DNA of 63,192 nt, counting the filler, from Globobulimina sp. (Eukaryota): the NCBI GenBank assembly GCA_003354225.1. It is 43 parts of 43 records of this genome, joined end to end, with 100 filler letters (N's around TTAATTAATTAA, not from the genome) between each part and the next. Parts side by side here need not be neighbours in the genome. Positions count along the whole stretch, not along the records: positions 30,922 to 32,293 come from PIVH01017762.1; 42 more parts are not named here. The stretch is one strand, 5' to 3'. Both the position numbers and the translations under genes were made by a program. Shown piece after piece: positions 1 through 63,192 of the stretch (positions within the stretch are counted from its first letter, which is position 1; each line of letters opens with the position of its first letter). The notes below the pieces were generated by a model. It was not told the origin of the DNA, did not search any database, and saw only the letters and a list, made by a program, of their open reading frames with translations.

Positions 1-18
1 TCCCAAGACTTTGATAAA

Positions 19-1194
19 ATGAATAAAATTCAGGTCACCTCCTCCCCTGCATATAATATAAAAACATTACCAATAAACTTTGATGTCTTTCTCTCTCCGG
101 CAAATCCGACCATTCCTATGGACAATAAAATAACCATCGCATTTACGGATGGTTCGTGCGCTCCAAATCCAGGTAAAGGAGGAGCTGCGGCCTATATTCC
201 ATCCCAACCATCCCATTTATACCCATTTAAACAAATATATTACTTTAAAATACCAGTAACAATAACTACAGCGGAAATAGAAGCTGTCCATATAATTCTA
301 AATCATATAATAAGTACTAATATAAACAAACATATACATTACAAAATTTACATTGATAATCTCCCTCTCCTCCAATTTATTAATGGCCAAAACTTCCCTA
401 AATATAATGATACAAAACTATTAATTGAAAATATCTTTATAAAATTATTACAAATAATGCAAATATCCCCAAATGTATTTATATCTTTTATTAAAATAAA
501 ATCACATAATAATAACATTTTTAATGATGAAGCGGATCGAATGGCAAATTTTGCAGCAAAGCATGCGAAATATGACCAATCATTATTCCACCAAATATCC
601 TATAACACCACAATAACTCAGCTACATAAACAAATCTATTTTCATTGGAGCCAACAATGGAAAAATAGAAACACCAAACCTGATCAAGACAGCTACAGAA
701 TGTACCAAATGAACCCTTCACTTCATGGTAAATTCAGTAAAATAATTAAATATTTAAATAAAGATGAATCTGCAATAATGAATAGAATTATATCTGGTCA
801 CATTGAGTTGAATGCGTTCCTATTTAAACATAAATATAAAGATACAGATAAAAGTGATATAATCTCTCCAATTTGCCAACAATGCCAATCTAATAAAATA
901 GAAACAATATATCATTATTTCATCAAATGCCAAGCATATAACCATCAGCGTCAACGAATGATTGCCTCTCTTCGTAATACCTGGATAGGATTCAATGATG
1001 GAAATGGATTTAGTTTGAATGACTTATTCTTTCCATACACAATCAGAAGACCTCCAGACATTGACAGAGAGCTGAACGTGATGACGCAAGTGGAAATATG
1101 GAAAAACCTTCTTCAGTTCGTGAAAGAAACAAAAAGATTTGACTACCTGTACCAAGTGGACCTAGCAAACCTATCACCAATACTATTGGATTAA
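19..1194 (+). mobile_element. 3' part of a non-LTR retrotransposon ORF2: RNase H domain plus C-terminal CCHC zinc knuckle
   Basis: RNase H motifs FTDGS, AEIEAV, YIDN, KSH..NDEADRMA, then RIISGH and C-x2-C...ETIYHYFIKC. A short 3' UTR ends in an A run at the contig end. Confidence 0.85.
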
Positions 1195-1373
1195 TGGTAA
1201 ACTATATATCCCTGATATATTAGTTCCAAATATTTTTATTTACCTTTGTTCATTGGCTTCGCCCCCAAATAAAAGGGCCTGTATCCTTGTATTGTATATA
1301 CTATTTATTAGTGTCTCTTGCTTGTGTATTAGGTGAAATCTTTAATTGATTTCCTAGTGTTTTGAAGAAAAAA

Positions 1374-1473
1374 NNNNNNNNNNNNNNNNNNNNNNNNNNN
1401 NNNNNNNNNNNNNNNNNTTAATTAATTAANNNNNNNNNNNNNNNNNNNNNNNNNNNNNNNNNNNNNNNNNNNN
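1374..1473. other. Artificial contig-joining linker N44-TTAATTAATTAA-N44 (first of 42)
   Basis: The identical 100-bp cassette recurs every 1471-1473 bp and carries stops in all frames. Contig starts: 1, 1474, 2947, 4420, 5893, 7366, 8839, 10312, 11785, 13258, 14730, 16202, 17674, 19146, 20618, 22090, 23562, 25034, 26506, 27978, 29450, 30922, 32394, 33866, 35338, 36810, 38282, 39754, 41226, 42698, 44170, 45641, 47112, 48583, 50054, 51525, 52996, 54467, 55938, 57409, 58880, 60351, 61822. Confidence 0.99.
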
Positions 1474-1722
1474 AGATTCCGTGGTCCCGGTGTTTTGTTG
1501 GGTCCAGTTCATTCCGCCATCTTCAGTGGTGTAGAGGATGCCGGCCTTACCACACAGCCAGCCGGTTTTTGGATTAACAAAGTCGCTATCATAAAAATTG
1601 GCAAACATCCTGGAATAATGCAGGGTCTCGCCCTGGTCTGCCGGACATTCCGGTGGCGCTGAAAGTACAATCAGGAATGTAACGATAAAAAAAACAGAAG
1701 CGATTGAGGTCTTATTTAACAT
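1474..1722 (-). CDS. Bacterial secreted YCF48/BNR-repeat beta-propeller protein, N-terminal fragment
   Basis: Signal-peptide-like N-terminus, F..SDFVNPKTGWLCGKAGILYTTEDGGMNW repeat, GGAG upstream of the ATG at 1722; truncated by the linker. Confidence 0.7.
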
Positions 1723-1767
1723 GGGGGGCGACTCCGTTTTCATGTGCATATGAAGTATCTATACAAA

Positions 1768-1933
1768 AAAACCTGAATTGAGCGTTTCCCATCTGGATCT
1801 GCACCCATACCCTGTACAGCAAGGTTTCGCAAAAAGTTCTCTATAAACCGGCAGATTGCCTGTTGATTTTGCAAACCTAACTGTCTCAGTATTTCGGCGC
1901 ATCTCTACACAAAAAACGTTCAATTCAGGTTTT
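1768..1933. repeat. Bacterial intergenic MITE/REP-like element with 20-bp terminal inverted repeats
   Basis: AAAACCTGAATTGAGCGTTT (1768-1787) matches the reverse complement of 1914-1933 at 19/20. A second internal IR pairs AGGTTTCGCAAAA with TTTTGCAAACCT. Confidence 0.65.
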
Positions 1934-2487
1934 AGCGAAATTCAAGAAAATATTCTTCAAAATAACCATTATGTCTTCCGAAACATTTTGTTGGCGCTAT
2001 GAACATAATTGAGTCAATAAATTCATATGCTTCTCAGGGAAATCACATCAACATTACACAAAAACGTAAAATGTTTTAGAAACACGGTATTGAAAAACGA
2101 TTAAGCTGTTTTTAATCGGCCTGGGTCACCGATATCAAGTGATAACAAACGAAATACTAATAATTTCATTCATTTAGGGTTTGACATAAATTGCAAATTA
2201 ATGCCTGGGACTAAGTGGTACAAATAAATCCATATTGGTAAATTTATATTTGTTTAGTATGAACAAACGGGTATTGCAAGTATTTTTTTCTGTATTTATT
2301 AGGGAGGCATTTCTAATATTATTATTTTAACCAGGATTTACAGGATATACTGAATATTTAACGATTAGCAGGGGAAACCGTTAATAATTCAAATTCTTGA
2401 CTTATCCATTGTAAAATTATAATTTGTCATATTTTCATGAGTAGAAATTTTTTAATAAAATTTCAGGCTGATAAAAGGGAGTTGATA

Positions 2488-2846
2488 ATGACACTTCAGG
2501 AACAGATGAAAAAGGATTTAGTCTCGGCAATGAAGGAAAAAAATGAGGCTAAAAAAGATACGATTCGAGTTATCATGGGTGAGTTCGGAAGGATCGATAA
2601 AAAAGTGCTTTCAGATGATGATGTGATCAGCGTTTTGAAAAAGCTGGTAAAATCCGAAAGAGAGTTGCTGGAAAAAAAAGGAGAGACGTCGGACTCCGAA
2701 TTTATAACAATTGTTGAAAGCTACCTGCCTGCAATGGCATCTGAGGAAGAGATCACAGCATGGATAACCGACAATGTGGATTTCTCTCAGTTTAAAAACA
2801 AAATGCAGGCAATGAAGCCGATTATGCAACATTTTGGTTCAGGTGC
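2488..2846 (+). CDS. yqeY: Bacterial GatB/YqeY domain-containing protein (3' truncated)
   Basis: MTLQEQMKKDLVSAMKEK...IRVIMGE...LSDDDVISVLKK...IVESYLP...MQAMKPIM. RBS AAGGGAG precedes ATG 2488. Confidence 0.9.
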
Positions 2847-3412
2847 NNNNNNNNNNNNNNNNNNNNNNNNNNNNNNNNNNNNNNNNNNNNTTAATTAATT
2901 AANNNNNNNNNNNNNNNNNNNNNNNNNNNNNNNNNNNNNNNNNNNNGCAAAAAATATATTTTTATTATTTTTGATTATATGTTTTGTATATGATTGTGCA
3001 CTGCGTATCAGTTTGCAATCTGAATTGAGAACGTATATAATCCAAAAATAAAAAAAAAGAACATTTTTTGTATGGAGAGGCTCAATTTTCGTCAGTTTGA
3101 AAAAGATTTGTTTCAGTTTGGTTGTATATAATTTGTAATATTTAGTCCAAAGAGAACTAATTCCAATCACTGAATCACTGACAATTTATTTATTTGTGTA
3201 ATTTGTTTGTGTGTTAATTTTGTTGTATTCATTACATTTTTAAATGTATTCCTGTTTCCTCGCAATGCGATTTGTGATTTCTTTCTTCTGCGATCTCTGT
3301 CAAATTAAAAAGAATCGATATCACTTCTCCTTATATATGAGAACGCAATTTCAAGCAAGATTATATTTAAAATACAATAACAAAGACACCTATATTTAAC
3401 ATAAAAAAAAAA

Positions 3413-4319
3413 TCATTTTGGATATTGTTCGCAAGGAATATCATTTAACATATTATTGTTATCCGGCGCGCCACGAATCACTCCCCGTCGCCAAGAATTA
3501 TGTATTTGATAATTATATTGTTGTCCGGAGGCAACTCCCGTGCTATCATCGCGATGGAAGTCAATTTTAAATCGAGTCATCACAATCACATTAGATTTGC
3601 CATTGACCCATCCATTCTCAATGATTTCTTGATGTTCCTCCTTATATGGCACCCATTTAATACCCCCTTCGTCACAAAACCAATACCATTGCTCCCCTTT
3701 ACTTTTGCTTTTGGGTTTGTTTGAAGCCGGCGGATTGTCATAATTTGCTGCAGCATTCCCGCCTACATTGGCCATATTGGCATCGTTATCATTGTCGGGA
3801 GCTTCCTATGGTCGCCGTTGTGGGTTATATGTTGTGTTGCGTCTTTGCGTTGAAACGTATAGAAAATAATATTAATATACCTTGATATCATCGAAATTGA
3901 AATTATTTTCAATTCGGTGTCGATCCACGTTCTTTTTGGCCCACGCCGATAACTGCTTTTTTACCTTCGTATATTGCCCTGATTTTTTTCATATGTAGTT
4001 TGAAACTGTTTTTTTTGTTCATATGTAGTTTGAAATTTTATTTCCAGTTTGAAACTGAAATTTGTTCATTATTTCCAGTTTGAAACTGAAATTTTTTGCA
4101 TTTTTCAGTTTCAAACTAATTATTTCCAGTTTGAAACTGAAACGAAACTGAAGGTAATTACCTGTTTTTTGGTCAAATTGCTTGCATACTTCTTTAACAA
4201 TTGTTAGCCCGAAACCAGACGATTTTTTATCATTTGCGTTGCCTTGTTTTGCCACATGTTTCTCGATAAATTCCTTCCCATTAAAGCCCTTTTTATCGAA
4301 AAACTGAGTTAAATAATCT
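3413..4319 (-). CDS. WWE-domain protein, 3' part, spliced (introns 3979-4161 and 3806-3880)
   Basis: QWYWFCD...WVPY......IENGW...IDF...RRGVIRG. Removing both GT-AG introns gives a continuous frame KQFDQKTG|QYTKVKK...DDIK|EAPDND. Confidence 0.75.
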
Positions 4320-4424
4320 NNNNNNNNNNNNNNNNNNNNNNNNNNNNNNNNNNNNNNNNNNNNTTAATTAATTAANNNNNNNNNNNNNNNNNNNNNNNNN
4401 NNNNNNNNNNNNNNNNNNNTTGTA

Positions 4425-5099
4425 ATGAAAAAACCTCCTTTCATTTATCGATTGTTTATGGCAAAAAGGCCAGACTACCAATGGTATATTCAAAGGTTTC
4501 ACAGCGAACCAAGAGCTATAAATATTTGTAGGCTGTCAATAAACGTAAATGGCGATGGTAGGCATTCTGCAGCAAATACAAGATATAATCTATGCACTCA
4601 TGTTGTACCATTCAAACATTGGACGCCTACTAATAATGCGGCAATTAAACAACTCCGAGCGTTGAGTGTGGAATTTAGTTATGACAAAGATAGAATACAT
4701 AGCATTTATTTGATTTATCAAAGACACATTGGACTCAATCAAATGTCTGACCAAAATTCAATATCTTTATTGCAACAAATTCTTATAAAAGGTAGTGATA
4801 TTTATTTCAAAATATATACAAAAAAAGATGATAACGATTTGGACAAACATTACAATCAAATCGTACTCGACATGACAACATTTAATGTAATGACAAGTTT
4901 AGTTGGTCTGTGCGACCCGCCACGTGATTCTGTGGCCAAATTAGCAACATTGCAATTGCTTAATTATAATGGCAAAGTAGAAGCGATTGGAGGAAGAATT
5001 GAAGGCAAATTCGTCATTGTGTTTTACCAACCTGACGATTGTAGAAATTTGATGAATACAATAGGTTTATACAGCCAACCTGTTTCATTTATAAATTAA
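4425..5099 (+). CDS. Hypothetical protein
   Basis: 224-aa open frame in AT-rich DNA; no motif recognised. Confidence 0.5.
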   Translation: MKKPPFIYRLFMAKRPDYQWYIQRFHSEPRAINICRLSINVNGDGRHSAANTRYNLCTHVVPFKHWTPTNNAAIKQLRALSVEFSYDKDRIHSIYLIYQRHIGLNQMSDQNSISLLQQILIKGSDIYFKIYTKKDDNDLDKHYNQIVLDMTTFNVMTSLVGLCDPPRDSVAKLATLQLLNYNGKVEAIGGRIEGKFVIVFYQPDDCRNLMNTIGLYSQPVSFIN

Positions 5100-5145
5100 T
5101 TAACTGTCCAAAACGGACTTTTTGTACGTTTTTGATTAATTTAAA

Positions 5146-5792
5146 ATGTTGACAACAAACAGAAGAAAAACCTCTGTCAACTCCATCCTGAAAACGCAAA
5201 GGAATCGCGTACGTCTGTCCACATTCAAAGAAAAGAAAACCACCGCCTCATTTGAGCCAGAACCAGCCCATAATTCTACCTTTTCTTTAGTTTTGCAAAT
5301 ACTGTACAAAGTAGTTGAACACTTGCTAGCTATGAACAAGTGCGCGTGTTGGATAGTTATTGCAATTTGCGAAACATTATTAGCAGCGGCAACCATTATA
5401 TTCCTGGGCATTGACAGTACGTGGATTGCAATAGCACTTAACGAACAATCACAAGAAGATACAATGAAATTAATTATTTCCATAGTGATAGCAGTGGGTC
5501 AGGCAATATTATTATTTTGCTCATTACGCTGTGTACCACCAATGCCAGACGCGTTCATTATGTATCACGCAGAGAATAAATCAGATACTTATGGCGCAAT
5601 CCAAGCCGATAAATATCCGCTGAAAAAAGATGAACAACACCAACAAGGTACCTTATTATATATAACTTCCATTTAATTTATATATTTTTATATCTATATA
5701 TTTGATAATATCCTTGCACCGTAACAGAAATTGCTGTGATGAATGAAAGAATTAAACAGTTGGAACAGTCGAAAAAAGTAAAACAAGATGAA
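5146..5792 (+). CDS. Hypothetical membrane protein, spliced (intron 5648-5727)
   Basis: Two hydrophobic helices. Removing the 80-nt GT-AG intron continues the frame QQ|EIAVMNERIKQLE to the contig end. Confidence 0.55.
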
Positions 5793-6177
5793 NNNNNNNN
5801 NNNNNNNNNNNNNNNNNNNNNNNNNNNNNNNNNNNNTTAATTAATTAANNNNNNNNNNNNNNNNNNNNNNNNNNNNNNNNNNNNNNNNNNNNTAACGTCT
5901 AAGCTTAATTTATTGCATAAATCATCAAAATCTTTTGGAAAAGTTAAAGTTTTAGATTGTTCTGCATTTAGTATAACTATGTAACTGTGTCATTTTCTGC
6001 AATTGAAAGCATTTATCAGTCCTCGCAAGTTTTTGTTTTAAGTCAGCTGCAAAATTATTGCTTTATGTCACGGAGAAACGCAAGTTACGCAACTTTTTAA
6101 TTAAACCCAAAATATTTCGGCTCTGTAACGAAACAAGCGGCCATAGCACAGCAGAGACACACACTCAGCATCAACAA

Positions 6178-6693
6178 ATGAAAGCAGCTAAGAAAGCAAA
6201 AGGAAACAATGCATCAAATTCAAAGGGCGTAATTCAACAACTTGAGGAATTATGCTTAATGGAACACAGAACATATAAAAGTATCACTTTTGAAGCATTG
6301 GATGCTGCGCAATTAGCAGTGGTATCAAGTGACCCATTTATTTTATTGGATATTGCAAAATATTATACACAAATTACTGTTGGACGCGCTCCCATTTACA
6401 GAGTCGCGACAATTCATCATCAAAACTTTGGAAAACATTTTCAAATAAAATTAGTTTTCAATGTTGCATTATCAGCAACAACAGGATTTGGCCATGATTG
6501 GACACCGATATTTATTGATTATATGACTGAATCACAACCATTTTATCAGTTTGTGGCAGCCACCATGAGATCTCGCGATCGCGATAGCTACAATAAACTG
6601 GAGAAGTTATATTTTGTTCCCGTTGCGGCGAACAACATGAAAAATAGCAATGATCCGCTGCCAAAATATGACAATATTGACACATTAATTTAA
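6178..6693 (+). CDS. Hypothetical protein
   Basis: Open frame from ATG 6178 (MKAAKKAK); no motif recognised. Confidence 0.5.
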   Translation: MKAAKKAKGNNASNSKGVIQQLEELCLMEHRTYKSITFEALDAAQLAVVSSDPFILLDIAKYYTQITVGRAPIYRVATIHHQNFGKHFQIKLVFNVALSATTGFGHDWTPIFIDYMTESQPFYQFVAATMRSRDRDSYNKLEKLYFVPVAANNMKNSNDPLPKYDNIDTLI

Positions 6694-6916
6694 TTAATTT
6701 AAAAAATGAGTGATTTGTTTTCTTCGCATTGCTTCAACTAAACAAGTCAGAGAATCGAGAAAGATGTTTTGACTTTTTTTTAAAGTTTTTTTTTTGTATG
6801 CATCATGTTGGAAATATTGAAGCAATATGAAATTAGGATACATTTGCATGAATTAGGATACAATTTGTATTAGTAGAACAATATAAAAATAAAAATAACA
6901 TTATGATAGACAAAAA

Positions 6917-7265
6917 TTAATCACATATTTTAATCCCAAATTGCTTGCCTTTAACAGCAACAGCCAACACATAATTTCTTGTATTGTCCACTTTGAATGC
7001 ACATCTATTTACTCTCGAATTTGTATAAAATTTCAGATCATTGTGTTGTGCATAAATACTGTTCTTTCGATTCAATTCAACTGTAATTATATCACCAATT
7101 TTATATTTTTTACTATATGATTTACCACGTTTATCCAAATGAAATTTTTTCCCATTATTACCATAATATGCATAGCCAAAATATGGATACAACCAAAATA
7201 AATCATTACTTCCGTGATTTGAATCCGTTATCATATTATCGCATATTCCAATGTACACATTTGTT
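6917..7265 (-). CDS. SPRY/B30.2-like domain protein, C-terminal fragment
   Basis: YIGICD...GYAYYGNNG...YKIGDIITVELN...LKFY.N...AF...YVLAV. Confidence 0.65.
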
Positions 7266-7365
7266 NNNNNNNNNNNNNNNNNNNNNNNNNNNNNNNNNNN
7301 NNNNNNNNNTTAATTAATTAANNNNNNNNNNNNNNNNNNNNNNNNNNNNNNNNNNNNNNNNNNNN

Positions 7366-8697
7366 GGCCTGGACGCCAACGGCGAGCATGACATTGCCGC
7401 GCGCATCATATAATATGGCTGTGGGGTACGATGATACCTCAAATACAATATGGCTGTTAGGAGGCGAGAATGGCACATCTATTCAGCGACAATTAATCAA
7501 ATATCAAACAGGAAACGATATTTTTATAGATATTAACCCGAATTACCCGACGGAATTTTCAGAATATTTCGGAGATGGTCAGTATTACGCTCAATTAAAT
7601 CAATATATATTTATGATTTATGGTTCTTATGTGATGAGTTTTGATGTCAACAATCAAGGGGCGGATTATTCTCATTATACCATTCCAAACGATGTATATG
7701 TTGGCGCATGTCTCTGTATATTAGATTTAGTGAAGGATATCTAGTAATAAATGGAGGAGCTCCAAGCTATGGCAGTGCTGCAATAGATTCCGTTCAAATA
7801 TTCGATGTCGGTGCTAACCAATGGATGTCTAATATAAATATATCATCATTAAATACACCCAGACTGGGTCATACATGCAATACATTCAATAATATCGTAT
7901 TTGCCATCGGAGGATATGATACCGATGGCTCCATAATCATTGATACCGTTGAAACTTATAATTTTTATGATAATTAATGGCATTATACCACAGACAAATT
8001 ACCCACGGCAACGATGGTTGCACGAAGTGTAGTATATGAAAATGAGATTGTTGTATTCAATTCTGATTCAATTACTGTTATCAATGCAATAACCCACCAA
8101 ATATATCCCATTAGCTCTTATACAGATATACGGTTTCGACAGACAGCAGCAATAAATGTAGCAGGTACCATATATATATTTGGTGGATCCGAACCAAATG
8201 AATCATCAAATGAATGTGTTAGTGTTACACATGACACATATCAAGGTATGCAGTGACATAATGAAATTTAAATATTTGATAACGTTTTTTGTATAATATA
8301 TTGTTAATTAGCTGATTATAAGGATATAGAAATTGCAGTAATTATTGGTGTTAAACCTAAATCAGTTGGATGTTATTCTATGATTGTAATTGTAGTCATT
8401 ATAATGGTTTCTTATTTAGTATTTATTGCTATTTTTATTTTTTTAAGCACAAAACAAGCTGCATCAAAAAATGAGAATGCTTTGGCTGTACATGTTAAAG
8501 AGTCAGTGATATCAGATATGCAACAAATTGATGATGATGTGCATAATCCAACGGATGAAGTGGTGACTAATTCGGACAACGAATTAATTTCTATACTGAA
8601 ACAAAACAATTTATACGATGCTTTATATGATGTCTTGATGATCTATTCTTGGAATACTTCATGTAAATATGTTTATAAATGGGTTTTTCTTATATAA
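7366..8697 (+). pseudogene. Kelch-repeat membrane protein, disrupted
   Basis: Kelch motifs IWLLGG, LVINGG, VFAIGG, IYIFGG. Frameshift near 7725 (ILD/FSEGY) and in-frame TAA at 7975-7977 inside a repeat (YDN*WHY); TM segment downstream. Confidence 0.7.
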
Positions 8698-9026
8698 ATT
8701 TTTCTTATAAATAGTATGTAAATGAAAATTTTCTTATANNNNNNNNNNNNNNNNNNNNNNNNNNNNNNNNNNNNNNNNNNNNTTAATTAATTAANNNNNN
8801 NNNNNNNNNNNNNNNNNNNNNNNNNNNNNNNNNNNNNNTAAATATGATCAATTCCACAATAACCAGCAACGCAAAGACGTGTGCACGCTTTTTAAAAACT
8901 GCAATACAATGCAACATGTTGCATTTGTGCCTTGCCATCGAACAAGAATACTAATTATTATTCAGATTCAGTGCGCCATTATCGATCTACATTCTTGAAA
9001 ACAAACTTGAGTGGACTCTCTTAACC

Positions 9027-10046
9027 ATGGCTGAGGATGTTTGTGAACTCAAATATCGAGAAGATTCAGCAGAGAGAAGCAATATTGTAACAACTACCAA
9101 TGCAAAACAACAAAAACCAAAACCAAAAGGAGGCAAACCGCATTCATATGAATATTTAGAACAGCAAGAAGATGAAGAATTGGGTGGAGCCTCAACCACT
9201 ATTTTTTCCACAAAACCGCAGAAAAACACAAACAAAAACGTTAAAGACACCGCAGGTCACTTTTTACTATCATTATATAGCATTAATTTTGTCGCTGTAT
9301 TGGCATTTATGACGACAGCCTTTGTCGCTGGCGGTGCTAATAAAGATTTAATGATGATATTGATATTAATTTGTGTGTTACTCACAACTGTGTTGTCTGC
9401 AATTGCCTTGTTTAAATATGGTCGCTTACAGGAACAAGTCAGTCGACTAAAGGAAGAGAATCAAGTCTATGACATGGAATTAATTGAATTGAAAGAAGAG
9501 CGCAGCAGATTGGAGGGCGAAGTGGATGGCTTAGAATCGGAGAATGTTTTATTAAATAAGGATTGCAGCGATTTGCAAGGACAGACGGCTGAGTTTGGAG
9601 AGTTATTGGATGAATTAAAGAGCATTTCGAACGATGGAGAGGATATCTTTAAGGTGGCAGATGACATAAATGAGGCATTCGATAAAATGAATGATTTGGT
9701 GTATCAAAATGAGAGGACACATTTATTGACATCTTATTACGAGGCTGCCTTTCGTGATAAGGACAATGATATGAACCAAACTGAATATCAAAGGTTTTTA
9801 GCTAAAATCCCAAAGAAATTTAGGAAGAGATTCAATAATTTAGGAACATTTGAACAGTTATTAAGGAAATATGAGTGTGGCCAAAGTATAGATTTGCAAT
9901 CATTTCTGTATATTGCCGATGATGTATTGGCACAATCGCAGGATGTAATGATGGATGAATTTGTCAGAGAATATTCTGTACGCAGAACATTATTGATGTC
10001 TGCGCAGAATGCAGATGCATTGCGAAATGAACTACGTTCCAATTAA
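9027..10046 (+). CDS. Two-TM, coiled-coil protein with degenerate EF-hand-like C-terminus
   Basis: Two hydrophobic helices, a heptad region, and DKDNDMNQTEY and IDLQSF loops. Confidence 0.65.
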   Translation: MAEDVCELKYREDSAERSNIVTTTNAKQQKPKPKGGKPHSYEYLEQQEDEELGGASTTIFSTKPQKNTNKNVKDTAGHFLLSLYSINFVAVLAFMTTAFVAGGANKDLMMILILICVLLTTVLSAIALFKYGRLQEQVSRLKEENQVYDMELIELKEERSRLEGEVDGLESENVLLNKDCSDLQGQTAEFGELLDELKSISNDGEDIFKVADDINEAFDKMNDLVYQNERTHLLTSYYEAAFRDKDNDMNQTEYQRFLAKIPKKFRKRFNNLGTFEQLLRKYECGQSIDLQSFLYIADDVLAQSQDVMMDEFVREYSVRRTLLMSAQNADALRNELRSN

Positions 10047-10311
10047 TGTTAGATACCAATGATTCTTCCATATGATGTATTTTTTTATATATTACACTAT
10101 GTCCAACTACCGTTTCCTTTGAAATATTCCGTTATGATATGAGGTGAAATTACAACTTCTTTTAATGTTTTTTTGACTTCGTGCAGTGACACAATATCAT
10201 TCCATGAAATTNNNNNNNNNNNNNNNNNNNNNNNNNNNNNNNNNNNNNNNNNNNNTTAATTAATTAANNNNNNNNNNNNNNNNNNNNNNNNNNNNNNNNN
10301 NNNNNNNNNNN

Positions 10312-11684
10312 CTTTAAGAAACCATTTAAAACATTCAAAACATACTTGATCCAAATTGAATATTTTCTGAATATAAATAGTTACCGAAGCTTCAAATCTT
10401 GCAAATGCATCGCCAATAATTTGATTATTGAATGGTTTCTTCCATAGAAATGTTATGTTATTAATAAAAGGCAACGGATTAAGGGTTGGATACATTGTTG
10501 GTGCGGATGTACACATTCCCATTGATATAAAATAAAAATAATAATATTTATTCAGCTCAGATTTATCTCTCAGTAACGTTCTGCTGTTGGCTGCATAATA
10601 ATAATTATTATAATTATGATGAACAACTCTTAAATAATATGTTTTGTCTCCTTGTAATGTGGTGGTAATTGTACTGGTTTTCTCATATGCATTGATATTG
10701 TCATTGTCAGCAATTACATCCCATTTATCGGAGACATAATTATATCCATATATTTCCAAAACAGTATCAAAATTTGAATATCGTGTATTAAAATTAACGA
10801 CTGTTTGGTTGTAAGCGTCAGGTATTTTTATGAGATAATAATGTCCATCATCAGCTGATATGGATGGTGTGGAAATATTATAATACTGCGAATCAATAAT
10901 ATCACCACAGGTTATTGTGCCTAATACAGGTGAATATGGGAAATGTGTTGCATTTATTGATGGATCAGTACGTAGTTTCTCAAATACATATGCAGAATCA
11001 CCACCATATGCGCCTATCAAAGCAGTGTTATTATAAATGGATACACTAAAACCAAACCCCTCATTTGCTGCACCATCACTAGCAACTAATTTTGCTGTTT
11101 GAATCCATATTTCGTGCCCTCTCTCATAGATATATGCGGAACCTGAAGAATAATTCATATCATCATCACGATATGCGCCCACCAAGGCAGTGTTATTATA
11201 AATGGATACACTTTGTCCAAAGTAATCATATGATGTACCATCACTAGCAACTAATTTTGCTGTTTGATTCCATCTTCCATTTACTTTCTCAAATATATAG
11301 GCAGAACCTGAAGCAGAATAAGTATTATTATTAATATCCAGATCATCACCATATGCGCCCACCAAAGCAATGTTATTACAAATGGATACACTCAAACCAA
11401 AATAATCACCACTAGCAACTAATTTTGCTGTTTGAATCCATGTTCCATTTACTTTCTCAAATATATATGCGGAATCTGAACCAGATGCGCCTATCAACAC
11501 AGCGTTATTATAAATGGATACACTAAGACCAAACCAATCACCATATTCACCATCACTGGCAACTAATTGTGCTGTTTGGCCCCATTCTCCATGTACTCGC
11601 TCATATATATATGCGGCACCTATCCCATTATTATCATAACTTGCGCCGATCACAGCAATGTTATCATAAATGGATACACTTCTT
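10312..11684 (-). CDS. FG-GAP repeat beta-propeller surface protein, internal fragment
   Basis: Tandem FG.SVSIYNN.ALVGAY...AYIFE....W.QTAKLVASDG repeats, then an FDTVLEIY...DND module. Confidence 0.85.
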
Positions 11685-12192
11685 NNNNNNNNNNNNNNNN
11701 NNNNNNNNNNNNNNNNNNNNNNNNNNNNTTAATTAATTAANNNNNNNNNNNNNNNNNNNNNNNNNNNNNNNNNNNNNNNNNNNNAATGTAGTTGGATCAA
11801 GTTTCATTTCCCACTCAAACTGGCTCACTTTCAATTGATTTATTTCATTACCGTGTAGGTAATTGTGTTGTTTGTCTGTATAAATATATTTTTGTTATAC
11901 TTGTGTGTAAACAAACAGAGCCAATTATTGATAAGATATTAGCTGCAGAATAAATTGTTGCATTAAATTGAATTTGATTGGATGAGATGGATCGGAGGAT
12001 TTGGAGGATATTTGAAGGATATACAGGAGAAAATAGAAAATAAAATAAAAAGGGAAATGATGAGAAAATATAAAGAAATGGAATAATATGGACGAGCTAG
12101 ATACTAAAAAAAATCATTGATAATTTGATATCACACAAAATATTACAGACACGACACACTCTCCATATTAATGTGAGTGAAACAAGCAGTTG

Positions 12193-13050
12193 TTACATTT
12201 GATTAAGATGATAGAAATTAGTGAGTTCGATGGTAGGTACTTTCCAGGCATAGACAGCCATAACATAAGTAACATCATCATCAAAACAAATATTATTATA
12301 TGCTATACCTTGATCAATATTATTAATATAAAATCTCAACGATTTATCGCAAATATTTAATTCCATTCTTATTTCATCGCCATCGTTGATACTATCTCCA
12401 TATTCTTCTTGTCTCCCAACAGCATATTTGAACGAATAGCCAGCCATAACAATCATTTCCGACGCATAATATCTGTCTTTATTACCACAATCATAAAAGG
12501 CGCAATGTTCATATTTTTTATCTGATGAATCAATACCAATCGCAATGATACTGTGCTGCATTAAGCATAGTTTAAATGACCAAACATATTTCCATATTCC
12601 GTAAGAAGTATCCAGATTAATTTTCATATTTCCATATGATGTGCCATCGCCATCATAACCGTCAATTATATGATATGTTTCAAATATTGTCATATTATGC
12701 GCAATTTTTGAAAAATATTCACTCATTTCAGTGTTGCTGTAATATAAAAGACAAATCTGCGAAATTAGCTGCCAGATTTCAGAGCAAAAACACGCACTTT
12801 CTGTATTTGTTAACATTGTTTCTGCAGTTTTGATAAAACCTGACACGATATCTTTGTCTGATTGATTTATTTTATTAATATTATCAGCACCGAATTTTTG
12901 TGAGGTACTCTCATGAACAGATAACAGTGAATTTAATGATAGCTGATGGCCATGGGATGTTTTATCTGGTTTTGGTTTTTCTTCATTGAAAAAAATATCA
13001 ATTAATTCTTCTATATCTTGAGATTTGAACTCAATCTTGACTATTTGAGC
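12193..13050 (-). CDS. SPRY/B30.2-like domain protein, C-terminal part
   Basis: YVWSFK...IAIGID...GDEIRMELN.CDKSLRFYIN..DQGIAY...YVMAV. The 5' boundary near the (AT)n run at about 13052-13082 is uncertain. Confidence 0.7.
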   Translation of the reverse strand, partial: AQIVKIEFKSQDIEELIDIFFNEEKPKPDKTSHGHQLSLNSLLSVHESTSQKFGADNINKINQSDKDIVSGFIKTAETMLTNTESACFCSEIWQLISQICLLYYSNTEMSEYFSKIAHNMTIFETYHIIDGYDGDGTSYGNMKINLDTSYGIWKYVWSFKLCLMQHSIIAIGIDSSDKKYEHCAFYDCGNKDRYYASEMIVMAGYSFKYAVGRQEEYGDSINDGDEIRMELNICDKSLRFYINNIDQGIAYNNICFDDDVTYVMAVYAWKVPTIELTNFYHLNQM

Positions 13051-13051
13051 G

Positions 13052-13083
<32 letters not shown>

Positions 13084-13259
13084 TTTTAATGTGCATACTG
13101 TGTGTACTATATATAGATCCCACTTAACACCATCTACCCACAAGCTGCTGTCACAAANNNNNNNNNNNNNNNNNNNNNNNNNNNNNNNNNNNNNNNNNNN
13201 NTTAATTAATTAANNNNNNNNNNNNNNNNNNNNNNNNNNNNNNNNNNNNNNNNNNNNTT

Positions 13260-14178
13260 GTAACAAATGATTATTACAATGTTGACCCACAATGTCCAGA
13301 TATTGTTCGTAATGGATATGCCACATTAATTGAAATGGGGAAAGACGCAAATAATTACAAAGATATTACAAATACATTCAAGGTAAGTAACAATATACAA
13401 ATCAGATAGAAATGAAATCGTAACTTAAATTATTAATTATTTTAAGTTATGCAATCCAATCAAAAATGAGTCGGATATAAATCATTTACAATATTGGTCG
13501 CGAACTGCTTTATTAATTTTGGCCCAGTTTGATTATCCATATCCAACCAATTTTGCAGCTCAGTTACCAGCATATCCTGTGAATGCTGCATGTGATCTAT
13601 TGGTGGAATATAAAAATAATTCATTATTAGCATTGGCAAAGGCTTCCGGTTTATATTATAATGCTTCTACAAATTATACACTATCCTGTTTTGATCAATT
13701 TGAAGAATATGTATTTTGCTCAGATCAAACCGGTTGTTCACCAGATGCATTATCGCGACTTGTGGAGGATTATGGCGATTGTACGGATGGAGGAAGCTCC
13801 TTTGTTACAAATAACGTGACAGATATGTTTCCGCCAACCATTTGGGATCTAAACAATTTATCAAAATATTGCAATGATACATATGGTTTGCCTCCACCTG
13901 ACGTAGAATGGAAACAAGTATGGTTTCCACAAAATATTATTGCCACAGGAATTACAAATATTATATTTTCAAATGGCGAATTGGACCCATTTATTGGTGG
14001 TGGATATACACAAAATTTAACAGATAAATTACCAGCAATTGTTATTCGCGATGGTGCGCATCATTTGGATTTAAGGAGTAAAAATATTGGCGATCCGCAA
14101 TCTGTTACACAAGCAAGAGAATTGGAAGTACAATATATACGGGAATGGTTGAAACAGATTGAAATGAATCAAAATTAA
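13260..14178 (+). CDS. Serine peptidase family S28 (PRCP/DPP7-like), C-terminal part, intron 13383-13446
   Basis: AQFDYPYPTNF, LPAYPVNAAC, NIIFSNGELDP (catalytic Asp), GAHHLDLR (catalytic His). The 64-nt intron joins TFK|LCNP in frame. Confidence 0.9.
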
Positions 14179-14729
14179 ACTTCAACATTACTAATACCCA
14201 CTTGTTGTGCACTGAGAAAAGGTTTTTTTATGAAACAAACAATAACGTTATATACAGTATATCGTATGAATTAGTGGTTTGTGTTTGTGAAGTCATGATC
14301 AGTCACATCAGTGTTATATACCTGAACCCAATTCATACAGTTTATGTCGGTGGTTTTCCTCTACATTGTCATTGCTAATCCTGTCATCATATCCTATTCC
14401 TAAATTACTATATATTGTTCTCGGATATTATGCCAATACCTTTGTCATGGAATGATTTCCTAAATCCGCCACGTATTTCATCAAACCAATTACGATGCGT
14501 TCGAATCCACATTAAAGCTGCTCCGAATAACATAAATGGCAATAATATGCTCAAATGGCCAATGGTTTTAATTTGATCAATCCTTTCCCGTCGTAAACGA
14601 CTCCATTGACGAACCTCTTCCTCATTAATNNNNNNNNNNNNNNNNNNNNNNNNNNNNNNNNNNNNNNNNNNNNTTAATTAATTAANNNNNNNNNNNNNNN
14701 NNNNNNNNNNNNNNNNNNNNNNNNNNNNN

Positions 14730-15679
14730 ATATTAAATAATTTCGGTGCGCCTCCAACATAAATCCGAATATGTTCAGATGAACAATTTAAAATTTCCAC
14801 TTTGTATTTATATTTTATATTATTTACAGATTGCAGACATTTCATATTAATTTGGTGTCCATTATATTTCCGCCAATCACATTTTACATTTTGTCTCAAC
14901 AACTTTCGAGTAATAAGAAAATGATATTTGCACAAATTCATTAATTGTTTCATCGTTTCTGCACTCCATATTCGACTCGTATGTGCTTTAAATATTTTAG
15001 TTAACAATGGCGTTTCCGACATATTCCTATATTTTAAATATCGATCTTTTTCAATAACTTCATCTTTCAACAACGAACTCATTGATCCAATCTGTATCTT
15101 ACCGATGCTGCGTCTTTTTTTATTGAGCCTCATTGTGCCTTTCCTGTTCTTTTCCGGCGAATGGATCTCTTCATTGACAAATTTCCAACGATTGAACTCG
15201 AAGCCATACTTTTTTGCCATACTTAACTTTGATTTGACATATTCCAAATCATTTAATCGGAATTTATTGATGAATGCTTGTATTTTTTGAGATTTTGTCA
15301 CAATATTTGCGCATTGTAATGGCGGTTTGGAGTACGCGACAATGGCAAGAAAACATAACAAATCACAGAATGCAGCGCTGTTTAAAACGCCTTTATTTAA
15401 TTCTGGGTATAATTTGAGCGTAATTCGTAGCAATGCGGATATTTCAAATCTTGATAGAACAGCGTCAGTTGTAATATTCCAAAAATCGCAGAACATCAAA
15501 AATTCCAATAAACAGATTGTTTCATTCGCTTCGTTTATTTGATCAAATGTTAGTTTATTATTATTTGCCTGCTGTGCTGCTGGTACTGCCTCGGCAAAAC
15601 AATCAAATATTAGAGTCAATGGGCCATTTTCGCTGCGAACAGCACAGTGCCTTTCTCTGCAATCTTTTAAATATGGCAC
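14730..15679 (-). CDS. Hypothetical protein with EF-hand-like segments
   Basis: Long open frame containing TICLLEFLMFCDFW and LNSAAFCDLL. Confidence 0.5.
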
Positions 15680-16201
15680 TGCGTCGTAGTAACATGCTGC
15701 GTGATATAAATCCGATTTATTACTGAATTCAAGATAGGAATATATGTATTTTGGTGTATATTAATATTAAATAGTGAATCAGAATGCAACTATCATAACT
15801 TATTTTTATTTAATTCAGATACGAATTCTTGGTACGTTGGCGAATGAATGTTCTTTTTGAACAACGTTCCGCATGATTGAGATCTGTTCATTTTTTCATT
15901 GGTGTCCTAAAAGTGCATGATGCTCATCATTCATATTTCCAACATCAAGTGGACTCATAATATATATTTATAATAAGCATTGTAAAACACTGCATCGCAC
16001 ACGAAAATTATTTTTAATTCGAAAAATATTCCACTCTCGACTTCAAGCCATTTGTTTGAACGGACTCACTTTAAACCAAAAAAAGAATTAAAGCAAATAA
16101 ANNNNNNNNNNNNNNNNNNNNNNNNNNNNNNNNNNNNNNNNNNNNTTAATTAATTAANNNNNNNNNNNNNNNNNNNNNNNNNNNNNNNNNNNNNNNNNNN
16201 N

Positions 16202-17041
16202 TTAATATTTGTTGAAAGTTGAAGCAGCGAGTCATGTATAAGTCCGATTCTTTCGTTTTTGCGTTTTTCAGTCTGTTGTTCCATGGCCAATATATATTTG
16301 TTCCCTTTGTACTTCTCTTTTTTGACGGTTTTCTTACGATGATATAGGACACCGTCCATATAATCTGACGTACAATGAAAAACAGTCAAATATGTATACA
16401 AAGTGCAGCATATATGTACAGTGCACAGGGTACAGATATATACCGTGTGTAGGTTGCGATGCGTTGCGGTGATGCTTTTTCCTCGGTTTGTACTGTTTTG
16501 TATCGAAATAATTATCACTCAAATTGCAGGATAAAGCCAAAGTGAGTGATTCGGTTTGAATTAAATCGGATTTAGCGCGTTTATGATGACTTCGGTGCCT
16601 ATTTGGAGATTTATATTTGTTTGGTAGCGGTCCGGGCGCTTTCTTGCGGATTTTATCGCCGCGGATCATATCACAGCGGATCTCTTGCCCCCGAAAGTAG
16701 GTATGACCGTTGATAGTGCCATTGTGTTTACCCAGTGTGCCGTCTACAAATTCAATTCCAAACCATATGCCTTGGCCTTTGTTACAGGGGCCAATATATT
16801 TTATTTCAGCCATTTGGCCTTTGGTGTCATAGATATACTCGCCCGGAAAATACTTCTTTTGTATGGATGTGGCCAGCGGAGAACACTTCTTCTTAGATTT
16901 GGATCGTTTGCGAGTGTCATTTGGTTTCACAGTCGATTTGGATCTTTTTTTCGTGTGGTGAGTGACTGGGTTCTTGTAATCGTCATCGACAAAAACAAAT
17001 GGTTGTTCTGGTCGGGATTTATTATTAGTGATAATATCCAT
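16202..17041 (-). CDS. CAP-Gly domain protein, spliced (intron 16365-16443), 3' truncated
   Basis: IKYIG.....GIWFGIEF.....GKHNGTINGHTYF. The 79-nt intron joins PTH|DYMDG in frame. Confidence 0.85.
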
Positions 17042-17243
17042 TATTGTGATTTGATTGTTTAGCAAATGGTAAACTGACGTACAACATTGGAAAGACAACG
17101 AAGCATTGAAAAGAAGAAAAGTTAGAGTAAAAAAAGTCTGAAACTCTGAAATAAAACTTTTTTTCTTACGTTGTTTCTGCCGTATGTAGCCGAATATGAA
17201 TTCATTATATTTCTTCTACGCAATTGTAATGGAAACATATTCA

Positions 17244-17573
17244 TCAATGTGCAGAATAATCAATACCTTTTGCATAAGTCTCTCGGATAAAAAAAGAGCA
17301 TAGAAATGCAAAGATCAAACAAATTGGAACTGTGGTAAACCCAAACTGGTAATCAGATTGGTTATAATTTCTATTCCCATCTTCATCGAAATCGTTTCCT
17401 CCTCTGATACTGCTCCAATGCATATCCATTAAGCTTCCAATTAAAAATTGCGATAAAAATCCTGATGAATTCGTAATACTATTTATTACTCCAATTGCAA
17501 CATCACAACAATTGTAATATTCATTAAGTTCCCGTACACTGGCCCAGAATATCGGATTTTGTCCACCGAATCC
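17244..17573 (-). CDS. MFS transporter, C-terminal helices
   Basis: ASVRELN...VAIGVINSI....GFLSQFLIGSLMD...DYQFGF..VP....AFLCSFFIRET. Confidence 0.7.
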   Translation of the reverse strand, partial: GFGGQNPIFWASVRELNEYYNCCDVAIGVINSITNSSGFLSQFLIGSLMDMHWSSIRGGNDFDEDGNRNYNQSDYQFGFTTVPICLIFAFLCSFFIRETYAKGIDYSAH

Positions 17574-17673
17574 NNNNNNNNNNNNNNNNNNNNNNNNNNN
17601 NNNNNNNNNNNNNNNNNTTAATTAATTAANNNNNNNNNNNNNNNNNNNNNNNNNNNNNNNNNNNNNNNNNNNN

Positions 17674-19045
17674 TTTTGGACGAGAATCAGTTATTGGAAG
17701 ATGTGGCAAAATGTAACATTTACAAAACTGAGAATTTCCCCGAAAAACACATCGTGCAAATCGGCCAAATATTTGTCTCAATTTTGAGACAGTGCATTAG
17801 TAAAACAACACAAAATCAGATATTGCCGTGGATCAAATTTTTTATGTTATTTAAAGTATTTCGACAAAAACCCCTCCGTTCAGGAAAAAAGCATATTGCT
17901 CGAATTGATGCGACGTTTAAACGAAAGTTACAAATGTTCAAAGACGGCAATATTTGGGAACTCTGGGAAGAAACTAAGAAAATGCAGAAAAAGTTAGAAA
18001 CAAATATGGAAAACAAAATGAATAAAATTAGCGAACAAAAACGCGTTGAAAATTATAAATTAAGCAAATGCGAAAAATATCTGAGATTAGGCTATGTTAA
18101 GAGAGCCAACGACGTTTTAAAGAGCCATGGGATCGCCAAGCTGACTGATTATAACAAGAATAAATTGAAAACAAAATTAAAATCTGGCAAAGTATTAACA
18201 AAAATAAAGTCACTCCGTACAGTCGAATTGGTAACAAACGAGCTGAGATTGAATACATTATTTATAAAATTGAACAAGTTGGCTTCCGGCGGCGTGAATA
18301 TATTAAATGTCAAAGTATTACAACAACTGTGGACGATTCGCAATGTAATTAAATTAACTGCGCCGTTAACAAAGTTTATTAATATGGTTATGAATGGTAA
18401 CGTGCCCGACGTCATAGGTCCTCATTTCTGGGGCGTTCGAGAGGTTTTATTGAATAAACCGATCAAAAAAGACGCTCCGGTCGGCACTAAACCAGATATT
18501 CGACCCGTTGGCATTTCAGATACATTGGCGAGATTGGCAGAGTCCGAAGCATGTAATATAAATAAATCAGAATTAAATAAACATATCGACCCCGCTCAAA
18601 TTGGCATTGGTGTTAAAGGCGGGGCCGAAGGCATGATCGAAATGCACCGTCGAGCTGGTTGGTTCATGCAACATTCGCGTGACTTCAAACCAGTAACAAA
18701 TCCACCCTCTGACGATGACATCGATATGGAATCCGAAAAGGACTCCGAATTTTATAGTTTGTTGCAAACGGACATTGAAAATTGCTTCAACTCAATCAAT
18801 AACGAAGAAGCATTGAAATTGTATGCCAAACACGTCCCAAATCTCTACCCTTTGATGTATAGTATGTATAAGCAACCAACTAAAATATATTTGGCTGACG
18901 GTACAGTTTTGTATCACTGCAATGGTGGCATTCAAGGCAGAATAACCTCCGGTTATAGTTTAGCTTTAATACAATACGAAATTGAGCTGAAAGTCAAAGA
19001 AAAATGCAAATCATATTTAAATAATTATAAAATAAATGGTCGATC
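17674..19045 (+). mobile_element. Non-LTR retrotransposon reverse transcriptase, CRE/SLACS-clade-like, internal fragment
   Basis: KPDIRPVGISDTLARL, QIGIGVKGGAE, LQTDIENCFNSI, GGIQG; truncated before the YxDD motif. Confidence 0.85.
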
Positions 19046-19650
19046 NNNNNNNNNNNNNNNNNNNNNNNNNNNNNNNNNNNNNNNNNNNNTTAATTAATTA
19101 ANNNNNNNNNNNNNNNNNNNNNNNNNNNNNNNNNNNNNNNNNNNNAGCTAATTACACCTCGCTCATATTCCAAATCTCCATCACGTGATAGAGCTTTGTG
19201 TGGTTCCTTGATTCAACAAACTCGCAGACACCAACTCAATAAATTTAAGGATGTTAGTCCGTTATTTTTTGTCTTTTAACCTGTTTTGTTTCTGTTGTTT
19301 TGTATACCGTATATGTCTTTAATTAATTTAATTTCATCATAATAAGTGATACCAATATCAGTTACGCAATATCCAATCTTTCAAACGACTCTTGCTTTAA
19401 CACAGTTTGCCATTATGACTGCATTTCCAGTGAGCTCAAAAATTTTAACTCATTTTAAATGGCTGCTTGATCATGGGACAAGCTTTGTGTGTATTTGTGA
19501 TTGTGTTGATATTGGCAAATAACATCTATACATCACATATTAAGCGGTCTGGTAAGCTAATCAACGGAACAAAATTATTTATAAAGCAACATAGCTTTTT
19601 GTTTACTGTGCAAAAGCAAACATATTATAACAAGCACAAACAACAACTAA

Positions 19651-20310
19651 TCAGCCGAATATACCATTTCCATTGCCAACATATGCAGTATCAGGAATAT
19701 TATATTTATTAATATGAGATTTCAACTTAGATTCATGTGATTTACTCTCAATATTTCTTCTTTTATTAGTTTTAATCAAATCATCAATCCAATCATTATG
19801 TTTTGATGTTAATATGATTCCATATTCTGATAATTCATCCACCAAATGCTTATAAGGATAATTGCATGGTTCAATCCCTCGCGCGACACATCCAGCAGAT
19901 GCTAAACCTCCCAAATGACGCTTTTTATGCGCATATGCATTAATAATATGATTACATGACTCGTTTAAAGAAGTACAACCAGGTTTAAGCAAAATATTTA
20001 TCGCAGAATCAGTTAAGTGGTTGTCATATAACCACTGCTTAAACAATTGTCTTATGCCAATAGGTAAATTATGTTTTGCTGAGGATAGAGCAGCTGATTT
20101 ATTTTCTGCATTTCCGAATGCTGTTTTACACCATTCATAACCGTTCAGATAACAATCACAATGCATCTCATCATCTGGCATATAATGAGTGAGTACTTTG
20201 TTGACTGCTTCTTTTGCTGCCTCTACAGTATTAATATTTATATTATGGAATGCATATTGGAATATTTTATCAATAATCAATTTACAATAATTAAAGGTGA
20301 ACCCTCGCAT
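19651..20310 (-). mobile_element. Probable decayed DNA-transposase remnant (Mutator-like)
   Basis: H...H..C...C cluster then TSLNESCNHII..YAHKK, resembling the T..NES.N..I....PK motif around the catalytic Glu; upstream frames contain stops. Confidence 0.4.
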
Positions 20311-20678
20311 ATCATACTCAACATAGCTACATGCCCGCCAATTATACAGTTGGGATATTACAGTTGGGATTCATATTTGTTTTATCGATATTTCAATTCG
20401 AGCACTGTGTCGTGGCCATTTGCCTCTTTGAGTGATGCATTAAATCATTTGGTGATCAATACCACCAATGCGAGCAATGCATTCAATTCATTGGCGACAG
20501 TCATAACCACGGCGGACNNNNNNNNNNNNNNNNNNNNNNNNNNNNNNNNNNNNNNNNNNNNTTAATTAATTAANNNNNNNNNNNNNNNNNNNNNNNNNNN
20601 NNNNNNNNNNNNNNNNNATTCTATGGTGTGTTTGTACATGAAAAGATTCATATCAAATTCTCAGGAAACACATTAAAT

Positions 20679-21989
20679 CTACATTTTAATCTGGATTCTA
20701 TCTAAATGATGCTTGAACAAATGAACAATGTATCTGGGGGTTTTCGCATCTTTTTTATTCAATAAATGGTTTTCGAGCATATTTAATAGTTCTAATTTAG
20801 CGTCATTTGAAATATCAATTTCGTCACAATCCGATCCTTTCATCAATGTTAATAAAAAATGAATTGCCTGTAAATACTGAATATAATTCATCCATTTTCC
20901 ATCCGCAATGCTTTTTATTGTAACTATTTTTAATATAGAATCGCCGCCGAAAAATAAACATTCAGATTCATGAAATGCAGAGACACACTGACAGTCAAAA
21001 TAAAAACATTCAAAATGTTCATGCCTTGATAACTCTAAAATCATTCCGTCATTGGTTGCGAATGTTTGTGCAACGCCCATCTGTCACAAGAATTGAATTT
21101 ATGCCCAAAAACATGCAAATATAACATACATTTGTGGAGGTACTGACAGGCGCATTGAATCTGGCAATGAATTTATTAAATATGAAACTGGAACTAATTC
21201 CTCTGTATACTGTCTGTATTGATTCTTTTTCATCACTCATACATTCACCAAAGCACTGCACAGATTCACATAATAATTTGCTCCAAATTGCAAAGTCTGA
21301 GTTACGATTTGTAACTTGTTCATATGTTTCAGTTGTCTTTATTTTCCTAAATGTTGCACATAAAACATTGCACAATTCTGTGTAATCTGTGTACAGTTTG
21401 AGAGCTTCCAAATGCAGTAAAGATATCATTTCATTTTGTCCCACGCCAATATTATATAATTCATTCCCATTGGATTTAGGCAGATATTTTTTGGCTGTTT
21501 CAGTTCTCAACAAAAATTCACAATTTTCTTCTAATTCCTGCCATTGTGTCATCGTTAAATTAAATTGTTTATTTTGTGTTATTTCTTCTTTTAAACTTGA
21601 ATATTTTGCAGAATATAACAGTCATCGTTTTCATTCCAATATGTAAACTTATATCCAAAGTCATAGATATATACAGTGCAATTGTCATCCATTTTTGTTT
21701 CATTTTGGGGTTCTTCAATGTCTTCATCAATCATCAATATCATCAATATTATCATCTTTTATTCCTGCACACGACCGATCAGTATGTAATGCATTAACAT
21801 TTAATTGTTTTGCGATTAGTTTGTTTGATATCATCTCATTTTTTGCACCACAATTATTACCATCTCCTTCTAATAACAACTGTCCATCAATCTGTTGCAT
21901 CTCAGTGGGTGTTAATAGATGCAAATCAAACTCATGCACTATAAAACAATGTATATTGCTCAATAAATATAAAACAATCAGATAGTTAC
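20679..21989 (-). pseudogene. ADP-ribosyltransferase-fold family member 1 (intron 21081-21129; two upstream frameshifts)
   Basis: VYRGIS, NAPVSTS|, SAFHESECLFFGG. The 49-nt intron joins STSTN|MGVAQTFA. Frame changes near 21612 and 21730. Confidence 0.65.
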
Positions 21990-22229
21990 NNNNNNNNNNN
22001 NNNNNNNNNNNNNNNNNNNNNNNNNNNNNNNNNTTAATTAATTAANNNNNNNNNNNNNNNNNNNNNNNNNNNNNNNNNNNNNNNNNNNNCGGCCTGCGAA
22101 GGATTAGCAGCCATGTTCGAGGATGAGGGTGAACCCGAGCGCACATGGCGACCACGTGGCTTGGCTGATGCCTCTGAACCGAATACGTATCGGGAAACAA
22201 GACCAGCCGAGGATAGACCCAGGCGGAGT

Positions 22230-22470
22230 TTAGCGACTGATTTGTCTGCCATCAGGCATTTTGGTGCGCCTAAGAAAACCGCTACGCAAATTGCATTTCA
22301 CCACACTTGCACCTTCGAAGTCCGCTCGCTCTAAAAAGGCCCCTCTAAAATTTGTATTTTCAATATGGGCATCGATGAACTTGGCTCTTTTTAATTTCGC
22401 ACCGGAAAAGTTAACCTTCTCCAACTTCGCACCGCTAAAATCTGCGCCTTCTAAACTAGTATGACTAAAA
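22230..22470 (-). CDS. Bacterial-type pentapeptide-repeat protein C-terminus, joined in frame to the Patched fragment
   Basis: ADFSG AKLEK VNFSG AKLKR AKFID AHIEN TNFRG AFLER ADFEG...TKMPDG; downstream DNA is more GC-rich. Confidence 0.75.
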
Positions 22471-23461
22471 TCCACATCAATAAATACGATTTGTATCTTT
22501 TCAATCACCGAACCCGACCATGCCTCCTCCGTTAAATCATAATAGGTCATCGAATAGCTGTCGTCGAGAAGGAACAAGCGCATATCCGATGAGGTTTCAA
22601 TTTTTGTTCCAAAATATGCAGAAACTCCAATCAATGCAATAAACACAACAATAACACACATTCTACCAACAAAACTCCTCAATACAGCAACGAACGTATA
22701 TTCTAAAACCCAATCCAATGAAAAACGTTTTGCAGACTGATGTATATCACTCTCATCGGTTTCGTTTTGATCCGCATCTTCTTCCACGGCTTGATGCGTA
22801 ATACACGGACAGCAAAAACTCCTATTTCGTTGTATCCGCTTATTATCATAAACCAATAATGGCACAAACAACAAAAATTGAAGCAAATAGTTACCGAGAA
22901 ATGAAAACGCCGCATAAAAACAAAAATATTCCAATCCCGGTAAGTCAGTAACGGTCCCTGCAAAAAATGCAATAATCGAACAAAATGAAGTCAACGTAAC
23001 TGCCACACCGCAATGTTTCAACGCCTTTCCTAACTGTTTCGCAGTAAATTGTTCATCGCTGTTTGCCATTTTTGTATGATTCACAGTGTCAACAATAATT
23101 ATCATATTATCCACACCTACGCCCAATAAAAGAAAGGGTACAACAAACACCAATGTGGAAAATTTGTTATCTAAATATGCACCGATACCAAACCCGAATA
23201 TCAACGCACAAAGTAACACAAATATCTGTATATTAATATATAATTTGAATTATATTTCTATTTTATATATTACGTAACTGAAGAACTTGCTAATAATGCC
23301 CTCATTCGTACACAGGAACCCAATGAGCCCAACGTCAACTGCACATAAACCAACATGACTCCAAAAGCAATGAGAAACATTTGGGCATCTCCTACCATGG
23401 TCGCTAACATCTCATCTTCGGTACCTATGGTGGAATAATATGCAGTGTCGAATTCAATATA
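22470..23461 (-). CDS. Patched/NPC1-family sterol-sensing-domain membrane protein fragment (intron about 23226-23278)
   Basis: PFLLLGVGVDNMIII, GVAVTLTS.CSIIAF..G, PGLEYFC.YAA, LQFLLFVPLLVYD.KR. Confidence 0.85.
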
Positions 23462-23561
23462 NNNNNNNNNNNNNNNNNNNNNNNNNNNNNNNNNNNNNNN
23501 NNNNNTTAATTAATTAANNNNNNNNNNNNNNNNNNNNNNNNNNNNNNNNNNNNNNNNNNNN

Positions 23562-24717
23562 TGCACACAGCGTGGGGTTCCCGCAGTGTTGCCGTCATAA
23601 TCGGTTCGATAACCACCACCTCATTGGTGGAGAAGTATGGCGGTTCGCCAGACCTTTGGATTATGTATTTTGGAGCTATTTCGCAATCAGTGTTCCTATG
23701 GGCATTTTAGCTCTATTTGTGCCGGAAAAAAGACAGCAAAAAGAGTTTGAAACAGTGACTGATGTGAATTCGGATATGGATACATCGCTTGTCAATATTG
23801 GCCATAATAAATCACATTCTGTGAAACAAATTCTGTGCTTAACCTATCAGACATTATGCAGAAAATCGATATTTTATCCGTTGCTGTTTATGTTTATATT
23901 GTTTTGTACGCCGACTGGCGAAGAGGGTGTTATGTATTTTTTGATTTATGGCATTGGATTCGCAGAAAGTAAAATTGGTTATTTATCTGTTGCTGCACAA
24001 GTCGCATTTTTATTATCCATAGCGATCATAACGTATCAGTCTCGCAAATCCAATCCGAATTTTAGTTTGAGGTAAGTTTTCCGAGTCTGTTGCAAATTAA
24101 ATACAACACAAAATACTTAACACAGGAAATTGTTTTTTTGTTGGACGTTGTTGGCTGCTTTTTTGCCATTTTTGATGTTGATATTGATATTTCGAGTGAA
24201 TATAAAATGGGGAATCTCTGATGAATTTTTTATGATATCTGATCGTGTCGTAATTAAGGTGGCGTCGTATATGTTATATATGGGCACAAACGTATTGACA
24301 GCGAGGATATGTCCGAATGGCATCGAAGGTATATTTATGACAGTTATTACATCATTGTTGAATATTGGCAATACTGTATCATATACAATATCTGCGCAAA
24401 TGTTAAATGCTTTGAATATAAAATGCATTGAAGACCCAAATGATGTGAATGATTTAGAATGTAATTTTAATAATTTATGGATTATGGTTATTATCGTCAA
24501 TTTAACCTCGTTGATCCCATTAATACTAATTCGGAAAGTGCCAAACGAAAAAGAATTGCAAATCATCGGAGATAAATTATCAAAAACATGCAAGAATGCA
24601 AATGATGATTCTCAAGAGATAGCTATGGAGAGATCGGAGATGATCGGGTTTTATTGGTTTATGAAGAAATTAAAATGTTGCTCGTCCTCTCAAAATGGTA
24701 CAAAAGTTGATATTTGA
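23562..24717 (+). CDS. BT1-family folate/biopterin transporter (MFS), C-terminal part, intron 24072-24125
   Basis: AWGSRSV..IIGS, IFYPLLFMFI...TP, LTARICPNGIEG..M....SLLNIG. The 54-nt intron joins LR|KLFF. A frame discontinuity lies near 23650. Confidence 0.8.
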
Positions 24718-25787
24718 TACTATTCTTATTTCAATTATTTTACTAAATTTTTATTTATATTTTTTCAATCTTTTTTTTGCTTTGCTTTTTTTTGTTTTTG
24801 CTTTGTTTTGTTTTTTTTGTTTTAATTTTATTTATCATTCCCTTTTTGTCTCATGAAGTGCTTGTTATCACCATGTCTTATGTACTCTTGTATGAAAGAG
24901 CAAATTTTAGTTAAATCGTCGAACTCATTTAGTNNNNNNNNNNNNNNNNNNNNNNNNNNNNNNNNNNNNNNNNNNNNTTAATTAATTAANNNNNNNNNNN
25001 NNNNNNNNNNNNNNNNNNNNNNNNNNNNNNNNNTGCGGTCGAAAATGTTCAGGTAAAATAGATTTCTTTTCAATTTATATTTTATAATAGATTTATATGT
25101 ATTTCATTCAAATTTGTGTTACAAAATCACAGGGAAAACAGAAAAATTGGCTCGCATTGTTGCTAAATGTTGAGTAAATGTTTCGCACCAAAACAATTCT
25201 GGTTGTTTTGCTAAATGTTCCGAAATTTGTTCAGATCATAACAAAAACAAAACATTTATGTAAACATTGTGCGTTGTTTTGAATCGAAACAATTTCTGAA
25301 CAAGCACAGAACAATTACAGTTGTTCTGCTATTATGGTAAAAGGAAGTTCACAAAATTCGAAATTTACTATACAAATATGAATATTAACAATACAATTTT
25401 TTGTATCAATGTAACATAGTTACTACTGGAAATGGACAGGATCAGGTTATTCCCATGCACGACATGTCTACCCGCGAGAGCCAGTTTTGGGACAAAAGAA
25501 ACAAAGCCAAAATCCAAAAAAGTCCAAATTCAAACATTGATGTTTTTTGGAAAATTTAACTTAGAGCCATAATTGAACTTATTTCATTTTAAACAGAAAT
25601 TATTCAATTCAACTATTCAAAAACTTCGAACTATCGCATAATTCAGGAATTGCTCATGCTATTGGCTTGATATTTTAACACAAAAAACTTGTCGAGAAGA
25701 AGTGGAGAAGTTCAAGGAAAAATCTTAACCAAATCAGTTGAATGTTGGCTAACCTACGTTATAAGTTTTGCTTTGGGTGTCATATTA

Positions 25788-25940
25788 GGGATCATTCAAA
25801 AACAATGTTGTCCATGCAGGGTAGGGTTCAGCCAAAAGACAACAGGTAAAACAGGGCAAAAACACGATATTTTTGACAACAAAGGTGGTTAGGGGTCTAA
25901 ATTTGGCATTTTTCTGTTAATGTCGTTTTTGAATTGTCCC
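25788..25940. mobile_element. PIF/Harbinger (Tourist)-like MITE, 153 bp
   Basis: Termini GGGATCATTCAAAAAC and reverse complement GGGACAATTCAAAAAC match at 14/16; TTA flanks both sides (25785-25787, 25941-25943). Confidence 0.6.
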
Positions 25941-26505
25941 TTAAATGAGACATATATGTATATCGAAGTTGCAGGTATAGTGCAAAGAACAGTTTGCAGA
26001 AAAATTGGAGAAAAAACAGTCAGGGCCATTGCGATATATATGGTACTTGATAGTGTTGGAACGTGTATACTGTAGAGGTGTGCATGAAACAGTAGCTAAT
26101 TATAACTCACACACTGGTCACCGCATTTGACCAGTGTGTATTTTATATTATAGAATGGACAGTAGACTGCTTGATGGTTAACAACAATTAATTCCATCTT
26201 CTATCCAGTCATTATGTAATGAGTAGTAATGTCATTAGTCAATGTTCTATACACACCTCTATAATACACGTTCCATCTCTAGTACTTGATCGATACACGG
26301 ACCTGGCATACATGATATGGTACCCTTTCGCGCCAAGTGGTATCATATTTGGTACCAGAACCATGCATGGACCCAGTACCATATGGTACCCTTTCATAAC
26401 TCAAANNNNNNNNNNNNNNNNNNNNNNNNNNNNNNNNNNNNNNNNNNNNTTAATTAATTAANNNNNNNNNNNNNNNNNNNNNNNNNNNNNNNNNNNNNNN
26501 NNNNN

Positions 26506-27598
26506 TGACTGAGTTCATGATGTTTGCCATTTTTAGACTAAATAATAACAACTGAGGTGACAATAATGGCGCCTGCCAGCCTTTAAAATTAAATGATTCA
26601 AACTGATCCCGTATAAAACCTTGACCATTATTATAACCCGCATGTTCTGCGGCCGCTTCAAGTAAGCCAACGCACGTATATTTATCATCAATTCCACCTT
26701 TTTGAGCGTAAGGACTCATTGACTCAGTGAGACTTAATATACTGCTAAAATCAGGGTAACGAAAACCTGAACCAGCAGCTAATTTATTTTGAATAAATGT
26801 TTGCATTGAGGCTGTAAATTCGTCATAATCCAAGCTAATTTCTTCCAAATCTATAACTGGGGAATTTAAAGTTGTTGAATCATGTTGGAATGTACCAACA
26901 ATATGTTGTGCTTGCACGCCATTTATTTGTGTCATAGTTATTTGTTTTGTGTTGTCAGCATTAATATAAATACCGCTGCCGTAACCAGGGTGTGATTCGT
27001 AAACAACATCATTGAATTGGATCGCTGTATGATCAAAGCCAGGGATTAAATCACCTTTAAAAAACCAAAAGCCGTCGTTGTTATTTGCCTTTTCGCGAAA
27101 TAATATGGATACATTGCTGCACCAATATTTAACGTTATCTATGGCATATCCTGCGGGCTCCTCTTCAAATATACTCATTTTCCAATCTGCTACACCTGGC
27201 ACGTCAACAATAAATGTTTCAATGCCATACTGCGTATTTGATGCTTGACCTAATTTATTGCCTTCTTGGTCGTAATATTCTAACCGAGTCGAACCCAACG
27301 CATTAAAATATCCCGCATCAATTTGAAATGATACTACAGGGATCGAAAAATGTGCACCTATCATGCCTTGGAACTGAGGAGTTCCTGATAAAACAGGAGA
27401 AGTTGGATTGGCGCCATCCGTGGAAATGAATGGATTATCGCCGGTAAATATTATTCCTCGTGAGGAATATTGATCTGTTATTGTTGTATTTAGTGGGTAT
27501 TCTGAAAATGTTATCGTTGTTTCATCACAACTACTTTCTGCACTATTTATATACCACCAAATAACTACCATCAAATAACCACATGTATATATACACAT
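26506..27598 (-). CDS. Secreted protein with beta-rich N-terminal domain and permuted papain-like (YiiX/YaeF, NlpC/P60-type) domain
   Basis: Hydrophobic N-terminus; His motif GFDHTAI....VYES precedes Cys motif YTCVGLLEAAAE..G; no intron seen. Confidence 0.55.
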
Positions 27599-27977
27599 AA
27601 TTTGTGATTTGATATGGACGTTAACGTTGTTTGTCTGAGCTTGGATGTGGATTTGGGATGACTGGAGATGAAAATTGTGAAATGTACTACAGTTTTTTTT
27701 TCAAGGAAATGCCAGTGACGTGGCACCAATTAATAGCACATGACATGCAAAGAATTATTAATAATATGATAAATTACAAGTTATTGTGCATATCGTAAAA
27801 GTACAGAATCTCCATTCCTTAATCCATAGATCAAATCCAAATCAACATCAAACGGTAAAATAGCTTTTGTTCGAACANNNNNNNNNNNNNNNNNNNNNNN
27901 NNNNNNNNNNNNNNNNNNNNNTTAATTAATTAANNNNNNNNNNNNNNNNNNNNNNNNNNNNNNNNNNNNNNNNNNNN

Positions 27978-28155
27978 AATCTTTTTTTGAATCAAGAAAT
28001 TGCATAGTATCGATTACAATTTCAACTTTAAATCTTTTTTTCCCTTCCTGGTCTTCCCATCTCTTTTGTCTCAATTTTCCTTCAATAGCAATTTTACTGC
28101 CTTTATGACAATATTGAGCTATGATCTCAGCAAGTTTCGACCATGCTATGCAGTC
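27978..28155 (-). CDS. ssb: Bacterial single-stranded DNA-binding protein fragment
   Basis: FDCIAWSKLAEIIAQYCHKGSKIAIEGKLRQKRWEDQEGKKRFKVEIVIDTMQFLD is the second half of the SSB OB fold. Confidence 0.9.
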
Positions 28156-29349
28156 AAAATACTGTGCTGCAGTTTTATCATTTTGAATAGTTATTACTAT
28201 CCCATCCCCACTCTCTTGCGACGCAAACATAACTGCTGTTTCATAACTTAATGTCGTAGAACAAGGTCCACAAAATCGTTCTCGCACACCTTTAAACACC
28301 ATACACCGTGCAATACCGTGATAAAACTTGGAAATTTGGGAAAATGTCAACGTTGTACCAAAACACTCCACTGTTTCGCGCAAATAACGCCCCCAATGTG
28401 CATACACAGAATGCCTTTGTTTCAATGCTTCATCGCTCTCTGTTTCCGATAATCTCCTAAATGTAGCTGAAAATGCTGCTGATAGTTGCGTAAAATTACA
28501 ATACAACAACAATGATAATATATGTTTGACACTAATAGTTGAACCTACAGCCACATCATAGACAGCTTCCCATTTCGGGTTTGCACCGAGAACATTATGT
28601 TTGTTTGTATCGTGTTTCCATTTTGCTTTAATTTGTGTGTTCTTCAACTCAAATAAAGATATTTTTGTCAATCCATTTAATACTTCTTCTTTCATTGATT
28701 TATATTTTGGATGAATGTACCAAGACGAATACGTATAGTTCCTCCCACCGTCAATATCAATGTTTCCATCCTCGGGATAAATACCTAGCAAAGTCATGCT
28801 TTTGTTTGTATTATTTTTAAAATATGAATGATAATAATATCTAACCCCTGGAGAATACGTCGAATATTCTGAATTTTTGTTTTCTTCTTTTTTTGCTTCA
28901 TTGGTTGGGACTGATTTTGTCTTAATGTGTGTCACAAATTTGCTCCAACGATTGGGTCCATACAAGTTTCGCAGTTTTTTATTTTTGTGCTGGAGGTTAC
29001 AAATAATTTGCTTTATATTTTTATTTTGATGCAGGAAACGCAAACCTAAATCCGTAAGATGGTATTTATGACAATGTAATTGGTCTAACATTTGACATAT
29101 AACAATGGACCGATCAGATGTACATTGATGATATAAATTGGTTCTGTTTTTCAGGTTATTGTCATATTTATTTTTATCACGAAATATACGTTGAATAAAA
29201 TTACATTTTTGTAAATCACATCGATTAACATTTTGCTGAAAAGGAACACTTTCATCTTGAACATATTTAATAAAATCAGCGATAAAATAATTGATTTTTT
29301 TATTCGGATAAAGTTTGGATATTACACTAAATAAATCATTATCTTTTGT
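28150..29349 (-). CDS. ADP-ribosyltransferase-fold family member 2 (truncated by a chimeric junction before ExE)
   Basis: PKYKSMKEE, LLLYCNFT.LS..FS.TFRR, WGRYLRETVECFG, FYHGI, GPCSTT, GIVITI, YFDC; frame open from the contig end. Confidence 0.7.
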
Positions 29350-29537
29350 NNNNNNNNNNNNNNNNNNNNNNNNNNNNNNNNNNNNNNNNNNNNTTAATTA
29401 ATTAANNNNNNNNNNNNNNNNNNNNNNNNNNNNNNNNNNNNNNNNNNNNTTTCATCAATTTCTTCAGTCACGCTCATCCTGTCATAATTCTTGCAGACTG
29501 TCGGTGTTTGAGAATTAATCAGCAATATTTATATTTA

Positions 29538-30282
29538 ATGGCATTTCAATTTAATGTGGCTAATAATGGCAGGAAAAGGCAAAGAAGAATGAGTGAAGAT
29601 AGCAATCATTCGTGCGATTTAAGTGGAAAGATTTCAAATTTACAAAATGTAATCGGTAATTTATTAATTAGGGCAGAAACTGTTCCGCCAAAAAGATTTA
29701 TTCATGATCCACCATCACATTCGCGGCATCATTTAAATTTCAATAAAGTAACATTTAAAAATAAAAATAAAAATAAAAGTAATGCAAATAAATACGTATG
29801 TAAATTGTAAAATAAATTGTATCTTTTTGATTTAATCTAAAATTAAATAGGTTTCATTTCAATTGAATAATAATGATAATAATAATAATAACAATGAAGA
29901 AGAAGAAGAACAAGAAATTGAAACAATAATCTCAGAGAATGATAAATATAAAAATGAAATTGATTTAATGTTCCATTCAAAAGAAAGAAAATTAAAAAAT
30001 GAGAAATGGAATGAAAATGAAAAAGAAACTCAAAAATTATTGCAACAAAGTCAAGAAATATTAAATGAAATTAAAAATATTGATATGATATTAATTAATA
30101 ATTCATTTAAATTAAAAAATGATTGGCTACGAATTAAAAATCAACAAAAGAAAATTGAAATGAATTCGGCAATAATTTATAATAAAATGTGTCAAATTGA
30201 AAATAAAAAATATAAACAACAATATAAAATTAATGCATTTTTAACAGTACTCAAAGAAACATATAACAACAATCAAAAATAA
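29538..30282 (+). CDS. Low-complexity coiled-coil protein, intron 29796-29850
   Basis: The 55-nt GT-AG intron joins NKY|VSFQLNNN in frame. Confidence 0.55.
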
Positions 30283-30921
30283 TTAATGAATTACATATTC
30301 TTGACTTTATTTATTTTATTATTCTGACTGTTTGTTTTTTTGATTCCGATCCAGGTTAAATAAACCTTTTCGTTTGCACCTTTTCGTTTGCACAGGATCA
30401 GAGTCATCAGACACTCACAGATTGCTTAACTATCCGATGACACTGAAGTTGAATATAATATTTGATTTTAAAGCAATTTATAAACACTTCTTTTATGATT
30501 GGGGAGCTGTCACTAAATGTCGTGTTGCAAAAAGCTTTAAAAAAGTGTGAACCTAAAAAGAGCAATTAGATATCCGGCGTTTATCTGACTCTGAACTAGT
30601 CAGATTTCACATGAGTTCAGCTGAGCTCACATTATTTCGAGTGCGGTGATTGAGTCTTAAGGAGTTTTGAGCGTAAATCTTTTTTCCCTGATCGAGTCAC
30701 TTTTTTTGGAAGGAAAACAGGTTAAAAATATAATGTTAAAAGAGCTGCCCATCTAGTGAATTCATTGGATTCTTAGTGAACATTTTTAAGGTTTTTCATA
30801 TAATGTTAAAAACGAAAACTCNNNNNNNNNNNNNNNNNNNNNNNNNNNNNNNNNNNNNNNNNNNNTTAATTAATTAANNNNNNNNNNNNNNNNNNNNNNN
30901 NNNNNNNNNNNNNNNNNNNNN

Positions 30922-32288
30922 GAGATGCAGATATTTTAAATCCAAACTTTTGTTTATTTCCAGTATTCCAATTAAAATATTCAAATATGAACTCATTCAA
31001 ACAGATAATGATAAAAGTGAATGATAACAATGATATTCAAAATAAACAATATATAAATGAATTGATACACAGAGTAAAAACATTATTTTTATCAGAAATT
31101 GGAGCAAATGAATATTTTCATATTATTGATGCTTTTGGTTTGCTTGAAAATATAAATGAAATGTTGAGTGAATATAAAAATATGTTAATATGTGGAATTA
31201 AGCTAAATAATAATATTTTAATCTGTTTATTACATCATTTAATTCGTAATGGAGAAGCTCAAAATGTTGCTGGTATTTGGAATGATGTAATCAAACAAAA
31301 TATAATTATAAATTCATTGGCATTTCAATCATTAATATTATGTGTGAATAGATCGAGAAATGTGGATAATAATAATATATTGCTCACGATGTGGAATTTT
31401 ATTGTCAATCAACAAAAATTGAAACCAAATTTGCATTGTTATTGTTTGGCTGTTTTATCATTTTCAAAATATTCTGATGTGGAAAATCGTAATATGGCAA
31501 AGCAATTATTGTCTGATTTAGAATCAAATAAAGAAATGATGTGTTTGTTAGCCGCAAATAATTTACAATTGATTCAAATACTAAACAGCTATGGAAATCT
31601 GAATGAAGTTAATAAAATGTGGTCATTTTATAACGATTATATTGAAAAATGGAACAATGGCAAGCATGATATTTATGCATTGATAGTTTGTGCCTCGAGC
31701 GAAATATCCAAACATGAATTGAATGATATTTTAAATATTATCGATAATGACAAATATTTTAATTTGAATAAAGATTTGTCCATTGATCAATTGATTGTGT
31801 TCCATCGCATTGCAGTAAAATGCAATCATACAATACAAGAAAAACTATGGTCCATTTTACAGCGCAAAGCGGAAAAAGAAAAGATAAAAACAAATGTTTT
31901 CTCTTTTTTTGAATTAAATGGAAAACGATATTCAATCTCCACAGGGTATGAGATTGGTGGCTGTTTATTCAATTCCAATGACAGAGTCGACGCTTTGATA
32001 AAAGAGATTGGATATGATATAAATACATCGGATTGCACAGAATTATCATCAGAAATTGCAAAGAAAAAACATTTAAAAAGTCATTCGGAAAAGAAAGCAT
32101 TGGCCATATTATTAAAACAAGAACAAAACACTAAAGAGATAAAAATCAAAGTCTCGAAGAAAATGTGTATAGATTGTCATCAATTCTTTTGCCAAGTATC
32201 TAAAATCTACAATCAACACAATATTCAATGTGTAGACCCGAAAGGCATCCATCTCTTCAAAAATGGAATTTGCTGTTTGTGCAATTAA
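30922..32288 (+). CDS. Pentatricopeptide-repeat protein with C-terminal DYW-type cytidine deaminase domain (5' truncated)
   Basis: About 35-aa helical repeats (FHIIDAFG....INEM..EYKNM...GIKLN; KPNLHCYCLAV.SFSK; ILNSYGNLNEVNKMW.FY), then S.FELNGK, GY, HSEKKALA, KVSKKMCIDCH.FF..VS, D.KGIHLFKNGIC. Confidence 0.88.
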
Positions 32289-32394
32289 CGACGNNNNNNN
32301 NNNNNNNNNNNNNNNNNNNNNNNNNNNNNNNNNNNNNTTAATTAATTAANNNNNNNNNNNNNNNNNNNNNNNNNNNNNNNNNNNNNNNNNNNNG

Positions 32395-32502
32395 AAACTT
32401 GTTAAAGAAATCAATGACAAACACGATTTAAACGATATTGGAATTACTTTGAAAGCGCATCAAATTGCAATTATGAATCATATCAATAAATTGAAACAAT
32501 AG
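32395..32502 (+). CDS. SAM-domain C-terminus of a truncated gene (not in the ORF track)
   Basis: KLVKEINDKHDLNDIGITLKAHQIAIMNHINKLKQ* fits the DL..IGI....H...I...I..L pattern. Confidence 0.6.
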   Translation, partial: KLVKEINDKHDLNDIGITLKAHQIAIMNHINKLKQ

Positions 32503-32595
32503 ACATGGTTGCGTTGTTTGCCATGTTTGTTTATTATATGTTGCATTTGTTTGTCATGTTTGTTACATGCATTTAAATCAAAGTAATTAACACAC

Positions 32596-33765
32596 TTATT
32601 TCGGTGGCCATATTCTTTGACTTTCTGTCAATTTATTATTTTTGCAATTAGTCATAGACACAGATTGGCTTCTCTTTGTCCAATATTTTGGATTAAATAT
32701 TTTCGGAATTATCAATCTATGAACAGGTCTTGTTTTTGAGCAATATGTTTCCCTCTTATTGTCATTGTCAGTCTGTTGAAAAACAGATGGAATATGAACA
32801 TAATTGTAATTATACTCTTTCGTTGCTTTTAATTCCACTTTAAATGTTTCAAAGAGTGCATATTCATTTTTAAACTGTTTGAACTTTGGACTTGCTTCAA
32901 ATGGTTTTATTTTATTGCCTTGTAATTGATGACCAGCACATTTATCATTTAATCCTTTATTGTCAACCATCTGTTTACTGATTGAACCATCATCATTTAC
33001 CTCAAGAATCATATGAACATTACATGTGACTGACAAATATAGCTTATGTCGTCTTATTTTTATCATTCACATCTAATTATATATAATTATGCGTTTGATG
33101 GATCATTTATTCTTCACATTACCGCACAACAATGACAACACGGACATGCAGCAGAACCCCTATCCCGATTATCTGTCGACAAAACGCGAGGCCTCACATC
33201 TCCATCACGGCAATGTGATCGTCGCATTCGTAACACGTCCATCAGGGCAATCCGATTACTTTTTTCTGCAATGCGTATCATAATTTCGCAACTTTTCTCA
33301 TTCATATTAATTTTCCCCATCCAACACAACCGATCAATGAAACGAATTAATTCATTATCATTGTAACCCAAACACAATGCGGTTTCAAATACAACCTTTG
33401 CATCAAATATATGTTCATCTGTCAATAACTCCTCTTCTTTTTGCATTACTGTCGGAAATTGAGTTTGTATCAACGAATCCAAAGTACAGCTCAGCAATCT
33501 TGAGATAATAAAATGTTTCGCAGCATCGCTTATTGGTATTTTATGAATTATGAATTCTTGTAAAAGATATTTATTCGGAAAAACTATTCTCCACAATCTA
33601 TTAAAACTGAAAGCATCACACTTTTTGTCTTTCATCCAAATAATAGGCGGTAGTAATTCGGCCAAAACTGCTGCGACGTCGACAGGATTTGGAGGGAATG
33701 GAGTACCAAAACGTAATGGTGTGCTACTTTCGACTGGTGATCCGAGAACACTTCGTGGCGATACT
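32596..33765 (-). CDS. Hypothetical protein, probably spliced near 33070-33122
   Basis: Two adjacent same-strand ORFs separated by an AT-rich gap; Cys cluster CPCCHCC. The exact splice was not resolved. Confidence 0.4.
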
Positions 33766-34402
33766 NNNNNNNNNNNNNNNNNNNNNNNNNNNNNNNNNNN
33801 NNNNNNNNNTTAATTAATTAANNNNNNNNNNNNNNNNNNNNNNNNNNNNNNNNNNNNNNNNNNNNTCCTTTATTTGGTCAATCTGTTTATTTATAAATTA
33901 CAATATTTAGTTTAGTTTTTTTGTATTTCTCTCAAAATAACTTATGTGCAAGGATAGATATATAGTGTCTACAGAGCTGTGCAAGGATACCAATTAATAG
34001 AAACGTTTTGATATGCGTAATTGACCGCCTCGTAACCACTCCTTAATACTATCCCTTGTAAATCTTAATATTGGCCTAATAACATCCAAATATTTACGCT
34101 TTAAGAATTCATACGGGAATCCTGTTAAGCTAATAAATTGCGATGCATTATTTAATGATAATGCGGCTGTTGATATTAACGGTTTCCTGCGTTTATATTT
34201 TGCAGCGAAAAGCCGTGGCTCGACTAAATATAATGATACTAACAATAATAGCATCAATATATTACGATGTGAGACTGGCATAGTGCCGATTTGCAAGGTG
34301 TTTGATAAGTTCAGTACTTTAAAAAAAAACCTTTTCAAACGCAAAATAAATTCAGTACATATCGGACACCCCTATTAAGTATTTACCACAGCTGATATCG
34401 CT

Positions 34403-35237
34403 ATGATGCTATCAGCTGACAATTTACCAACTAGTCGCAGTTCGGGCATTGAATTGGTCCACATAAACGTCGACCAGCCTGCCAAAAAAGGAGATCCAAA
34501 CATATTATTGGAATCTAAGTTCGATGATATCGATTTAATTGATTTACCGAAAGATGGTGATTTTTCAAAAGGTGATCAGATTACGAAAAATAAAATCGAC
34601 AAAGATATTTTTTTTCGTTTGAAAAAACGTGTTACAAATAAAAGAAAATCTACTTTTTGTGCTGCGTTTAGTGTCTGTCTATTAATATTATCCATAGTTT
34701 TGTTATTAACTCCGCTGACAAGCAAATTACTCGACGATTGGAAATTATTCAAATATTCAATATCTGCTCAATGTAGAATTATATCATCAAATACTACAAA
34801 TATTACTAATACGCATAATAATAATAATAATAATAATAATGTCGGTGTGTGTTATTATGAATATGTCTATGAAACCATTGATGGTCATCCATTCACAGCA
34901 AAATGTGGCAACAAACTGCACGGAGTCGTACCATGTGACCATGACAATGACAATGACAATGACAATGACAATGACAGTGCTAATAATAATAATAATGAAT
35001 GTTATGTTGTAGACAATGATAAATGTGACGGCGCAATGATGAATACCTTACAATTACAACGCCACAAGGATCTATTTGTAATATTATTATGTATCGGTTC
35101 ATTTTTTGCGGTTATGACCGTATTATCGTCAATATATTCAATTGTTTTAATTCGCTCATCGGGAATATATTGCAGTATTATGTCTTTACAAAAAGATGAC
35201 GACAAATTATGCAAATTAATGCAGACAATTCGCCAAA
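34403..35237 (+). CDS. Two-TM protein with Cys-containing extracellular loop and Asn/Asp microsatellite tracts
   Basis: Two hydrophobic helices; in-frame (AAT)n and (GACAAT)n runs. Confidence 0.6.
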
Positions 35238-35337
35238 NNNNNNNNNNNNNNNNNNNNNNNNNNNNNNNNNNNNNNNNNNNNTTAATTAATTAANNNNNNN
35301 NNNNNNNNNNNNNNNNNNNNNNNNNNNNNNNNNNNNN

Positions 35338-36317
35338 ATTAAAATAGCGCATGCTATGCTTGATGTTAAACAGTACGAACTAACAGGTTACAGTATAAAT
35401 TATATAACATTAAAATATATGAATAATAAAACCTATAACATTTTTTTACTAACTAGGCCATGAAAAATATTGTTTGACCGGGGAGCAAATGGAAGGGAAA
35501 TTGTTGGATTTTAATGGAAACGAAATCAAACATTTCAATAAAAATGAAGCATTAATAGTGAGTTTGTCTGAGATATTGTTAGCATCAGGAACAGATTTAT
35601 CACATTTAAGGTATAGTATTATCCATAATATACCAAATTGCATTAAAATGATATTATTTAAGTGATGCAGTGGATAATAATGGGAGCATTTATTCGGGTG
35701 AGAGTATGAGACATAGTGGAATATTATTAATGGTGTTAATAAATTATGACAACACATATTCGACACATAAAAGAAATCCCAAATATACAATGAAAGTGGT
35801 AAGAATTGAACGTGCGGAATACAAAGTAACTGAGACAATATATTATAATCAAACATATCGAATGACGCGGGATCGGCATGGTGTTTATATATCATTTGTT
35901 CAGGGAGGAAGAATTGGAAAATTTAATTTTCAAACTTCATTAATATCATTAGTGGCTAGTTTGGGTTTATTAGGAATAAGTACATTGATTATTGATAGTT
36001 TAATGATACATTGTTGCAAGAAAAAGAAAAGTTATTTTAATGATAAATATAATTACACCAAAGAATATGCAAAGGATCCAAGTTTGAGAAATCTGACACA
36101 TAGAAAACATAAAAGTACCACTGATGATGATGAAAATTTATTTGAACCAGGTGGTGGTGGTGGTGATGATGATGATGATTATGATGAATTGTCAAAGAGA
36201 GCATATTATGCGATAAATGCTCCTGTAGATGATAATGACAATAATATGCCACCAGTAACAAGTAATTATAATGTTGGTAATATGTATGGTAACAACGCCA
36301 ATAAATTTCGCATGTGA
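35338..36317 (+). CDS. P2X-type ATP-gated ion channel, C-terminal half (introns 35387-35456, 35611-35662)
   Basis: RHSGILLMVLINYDN, RDRHGVYISFVQGGRIGKFNF...LISLVASLGLLGISTLIID (pre-TM2 and TM2). Both introns restore the frame. Confidence 0.85.
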
Positions 36318-36855
36318 CAATCATTGCATTGTTTTTGAATAACTCATAAAAATTATTGAAACAATTGTTTTCCATCATGTGCAAGGATAAGAATTGATGG
36401 TAGTTTTTAAATCAAGGGCCATTTGAGATTATTTTTGTGATAAAACTCGTCATCGTTTTGTTGTGAAAAATAAACGTTTCTGTCACTGTCAACATGCTCA
36501 TTCTTGATAGGAATTTCTCTGCGTAAATGCGGATCGACCCATCCAACATCGGACTTATAAATTCGTTTCCGCTCATTTCCTAATTTCCGAATGGTTGCAC
36601 TTAATCTCCGAAACGATAAATCACGTTTCAAAACTCCTTTGTTTTGCGGGAGAAACACTAATTTATGTTTGGTTATTCCATGCCTCCATTTGTAGCGACA
36701 GTCATCTTTNNNNNNNNNNNNNNNNNNNNNNNNNNNNNNNNNNNNNNNNNNNNTTAATTAATTAANNNNNNNNNNNNNNNNNNNNNNNNNNNNNNNNNNN
36801 NNNNNNNNNGTCACCCACTCACCCACTCACCCACATAATTTTAATAAAACCGCAA

Positions 36856-37206
36856 TTGCAAAAATCCGATGCAGCAATAAAATACATTATAAAATCCGAA
36901 ATTATAACCTTAAAAAGATTATTAGCAACGCATAAAAATGTGCCAATGGTGAAAGGTTTTGATATATCGCAAGAAACAAACGTCTGTTGCTTAAAATTAC
37001 CAATTTGTGGACATTTGTTAAGTCCGCGGAGTTTATATGAATATGGTTTAGCACAATTTATAAACCGGGAAGAAAAAATAAAATGTCCACATACCAACAC
37101 CGCAACAAATCATACATTATGTGATATAAAAAAGCAAGCAGCAAATAAAAAGTTGTACAAATGTATATGTATAATATTATCAAAACAACAAATCACCAAC
37201 AAATAA
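36856..37206 (+). CDS. Possible degenerate RING/RBR-like fragment
   Basis: LPICGH....SL..Y........IKCP. Confidence 0.35.
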   Translation: MQKSDAAIKYIIKSEIITLKRLLATHKNVPMVKGFDISQETNVCCLKLPICGHLLSPRSLYEYGLAQFINREEKIKCPHTNTATNHTLCDIKKQAANKKLYKCICIILSKQQITNK

Positions 37207-37790
37207 TTTCAATACTATGACAATTGCCAATATTACGATAGAAACAATAACTGGTATTAACACTGTATTTATTTTCATCTCATATAATTTTGGATAAATA
37301 TCTTTTCGTTTGATTAAAGTTAACATATCGTCAAGAAATGGTATATTATTTGCAATCAAAGGTTGCATTTCTTGTATTTTCCCATCATCATCACTCTCCT
37401 CATCATTATTATTACAACATCGTATCACAAATTTCTGCATTTCAATGAATGATTCCTGTTTAATTTGCAATCCATTAAACTGATGAACTATAACCATAAC
37501 ACGTACTAAAGCAACCAAACAAATTATATTTAAAATAGAAACGCCATTAAATAATATGGATCGTAACGAATTGCCATCGATAAAAAACACGCGATATAAT
37601 ATAAACATGGTCAGCGATGATGTTATAATTAATATCCATAAAAGTGGCAATTCCTGTTCAGCAAAAAATAATTTCCCTTCAGACCCTAAAAACGATCGTA
37701 TTTCCAACCAACCCAAAATATTTGATTTCCGCTTTAATGATAAATATAAATGTTCCGGAAAATATTTACCTTCCATCTGTTCTGAATATG
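37180..37790 (-). CDS. Eukaryotic multi-pass membrane protein, C-terminal fragment
   Basis: Three hydrophobic helices; NILGWLEIRSFL. Confidence 0.55.
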
Positions 37791-37861
37791 AAACTTATAC
37801 CGGTTAGAAGCTGTCCCAGACCATCCACCGGTAGAACTTCATCCAGACCGTGTAGTGGTGC

Positions 37862-38045
37862 AAGCACTTGTCCTCCACCAATGTTATGTACAATAAGTGG
37901 TCTTTCACCATTAGGCGATTTTCTATCTACCACAATTCCTATGTGCGTTATGCCTCCACCCAGATTCCAGCAAACAATATCACCTGGCAAATAATCCTTC
38001 GCTAACTGAGACATCTCTTTTACCTGTCCAAAACGAGTAAAAAAG
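37862..38045 (-). CDS. Bacterial DUF1287-family protein fragment
   Basis: FFTRFG.......DYLPGDIVCWNLGGGITHIGIVVDRKS..GERPLIVHNIGGGQVL; both ends missing. Confidence 0.75.
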
Positions 38046-38056
38046 GTCCCGGACAT

Positions 38057-38181
38057 ATGCACGAAGAACGAGTTTTAGAGTTTCAATCCTATATAGAGAC
38101 ACATAGGGGATTAGCAAAATCCACTGTTAAGGAGTATGGGTATGACCTTAAATACTACTACCAATGGATTGAAAAAGAGAA
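38057..38181 (+). CDS. Bacterial tyrosine recombinase (XerC/D-like) N-terminal fragment (not in the ORF track)
   Basis: MHEERVLEFQSYIETHRGLAKSTVKEYGYDLKYYYQWIEKE fits F..Y....RGL...TV..Y..DL. Confidence 0.7.
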
Positions 38182-38913
38182 NNNNNNNNNNNNNNNNNNN
38201 NNNNNNNNNNNNNNNNNNNNNNNNNTTAATTAATTAANNNNNNNNNNNNNNNNNNNNNNNNNNNNNNNNNNNNNNNNNNNNCATCAGAAAACACCAGTTA
38301 TTCAGCAAGCCAAACCGGTTGATTTTGAAGAACTGAAGTGCTCCTATGTGGCCTGTTCTCCAACAATTGAAATCGCTGAAATGACATACAGGGCTAATCT
38401 TAAAATTAAGCAATGGCAGACAGCTGCGTGACGACAGATTCGGGTTTAATCATCAGTTTGCCTTGATTTTTGGATCTTGTTTTAAACAGCGAAAGCATTG
38501 CTGGGTGAAACATAAATAAACAACAGAAACTAAAACAATGGAAATAATACCACTTGATTTTGCATCAGTCATAATGTTAAGTCAATATACATTATATATT
38601 GTTGTGTGAAGTTATGTTTTATAGAATTCAATACAAAATATAGGGAGTACAAAATGTCTCAAAAGTACAATTTCAAATTTGTGAAGCGAATCTAAAGCAG
38701 TTAGTATCAATATCTTTCAATGTCAATATGAATCATTTGACTTTAAGTCCATTTAAACCAAGATTCCGGAGTGAAATTTCTCAGTCTGGGCGAATAACCG
38801 TCAATGGAACGCTCACCGAAATACATGATTTTCATTCTGATCTTATTTTTAAAACATTCAGACCATGTTAAGAAATTTAAATATCTTCCTCTATATTTAT
38901 TATTTACAAACTA

Positions 38914-39653
38914 TTGGAAATCAACATATTTATCAAAGATGTAAATGTCGGACAAGCAATAAAAAAAACCTGTGTCTATTTGAAGTTTGCTGAAATGATA
39001 CAAAATGCAGATACATTAACAGGGAATGATGCATTTGTTAGAATTGTCCCCGATTATGACGATAAAAGATCCGTTCGGAGTGCAACTATTAAAAATCAGT
39101 ATGTCACTTGTTTGTTTTTTTAATACCAAACACATGAATTATTAATTATATAATGTAGAAAAAATGCAACATGGAATGAACAGTTTTGTTTTGATGGTTT
39201 GGTGCAAGAGTTAGAGTTTCATATTTATGATGTTGATGGTATGGGTGTTTTTACCTGGAATGAATATGTTGCTTCAGGACGTATCCATATTAATGATGAA
39301 TCAAATCATTATGATTTAAGAATAAGATTAAGTGATATGGCAGATGCATATATCGGAGCGTTAGTGATGGATATTTATCAAATAACAGATACAGTGATCG
39401 TTGGTATGGAGATCGTCAAAACTTGTGTTGGTATTATTAAAGCAGCTTTTTATACAAATACAGATACATTTTCTGAAAACGATGCATTTGTTAAAGTGGT
39501 ACCAAATTATTCCGAACAACTCACACAACAAACAAAAACGATTCAAAATAGCAATGAGCCAGAATGGGATCAGGTACTTTGCTTTGAAGGAGAAATTGAG
39601 AATATGGAGTTTTATATTTACGATGTGGATCGGGGAATTGGTTTTAATTCATT
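38914..39653 (+). CDS. Tandem C2-domain protein fragment, intron 39099-39158
   Basis: Two copies of D....NDAFV.....T..I.N....W....CF......EF.IYDVD. The 60-nt intron joins KNQ|KNATWNE. Confidence 0.8.
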
Positions 39654-39753
39654 NNNNNNNNNNNNNNNNNNNNNNNNNNNNNNNNNNNNNNNNNNNNTTA
39701 ATTAATTAANNNNNNNNNNNNNNNNNNNNNNNNNNNNNNNNNNNNNNNNNNNN

Positions 39754-41125
39754 CTCCCTCCCATTCGAACCACAACTTGCGTAATATTCTCGTCGCTGAA
39801 TTTAAATCCCTTTTCTTGCCAATATTGCATTAAATTGTTGCCGCCGGGGAATGGATCCTTTATGGTACGGTCCGAATTGATGCTTAATAGTGTACCATAA
39901 ACGTGTTTGTTTATCGATTCCTTATTTTCATTCTCTGCAATAATAGCATTGGTTGCGTCATTCGGATCGATGCAATTTGCAACAATCACTTGCAACTCTT
40001 TTGTATTGTCGTTCACATTCAATCGAGTCACAAAATCCAGGCTTCGATGTTTGGTTTCTTGCCACACCGAATATCTCTTCACCGGCTCAAAGTTAATGGA
40101 CTTATTCACATTTTGCAAATTGGGCCAAGTCATAGCTAACCGGCCCGTTGCCGTACTCGTCTGTAACACGCACGAATGGATCCTGTCAATGTCAAAATAT
40201 TTATCTTTGGCAGTCATTCGCGGCAACGGCTCCACATAAGTTTGCAGGAATTTTGTCAATGTCCGATATTCCATAATAATCCCCGGCAATGGGTGCAAAT
40301 CGATCATTTGCTGCAAAACTTCAGATTTCGTAGACAATTGCACTGCTTTTTTATTCTTATTTTCCCGCTGCTTCTTATTTGCAATCAGCACAGCTTTTCG
40401 CGGCGGCGCTAATTTTAGCACATTAAATAAAATATGACTGCATTCTTTGGGTGAGGATAAGTTAAATTTGCGTCCAACCAAAGTATATGCCATGGTCGAT
40501 AAGTACTCAATTTTGCAATTCAGCTCAATTTCGTACCGCTTTGCTAGTTTGGCGTCGAAACCAATGCCGTGATATTCCATATCGATTAAGACATTAATTA
40601 ATTTGGTCTCCACCAACAAAAATGAGCGCAATAACTTCCTCCGATACAATGTACTGAGCATAAAGTGCATACATAGCCATATTTTCCAACAATGCAAGCC
40701 ATGGTCACGCGACACTGTGCTCAGTGCTTTTTTGCCCGGCGGGACGGTCACTAATTGGTCATGAATCTCGATGTTTGTATTTAGTAATTTGCGCTGTGCT
40801 TCTAACACATTTGGACACCAACAGCCAAATATATCGCACATATTATGTGTTTTTGTAGTGCTCGATACCAAATCCGGCTCAATTAACCAATGCGCAATGC
40901 GCGGATCCCATATTTTGCCTTTTATGTCAATACCAATACGCCGCAGTATTTCTATCTGCATTTTGCTGTTGTACGATATCTTGATAGTGCGCGGATTCTC
41001 AAATACGCCAACAATATCACTCCAAATCGCAGGCTTACGCACAAAACCCGACACTTTACGCAAAATATGATTTAATTCAATGATATAACTCCGTTTGGAC
41101 GACCATGAAATTGCAAATCCACCAA
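39754..41125 (-). CDS. Family A DNA polymerase, Pol theta-like, internal fragment
   Basis: DPRIAHWLIEPD, DMEYHGIGFD, FNLSSPK....LF..LKL, STKSEVL, HPLPGIIMEYR.LTK, TATGRL....PNLQN, followed by a long insertion as in Pol theta. Confidence 0.85.
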
Positions 41126-41296
41126 NNNNNNNNNNNNNNNNNNNNNNNNNNNNNNNNNNNNNNNNNNNNTTAATTAATTAANNNNNNNNNNNNNNNNNNN
41201 NNNNNNNNNNNNNNNNNNNNNNNNNACAGTTAACGTTTTCAGAATAATCTGAAGATTACAATACAATCTAATCTGTATAATATATATAGCAACAAC

Positions 41297-42410
41297 ATGT
41301 ACAATTGCAAGGAAATGCTGTGCAGAGAAATTGTCCATCGATGGAGCACTGTTTGAGTGTTCAAAGGATAATAAAATTAGAAATATTCCATACCAAATAT
41401 GCGAATTTGCTACAAATCAACCAATATATAGCAAAATGTAAAGAATTTAATGATTTAAATAACGATTATAAACATTTTACTACCTTTCATTTATCAAACG
41501 ATGATAAAAGCAAATTCAATCAAATATTTAAAGAATATGAAATAATTTATGATTTTATCAATAATTGTAATAAAAATAAAAATAAATCATTATCTGACAA
41601 TGAACTCCAATTTTTTAGTAAAACTATGGATAAAATATATAACGCAATGTCTGACAAATCACAATTGACAAAATTCTATAACAACAAAAACAACACAAAC
41701 CCAAAAAATAATTATAAACCAATAAAAAAAGAGATTATTGATTTAGTTTCCTGTGACGAGGTAAACCCAAAACCAATAATATTCCCCATACAAAATACAA
41801 TTAATACACCAAACAATACCAACAATAAAACATCAAAAATATGTACAGAAAATCTTAAAATACCTCGATATCGGCCAAATAATCTCAACGTTAACAAAAA
41901 AGGTATAATATATACAATATCTTTTTTTTATGTATAAGTCTGAATATATGAATATCCGTTTTAGTGACTCAGCATCCCGCAATGTGTCGAGAAGCCAGGT
42001 TTGAATGTGGTGAATGTGGCAAAAAATATAAACATTTATGTAATTTGAAATCGCATGAAAAAATCCATAGTGATGAAGCGTTGATATGTCCGTATTGCCA
42101 CAAACGGTTTGGAAGGAAAGCTAATTTTGATGAACATTTGCGAATTCATACCGGGGAGACACCATATCAGTGCTCATATTGTTTTCGGAAGTTTAAGCAT
42201 CATCATTCGTGGAAGGACCATATCCGTATACATACCGGCGAGAATCCCTATGGCTGTCATATTTGTAACAAGAAATTCAAAGTGGGCCATAATTTAACAG
42301 TGCATTTAAGGATCCATACCGGCGAGAAACCATATACTTGCAAAATATGTTACAAACAATTCAGGCAAAAATCGGGACTTAATTCGCATATTAAACGCAT
42401 TCATAAATAA
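41297..42410 (+). CDS. C2H2 zinc-finger protein (five fingers), intron 41903-41964
   Basis: Five C-x2-C...H-x3/4-H fingers with HTGE.PY linkers. The 62-nt intron joins NKK|VTQH. Confidence 0.9.
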
Positions 42411-42819
42411 GTGTATACTCAATTTGACAGAATTAAATAAAAATTATTAATTACATATTATACTCACCTTTTTTTTTCTATCTCCTTTTTTCTATTTGTG
42501 TGTCTTTAGTAAGTTTGTCTTTTTGTATGTTACAGTCACATATATACTCTCTGCAGTTTTTTTTGTTATAACTGTCTGACTCGGTTGGTTTCCATACNNN
42601 NNNNNNNNNNNNNNNNNNNNNNNNNNNNNNNNNNNNNNNNNTTAATTAATTAANNNNNNNNNNNNNNNNNNNNNNNNNNNNNNNNNNNNNNNNNNNNATA
42701 ATTAATAAAATAACGGTTAACGCCACATTGTTAAATTGCATTCAATTTGCACGCTTTAATCATGTAATTATTCACGTCACGTTTGATTGTTTAATCTTGT
42801 CCTACTCCAAAACTTTAAA

Positions 42820-44069
42820 TTATTTAACAATAAACTTTTCGTTGAAAGATGCAACTAAGCCATCAACATTATTATTGTCTGCTGGTAGTAGTGCTGATAT
42901 TTTCTGATTTGGTGTGACCATTTCATCCGTATTGGTTGACATAAATCGCAAATATTTCTTACTCAATTTGATCATATCTTGATTGGATACAAATTGATCT
43001 AAAATACTCAGATTATTGACAACATTTTTCGTCTTTGAATTTGATTCTAAATATGTCGATCTTATAATTAATAAAGTTATTAAAAATTCAAACACTTCAC
43101 ATGATATTGGATGCGATATATTTTTTAAGTTAACTTTGTCCAATGGTTCGAATTCCAATATAAACTTTTTTTTATTGAGTAGCCATTGATGACATAGAGC
43201 AATATTCCTTACATCATCTTCTTCGTTCATATAATTGCAGTAAAGCTCATCATTGCTCTTTACATTTTTCGTGTAAATAGGGTCAAATCGCCGAAACTTT
43301 TCAAACTCCAAAAAGTCCAATTCCATTCTATAACATTTCTTATTTATATCATTCTCATTCTTTTCTTCTTGCTCTTTATCAATATCATCATCGATATTAT
43401 ATAAAGTCATAAATGCGCAATAAACAATTTTTGAGTCTAATTTCCGTTTTTTTTCTTCTAAACTCAATATGCATTTTGTATGACATAATCGCGTTAAAAT
43501 AGGTTTATATTTTGATGAAGGTATAACAAATAAATGTAAATTACCAGTTGCGATCCATATTTCTCGTCTATTATTTGTATTAAATTTTCGATTCATTTCC
43601 ATTTTTCGCACTAAATCCAATGCGATTTGGAATGATTCATATTCAAATTTAAATGGAAATTCATAAATGTTGTGTTGTTTTGGAAAAATAAGTGCAGACG
43701 AAGTTATTCCTAAATTTAGTGCCTGTAAAACTAATGTTAATCTCCGTAATAATAAAGCTAACCTATGACGTTGTGATGGTGCTGCTAAATATTCAATTAT
43801 TTCTTGCCGGTTTTTTAATTTTTCATCATTTGAATCGTCAGAATTTAGACTATGATCATCATCATCCTCGTCGTCCTCATCTGAGGTGTCATCCATAAAC
43901 GAGATTGATTCAACAAATGTATCGCACTCAACTAATACTTGTCGGGTTAAACTGATAGCGGAACAGATATGATTTGCAGTGATCTGTCGTGAATGTAATA
44001 AAATTGCTACTTCTAATGCAGGTTTTATTGATTCAACGGTATGGATCAAATAGAAAGTATCCTCCTGGA
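42820..44069 (-). CDS. Hypothetical protein; N-terminal part weakly resembles the RanGTP-binding (Yrb30-like) domain
   Basis: 409-aa open frame with SIKPALEVAIL and LLRRL..VL..LNL.I; the family call is tentative. Confidence 0.45.
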
Positions 44070-44169
44070 NNNNNNNNNNNNNNNNNNNNNNNNNNNNNNN
44101 NNNNNNNNNNNNNTTAATTAATTAANNNNNNNNNNNNNNNNNNNNNNNNNNNNNNNNNNNNNNNNNNNN

Positions 44170-44834
44170 AGCAATCCACTGGTATTGACGCTGTTGTATA
44201 TTACACACCGTTAACATTCCGGGATTTAGGTTTGAATGACGAGAAAATATTATTATGCACTACTTTTTTGGGAATGAGCAAATTGTTTTTTATATTTATT
44301 GCAATGGCTTTGTTGGACCGTGTTGGAAGGAGAAAATTGTTATTACTCTCATCTGTTTTAATGATTATTGCTTTGTTTGGATTAATATTATCATTTTTAA
44401 TTGGCAGACCAGCCACATTTACAATATTTTTGCAATGCTTTTATGTGAGTGCATTTTCAATTGGTTGGGGCCCAATTTGCTGGGTTATGATTTCAGAGAT
44501 ATTCCCGTTGCAAATAAGAAGCAAAGGTATGGCTGTTTCGACCAGTATCAATAGACTGACTGCAGGGACTGTTGCTATGTTCTTTTTATCCATGAAAGAA
44601 TTGTTAACACCAATTGGTACATGGATTTTATTTACGATTGTAAGCATATTTGCGTTGGTATTTGTTTATAAATATGTACCAGAAACAAAAAATAAAACAT
44701 TGGAAGAAATTACAAATAGTTTGGTATATGGTGTTAAGCATTTTGCTGTGGATGATACTGAAATGCAAATAGAAATGAATATCGATATGACGAATAATGA
44801 CAGTAATGACAGAGTCCTCCTACACAATAAATAG
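44170..44834 (+). CDS. Sugar porter (MFS) transporter, C-terminal half
   Basis: QSTGIDAVVYY, LDRVGRRKLLL, FSIGWGPICWVMISEIFP..IRSKG, VPETK.KTLEEI. Confidence 0.93.
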
Positions 44835-45001
44835 CAATAATAAAAGGACAACATTCAATTTGTTGAAAATAACTGCTTTCTGTACAGTTTACCAAAAAAA
44901 CAGTTTTTGAAATACTATTTTCCCAAAATGTCAAACATGGCAATGATGGCATGGTATATTGAATTAATTGAAAAATAGTAATATTGTATAAAAAATGTTT
45001 C

Positions 45002-45540
45002 TTACAGATTGATTGCACCAAATAACTTTGCCAAATCATTATTAGTTGTTGGAAATTTACGGATTGCCTTTTTAATAGTTGGCACACTGTCTTTCTCTCC
45101 ATCTTGACATTGTTTTATCAATTTATCCAACTGCGTTTGTTTAAATGGACCAAATTTTAAAGCATTCTCATACAATCTTTGATAGTTTGGAGCATTCTTA
45201 TTATTTGTATTATCATTATTAAACATTTTATTCCTATAATATTCATTATATACCATTGCTAATACAATGCATGGTTTATATCTTTTTATTTTTGACAAAC
45301 AACTTTTTCGAATGGATCTATACGGAGCCATAATAAAATCTTTTTTCATATTTTGAAAATTTTCCAACTTTATCCCACTTAAACTTTTCTCATTTTTTAA
45401 TGTCAATCCAACGCGCGGTGAATTATAGAAATATTTTTCATATTCAATACCTTTTTCTTCCTGTTTCTCTTCTTCTTTTTTATTGATTCTCATCGGTGAC
45501 AACTCTTTGATTTTATAATTCTTTGCCAAATCAACATATA
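45002..45540 (-). CDS. Hypothetical protein, C-terminal fragment
   Basis: Open frame with SPRVGLTL and FIMAPYR. Confidence 0.5.
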
Positions 45541-45699
45541 NNNNNNNNNNNNNNNNNNNNNNNNNNNNNNNNNNNNNNNNNNNNTTAATTAATTAANNNN
45601 NNNNNNNNNNNNNNNNNNNNNNNNNNNNNNNNNNNNNNNNTTATTATTATCGAACTAATAGTTTTACGCAACTGCTGTACATGTCTGTTATCCTCACTC

Positions 45700-46804
45700 T
45701 GCTCACCATTTATATGTCAGTATTCTATGCCGCATGATCCATTATTAGTGGATAAAGAATATATTAGTGATAAATTTCCATTCTGTGCTAATAAATCGCA
45801 ACATCGACGCAAATTATACTGCGGAATGGTCGCTTGCGTTGATGAAGGAATTGGAAATATTACAACAATGAAAACACCATCTTTCATTTATGCACCATTT
45901 TACTTTACGGAAACATCAAAAACAATTTATAACGGATTAATACATTTAGTTGATTGGGGACCAACTTTATTATCCATTATTAATCAGCAAATTGGAAATA
46001 ATATTAATATTAATATAGATAATATGGGTGATATAGATGGGAAAGATCTGAGTCACATATTAAATATAAAAGGATTCGAAACTAATAATAAAGATATTGA
46101 TATTCGAACTGATCTTATTTTAGATTCAAATGGATGGACTAATTCAACTTCTTTTATTTATAATGATTTTAAATTAATATTAGGATTTTGTGGTGGCGAT
46201 TTTGTGTTTAATGAACCAGATCAACGATGGACAGTTAATTCAGATCAAAGATTGCCTGTAATGATAGTACCTGATGTTATTAATCGGTATATAATTCAAA
46301 CATTTTTTGGTTCAGATTATTGGTTTGTTGAATTTGCATTTGTTGCGGTTGCGGGTCGATTTCAGGATGCATTGTCAAGAGGTAAATTTTGTAATAGTCC
46401 AATGTTTCGCCATCCCGATGGATTTCCAAACAGGATATACGGATTCGCGGCCATTATGGACTCATATTACAGTTAATTGGGATAATATCGACGATCCTTT
46501 TGAACAATGCAAAATACGATTATATGATTTAAAAAATGATAAATCAGAGAGTAATAATATTGCATTGGAAAATAAAGATAAAATAAATGAAATGGTTAGA
46601 ATATTAAATAAAAGATTAAAAAAAGATGAAGGAATGATGGATTTAATGAGTGGATTGCAATATGGAATGTTTATTACTTTTCAAAAAGTCGCCATATTGG
46701 TTACAGTAACTTCTGTCATTCTTGTCGTTGCAATTGGAACTATTTTTTGTTGGTGTTGTAGTTGTTGCTGCTTCAAGAAAAAAAAGAAACGAAAGAGAGA
46801 CTGA
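45700..46804 (+). CDS. Arylsulfatase-like membrane-anchored protein fragment (intron 46382-46433)
   Basis: YMS...PHDPL, R..Y.GMV..VDEGIGNI, LIHLVDW.PTL, IDGKDL, LYDL.ND.SE..N, C-terminal TM plus Cys/Lys tail. The 52-nt intron joins SR|GYTD. Confidence 0.75.
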
Positions 46805-47111
46805 AACTGAAAGTAACAAAAAACTTTAAAAAACTCCAACTATTTAAATTAAATGTTAATTTCAACTCCAAATACCGATCCTTTCATTTCACACAGGGTA
46901 TCTCTTTTGATACCATATTAAAACAATCTCGAGCCAGAATAGGGTTTTTGCTTTTAGTTCATTTCTTCAATCAACATTTAAATTTTCTATTTTTACTAAC
47001 ATTTGAGTGCTNNNNNNNNNNNNNNNNNNNNNNNNNNNNNNNNNNNNNNNNNNNNTTAATTAATTAANNNNNNNNNNNNNNNNNNNNNNNNNNNNNNNNN
47101 NNNNNNNNNNN

Positions 47112-47606
47112 TGAACTCCATAAAAGACAATTGCTACATAAATAATTAAAGCATAAGCAGTTATAGCAAGAATGACAAACCATTGATACAATGTTTTTGA
47201 TATATTTTTACAATAACCAAATGCAGAAGAATTCAACGTATTTCTGTAATATTTATAATCGCAGACTCCATAGACGCTAAATAATGCCAAAATCACAATA
47301 TTCCAAAATGTTATTTTACCTAACAATTGAATTGTATATAAGAATCCAGAACGCAGACTGCCTAAATTTAAAACATTTACCTTTCCACCAACAAGAGACA
47401 CTACATCTGCAACGCATGGATGGAGGGCAGGTTTTTCCTGGAGAGAATGCTCGCATATACCATGGGCAACGTTTTTGGTGTTGGTTTCTAATGATGCATT
47501 TGCCAAAGCAATTAAGTTTAAAATTAGAGTGTAAGAAGTTTTGTGTAATATTTATAATTCGGATTCTTGTGTCGTTTTCACAGAAATACTAAACCTCTGC
47601 AAACTA
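47112..47606 (-). CDS. Hypothetical membrane protein fragment
   Basis: Hydrophobic helices; open to the linker. Confidence 0.45.
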
Positions 47607-48184
47607 CATTAATTTTAAGACAAACAAACAAAAATAGACGAAAAGAATATATACAGATATCCTGGATCTGGACCTGTAGACACAAACAATGTTAAACACT
47701 AAACACATTAAACATTAATTATTAATTTTATCAATTTTATAATTACACAAAATTATTAATTACATTAAAATTATTAAACTCTTATCTTTTTAGGTAGTGC
47801 TGAACTGTTGTTTTGTTTATGGGAAACTGCATTAAACAGCAATAACAACAACAATTAACACGAATATATAATAAACATACATTACAAACAAAAAAAGGAA
47901 TGTATAAAGAAAATAAAATAAACAAAACATAAACATGGACACAATTTGTTAGAATTTTCAAGAATCTTTTTTCTTTTTTTTTTGTCAATTATATCAACAA
48001 AAAACACAAAGAATAATTTATTTGGAAAACAACAAATAAAAAAAAATTAATTTATAAAATATGACACAAAATGAATTGAATATGGAACACATAAAACAGA
48101 AAAATGACAAATATTTAAACATATATCACAACTTAATTTAAATTTAACGTACTAAAATAAAATATTATTTTTATATAAAACACT

Positions 48185-48482
48185 CTAATTAAGCCATGGA
48201 TGCTTGTTAATTCCAACTAAATCAATTCGAGATTGTTCATATTGCAAAAATCTGGCAATCAAATCATAGCTATCATCGTCGAAATAGTGCAAAATATTCC
48301 ATGCATTTAATAATTGCCGCATTTTGTTATATTTCATAATATATTTAAAGGCATCATCCGTTTCGACCGCTTTCTCAAAGGGCACACTGCCGCTTATCAA
48401 TGAAAATAAACATATACCAACACACCAAACGTCATTTGCTTTACCATCAAATTCTTGTTTATTACAAACCTCCGGCGATTTA
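48185..48482 (-). CDS. Ser/Thr protein kinase, C-terminal lobe
   Basis: KSPEV....FDG..NDVWCVGICLF..ISG..PF...DLI..FL......R......HPWL. Confidence 0.85.
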
Positions 48483-48582
48483 NNNNNNNNNNNNNNNNNN
48501 NNNNNNNNNNNNNNNNNNNNNNNNNNTTAATTAATTAANNNNNNNNNNNNNNNNNNNNNNNNNNNNNNNNNNNNNNNNNNNN

Positions 48583-49073
48583 ATAAAATCTGAATTAGCA
48601 TCCATCAAAAAATTGGTGTAGATATTGTTATGACATACATTTTGTTTATGGAGTATCCACTCTGCTTGTTTTACTAACACGTCGAGCAAATGATAAGGAT
48701 CAACAGGCTTTATTAAGTATTTATCCACACCTATTTCAATAGCACGGATATAATACTCCTCAGCACTAAAAGCAGTTGTAACTATAATTGGCACTTCCTG
48801 ATCTATCGCCCGAATGCCCTCTGACATTTCAAGCCCATCCAGAAGAGGCATCTTTATATCAGTAAGCACAATATCCGGCTTATGCTTCTTAAAAAGCGCA
48901 AGACCTTCTTCGCCATTATAGGCATCATATAGAACGCCTACTTTCATCTTCAAAAAAAATGAACACAACTCATGGATACTTTCATCATCCTCAACATACA
49001 AAAGTGACATATTCTGTAATATTGATAGATCTAGATCTTTCTCACTCAGCTCTTTTTTCATAAGACCAAACAT
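48583..49073 (-). CDS. Bacterial response-regulator receiver-domain protein, N-terminal fragment
   Basis: LLYVEDD, PDIVLTDIKMPLLDGLEM, PIIVTTAFS, GVDKYLIKP. Confidence 0.92.
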
Positions 49074-49104
49074 CCCTATACTCTGTTATCAACCTGAAAC
49101 AATG

Positions 49105-49953
49105 GTGTTGTAACAATAAACATGATTTCCCAGTTCCTGTATCTCCGACAAGCACAAATTTTAATAAGTAATCATAGGAACTCACTTTTTGTTTTTCTCT
49201 CTGATTAACTTTTATCATTTCCATATCAGATTTATTTATGGAGTTTGTGTTTTTATCAATGAACTTAATTCGTTGATTGCAGTTAAATATTCTGAATTTT
49301 TTTGATAAATATTTATTAAATATTACGTGACAACGAATACGCACAAGATATAATGGAATATTTTTAGTTTCAATGAAGTTGGATACAATGTCGTTGTATA
49401 TATTATTTAGTAATATCTCTATTTTATTTTGTTGGAATTCATTTGCTATTTCACATAATAATGCAACCTGTGTTTCGTTTTCAACTCTGATGCATAAATA
49501 CCATGAACTGAGAAGGTTTTCATTATTTTGCAATTCCAGATTAATACAAATGAATTTCTGCTGTATTGGTGCAGAAGATAAGTGAAATGATATCAACCCA
49601 TCTAATTGGTATCCATTTGGAGGTATTATAGAATTAAAGATTGTTGCGGTGGAATGCTTATATGGTTGTGAGTGTAAAATAGATGATGTGTCTGCATCAC
49701 TGTCGTCATCGCAATAATAAACTATGATGTCATTTATCTTGACGAATCTTGCTATGACAGTGTTAATAAGCATCAGTAATGAAAGGATAATGCAAAATCT
49801 TCTAACAAAAACTATCTTTATTACTCAAAAGTCAACATAGAATATGGCTATTAATTATCCAGCTGCCAGTGCCGCATATTCGAATATTTCATTCTCCAAC
49901 CAATCATTTTGTTTCATCGACTAAACCCAAAATGTTATCTGTGTTATTATTAT
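49105..49953 (-). CDS. Eukaryotic protein with the start of a Rab-type GTPase domain, cut at a chimeric junction
   Basis: YDYLLKFVLVGDTGTGKSCLL (Rab G1 motif) follows a long unrelated N-terminal region; similarity stops abruptly after it. Confidence 0.7.
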
Positions 49954-50053
49954 NNNNNNNNNNNNNNNNNNNNNNNNNNNNNNNNNNNNNNNNNNNNTTA
50001 ATTAATTAANNNNNNNNNNNNNNNNNNNNNNNNNNNNNNNNNNNNNNNNNNNN

Positions 50054-51137
50054 CAACGAAATGTGTAGAATCAGTACAGAACAATTTGACTCACAAATTG
50101 TGGCAGCAAAGTTAGTGATTCATAGTGAATCAACACATACGGCAACAAAATGGAAAGCATGTAAAACCAGTCAAGCATACGGAATCACGCAAAATGATAG
50201 AATTTATATTGAAAATGTAGTTTGTATTCAATTTTTTACAAATCACTCTGAACTATGCAAACAATTTAGGACATCATACAGAAAAATAAAAAATGAAGAC
50301 ACTGAGGAATGTATCAGACAACGTCATATAAACAATTTTTATTGGTTTGGTAGATTCTTAATGTCCGCGGTTGCATTTTGGGGCAAAATTGCTAAAAAAA
50401 AACATAATTTTTTTCATGGATTGCAAAATAAATATGTATTTAATTCATTTTCTGCGGTATTTGAGATACCGACGTCGACCACCGATGATGTTACAACCAC
50501 ACAAAAATTCAATAACAGTGGAACAGGGATTACGTTGCAATTATCTCCGAAATATCAGACTGCAGATTTGCGATATCTTAATGTGTCGAGGTTGAGCAAA
50601 TTTGCTGATGAGAGGGAATATTTAATAGCTGGTGAGAGTATAATGGCGATTGTAAATATTTATACACCTTCCACCAATGCCTGGAGAGGACATGAAAAGT
50701 GTATGAAAGCAATTTTATATTTTGAGAGGATAACCGAACAGGATCGGCATACCAAAACTGATTATAATTACGGAGTTATTGCACATAATAAACAATGTTG
50801 GATTGGAATCCATAAAAATTATTTAGTTCCATTGCTGAAATATCAGATTGAACAACAAAATGATACGAAAAAACAAAATAACAATATTGGATCATATATT
50901 TATGAATTATTTAAACATTTTTGTGATAATAAAGCAAATATAAATTTAAGTTGTATTGATGAAGAAATTGAATATATGGACGAGACATTGATAACGATTT
51001 TGTTTAAAAAAACGGAGGATAGCGGATATAAAATGAGTGAAGGTATTATAATGTCAATATTTCCAAATGTAATACATTATGTGAATCAAGATAATATTCA
51101 GAAAACTATTGTGCCCGCAAAACTAACTTTGTCTTAG
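50054..51137 (+). CDS. ADP-ribosyltransferase-fold family member 3 (uninterrupted in this contig)
   Basis: IQFFTNHSELC..FRTSYRK, FYWFGRFL..AV.FWG, FFHGL, EIPTSTT, GITLQL, LSKFADEREYLIAG, YIYELFKHFC. Confidence 0.75.
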
Positions 51138-51524
51138 CGTTGTGTGATTTTATTTGTTAGAACCAATCGAACAGCAATTCCAACCAAACATGATCGATAT
51201 AAATATAAAATATAAAAAGTTCCAAGAAAGCAGTAAATTTTATTTCTGATCAAAAGAAAATAAATGGTATAACATCAATTACAAAATACATTACGATACA
51301 CAACACAACATATTTGTAACAACAGCACGAGAGAACATGAAAACAACAAAATACAAAAATCAATCCATAATCATAATAATCAAAACATCGATCGCCAGAA
51401 TGCAGTTTCTATTACAAAAAAAAANNNNNNNNNNNNNNNNNNNNNNNNNNNNNNNNNNNNNNNNNNNNTTAATTAATTAANNNNNNNNNNNNNNNNNNNN
51501 NNNNNNNNNNNNNNNNNNNNNNNN

Positions 51525-52836
51525 AGATTTAGCAGAATATAAAGATGTCTGGGCGGCAGAGAATGACTGCAATATTAGTAACTGCGAAGTAACTGCAAAT
51601 TCATTAAATATATATTCGCCGGTCAGCAAATTCATGGATTTGATCAATGGAAAGAACCCGGACTACGCGCAGGCCATTGGTATAATTTATAAATTCGCAA
51701 ACACCAATCATCCAATCCATAGATTGATAATTTATGAGTTGGTACCTTCGACGATTATTATTGACAATAAAATGATGCTGCATTTAGACCCAATCAGTGG
51801 ATCCAGAACAGAATCGACATTAATGGACTTAAACTGGAATGTGCCTTCTCCAAAATGGCAATATAACGACATTGAGATTACGTACATTAAGAAACGTTTA
51901 GAATGGCGACCGACTAATATGTGTTTGTTCAATGTACCATTAAGTATATTGAATAATAACTCGTTACACCGAATATTAAATGAAAAAATAACTGCCGCAG
52001 TAAGTTCGACGTGTATATTATATACAATTATAAATGCGATGGAAAACGATTATGTGGTGACTGAAATTAAATTTATGCCGCTATTATTAGCATTAATTAA
52101 ACCGCACGCGATAAAATTAGAGAGATTGGCAATGGCTCAAATGGAATTAAATAAAGTTAAATCGAATCCAGCCCCAATGGATGAAGATAAAAATGATAAT
52201 TTAGGTGATATGAGTGATGAGTCAGTAAATGAAGATCTATGGTTCGAGGAATTAAAAAACGATATCAATGCAGAATATATAAATATTATTCGATTAATGG
52301 AAAAGCATATTGTATCGCCCGAAGATGTATTAAATAAGAATAGAATTCGAAATCGGAGATGGTGCAGAAACACTTTATATCATATGAGTAATGTGACGGG
52401 CAGCAATTTTGCATTGCCGTGGTGGATAAATGTGGAAAGTTGGGAGAATATGATCCATTTCGTTGCCGCAGAGAATTGCATACAAAATATTCGCAAACCA
52501 TTCAGATCGGACATGTTTTTTGATGACAGAAAGATATTTATTACGCCGCTAACGACCATAGGTATTAATCCGAAATTATTAGTCGGCGATGAATCATTGG
52601 GATTCCCCGCGATTGAATTCAGATTTGGCACCCTCGTAAAATATATGTGCCTATTCAACAGCAATATGTATTATGAAGCTGAACTAGACTGTTACGATGC
52701 ACTTCATAGACCTGAGTTGTATAGGTTAAGTGAGACTATTGCTTGTTATATATGTTTTTACTTTGTAGCATTAATATTTTACTTTCTACTATGTTTAGTT
52801 ATACAAGCTATAGGTTCTAATTATTACTGGTGGTAG
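51525..52836 (+). CDS. Hypothetical protein, internal fragment
   Basis: Open frame of more than 400 aa; no motif recognised. Confidence 0.55.
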
Positions 52837-52995
52837 AATGAAGAGCATATATAGATTAACATTAAAACGTGAATTTGTACCAGCACATGAGGAAGNNNNN
52901 NNNNNNNNNNNNNNNNNNNNNNNNNNNNNNNNNNNNNNNTTAATTAATTAANNNNNNNNNNNNNNNNNNNNNNNNNNNNNNNNNNNNNNNNNNNN

Positions 52996-53462
52996 ACTTT
53001 TGTAAAAAGTGAAAATTTGACAATTTCTAACTTTGCCAAATCGAAGAATTGAAGTCTTTCCTTTTAGAATCTGTCTGAGAAGATATATATATATATTATC
53101 CCCTTGAGAAGATATACGAAGTGTTTATAGATAATATCATTTTTAATTATTTAATTATATATAACCCCACCCTTTGTATACCGAAAATTCAATTATAAAT
53201 TTGTTCTGGATTTGCAAACCCAAGACAAAGTTATAACAAACACAGAACAAACCCAAGAAAAACCTATAGAAAACAGTTTCTGGATTTGCAAAGCGTTTCT
53301 CATATAGGGTTGACCACACTAACTCTTTCGTCATTTTGCTTGCCTTTTGCTCTGTTGTATTGTGTGTGTGTAGTATAAATCAGACAGATTCTAAAAGGAA
53401 AGACTTCAATTCTTCGATTTGGCAAAGTTAGAAATTGTCAAATTTTCACTTTTTACAAAAGT
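52996..53462. repeat. Perfect 83-bp inverted repeat (52996-53078 versus 53380-53462)
   Basis: Exact reverse complement by inspection. The left arm starts at the contig edge and the right arm lies inside the MITE. Confidence 0.9.
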
Positions 53463-53564
53463 TGATCACAAGTTTATATTTTGTTTGTTATGCGAATAGA
53501 ATATATTTCTATGTTTTGAATAATATAGACAGATATCCACGTATCATTAGTGTGGTCAACCCTA
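53305..53564. mobile_element. MITE, 260 bp, with perfect 18-bp TIRs and 9-bp target-site duplication (Mutator-type geometry)
   Basis: TAGGGTTGACCACACTAA (53305-53322) and TTAGTGTGGTCAACCCTA (53547-53564); TTTCTCATA at 53296-53304 and 53565-53573. Confidence 0.85.
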
Positions 53565-54094
53565 TTTCTCATAATTGAATTAAATGTATACAACTTATCG
53601 ACCAGGGGGGGGTTATCTTTTGGAATATATCGTTTAAGTATCCGAAAAATTATCGAAGTATGTTTCCGACCTTTAGTCTACTACGATAGATTTTCATGTT
53701 TTAGCCAATAACTATAATTTGGTATTTAAGAGTTTAACTAAAAGATACACATACTGTCCAAATTTAAAATTTTTTGGTGAAAATATTCCTAAATATCGTG
53801 TCATGAGGTATCACGTGCAACGAGCGTGGATTGATTAAAAGTACTCGTTTCCCACCTCCCTAGTCATGTATATGCAATTTCTAATTTTAACTTTCTAGTC
53901 ATGTATGATGGCCGTGCTGAAGGCCACCTTATAACGTTTTTAACTTTCTTAATGTATAATTATTGCGGGAAAATGGTTAAATATTGGTTAATAACACGAG
54001 GTAATTATCACCACAGAATTCCTTTATTCTCTATTCCAATTTTAATCCGTTTCAATGGTGGTGTTGTATCACCACATCCATACATGATGATTTG

Positions 54095-54161
54095 CTGTCG
54101 CCACAGGATTCGAACTTGTATCTTCTGGATTAATCCAGTGCTCTGCTTGAGCTATGCGACC
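54095..54161 (-). pseudogene. tRNA-derived element or tRNA pseudogene with a 4-nt anticodon loop
   Basis: GGTCGCA TAGCTC AAGCA GAGC A CTGGA TTAA TCCAG AAGAT ACAAG TTCGAAT CCTGT GGCGAC: acceptor, D, anticodon and T stems all pair; A-box-like and B-box (GTTCGAATCC) motifs present. Confidence 0.7.
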
Positions 54162-54613
54162 ATTTCTGTTGCTATCCTATACTAATACTATCAACGCTGC
54201 TGGCAAGCAATCCTCTTAGACATAAGTAGACTTTAAAAGTAAAAGTTTTTCGGGAAGGAAAATAGGTTAATAATAAAATGTTAAAGGTAACATTTAACTT
54301 TTTGCTTTTCAGTTTGAAATTACTGTTTTTACTGTAAACTCTTTGAATTTACAGTTTTTTACAGATNNNNNNNNNNNNNNNNNNNNNNNNNNNNNNNNNN
54401 NNNNNNNNNNTTAATTAATTAANNNNNNNNNNNNNNNNNNNNNNNNNNNNNNNNNNNNNNNNNNNNGCAAACTTAAGTTTATGAAAAACTGTGGCATAAA
54501 TGCTATACGTTTTGTTTTGGGCACAGTTTTTACGCCACAGAAAATAAACTACAGCACTAAAATCTCTAGCCCTAGGCATACAGTTCATTTATCAAAAACC
54601 CAAAGCGTATTAA

Positions 54614-55837
54614 ATGTCTGCACAAGGACTAGTCAGAATTTGCGCAGTTTCAGTTATTCTTAGTATAGGATACAGTATTAATTTCGTACCCATTTTACAA
54701 GCACTGCTCGATGGGAGCCTCCAACCTGAAACCTGGGTCATCGCCTACGTAGCCTCATCGGTTTGGTTATTTTTTTCATGCGTCATCATGATAATCATTA
54801 CCTTGGGCGGTTTTAAAATAAAAATATTTGCCATCCACAATTACGTATATTTATTTTTCGTCGCTGGCGTGTGCGGCTATATAATGTCATTAGTCTTTGG
54901 CTTAGCATTTGAAAGCGAGAATAAATACATTTGCTGGCAATTCGAGATATTGTACGCGTTGCTCCCATTATATTTGGCCTGTCTTATATTTTTTTTTAAT
55001 GATCAAAGATTCACGCAACTAATCAATTTAATTTTGTTCTCCTTCATGTTATTTGTGACTCCCTTTATACGCTTATTAGTAATCATGTTATTCAACGAAT
55101 TCCCATTACCCGTCCCATTAATCGCAGCCTGTCTCTCCATTTGCGTTGCGACCTCTGTCTTAATCTCAATGCACATTACTTGTTTAATGTTGCATTATAC
55201 GTCGGGCTTATTATTAAAATCGAGCATCGTCGCATTGTTCACGTACAGTATGATAACAATGGTGCGCAACGAGATCGATTTTGAGCAATATCAGGCAACG
55301 TATCGAATTTATTATTATTACGCGTCATTAACTGCATTATTCGTCATGTATTGCTGCGAGCTGTTTATCAAAGGCGCCAAGAAAGTGGTTCAAGTCGACA
55401 TAAATCCGTTATATTCCTCGCCTTCCTTCGACATTCAGCTTGAAATGGACACCGAGGAAAACAAACCAGAATATCAGAGCATATACGATTTGGTGACCGG
55501 CAAAACGACTTCGTCCATCTCCTCGCCGAAGAGAGACGTAAGTGCAAGTTACACAAATCCAAACCCAAACGAAACGATCGATTCTGTGATCCAAATCTTT
55601 CCAGACTTCAAACCGCGCAAAAAAAACAGAAAGAAATACTTCCGCCAATTCGAGCTCAGAGACAAGAAATATATAAATATCGACCGAGTGACGGACTCTA
55701 TTGCGGCCATTGTACCATTTTACAATGAAACGGCCAGTCAGATCCATGCCACTCTGCGCTCCTTATATTATAACTTCGAGTATATCAAAAAAACAGAATC
55801 AAAGTACAGATTCACGCATTTTAATGTGTTGTTAGTG
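54614..55837 (+). CDS. Multi-TM protein followed by the start of a GT2 (chitin-synthase-like) glycosyltransferase domain
   Basis: Seven or more hydrophobic helices, then IAAIVPFYNE....I..TLRSL...FNVLLV at the contig end. Confidence 0.6.
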
Positions 55838-56372
55838 NNNNNNNNNNNNNNNNNNNNNNNNNNNNNNNNNNNNNNNNNNNNTTAATTAATTAANNNNNNN
55901 NNNNNNNNNNNNNNNNNNNNNNNNNNNNNNNNNNNNNGTGGATTTAAATAAAAATAAATATACAAAAAAATTAAATTAAATATTCGTAAAATATGAATGT
56001 GATTAACACAATTTGTATTAAAGAAAATAAAAATTGAATGTAAATAACAACTAATTCCAATATTTAATTCTGTGGCATCATTCCAATATTTTTTAGGTAA
56101 CAATATGATCAGTCATTCTTTGAGGAATAGTGGATTTCATATAAAAATGGAAAAAGGTTTTGACCTTCAAAAAGAAAGGTTTTGACCATTCACTTTAATA
56201 GCAGCTGTAATATTAGATTATGCACAGAACAGAAGTATAAATAGGAATAATTATATAAACTCCGCATTAATTACACAAAAAAAATCCACTAAATCCCACA
56301 TTTCAAATTCAAGAAAAAATCCACTAAATCCATTAAATCACACAGTTAAGAATAATAAACAAATAATTAGCA

Positions 56373-56597
56373 ATGAAAAAAAGCATAACATTAATTATTT
56401 TGTTGTTTATTGGTGTTGCAATGAGCTTGGACCAGTCAATGACAGCACGAAGATTAATCACTTCCAAAGCGTTAGCCAACCGTTACGCGAGCAGTATTTA
56501 TTTTGCGTTAGCCAACCGTATTAATTTTGCAAATAGTGGTAATGTATGGTCATTATTGAACATGGTGGGACCTCGGCATTACGAACATTACGAATGA
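56373..56597 (+). CDS. Small secreted peptide
   Basis: Signal peptide MKKSITLIILLFIGVAMS; ALANR repeated twice. Confidence 0.45.
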   Translation: MKKSITLIILLFIGVAMSLDQSMTARRLITSKALANRYASSIYFALANRINFANSGNVWSLLNMVGPRHYEHYE

Positions 56598-56739
56598 ACA
56601 AAGATTTTAATTTGCGTGTTTAAATAGTAGTAAATACATTAATTATTATAACATTGTTTTATGATGCCATTTTTTAATAATATTTAAATTAAAATGTTAA
56701 GTTTACCAACAACCAAAAACATATGTAACATCTCACCAG

Positions 56740-56935
56740 TTAGGCCTTGCAAAACAACCTCCTTTCTTCACCAATCAGAACACCACTTTCAATGCCTTTT
56801 TTCAATGTTCTTCGTAATGCCACATTGAAGTGGGCACCGGCGGTCTTTCCAAAATTATTAACAATGTGATTTGCGATGGCTACTCTCGAGGCACCGCCAT
56901 TATATTGCTTGATGGCACCTATTGCTTTGCAAATC
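56740..56935 (-). CDS. Linker histone H1 globular-domain fragment
   Basis: AIGAIK...GGASRVAIANHI..NF........ALRRTLKKGIESGVLI; no Lys-rich tail. Confidence 0.7.
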
Positions 56936-58902
56936 AATGGGCTCAGCAAGAAACAGATAATATATTCGAATTATTTACACACACTGATAATTATTTACAC
57001 ACATTGTGTGTCGCAATTAATTATTTCATCGAAAGGTAAAATATTGAATAGATTTAATGAGAAACAAAAAGAATCGTTGTTATGGCACACAAAAGCAATA
57101 TTTGAATGTATGGATATTGATTCTTCTCAAGAAATATCCACACCAAAACCGACATTGACCAATATAAATACGATAAACAATATACAAATATACAAAGCTT
57201 TAGAAATTATTGTATTGCATTTACATAAAAGTTTAGGCATTCCAATGACTAGAAAAAATAAAATAAAAAATTCTCTCTATCAATTAAATTTACCTCAAAA
57301 TATTATGGNNNNNNNNNNNNNNNNNNNNNNNNNNNNNNNNNNNNNNNNNNNNTTAATTAATTAANNNNNNNNNNNNNNNNNNNNNNNNNNNNNNNNNNNN
57401 NNNNNNNNCATATAATCATGTTCTATGATGTTATGTGATGAAAAATCACCATTTTCATATACATTTGACCATCATTTCCATCACCAAAATGTGAATAAAA
57501 ATAATTTTTATAATTTTGAAAGCTCAATTAACATCTCTCAACATTGTTATATGTCATTGATTTATGTAGCATTGTAAAGGGTCACGTTAATAAGTCGCAA
57601 TGTGTGTTTTTTTTTTTTTTTTGAACTTGGGACTAAAACTTTATAAGCTAGCAATTAAATAAAAGAGAAGAGATCACAAACACAAAATTTCAAATGTATC
57701 AGATTGTCACAAACACAGTATTTCAGTGTGGCACAAAATCAATGTTTGTAAGGCTTTTGATGTTAAAAGATTCTTGCAATTCATCGTTAGATTATACCAT
57801 TTAATTTGTAGTGTATCATAATACAAAGAATGTTGTTTGAAATATTCTATCTTAATATTCAATTTTGAATTCAATTTTGATATTTCATTTTCAATGAAAG
57901 CAATATACTAAATATTGTCTCCATGAACTAACATCTAGATTGAATGTATAATTATATAAATGAGTAATCATATAAATAAATATAACAATTTTAATGAGTA
58001 ATCATATAGATATTATTATTAATATTTTGATTTCTCACCAAATTTAATTTGAATAAAATTATTTTGATCATTTACTGACTCATTCAATTTCCTAATTGTT
58101 GCAAATATTACATACAAATAACGGTATTGATGTAACGATTTTATTCATATTATATTCTAAAAATATGGCCAATATTTTTTGAGAGAAATTTGCTAATATA
58201 TTAATATGATTATTTTCATTTATTGGGTTGGTGCTCGACAGCGTTAATAAATGCCAGTTGTTGGGATGGTGCCCGTCGTGTAATAACTGCCAGTCTTTGG
58301 GATGGTGCCGCTCGTTAATATTGTTTCCAGTCATTTGGTTGGTGCCTTTTATCGATAATAAATACCAGTTATTGGGTTGGCGCCCTTCATTATATATATT
58401 ACTTCCACAGAGATTAAATTCATTTATTGATGATTTTAATGAATCATCATTATTTTTGTGGACATTACTCTCAACTTTATAAATTATTTTACTCTCTTTG
58501 TTTTGTTTAATTATTCCGCTCGAGAGAGCAGCTAATAAAATTATTAATATTTGCATATTAATATTATATATTGGTGTACCACGGTGTTCGGTACTATCAC
58601 TATTATATTAGCGATTCTTAATTTTCTACAAATCAGTATGGCGAAGCCATGCTGTGAGAGTTAGTTAGTCCGATGTACCGCAGCCATATTGGCGGTATTT
58701 TGTAGTTTGTGTACTAATTATTATAATCAAGTAATTCTATTCCTTCTTGGAGCATGCCAAGCACTCATGACGACAAAAANNNNNNNNNNNNNNNNNNNNN
58801 NNNNNNNNNNNNNNNNNNNNNNNTTAATTAATTAANNNNNNNNNNNNNNNNNNNNNNNNNNNNNNNNNNNNNNNNNNNNCAGAAGATAAGAAAGAGCAGA
58901 AA

Positions 58903-59499
58903 ATGGCAGCAAACAAAAAGAAAGTGGTCAAAACGCCGCGTCCCGACGACATTTACAGTCAATGTATGCAGCAATTACAGAAAGTGATTGCGCAGAGCGA
59001 GCAGGACAGGGAAGAGTTGGAGGACCGCGTCAAAGCGCAAATGGGTATTTTGAAGTTTATGCAAACGTCAATGTACAACAAAATGAACGAATTGAGCGCG
59101 TTGCGAGTACGCAAATGGCTGTTAAAGAATAAGTCGTGTAATGAATATCAGATTGTTAAGAAAAAGTTGAATGATCGGATCAAGGGATTGGAGGTGCATT
59201 TGAATGGGAATCGGTTGCTTATTGGGAATATAAAACAGAATATGATGGAACAGGAAAATATACGGATAAAGAAATTAAAAATCCAAAGTCAGTTAAAAAG
59301 TGTGACCATCGGTACACAGGACATTCAGCAGACGAATGAGTTGAAAAAGTTGAAGCAACAAACTAAGAAATTAGCACAACTGATTGTGAAATTAAGACAG
59401 GAGATTCCGAAAAGAAATCAAGAGGTTAAGAAATATAAAAATAGAGTGGATTTATTACAATCGCAATATAGACAGTATTCGCAACAACCTTTGCCATGA
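58903..59499 (+). CDS. Coiled-coil protein, C-terminal fragment
   Basis: Heptad-rich open frame. Confidence 0.55.
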   Translation: MAANKKKVVKTPRPDDIYSQCMQQLQKVIAQSEQDREELEDRVKAQMGILKFMQTSMYNKMNELSALRVRKWLLKNKSCNEYQIVKKKLNDRIKGLEVHLNGNRLLIGNIKQNMMEQENIRIKKLKIQSQLKSVTIGTQDIQQTNELKKLKQQTKKLAQLIVKLRQEIPKRNQEVKKYKNRVDLLQSQYRQYSQQPLP

Positions 59500-59589
59500 T
59501 TTTTGTTATATAATTAGTTAATTTGTTAGATTTAACGGTTGCTTTTCTTGTTGTGAACATGTTCGCAATTGTTTTTTGAGGTAAAATGG

Positions 59590-60250
59590 TTACTGTGATT
59601 GAACAATCTCACTCTCATATATCATATCAAACTTTAAATATGAAATTATAACTGTTGAGAATTGATGAAATATCGATTGGGATATGATCTTAAATCTTTC
59701 TGATTGATTGAATATGTCGCAATATACAAATTGTAAATGTTGAAAGAAATCATACTCACAATCCATGATCCTTATTTTACGATGTTTATTTAATAATATT
59801 TCTTTCCAAATATTAGCTTCGCTTTCTGGATTTGTAAACGAATAAGGAATTATATGTAACAGATAATATACATTGGGCATATACTCAACAATAAATATTG
59901 TGATCATAACAAATTCCATAATACAATATATTGAAATCGAGATAACAATGACAGATTGATAAGATTTGTAGAAAACGCATTGAATGTATGGCAAAATAAT
60001 CAAATACGCAGTAACCCATAAAACAATCATTGATAAATTGTGCCATCGTTTGAAAAATTCAGCTTTTAAATTAGAATCGTTTGCAATGCAAAATGCATAT
60101 TCTCGCCAAAGTATATATATTATAATTGAATAGAGAGAATGCGATAACTTTGTCGTAAATCCATCTAAATTTTGTCTTAATTCACTCAAAGTGCACTCAT
60201 TATTGGCCAGTAGAAATGAGTATAATTTGTGATGAGAGTGTAATGTTACT
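59590..60250 (-). CDS. Hypothetical membrane protein, C-terminal fragment
   Basis: Three hydrophobic segments. Confidence 0.5.
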
Positions 60251-60350
60251 NNNNNNNNNNNNNNNNNNNNNNNNNNNNNNNNNNNNNNNNNNNNTTAATT
60301 AATTAANNNNNNNNNNNNNNNNNNNNNNNNNNNNNNNNNNNNNNNNNNNN

Positions 60351-60950
60351 TGGCATATTGAGTGTATTGAAAACAATCTCGCATCAAATTAGATAAAAGT
60401 CCGTCTGCGTAAAACAATGAATACGTTTAATTGATGGAATAGAATAGAAATAGATACTTATTCATAGTTCCATACCTTGTAATGCATCAACTTGATGATA
60501 TTCGTGTTCATGATAATAATTTGCTTCTTTGGTGTAATTTGCGGACTTAAGCGTATGATGTTTAATTAAATTATTAAATAACTGAGCAAAAAAATGATGC
60601 CCAGTACCTTCAATGCCAACTACATAAACAAATATTAAATTCTTTTCTGATTGTTGTAATAATGTGTAATTCTTTCGAATGTAATGAGAAAATATACTCG
60701 AAAAATTCATTGCTTCATGTTGTGATATTATGTGTATATTTGGTATTGTTTGTGAGATTTGGTATGGTGTTTTGCTCATATAATCTATGGTGAGTAATAA
60801 AATTAATGTGATAATAAACCAAATCACTAAAAATTCTTTTGGCACGCATGGCTTCCATGAGTTCCATCCACATTTCGCCTCTTGTTTACCATTTGATTTG
60901 GATGCTTTTGATACTTGATTGTTGCAACAAAAGAGATACCAAGTTTCCAT
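60351..60950 (-). CDS. Type II membrane protein, sulfotransferase-like, N-terminal part
   Basis: One TM, then VYVVGIEGTGHHFF (PAPS-binding-loop-like); probable intron GTATGG...TTTTACGCAG near 60405-60475. Confidence 0.5.
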
Positions 60951-61171
60951 TGTTCTCGTTGTAACTCAACTTACTCAACTTGAGTGAACTTGAAAAAGCG
61001 TGTTCGTACCTATTTATAGCTAGTGTTTCTTGTGGATCTGCAGACGAATAAATATCCAAAAGTATATGCAAAAACAGTGGATTGTTCGAAAAACAAATAT
61101 AATACGACAGCAACAAAAAAGATAACATAAATATACAAGTAAAAACACACAAACACACAAAAACACACTGG

Positions 61172-61721
61172 TTAAACAGTGAGATACTTCTCAATATCTA
61201 AATCTTTCTGGTCAACGTATTCTTGAACATCTTCTTGAATTTGTCCAAGATCATAACTCATGATACAATATAATTCACCAAATAAATCTTGAATAGAGGT
61301 AGATTTCATCACACTGTTAAAATGAGCAATTGGTGTACAAAGTGCTAAATCTTGCTCGTTTTCTTCATCCCAAAATATGTCACTTAATATTTTCCAATAG
61401 CTTTGTGTACAATATGTAACACTGTGAATTAACGCTTTTTTAGTTAATCCAGTCAATATCGGTAATGCTAAATCATTTTGGATATTAATATCAATATCAG
61501 ATTCATTCAAGTTCTCCTTTAAATTCCTTAAATTTAAAATAATTTTTGTTGCACCAACCACAGATAATGCAATCTTTGATTTACTCACTGTATTTGTCGT
61601 ATATTTTCTCTCTTTGAAAATATTATCAATGTTTACAATTTTATTAAATATATTGCTCATATCACGTATTTCAATATCCATATCCTGCTCCATTTCATAT
61701 TTTTGTCCGGTGGCAATCAAT
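61172..61721 (-). CDS. Hypothetical protein fragment
   Basis: Open frame of 182 aa, probably spliced onward into 60886-61110. Confidence 0.45.
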
Positions 61722-61821
61722 NNNNNNNNNNNNNNNNNNNNNNNNNNNNNNNNNNNNNNNNNNNNTTAATTAATTAANNNNNNNNNNNNNNNNNNNNNNN
61801 NNNNNNNNNNNNNNNNNNNNN

Positions 61822-63150
61822 GAAACGTGTAACACGTACAGTAATCAACCATGCAACGCATCAATTGTCTGCGTTGATAATTTCGCCTTAAATATACCAC
61901 AGATATTAATGAATAATATTTATGAAATTACATTGCTAATTCCATATATCAATAAACAAGATATCTGTTCTGAATTTATATTTGATAGTGATGTGACGTT
62001 AAATTGTACGGTTTCATTCAATTTGATTGATGCAATGATATCAAATGACGATAAAACATTATCTTTATTTTCAACCTATTCATTAGTTTTGTTTGTTTTA
62101 TGGTTTCTATACAGTATTCCTGTTTTTTTTATAGCCTTAAATTATTTTAGGAGTCAGACATTTTCATCATTAAAATCTCGAAAAAAAGGAAGTTATGGTG
62201 CTATTTTAAAAGGAAGAGGTGTATTAAATAAATTTTCATATTTCATGGATTTTATCGATTGTATAACTGATTTAGTTTCAAGTATTAATTTAATGTTAAC
62301 AGCGCCCACCGCATTTAATCCTTCTTTATGGAGAGTTTGTGGTTCAATATCAATAATATCGACAATATTGGGTTTATGTTTATTTTTATGTAAAATTAAG
62401 ATATTAACCAAGTTATTCCCACCAATTGTTCAGTGGAAAAATGAAATTAAAGAATATGAAGAAAGTATGAAAATATTAATTGACAAAAAAGAAGGAAATA
62501 GTTCAAAACATATTAAGTTATGGAAACAATTGAAAAGGTCGCATAAAAAAAGAAGTAAATATTTAGCACATATTTTAATGTATGATTTATTTGCAGCATC
62601 AGTTGAAGACTCAGTGCAATGTGTAATTTTATTTTATTTACAATATGAAACTTTTCAGAGTGCCACAAGAGAGGATGTTTGGAATTGGATTTTATGGTTA
62701 AAATTAATTATATCTTTATTTGGTATGGTAATGAAAATATTTAATGTATTCACAATACGTTTTAGTTTTCATTCCGAAAAATTAGATTTATCATTAAAAC
62801 CAGCCAATGCAGATGAATTTGATCATACTGACGATATTATGGAGCCTGTAATCTTTGCAGATCATGATAACTTTAACCATTTTACAAATCAAACAATTCC
62901 AAAAAATACAAAAAATATCTTGGATTTAAAAGTTCCTGTTTTTACAACTGGCCATGGCGAAATGGGTGAGATTGATGTTAATAAATCCGGATATAATGAT
63001 ATCGATGATGATCAATCAAAATCTGATACAAATGTGTCACAAGAAAAAAATACAGTCACTGTTGGTTGTGATGATGCAATAAATGTTGAAATGGTTCAGG
63101 TGCAAATGTGTAATGATGATGATTATGAATCAGATTCAGAGGTACCGTGA
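61822..63150 (+). CDS. Multi-pass membrane protein with acidic tail, C-terminal part
   Basis: Five hydrophobic helices with DFID..TD and EDSVQ motifs. Confidence 0.6.
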   Translation, partial: ETCNTYSNQPCNASIVCVDNFALNIPQILMNNIYEITLLIPYINKQDICSEFIFDSDVTLNCTVSFNLIDAMISNDDKTLSLFSTYSLVLFVLWFLYSIPVFFIALNYFRSQTFSSLKSRKKGSYGAILKGRGVLNKFSYFMDFIDCITDLVSSINLMLTAPTAFNPSLWRVCGSISIISTILGLCLFLCKIKILTKLFPPIVQWKNEIKEYEESMKILIDKKEGNSSKHIKLWKQLKRSHKKRSKYLAHILMYDLFAASVEDSVQCVILFYLQYETFQSATREDVWNWILWLKLIISLFGMVMKIFNVFTIRFSFHSEKLDLSLKPANADEFDHTDDIMEPVIFADHDNFNHFTNQTIPKNTKNILDLKVPVFTTGHGEMGEIDVNKSGYNDIDDDQSKSDTNVSQEKNTVTVGCDDAINVEMVQVQMCNDDDYESDSEVP

Positions 63151-63192
63151 TTATTAATAATGATACAGATGATTCCTTTTTTTTTTAGTATT

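Follow-up and report, generated by a model that had tools for sequence, protein, structure and literature searches.

A candidate PPR-DYW cytidine deaminase lacking the DYW tripeptide in a Globobulimina assembly

Contig and reading frame

The window, i.e. the whole stretch of 63,192 nucleotides analyzed here, derives from a Globobulimina sp. assembly (GCA_003354225.1) and consists of 43 contigs of 1371–1373 bp each, with spacers of the form N44-ttaattaattaa-N44 between them according to the N-run map and the contig table. We focus on one of these contigs (positions 30922..32293, no strand; 1372 bp, GC 27.3%), which a single frame fills from the first bases to a TAA. Specifically, translation yields a 5'-partial coding sequence on the plus strand (30924..32288), comprising 454 codons and the TAA at 32286–32288 and, as the original prediction had it, free of any intron-like interruption. 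Position 30922 is simply the first base of the contig, the frame itself starting at 30924, and residue numbers follow the 454-residue translation (P0001) with codon 1 at that nucleotide. At the base composition of the contig, the probability of 454 stop-free codons arising by chance is 6e-20.

Because the frame is already open upstream of the first ATG (30987), and because the residues before that ATG align with relatives, the gene must be truncated at its 5' side by the contig end. As such, its N-terminus lies beyond the contig, and with it any targeting peptide and upstream PPR array. Pieces of the contig occur in sequencing runs of three studies, and the corresponding contig of run X3 extends 584 bases further upstream.

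The deaminase domain

PPR-DYW proteins are the enzymes of C-to-U editing in plant organelles. Residues 324–454 of P0001 (31893..32285, plus strand) form a predicted DYW-type cytidine deaminase domain, inserted "gating" region included, by comparison with Pfam PF14432 and the structures 7o4e and 7o4f_A. The Pfam DYW_deaminase profile matches P0001 with 44.4 bits (cut-off 24; E 1.5e-11; profile positions 1–88 of 93), and all 15 close relatives also exceed the cut-off. Profile searches of the PDB return the DYW domain of OTP86 (7o4e, E 4.7e-12), DYW1 (7w86, E 4.3e-10), and a synthetic PPR-DYW protein (9kfx, E 1.4e-9).

The predicted structure points the same way. The AlphaFold2 model of P0001 (pLDDT 93.3, pTM 0.90) consists of ~8 PPR-like helical hairpins followed by the deaminase domain. 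Its best Foldseek match is the synthetic protein 9kfx_A (E 1.4e-10), to which the whole-length model aligns over 407 residues with a Z score of 22.3. In the model, residues 324–454 superpose on OTP86 residues 825–958 (7o4f_A; Z 16.1, rmsd 2.7 A, 124 of 136 residues aligned), and the cytidine deaminase fold is predicted to be interrupted by a gating insertion as it is in OTP86.

The motifs that had drawn attention to the locus, namely HSEK (32082–32093), CIDCH (32166–32180), and H.F.NG.C..C (32250–32285), are all present. By alignment with OTP86 H892 and E894, H387-S-E389 (32082..32090, plus strand; followed by K) would contribute one catalytic-zinc ligand and the glutamate that acts as proton shuttle. 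C415-I-D-C418-H419 (32166..32180, plus strand) aligns with OTP86 C920, C923, and H924, and would provide the two catalytic-zinc cysteines plus the first histidine of a second zinc site. Conservation of these residues is almost complete in the clade of 25 domains to which the protein belongs (described below): H387, E389, and C415 are found in 25 of 25 members, C418 in 24, and H419 in 23. Sequence profile, predicted structure, and intact catalytic residues thus agree with the original identification of a PPR-DYW deaminase, and membership in this family is supported by homology, modeled fold, and catalytic residues alike.

The PPR-like helical module

Upstream of the deaminase lies a conserved, predicted PPR-like helical module (residues 22–318; 30987..31877, plus strand). 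It contains 17 helices, equivalent to ~8 helix-hairpin repeats spaced 35–43 residues apart, and is modeled with an AF2 pLDDT mostly >90. The original prediction of "degenerate PPR-like repeats" holds by predicted fold and by profile-profile comparison, whereas the Pfam PPR cut-off is not reached: P0001 scores 16.7 bits with PPR_2 against a cut-off of 30, so that the profile search upholds the deaminase (44.4 vs 24 bits) but not the repeats. A PPR tract is nevertheless present by fold, given the matches to 9kfx_A and to the designer PLS-type PPR 5iww_D (Z 17.7, 277 residues aligned, 4.2 A), and by hhalign, in which the helical part alone matches plant-type PPR/E regions with 95.6% probability (E 1.2e-8, 216 columns).

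Seven of the 15 close relatives do reach the Pfam cut-off for PPR or PPR_2, and in five relatives (P0004, P0006, P0007, P0008, and P0013) the best PPR stretch is N-terminal of the shared module. When the family is compared with plant-type C-terminal regions, the two are collinear across 368 columns (hhalign 99.8%, E 7e-30). Despite the lack of Pfam matches to E_motif (E <= 0.001) or Eplus_motif among the 15 close relatives, the module is thus collinear with the stretch immediately before the DYW domain in plant-type proteins, and on profile evidence it probably corresponds to the final PPR/E1/E2 motifs of plant editors. Read by eye, the residues at the specificity positions of the repeats are hydrophobic (F, I), unlike those of canonical base-reading PPRs.

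A clade without the DYW tripeptide

The protein departs from plant enzymes at both ends of the deaminase domain. At the start, I-K-T-N-V-F-S-F-F-E-L-N-G-K-R-Y-S-I-S (31884..31940, plus strand) is the putative counterpart of the PG box, identified by alignment with plant-type domains and predicted to make up strands one and two of the deaminase fold (E326–331, E334–339). The region aligns and the strands form in the model, but the plant sequence P-G-x-S-W-I-E-V-x-G-x-x-H-x-F is not found. The lysine before the box is retained and P-G is replaced by N-V, with N324 in 22 and V or I at position 325 in 23 of the 25 clade members. The PG box is variable in non-plants according to a 2026 survey (PMC13386178, cited here, like the other PMC sources below, from the accessible part of the paper).

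At the other end, the C-terminal zinc-knuckle region reads H443-L-F-K-N-G-I-C450-C-L-C453-N454 (32250..32285, plus strand), with C-x-x-C in place of the plant C-x-C, and ends 1 residue past the last cysteine. The end ICCLCN* had been predicted to lack the DYW tripeptide, and the frame does run C-C-L-C-N and then TAA. Throughout the clade the knuckle is well conserved (H443 in 24/25, C450 in 22/25, L452 in 20/25, and C453 in 23/25), and 21 of 25 members stop 0–4 residues beyond C-x-L-C, with a median tail of 1 residue. P0001 has neither D-Y-W nor a similar aromatic tripeptide, D-Y-W is absent from all 25 members, and a tail W occurs in none. What remains of the "DYW motif" in this distinct clade is a G-x-C-x-L-C knuckle.

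In plants, the second zinc is bound by the H of C-x-x-C-H, the H of H-x-F, and C-x-C, and the W and D of the tripeptide stabilize this site, such that editing is lowered or abolished in mutants (both from the accessible text of PMC7611903). Here, H419 and H443 are present and the plant C-x-C has become C450-x-x-C453. The W and the D are both absent, as is the lysine that pairs with that D (K928 in OTP86), whose counterpart is not conserved in the clade. A second, structural zinc site could still be formed by H419, H443, C450, and C453, and the altered knuckle would then bind zinc.

Relatives and host origin

To place the protein, we used a tree of the 102 full-length DYW domains present among the top 150 profile hits and the cluster members fetched alongside; the tree is unrooted, its sampling is biased to this family, and its named plants are two only (Juncus and Aristolochia). 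The window protein falls in a clade of 10 (97/90), which lies inside the clade of 25 domains ending in C-x-x-C (99/94), itself inside a clade of 51 (100/97). The latter is separate from a plant-type clade of 42 (100/99) that includes both named angiosperms. The phylogenetic check of the original prediction therefore puts the protein outside the plant-type clade, in an unrooted tree with two named plants.

The nearest domain in the tree is Nonionella stella P0007, with 71% identity over 133 columns, and transcripts of this foraminifer are the only named members of the protein's clade. Among 30 family representatives that were looked up, 5 are from Nonionella stella and 2 from angiosperms, and one further cluster member is from Tetraselmis. 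The family is strongly expanded, with 47 representatives at E <= 1e-30. A metagenome scan returned 20 loci, among which only L001 is close (71% over residues 363–454, starting inside the gene). At another locus, L002, a relative is split into two frames.

Codon usage (RSCU) of the reading frame correlates with that of the pooled other ORFs of the window at r = 0.88, the upper end of the range of 0.32–0.88 for the 20 other ORFs, and its GC3 is 0.25. Codon usage is host-like and fits the other contigs of the window. Along with the tree position and the Nonionella stella relatives, it indirectly supports the non-plant host that had been favored over a plant contaminant. The survey cited above proposes that non-plant DYW clusters stem from within plant diversity (PMC13386178, accessible part), and an ancient origin of the present clade from within plant diversity may apply, the tree being family-biased and unrooted.

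Copies and selection

A ~95%-identical copy of the gene occurs in run X3. Among the differences listed (40 of 54), 22 are synonymous and 18 are non-synonymous, which gives a pN/pS of ~0.18 for these 40 differences (249 synonymous and 1113 non-synonymous sites). From residue 324 onward, 13 of 17 listed differences are synonymous. On this comparison of sequences, the gene is under purifying selection, deaminase domain included.

A tblastn search of the window with 7 family proteins matched this contig alone, and 0 of the 42 remaining contigs carry another family member. A 59-nt stretch (32052–32110, the H-L-K-S-H-S-E-K-K-A-L-A region) recurs in runs X1, X2, and X4, on other contigs whose sequences diverge on both sides of it. 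This shared stretch hints at paralogues.

Proposed function

We give a probability of roughly 0.6 to the reading that the contig holds at most the 3'-terminal two thirds of a nuclear gene from an AT-rich, foraminifer-like eukaryote (so labeled after Nonionella, the one foraminifer named among the relatives), and that the product is a PPR-DYW type RNA cytidine deaminase likely to edit a mitochondrial transcript, with a mechanism modeled on the editing systems of plants and heteroloboseans. Mitochondrial C-to-U editing is the likeliest function and a plausible one; the RNA substrate, the mitochondrial site of action, and the C-to-U activity itself are what we infer from these systems. Sequence-specific recognition of a mitochondrial transcript would fall to a more variable upstream PPR array, of the kind that the longer relatives possess, and the conserved helical module would position the deaminase. 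The Zn1 site (H387, C415, and C418, with E389 as proton shuttle) would then deaminate one cytidine to uridine. A crude presequence rule (>=2 K/R and no D/E in the first 20 residues) picked out 9 of 27 family members and 25 of 110 sugar-transporter controls, and so did not separate the two.

The best-surviving of the other readings, which we consider unlikely, is that a genuine host member of the PPR-DYW family has had its C-terminus cut down and now serves as a non-editing organellar RNA factor, with a role in transcript stabilization, cleavage, or splicing, or in assisting a partner deaminase on which it depends. The loss of D-Y-W in 25 of 25 members and the unconserved K928 counterpart fit this reading, particularly given that W and D matter for activity in plants (PMC7611903, accessible part), as does the lack of canonical specificity residues in the conserved module when read by eye. 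Furthermore, the DYW genes of heteroloboseans far outnumber their known editing sites, and the authors of that work propose other roles (PMC4202320, accessible part). By contrast, all 25 members retain H, E, and C415 and 24 of 25 retain C418, each of the four putative second-zinc ligands is present in 22–24 of 25, and the 13 of 17 synonymous differences indicate purifying selection within the deaminase domain itself. Such retention of all catalytic residues is not expected had catalysis been abandoned long ago.

Other members of the deaminase superfamily serve as mutators or in defense, and PPR tracts bind single-stranded organellar RNA. It is improbable that the protein takes another substrate (DNA, cytosolic RNA, or foreign RNA) in such a mutator or defense role: its resemblance to the bacterial DYW-like toxin SsdA (7jtu_A Z 12.8; profile E 0.001), the strong expansion of the family, and the failure of the crude presequence rule to give a targeting signal are in line with that role, but the whole protein is far closer to RNA-bound PPR-DYW structures (9kfx_A Z 22.3), its deaminase domain matches OTP86 (Z 16.1) better than SsdA, and its helical tract is of the type that binds organellar RNA.

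Slightly more improbable again is a contaminant contig that stems from a land plant, alga, prey, or symbiont instead of the main organism of the assembly. The 1372-bp contig carries neither an intron nor a linked host gene, foraminiferal samples often contain other organisms (PMC10127745, accessible part), and the Nonionella transcriptome set may carry foreign sequences itself. This is countered by the branches (100/99 and 100/97) that split the protein from the plant-type clade with Juncus and Aristolochia, by the GC3 and the RSCU correlation with the window's other ORFs, and by the recurrence of contig pieces in runs of three studies. It is also countered by the window's sugar-transporter contig, whose best matches (78% and 70%) are EukProt entries numbered in the Nonionella style.

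Finally, a decaying pseudogene fragment or chance open frame is highly improbable: the gene's 5' end is incomplete and, among the runs listed with contig pieces, none is on record as RNA, X3 being at best a conjectured RNA run, but the long stop-free frame, the low pN/pS against the 95% copy, and the key residues, all intact, are hard to reconcile with decay, and the truncation falls exactly at the contig end, beyond which the X3 contig runs on.

Implications for foraminifera

To our knowledge, each finding of PPR-DYW proteins outside plants (Naegleria, Acrasis, and paradinids) predicted editing that was later found, and we know of no report to date of C-to-U editing in foraminiferal mitochondrial transcripts. 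An expanded, selectively maintained DYW family thus makes mitochondrial C-to-U editing in foraminifera a concrete prediction. A broader proposal, which we hold tentatively and at somewhat below even odds, is that foraminifera as a group edit mitochondrial C to U by means of this expanded, tail-less DYW clade, with the C-x-L-C knuckle and with the PPR-like module replacing E1/E2. If so, the tail-less domain must be stabilized and gated otherwise than the plant enzyme, it would offer RNA base editing a small, naturally evolved scaffold, and editing could partly account for the difficulty of recognizing mitochondrial genes and rRNAs in foraminifera. The oddities noted in the paper on foraminiferal mitogenomes are a conserved frameshift in cox1, the splitting of nad1, and a lack of rRNAs; its accessible part does not mention C-to-U editing (PMC10127745), a point against the editing reading.

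The claim that DYW proteins occur only sporadically outside plants is dated, as 31 DYW domains were counted in Rhizaria in the 2026 survey (PMC13386178, accessible part) and editing is described in paradinids (PMC11946409, accessible part). Searches of the literature (DYW with foraminifera; pentatricopeptide with Reticulomyxa) found no paper on DYW proteins in foraminifera, supplementary tables aside, and Table S10 of the survey may list these very proteins (PMC13386178). DYW domains in Rhizaria were therefore already known, and what is new here is the tail-less C-x-L-C clade variant. The clade drops the eponymous tripeptide, which proved important in plant mutagenesis; if active, it would reveal what the DYW motif can do without, with a bearing on the engineering of small RNA base editors.

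Comparison with known systems

As in the PPR-DYW factors of land plants, the DYW-type deaminase of the protein comes after a tract of PPR-type helices. Its predicted model has the same fold as the synthetic 9kfx, OTP86 (7o4e/7o4f), and DYW1 (7w86), with Z scores of 22.3, 16.1, and 15.4, and H-x-E, C-x-x-C-H, H-x-F-x-x-G, the lysine before the PG box, and the gating insertion are all kept. Unlike the plant factors, it has no D-Y-W, its C-S-C has become C-x-L-C by a one-residue insertion, and P-G has become N-V. Sequence identity with the OTP86 domain is only 23–24%, and conservation within the family extends over ~300 residues of helical repeats, in contrast to the variable PLS triplets of plants.

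The core of the deaminase is also shared with SsdA, the DYW-like toxin of bacterial type VI secretion (7jtu, 9c63; Z 12.7–12.8, 23% identity over 123–125 residues). SsdA has no PPR tract, however, is a weaker match than plant DYW domains, and is a secreted bacterial toxin as opposed to a eukaryotic repeat protein.

The PPR-DYW proteins of Naegleria gruberi, Acrasis kona, and Physarum polycephalum likewise belong to nuclear gene families outside plants that have expanded within individual lineages. In the accessible parts of the relevant papers, PPR-DYW genes of Naegleria and Acrasis go together with mitochondrial C-to-U sites that were confirmed by experiment (PMC4202320; PMC4758236). These two species have 11–12 DYW genes and only two confirmed sites each (PMC4202320), so that many such proteins may do something else. 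Compared by description, the Acrasis proteins differ from ours in keeping a recognizable PG box and E/E+/DYW domain (PMC4202320, accessible part).

The DYW:KP variants of hornworts, lycophytes, and ferns, which are candidate U-to-C editors (PMC7611903 and PMC13386178, accessible parts), provide a precedent for a DYW sequence variant that marks a functionally different subclass. The present variant differs from the norm at the C-terminal zinc knuckle, and nothing about it suggests reverse editing.

The paradinids (Ascetosporea, Rhizaria) belong to the same supergroup as foraminifera, and their mitochondrial C-to-U editing was detected by RNA-seq, together with PPR-DYW transcripts, in a 2025 paper whose accessible text leaves foraminifera unmentioned (PMC11946409). 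According to the same source, paradinid DYW domains group with those of fungi and share a two-residue deletion with them, whereas the clade described here is set apart by a C-terminal insertion combined with truncation.

Contig, frame and gene limits

The 63,192-base window is not a single locus. It joins 43 contigs of 1371–1373 bp through spacers of N44, ttaattaattaa, N44; the contigs are unrelated, and "genes" on either side of a spacer are unlinked. The feature under study fills exactly one contig (30922–32293, GC 27.3%). Its coding frame, P0001 (454 residues), is already open at the contig start and runs on the plus strand from 30924 to a TAA at 32286–32288; the chance of 454 stop-free codons at this base composition is 6e-20. 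The first ATG lies at 30987, and the 21 residues that precede it are alignable with relatives; the gene is therefore 5'-truncated by the contig end. In sequencing run X3, a copy with approximately 95% identity sits on a contig that reaches 584 bases further upstream.

Family identity and predicted fold

The original prediction of a PPR-DYW deaminase named, after PPR-like repeats, three motifs of the zinc-binding layout, all of which are present—i.e. H387-S-E389-K, C415-I-D-C418-H419, and a C-terminal H443-L-F-K-N-G-I-C450-C-L-C453-N454 that is followed by the stop, without the DYW tripeptide. The Pfam DYW_deaminase profile also recognizes the protein (44.4 bits, E = 1.5e-11; curated cut-off 24). 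A structure-profile query built from P0001 and its four first relatives matches the DYW domain of the plant protein OTP86 (7o4e, E = 4.7e-12), plant DYW1 (7w86, E = 4.3e-10), and the synthetic PPR-DYW protein 9kfx (E = 1.4e-9), with a weak match to maize PPR10 at profile positions 72–174 (E = 1.1e-4).

The repeats, described earlier as degenerate and PPR-like, score below the cut-off of Pfam PPR_2 (16.7 bits against 30). An 82-row alignment gave an AlphaFold2 model of high confidence (pLDDT 93.3, pTM 0.90) with 17 helices in residues 22–318, which form about eight hairpins spaced 35–43 residues apart, followed by an alpha/beta domain at residues 324–454. Its top Foldseek match in the PDB is 9kfx_A (E = 1.4e-10), which VIA-align superposes over 407 residues (model 4–454, Z 22.3); the designer PLS-type PPR 5iww_D aligns over 277 residues (Z 17.7, 4.2 A), OTP86 DYW (7o4f_A) over 124 residues (Z 16.1, 2.7 A; model 324–454 on OTP86 825–958), and DYW1 (7w86) with Z 15.4. 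A profile of 15 family members is collinear with one of 19 plant-type proteins over residues 60–451 (99.8%, E = 7e-30), and a match over 216 columns persists with the deaminase domain cut from both (95.6%, E = 1.2e-8). By predicted fold and this collinearity, the repeats are thus genuine PPR-type helical repeats that the Pfam models miss.

Among 15 close relatives scanned, all carry a DYW domain above the Pfam cut-off, 7 reach a Pfam PPR cut-off, and none has an E_motif match at E <= 0.001. In P0004, P0006, P0007, P0008, and P0013 (681–1139 residues), the best-scoring PPR stretches are on the N-terminal side of a shared module of approximately 450 residues; in P0012 and P0014 they are at or inside this module. 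From the former arrangement, the contig carries the conserved rear part of the protein, and a variable PPR array is probably encoded upstream.

Relatives and phylogeny

A word-indexed search with P0001 recovered only four relatives (55, 54, 53, and 39% identity). Scanning 1.84 billion representatives in full with a profile yielded 997 proteins at E <= 1e-3, of which 117 reach <= 1e-10 and 47 reach <= 1e-30. Look-ups of thirty representatives identified five EukProt transcripts of the foraminifer Nonionella stella (P0005, P0007, P0013, P0027, and P0095) and two angiosperm proteins (Juncus effusus P0094 and Aristolochia fimbriata P0146), as well as one cluster that includes a protein of Tetraselmis striata.

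A maximum-likelihood tree of 102 full-length DYW domains (141 columns, unrooted, with sampling biased towards the P0001 family and few named plants) separates a 42-row plant-type clade (100/99) from a 51-row clade (100/97) that holds P0001. The former has tails of C-S-C-x-D-Y-W or similar, and contains both angiosperms and Nonionella P0095. Within the latter, G-x-C-x-L-C is the tail ending of a 25-row clade (99/94), in which P0001 falls in a 10-row subclade (97/90). The nearest row is Nonionella P0007 (71% over 133 columns), with a weak sister pairing (98/42). On this sampling, P0001 is placed outside the plant-type sequences included, and an ancient plant origin of its clade may be compatible with the same tree.

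Nonionella, the sole named foraminiferal transcriptome, has three separate DYW types: a tail-less C-x-L-C (P0007/P0013/P0005), a short-tailed C-S-C that lacks tryptophan (P0027), and a plant-like type ending in C-I-C-N-D-N-Y (P0095/P0160) that falls within the plant-type clade. A relative of the short-tail type occupies two frames (397–906 and 953–1927) about 46 bases apart at metagenome locus L002 (397–1927, plus strand), which either a short intron or a frameshift could explain.

Genomic setting and selection

Several measures bear on whether the gene comes from the host or from a contaminant. GC3 is 0.25 in the P0001 frame and 0.20–0.49 in 20 other long ORFs of the window, and in relative synonymous codon usage the frame correlates at r = 0.88 with the other ORFs pooled (0.32–0.88 for the others). 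Long ORFs on other contigs match eukaryotic families (Patched/sterol-sensing, P2X receptor, CAP-Gly, S28 peptidase, and sugar transporter); the best matches of the sugar-transporter contig (78 and 70%) are EukProt entries numbered like those of Nonionella, the next being at 40–45%.

Pieces of the P0001 contig are present in runs of three studies, at 99–100% identity in X1 and, from end to end of the contig, at approximately 95% in X3. Among 40 listed differences from the X3 copy, 22 are synonymous and 18 non-synonymous, 14 more lying beyond these; pN/pS for the 40 of 54 is ~0.18 (249 synonymous and 1113 non-synonymous sites), and by this ratio the gene is judged to be under purifying selection. 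A 59-base stretch (32052–32110, H-L-K-S-H-S-E-K-K-A-L-A) recurs on other contigs of X1, X2, and X4, diverging on both sides with identical loose ends in the three runs, which suggests at least one paralogue common to these samples.

Other contigs hold varied content. The adjoining one has a low-complexity ORF starting with N and E runs (29863–30282, plus strand), typical of very AT-rich eukaryotic genomes. On the minus strand, a single ORF (22233–23249) pairs, unusually, a sterol-sensing/Patched domain (residues 8–151) with pentapeptide repeats (256–320), and a 457-aa frame of FG-GAP_2 repeats (10313–11683, E = 8e-63) is open at both contig ends. Replication domains of bacterial or organellar type occur in two contig-filling minus-strand ORFs (27979–29349 and 39756–41123): a C-terminal SSB domain in one and a family A DNA polymerase domain in the other. 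The polymerase ORF lies on the contig with the highest GC (0.41), and its codon usage shows little similarity to that of the rest (r 0.42). Both ORFs may be host genes whose products go to an organelle, or else foreign DNA. The frame at 1–1191 (plus strand), already open where the window begins, carries an RNase H domain that is possibly of retroelement origin. Rfam reports a tRNA at 54095–54161 (minus strand, 36 bits against a gathering score of 29), and ARAGORN finds none in the whole window.

Putative function

PPR-DYW genes are well documented beyond plants. The most likely role of P0001 would be site-specific C-to-U editing of mitochondrial transcripts, an assignment made by analogy with land plants, Naegleria and Acrasis (PMC4202320, available text), and rhizarian paradinids (PMC11946409, available text). 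The main argument for activity is the strict conservation of all catalytic and candidate zinc ligands in the sequences; the main argument against it is loss of the DYW tripeptide, because this is important in the plant enzymes. A crude presequence rule could not tell the P0001 family apart from sugar-transporter controls. For foraminiferal mitogenomes, the available text of one study describes a frameshift conserved in cox1 and the splitting of nad1, does not mention C-to-U editing there, and states that neither of the two foraminiferal genome data sets in print yielded mitochondrial genes (PMC10127745).

A literature search found no description of DYW proteins in foraminifera, the search terms being broader than the tail-less C-x-L-C variant itself. 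P0001 is of value chiefly for predicting, concretely and in a form that is easy to test, that foraminifera edit mitochondrial RNA.

Comparison with plant DYW domains

The catalytic site of the 25-row clade is intact, with H387, E389, and C415 retained in 25/25 rows and C418 in 24. In the available description of OTP86, a second, structural zinc is bound by H924, H947, C954, and C956, W960 is stacked on H924, and D958 is bonded to K928 (PMC7611903). Both second-site histidines are retained in the clade (H419 in 23/25, H443 in 24/25). The clade's counterpart of the plant C-x-C has one residue more, C450-x-L452-C453 (22, 20, and 23 of 25). The tail after the last cysteine has a median of one residue (<=4 in 21/25) and contains tryptophan in 0/25, and the counterpart of OTP86 K928 is C or A. 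According to the accessible part of a 2026 survey of NCBI nr, which counts 31 DYW domains in Rhizaria, the PG box and the DYW tripeptide are variable outside plants (PMC13386178). The lysine preceding the PG box is retained in 12 of the 16 clade rows reached by the alignment, and the P-G of the plant box is itself replaced in the clade by N-V or N-I (N in 22/25).

Follow-up and report, generated by a model that had tools for sequence, protein, structure and literature searches.

The contig PIVH01017775.1 from Globobulimina sp. (GenBank assembly GCA_003354225.1) carries an open reading frame with motifs reminiscent of toxin-like ADP-ribosyltransferases (ARTs), which raises the question of whether a eukaryote encodes an expanded family of such proteins and, if so, in what capacity they might use NAD+. 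We addressed this in a window of 63,192 nucleotides, i.e. 43 unrelated contigs of 1371-1373 bp each, with a GC content of 27-41%, joined by artificial spacers. The frame in question (copy 1; 50055..51137, plus strand) encodes 360 residues, is open at its 5' end at the contig edge and has no frame break. It covers profile positions 306-633 of 739, with the helical ART subdomain, the ART beta core, a helical linker and the start of a C-terminal domain.

Detection of three highly diverged copies

Sequence searches initiated with copy 1 recovered a single relative, and those with a second copy on the contig beginning at 27978 (copy 2) recovered 17. A profile was then made from 16 of the database relatives, leaving out the window's own rows, and run against the 1285 six-frame open reading frames of the window. 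It matched 3 of the 43 contigs, namely that of copy 2 (E 7.3e-84), that of copy 1 (E 3.5e-39) and one beginning at 20618 (copy 3; E 1.7e-38 and 5.1e-11 for two exons), clear of the next best match (E 0.81) and of the best reversed-sequence control (E 0.24), in agreement with the earlier proposal of three copies in 43 unrelated contigs. No further contig with a member emerged when the window was searched with a full-length profile. Alignment of the three copies gave 22-28% identity over the core, so that the description of them as highly diverged is accurate. Of the motifs originally listed as collinear in all three, the aromatic-H/R-G and STS/STT signatures do recur throughout, but ExE is missing from copy 2. 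The window's 4 translations gave no ART match in Pfam (the gathering cut-off of PF01129 being 22.3); 0 of 20 sequences matched NCBIfam, PHROGs gave two single weak matches among 21, and PADLOC gave one weak CARF match, outside the core, among 7. Family members occupy 7% of the contigs (3/43; 95% interval 1.5-19%), which in such contigs corresponds to a rough 5-60 genes per Mb, an estimate that assumes a detectable length and comes from short contigs that need not mirror the genome.

The source of the window is an AT-rich eukaryote whose assembly is mixed with bacterial DNA and chimeras. Among 59 of the longer open reading frames, Pfam matches include genes of eukaryotic type (protein kinase, C2H2 fingers, P2X receptor, Patched, CAP-Gly, DYW deaminase, C2 and WWE) alongside fragments of bacterial type (YqeY, response regulator, DUF1287 and pentapeptide repeats), the latter often on one contig with eukaryotic genes. 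Bacterial-type sequence (YqeY, pentapeptide repeats, SSB, DUF1287 and response regulator) is mixed with eukaryotic-looking or unrelated sequence in contigs 1474-2846, 22090-23461, 27978-29349, 36810-38181 and 48583-49953. These are probably chimeras, and hence apparent fusions in the assembly have to be treated with care. Elsewhere in the window there are a protein of helical repeats with a DYW deaminase domain, of the RNA-editing type, at its end (30924-32285, plus strand; Pfam E 1.6e-11); a WWE domain, a possible ADP-ribose reader (3416-3805, minus strand; Pfam E 1.3e-5); an RNase H frame detected by Pfam (1-1191, plus strand); and a frame without a Pfam match that we take to resemble a retroelement reverse transcriptase (17676-19043, plus strand). 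A weak Rfam tRNA match (54095-54161, minus strand; 36 bits) is not found by ARAGORN, and contig 25034-26405 is the only one without any stop-free stretch of 90 codons. The window also holds a P2X receptor fragment (35652-36314, plus strand; Pfam E 8.3e-10), with no link to the ART family shown; mammalian ecto-ARTs are described as modifying P2X7.

Copy 2 (28135..29349, minus strand) comprises an N-terminal helical domain and the ART domain as far as a YFDC-x-x-W-S segment, and bears FYHG and PCSTT; within the helical domain lies a C-x4-C...H-x4-H motif (29059..29220, minus strand), a putative zinc site. The ExE attributed to this copy is absent, and the sequence after YFDC runs into the C-terminal half of an SSB (27979..28185, minus strand), which is in frame with copy 2 over a common FDC-x-x-W-S stretch. 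The family match ends at residue 405 and the SSB begins at about residue 389 (Pfam E 2.2e-19, residues 389-452), with 43-50% identity to plasmid ssb genes. Given that the two halves have FDC-x-x-W-S in common, the join is probably an assembly or amplification chimera; GC content fails to separate the halves (0.33 versus 0.32). A true ART-SSB fusion was rejected because the junction lies at the common motif, ExE is lost and other mixed contigs occur in the window.

Copy 3, on the minus strand, is interrupted. An exon with VYRG and PVSTS (21130..21612), which makes copy 3 the window's sole Arg-type copy, is followed, directly after the STS motif, by a phase 0 GT-AG intron of 49 nt (21081..21129; GTATGT...GACAG) and by a last exon with ESE as its ExE, the linker helices and a terminal TAG (20679..21080). 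This intron is the best of 30 GT-AG pairs, with 168 bits against 154 for the next and 128 for the unspliced form. The upstream part is spread over three reading frames: pieces in two further frames (21594..21987) hold an H-x4-H segment and a YDFG-x-K-F-x-Y-W segment, with breaks near 21730 and 21615. The former break could be an intron; at the latter (21617-21612) an intron was rejected, as a frameshift beats the sole frame-correcting GT-AG pair by about 22 bits. Copy 3 probably carries a frameshift, either as a pseudogene or through an error of assembly. In three relatives from the databases (P0018, P0019 and P0099) an intron-like read-through is seen directly behind P-x-S-T-T, near the position of the copy 3 intron, which suggests that other members have an intron near this site.

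Size and distribution of the family

When 1.84 billion representatives, clustered at 50% identity, were searched with a 666-position profile, 5496 clusters matched at E<=1e-3; of these, 4185 remained at 1e-10, and 2420 did so at 1e-30. The counts are inflated by fragments, by the presence of several species and by matches to flanking domains. Even so, the 4185 clusters at E<=1e-10 are far from a few copies and agree with the very large family that had been envisaged. The analyses below covered 156 relatives with 164 core domains and draw on the best 150 of about 5,500 matches, which lean towards the query. These are genuinely separate sequences, with a median identity of 33% over the core and a 95th percentile of 47%.

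The original prediction had concluded from the spliceosomal intron that the sequence is host-encoded. The intron itself stands on the scores given above, but the argument built on it depends on a copy that is probably broken. Encoding by a eukaryote is nonetheless indicated by the intron in conjunction with the database distribution. Of the 22 relatives with source labels 14 are from EukProt, the others being from ENA (6), NCBI (1) and JGI (1). Two scans of GTDB genomes, which reach close relatives only, gave 33 and 41 pattern matches with none confirmed, and neither phages nor plasmids gave a family match. In BFVD there was none at E<=0.001, viral ARTs appearing only as weak matches (best E 0.026).

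Fold and active site

AF2 models were generated for copy 1 residues 1-240 (pLDDT 81.6, pTM 0.80) and, from a 120-sequence alignment, for a full-length relative (pLDDT 90.2, pTM 0.89). The best fold match of both was ART2.2, with Z 11.8 (rmsd 3.3 over 166) for copy 1 and Z 13.1 (rmsd 3.4 over 192) for the full-length relative; in Foldseek the copy 1 model matched ART2.2 with E 4e-4 and a modest TM of 0.42-0.44. The next folds for copy 1 were XopAI (Z 10.6), HopU1 (10.4), an ART toxin/immunity pair (10.2) and ExoS (9.3), and for either model the top 21 of 21 rows are, going by their entry titles, ART-fold enzymes or their relatives. Structure prediction and fold search therefore agree with the proposed ART fold. 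The proposed affinity to cholera toxin found no support: against Z 10-13 for ART2.2, XopAI and HopU1, the copy 1 model matched LT weakly (Z 2.9 over 84 residues), diphtheria toxin with Z 5.0 and PARPs with at most 3.0. Given the scores for ART2.2 as against LT, the models point to the ART2/C3/ExoS branch rather than to the cholera toxin branch. At the sequence level solved ARTs in the PDB gave no meaningful match. PF01129 was found in 9 of the 156 relatives at E<=1e-3 and in 6 above the gathering cut-off; in an ESM Atlas feature search the ART domain scored 0.96 to PF01129 clusters.

In the copy 1 model the three residues of interest each lie on their own predicted strand and in the expected order, as judged by strand assignment. 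The first, His121 of FFHG (50415..50417, plus strand; predicted strand 119-123), takes the place of the Arg of R-S-E enzymes. Ser141 (codon at 50475) is part of P-T-S-T-T (50469..50483, plus strand; predicted strand 140-143). In E186-R-E188, the ExE of a DERE segment (50610..50618, plus strand), E188 opens predicted strand 188-192 and is presumed to be the catalytic Glu. The R-S-E triad originally assigned to the three copies hence has to be revised, as copies 1 and 2 have a strand-1 His and only copy 3 has Arg. Likewise, the strand-1 residue is His in 142 of 164 core domains and Arg in 6, and of the 159 domains that cover every site, 136 have the pattern H-S-E-x-E and 6 have R-S-E-x-E. The Ser of motif 2 (161/163, with no Tyr), E186 (158/159) and E188 (159/160) are almost fixed, and the +2 position of motif 2 is Thr (133/163) or Ser (28/163). 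Accordingly, of the features of the R-S-E clade S-x-S/T and the strand-5 Glu are present and the strand-1 Arg is not, and of those of the H-Y-E clade the strand-1 His is present and the motif-2 Tyr is not. As read from the alignment, the site combines the His of one ART clade with a Ser and an ExE that are typical of a different one. The strand-1 residue appears to have switched several times, since a FastTree tree (167/168 rows) requires 4 changes to account for the members with Arg, against a shuffled mean of 7.0.

The helical subdomain has a conserved Tyr (149/164) and Arg (151/164), which we presume may correspond to the C3-type alpha-3 NAD contacts. The near-invariance of the catalytic residues at 33% identity argues that the members are very probably active NAD-using enzymes. 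Counting against this is copy 1 itself, which departs from conserved helical residues in having N54 for His (150/162), F61 for Tyr (149/164) and S104 for Glu (158/164). The nearest relative of copy 1 is 73% identical, the next being the last ART domain of P0151 (37%). Two ART domains are seen in 8 of the 156 relatives (P0035, P0043, P0049, P0138, P0142, P0147, P0151 and P0157); in 6 of these 8 the upstream domain lacks the helical Arg, and two of those also lack ExE. In such proteins an upstream pseudo-enzyme may stand next to a working domain.

Domain architectures and predicted location

In full-length members the ART domain follows an N-terminal helical domain and is itself followed by a helical linker and a weakly LRR-like beta-alpha tail. 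C-x4-C...H-x4-H is present in all 104 rows spanning it (among 120), consistent with a candidate zinc site. The tail of the full-length model matched TIR1 (Z 5.7) and COI1 (Z 5.1) below the reliable range, and the C-terminal region 518-734 matches LRR proteins and methyltransferases alike (Z 4-5.7), with no clear fold; in the Atlas a full-length member scored no more than 0.77 to an LRR cluster.

A variable N-terminal extension of at least 100 residues precedes this arrangement in 87 of 139 proteins. Pfam detected PITH (25), PUB (16), MYND (8), UBA (6) and PH (2) on 138 matches, along with single cases of a PPPDE peptidase, TPR, C1, CAP-Gly, SAP and TLDc. With family-built profiles PITH, PUB or UBA was recovered in 53 of 156 relatives, i.e. 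about one third, and in 0 shuffled proteins; 95 of 156 had none of the four modules tested. None of the window copies, which are all cut at the 5' side, has a module. PITH is a proteasome-binding domain, PUB a p97-binding and UBA a ubiquitin-binding one; hence these modules would point the family at the ubiquitin-proteasome system, though they may merely be promiscuous domains in this lineage. On a FastTree tree with Pfam labels, module bearers are confined mostly to one portion (24 changes versus 39 shuffled), within which PITH and PUB alternate near-randomly (10 changes versus 12.3 shuffled, a value equally low in 16 of 200 shuffles); the 8 MYND cases all lie elsewhere. This pattern suggests that modules are repeatedly exchanged or lost, with losses or mispredicted starts being possible sources of the changes.

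By a crude hydropathy test only 6 of 156 relatives have a signal-peptide-like start and 8 of 156 a TM-like stretch; an MG start with a Cys nearby was seen in 10 of 156. The scarcity of signal-peptide-like starts gives the family a cytosolic look.

Functional interpretation

Our best reading, a tentative one, is that the family is host-encoded, has undergone a huge expansion within a single protist group and consists of cytosolic arginine-directed mono-ADP-ribosyltransferases docked on hubs of the ubiquitin-proteasome system, with a role in defense or surveillance. NAD+ would be bound in the usual cleft, with His filling the strand-1 place as it does in PARPs, and the last Glu would catalyze. 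E-x-E is the motif rule of arginine-specific ARTs, and its presence points to arginine as the probable acceptor residue. Each paralog would be docked by its N-terminal module, on the proteasome via PITH, on p97 via PUB and on ubiquitin via UBA, or at the membrane by means of PH/C1 or N-acylation, and the flanking domains would gate the activity or select the substrate. The scale of the family and the shuffling of its modules suggest that the purpose might be intracellular defense, in which proteins are marked or disabled at disposal hubs that parasites or ingested microbes attack. PITH, PUB and UBA name testable partners, through which genes native to a eukaryote would connect protein quality control with the ADP-ribosylation of arginine. 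A bolder and unlikely version is an immune-like system of one protist lineage, in which exchangeable PITH, PUB and UBA modules place thousands of H-S-E ARTs at the proteasome, at p97 and on chains of ubiquitin, where ubiquitin itself or proteins of the ubiquitin system would be ADP-ribosylated. If true, it would be the host's own equivalent of Legionella SidE chemistry, and would parallel plant NLRs with integrated domains. Little is known of immunity in such protists.

The strongest competitor is a housekeeping modification code, in which the members would be regulatory writers of ADP-ribose, comparable to a kinase family, that steer protein turnover and the cytoskeleton. Deep divergence combined with strict conservation of the active site would be expected of such a code, its modules are ordinary cytosolic adaptors, and eukaryotes are described as having recruited toxin ARTs several times as protein modifiers (PMC3417536). 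Yet the thousands of divergent clusters, the frequent change of modules and the occurrence of a probably broken copy among three would better fit birth-and-death conflict families, leaving this a possible but somewhat unlikely explanation.

The constancy of the ExE bears on a second alternative, namely that triggered members are NAD+ glycohydrolases or makers of messengers, which drain NAD+ or release ADP-ribose in the manner of TIR domains and use no protein acceptor. The replacement of Arg by His could alter the handling of NAD+, some ART2-fold enzymes are mainly NADases, and a variable sensor with a constant enzyme and an LRR-like tail (its Z lying below the reliable range) recalls immune receptors. 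In ART1/ExoS-type enzymes, however, the first Glu of ExE serves the acceptor arginine, and both Glu residues are retained here (158/159 and 159/160); we consider this alternative unlikely.

The genes could also be selfish cargo amplified with mobile elements, for which AACRNL in fish offers a precedent (PMC12957317) and with which one probably broken copy would be compatible. Against this, the copies are old and divergent (95th percentile of identity 47%) and intron-bearing, the three contigs have no transposase frame, although 1.37 kb gives little context, and the AACRNL domain is diphtheria-toxin-like, a fold matched here only with Z 5.0; it is thus improbable. Bacterial effectors are among the nearest folds (XopAI, HopU1 and ExoS/T), as exported toxins directed against prey or competitors might show, but 150 of 156 relatives have no signal-peptide-like start by our crude test, the modules are cytosolic and Pfam scans revealed no B-subunit or delivery domain, making export highly improbable. 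Least probable of all is an origin in a symbiont or a giant virus, or a family of pseudo-enzymes without activity: several contigs do look like eukaryote-bacterium chimeras and BFVD holds viral ARTs, if weakly matched (best E 0.026), but the spliceosomal intron, the EukProt sources, the eukaryotic modules, the absence of any relative among the GTDB genomes, phages and plasmids searched and the near-invariant catalytic residues stand against this reading.

Comparison with known systems

The best fold match comes from the vertebrate ecto-ARTs (ART2.2, ART1 and ART5; PF01129), which also resemble the family in their helical subdomain and beta core, S-x-S/T and ExE; the family differs in its strand-1 His, in its few signal-peptide-like starts, in being multi-domain and apparently cytosolic, and in its thousands of clusters. 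The C3/ExoS-type effectors (XopAI, HopU1, Tre1-type pairs, ExoS/T and Vis) are alike in fold branch (Z 8-11) and ExE. These bacterial effectors are R-S-E enzymes, and the family is set apart from them by 9-20% identity with no sequence-level match, by being eukaryote-encoded, by introns and by the lack of a delivery domain. The mART of Legionella SidE/SdeC ADP-ribosylates ubiquitin, and resembles the family in this ubiquitin link and in a middling ART fold match (Z 6.0-7.8, only the ART region aligning); the phosphodiesterase domain that is a feature of SidE was found in neither the Pfam scans nor the fold matches of the relatives. With the H-Y-E clade of PARPs and diphtheria toxin the family has the aromatic-His-Gly on strand 1 and the final Glu in common, but it has Ser-Thr-Thr instead of Tyr, and its fold matches reach at most Z 5.0 for diphtheria toxin and 3.0 for PARPs. 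Uncharacterized rotifer and haptophyte clusters of PF01129/PF03496 in the ESM Atlas score 0.96, with 179-186 of 256 features in common; their representatives are only about 200 aa long and the likeness rests on the common domain.

AACRN/AACRNL are likewise toxin-fold ARTs multiplied in free-living eukaryotes, with a variable N-terminal header and a link to the ubiquitin pathway, but have a diphtheria-toxin-like domain, a UBL header and animal hosts (PMC12957317). No Pfam match to a ubiquitin-like domain was found in the 156 relatives, so that the AACRN/Crinkler header is absent. The ART clades described in the sources consulted are H-H-h, H-Y-E and R-S-E (PMC7955679, PMC3482391). PF01129 accounts for 4 human genes, of which ART3 and ART4 are also reported to deviate from the triad (PMC7955679), and by analogy a descent from the R-S-E clade is possible for the present family. 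The parts consulted of PMC4245714 cover only PARPs of Rhizaria, and those of a Legionella ART survey (bioRxiv 10.1101/2024.07.30.605764) contain no H-S-E family. The proposal that the family is undescribed accordingly holds for the literature searched, in which we found no description of it or of an "H-S-E" ART (listings and abstract starts).

At a rough 5-60 copies per Mb in contigs of this kind, as against the four human PF01129 genes, this protist would be an extreme user of mono-ADP-ribosylation, and the combination of an ART2/C3 fold, a fixed H-S-E(xE) and natural Arg members of about four origins would amount to a natural test of the role of the strand-1 residue. The recruitment and multiplication of toxin ARTs by eukaryotes is a known theme (PMC3417536, PMC12957317). 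What is new, as judged from sequence comparisons, is the H-S-E site, the scale and the ubiquitin-proteasome modules: the ExE is of the arginine type, yet most members lack the strand-1 Arg, so the family is not filed with the R-S-E clade.
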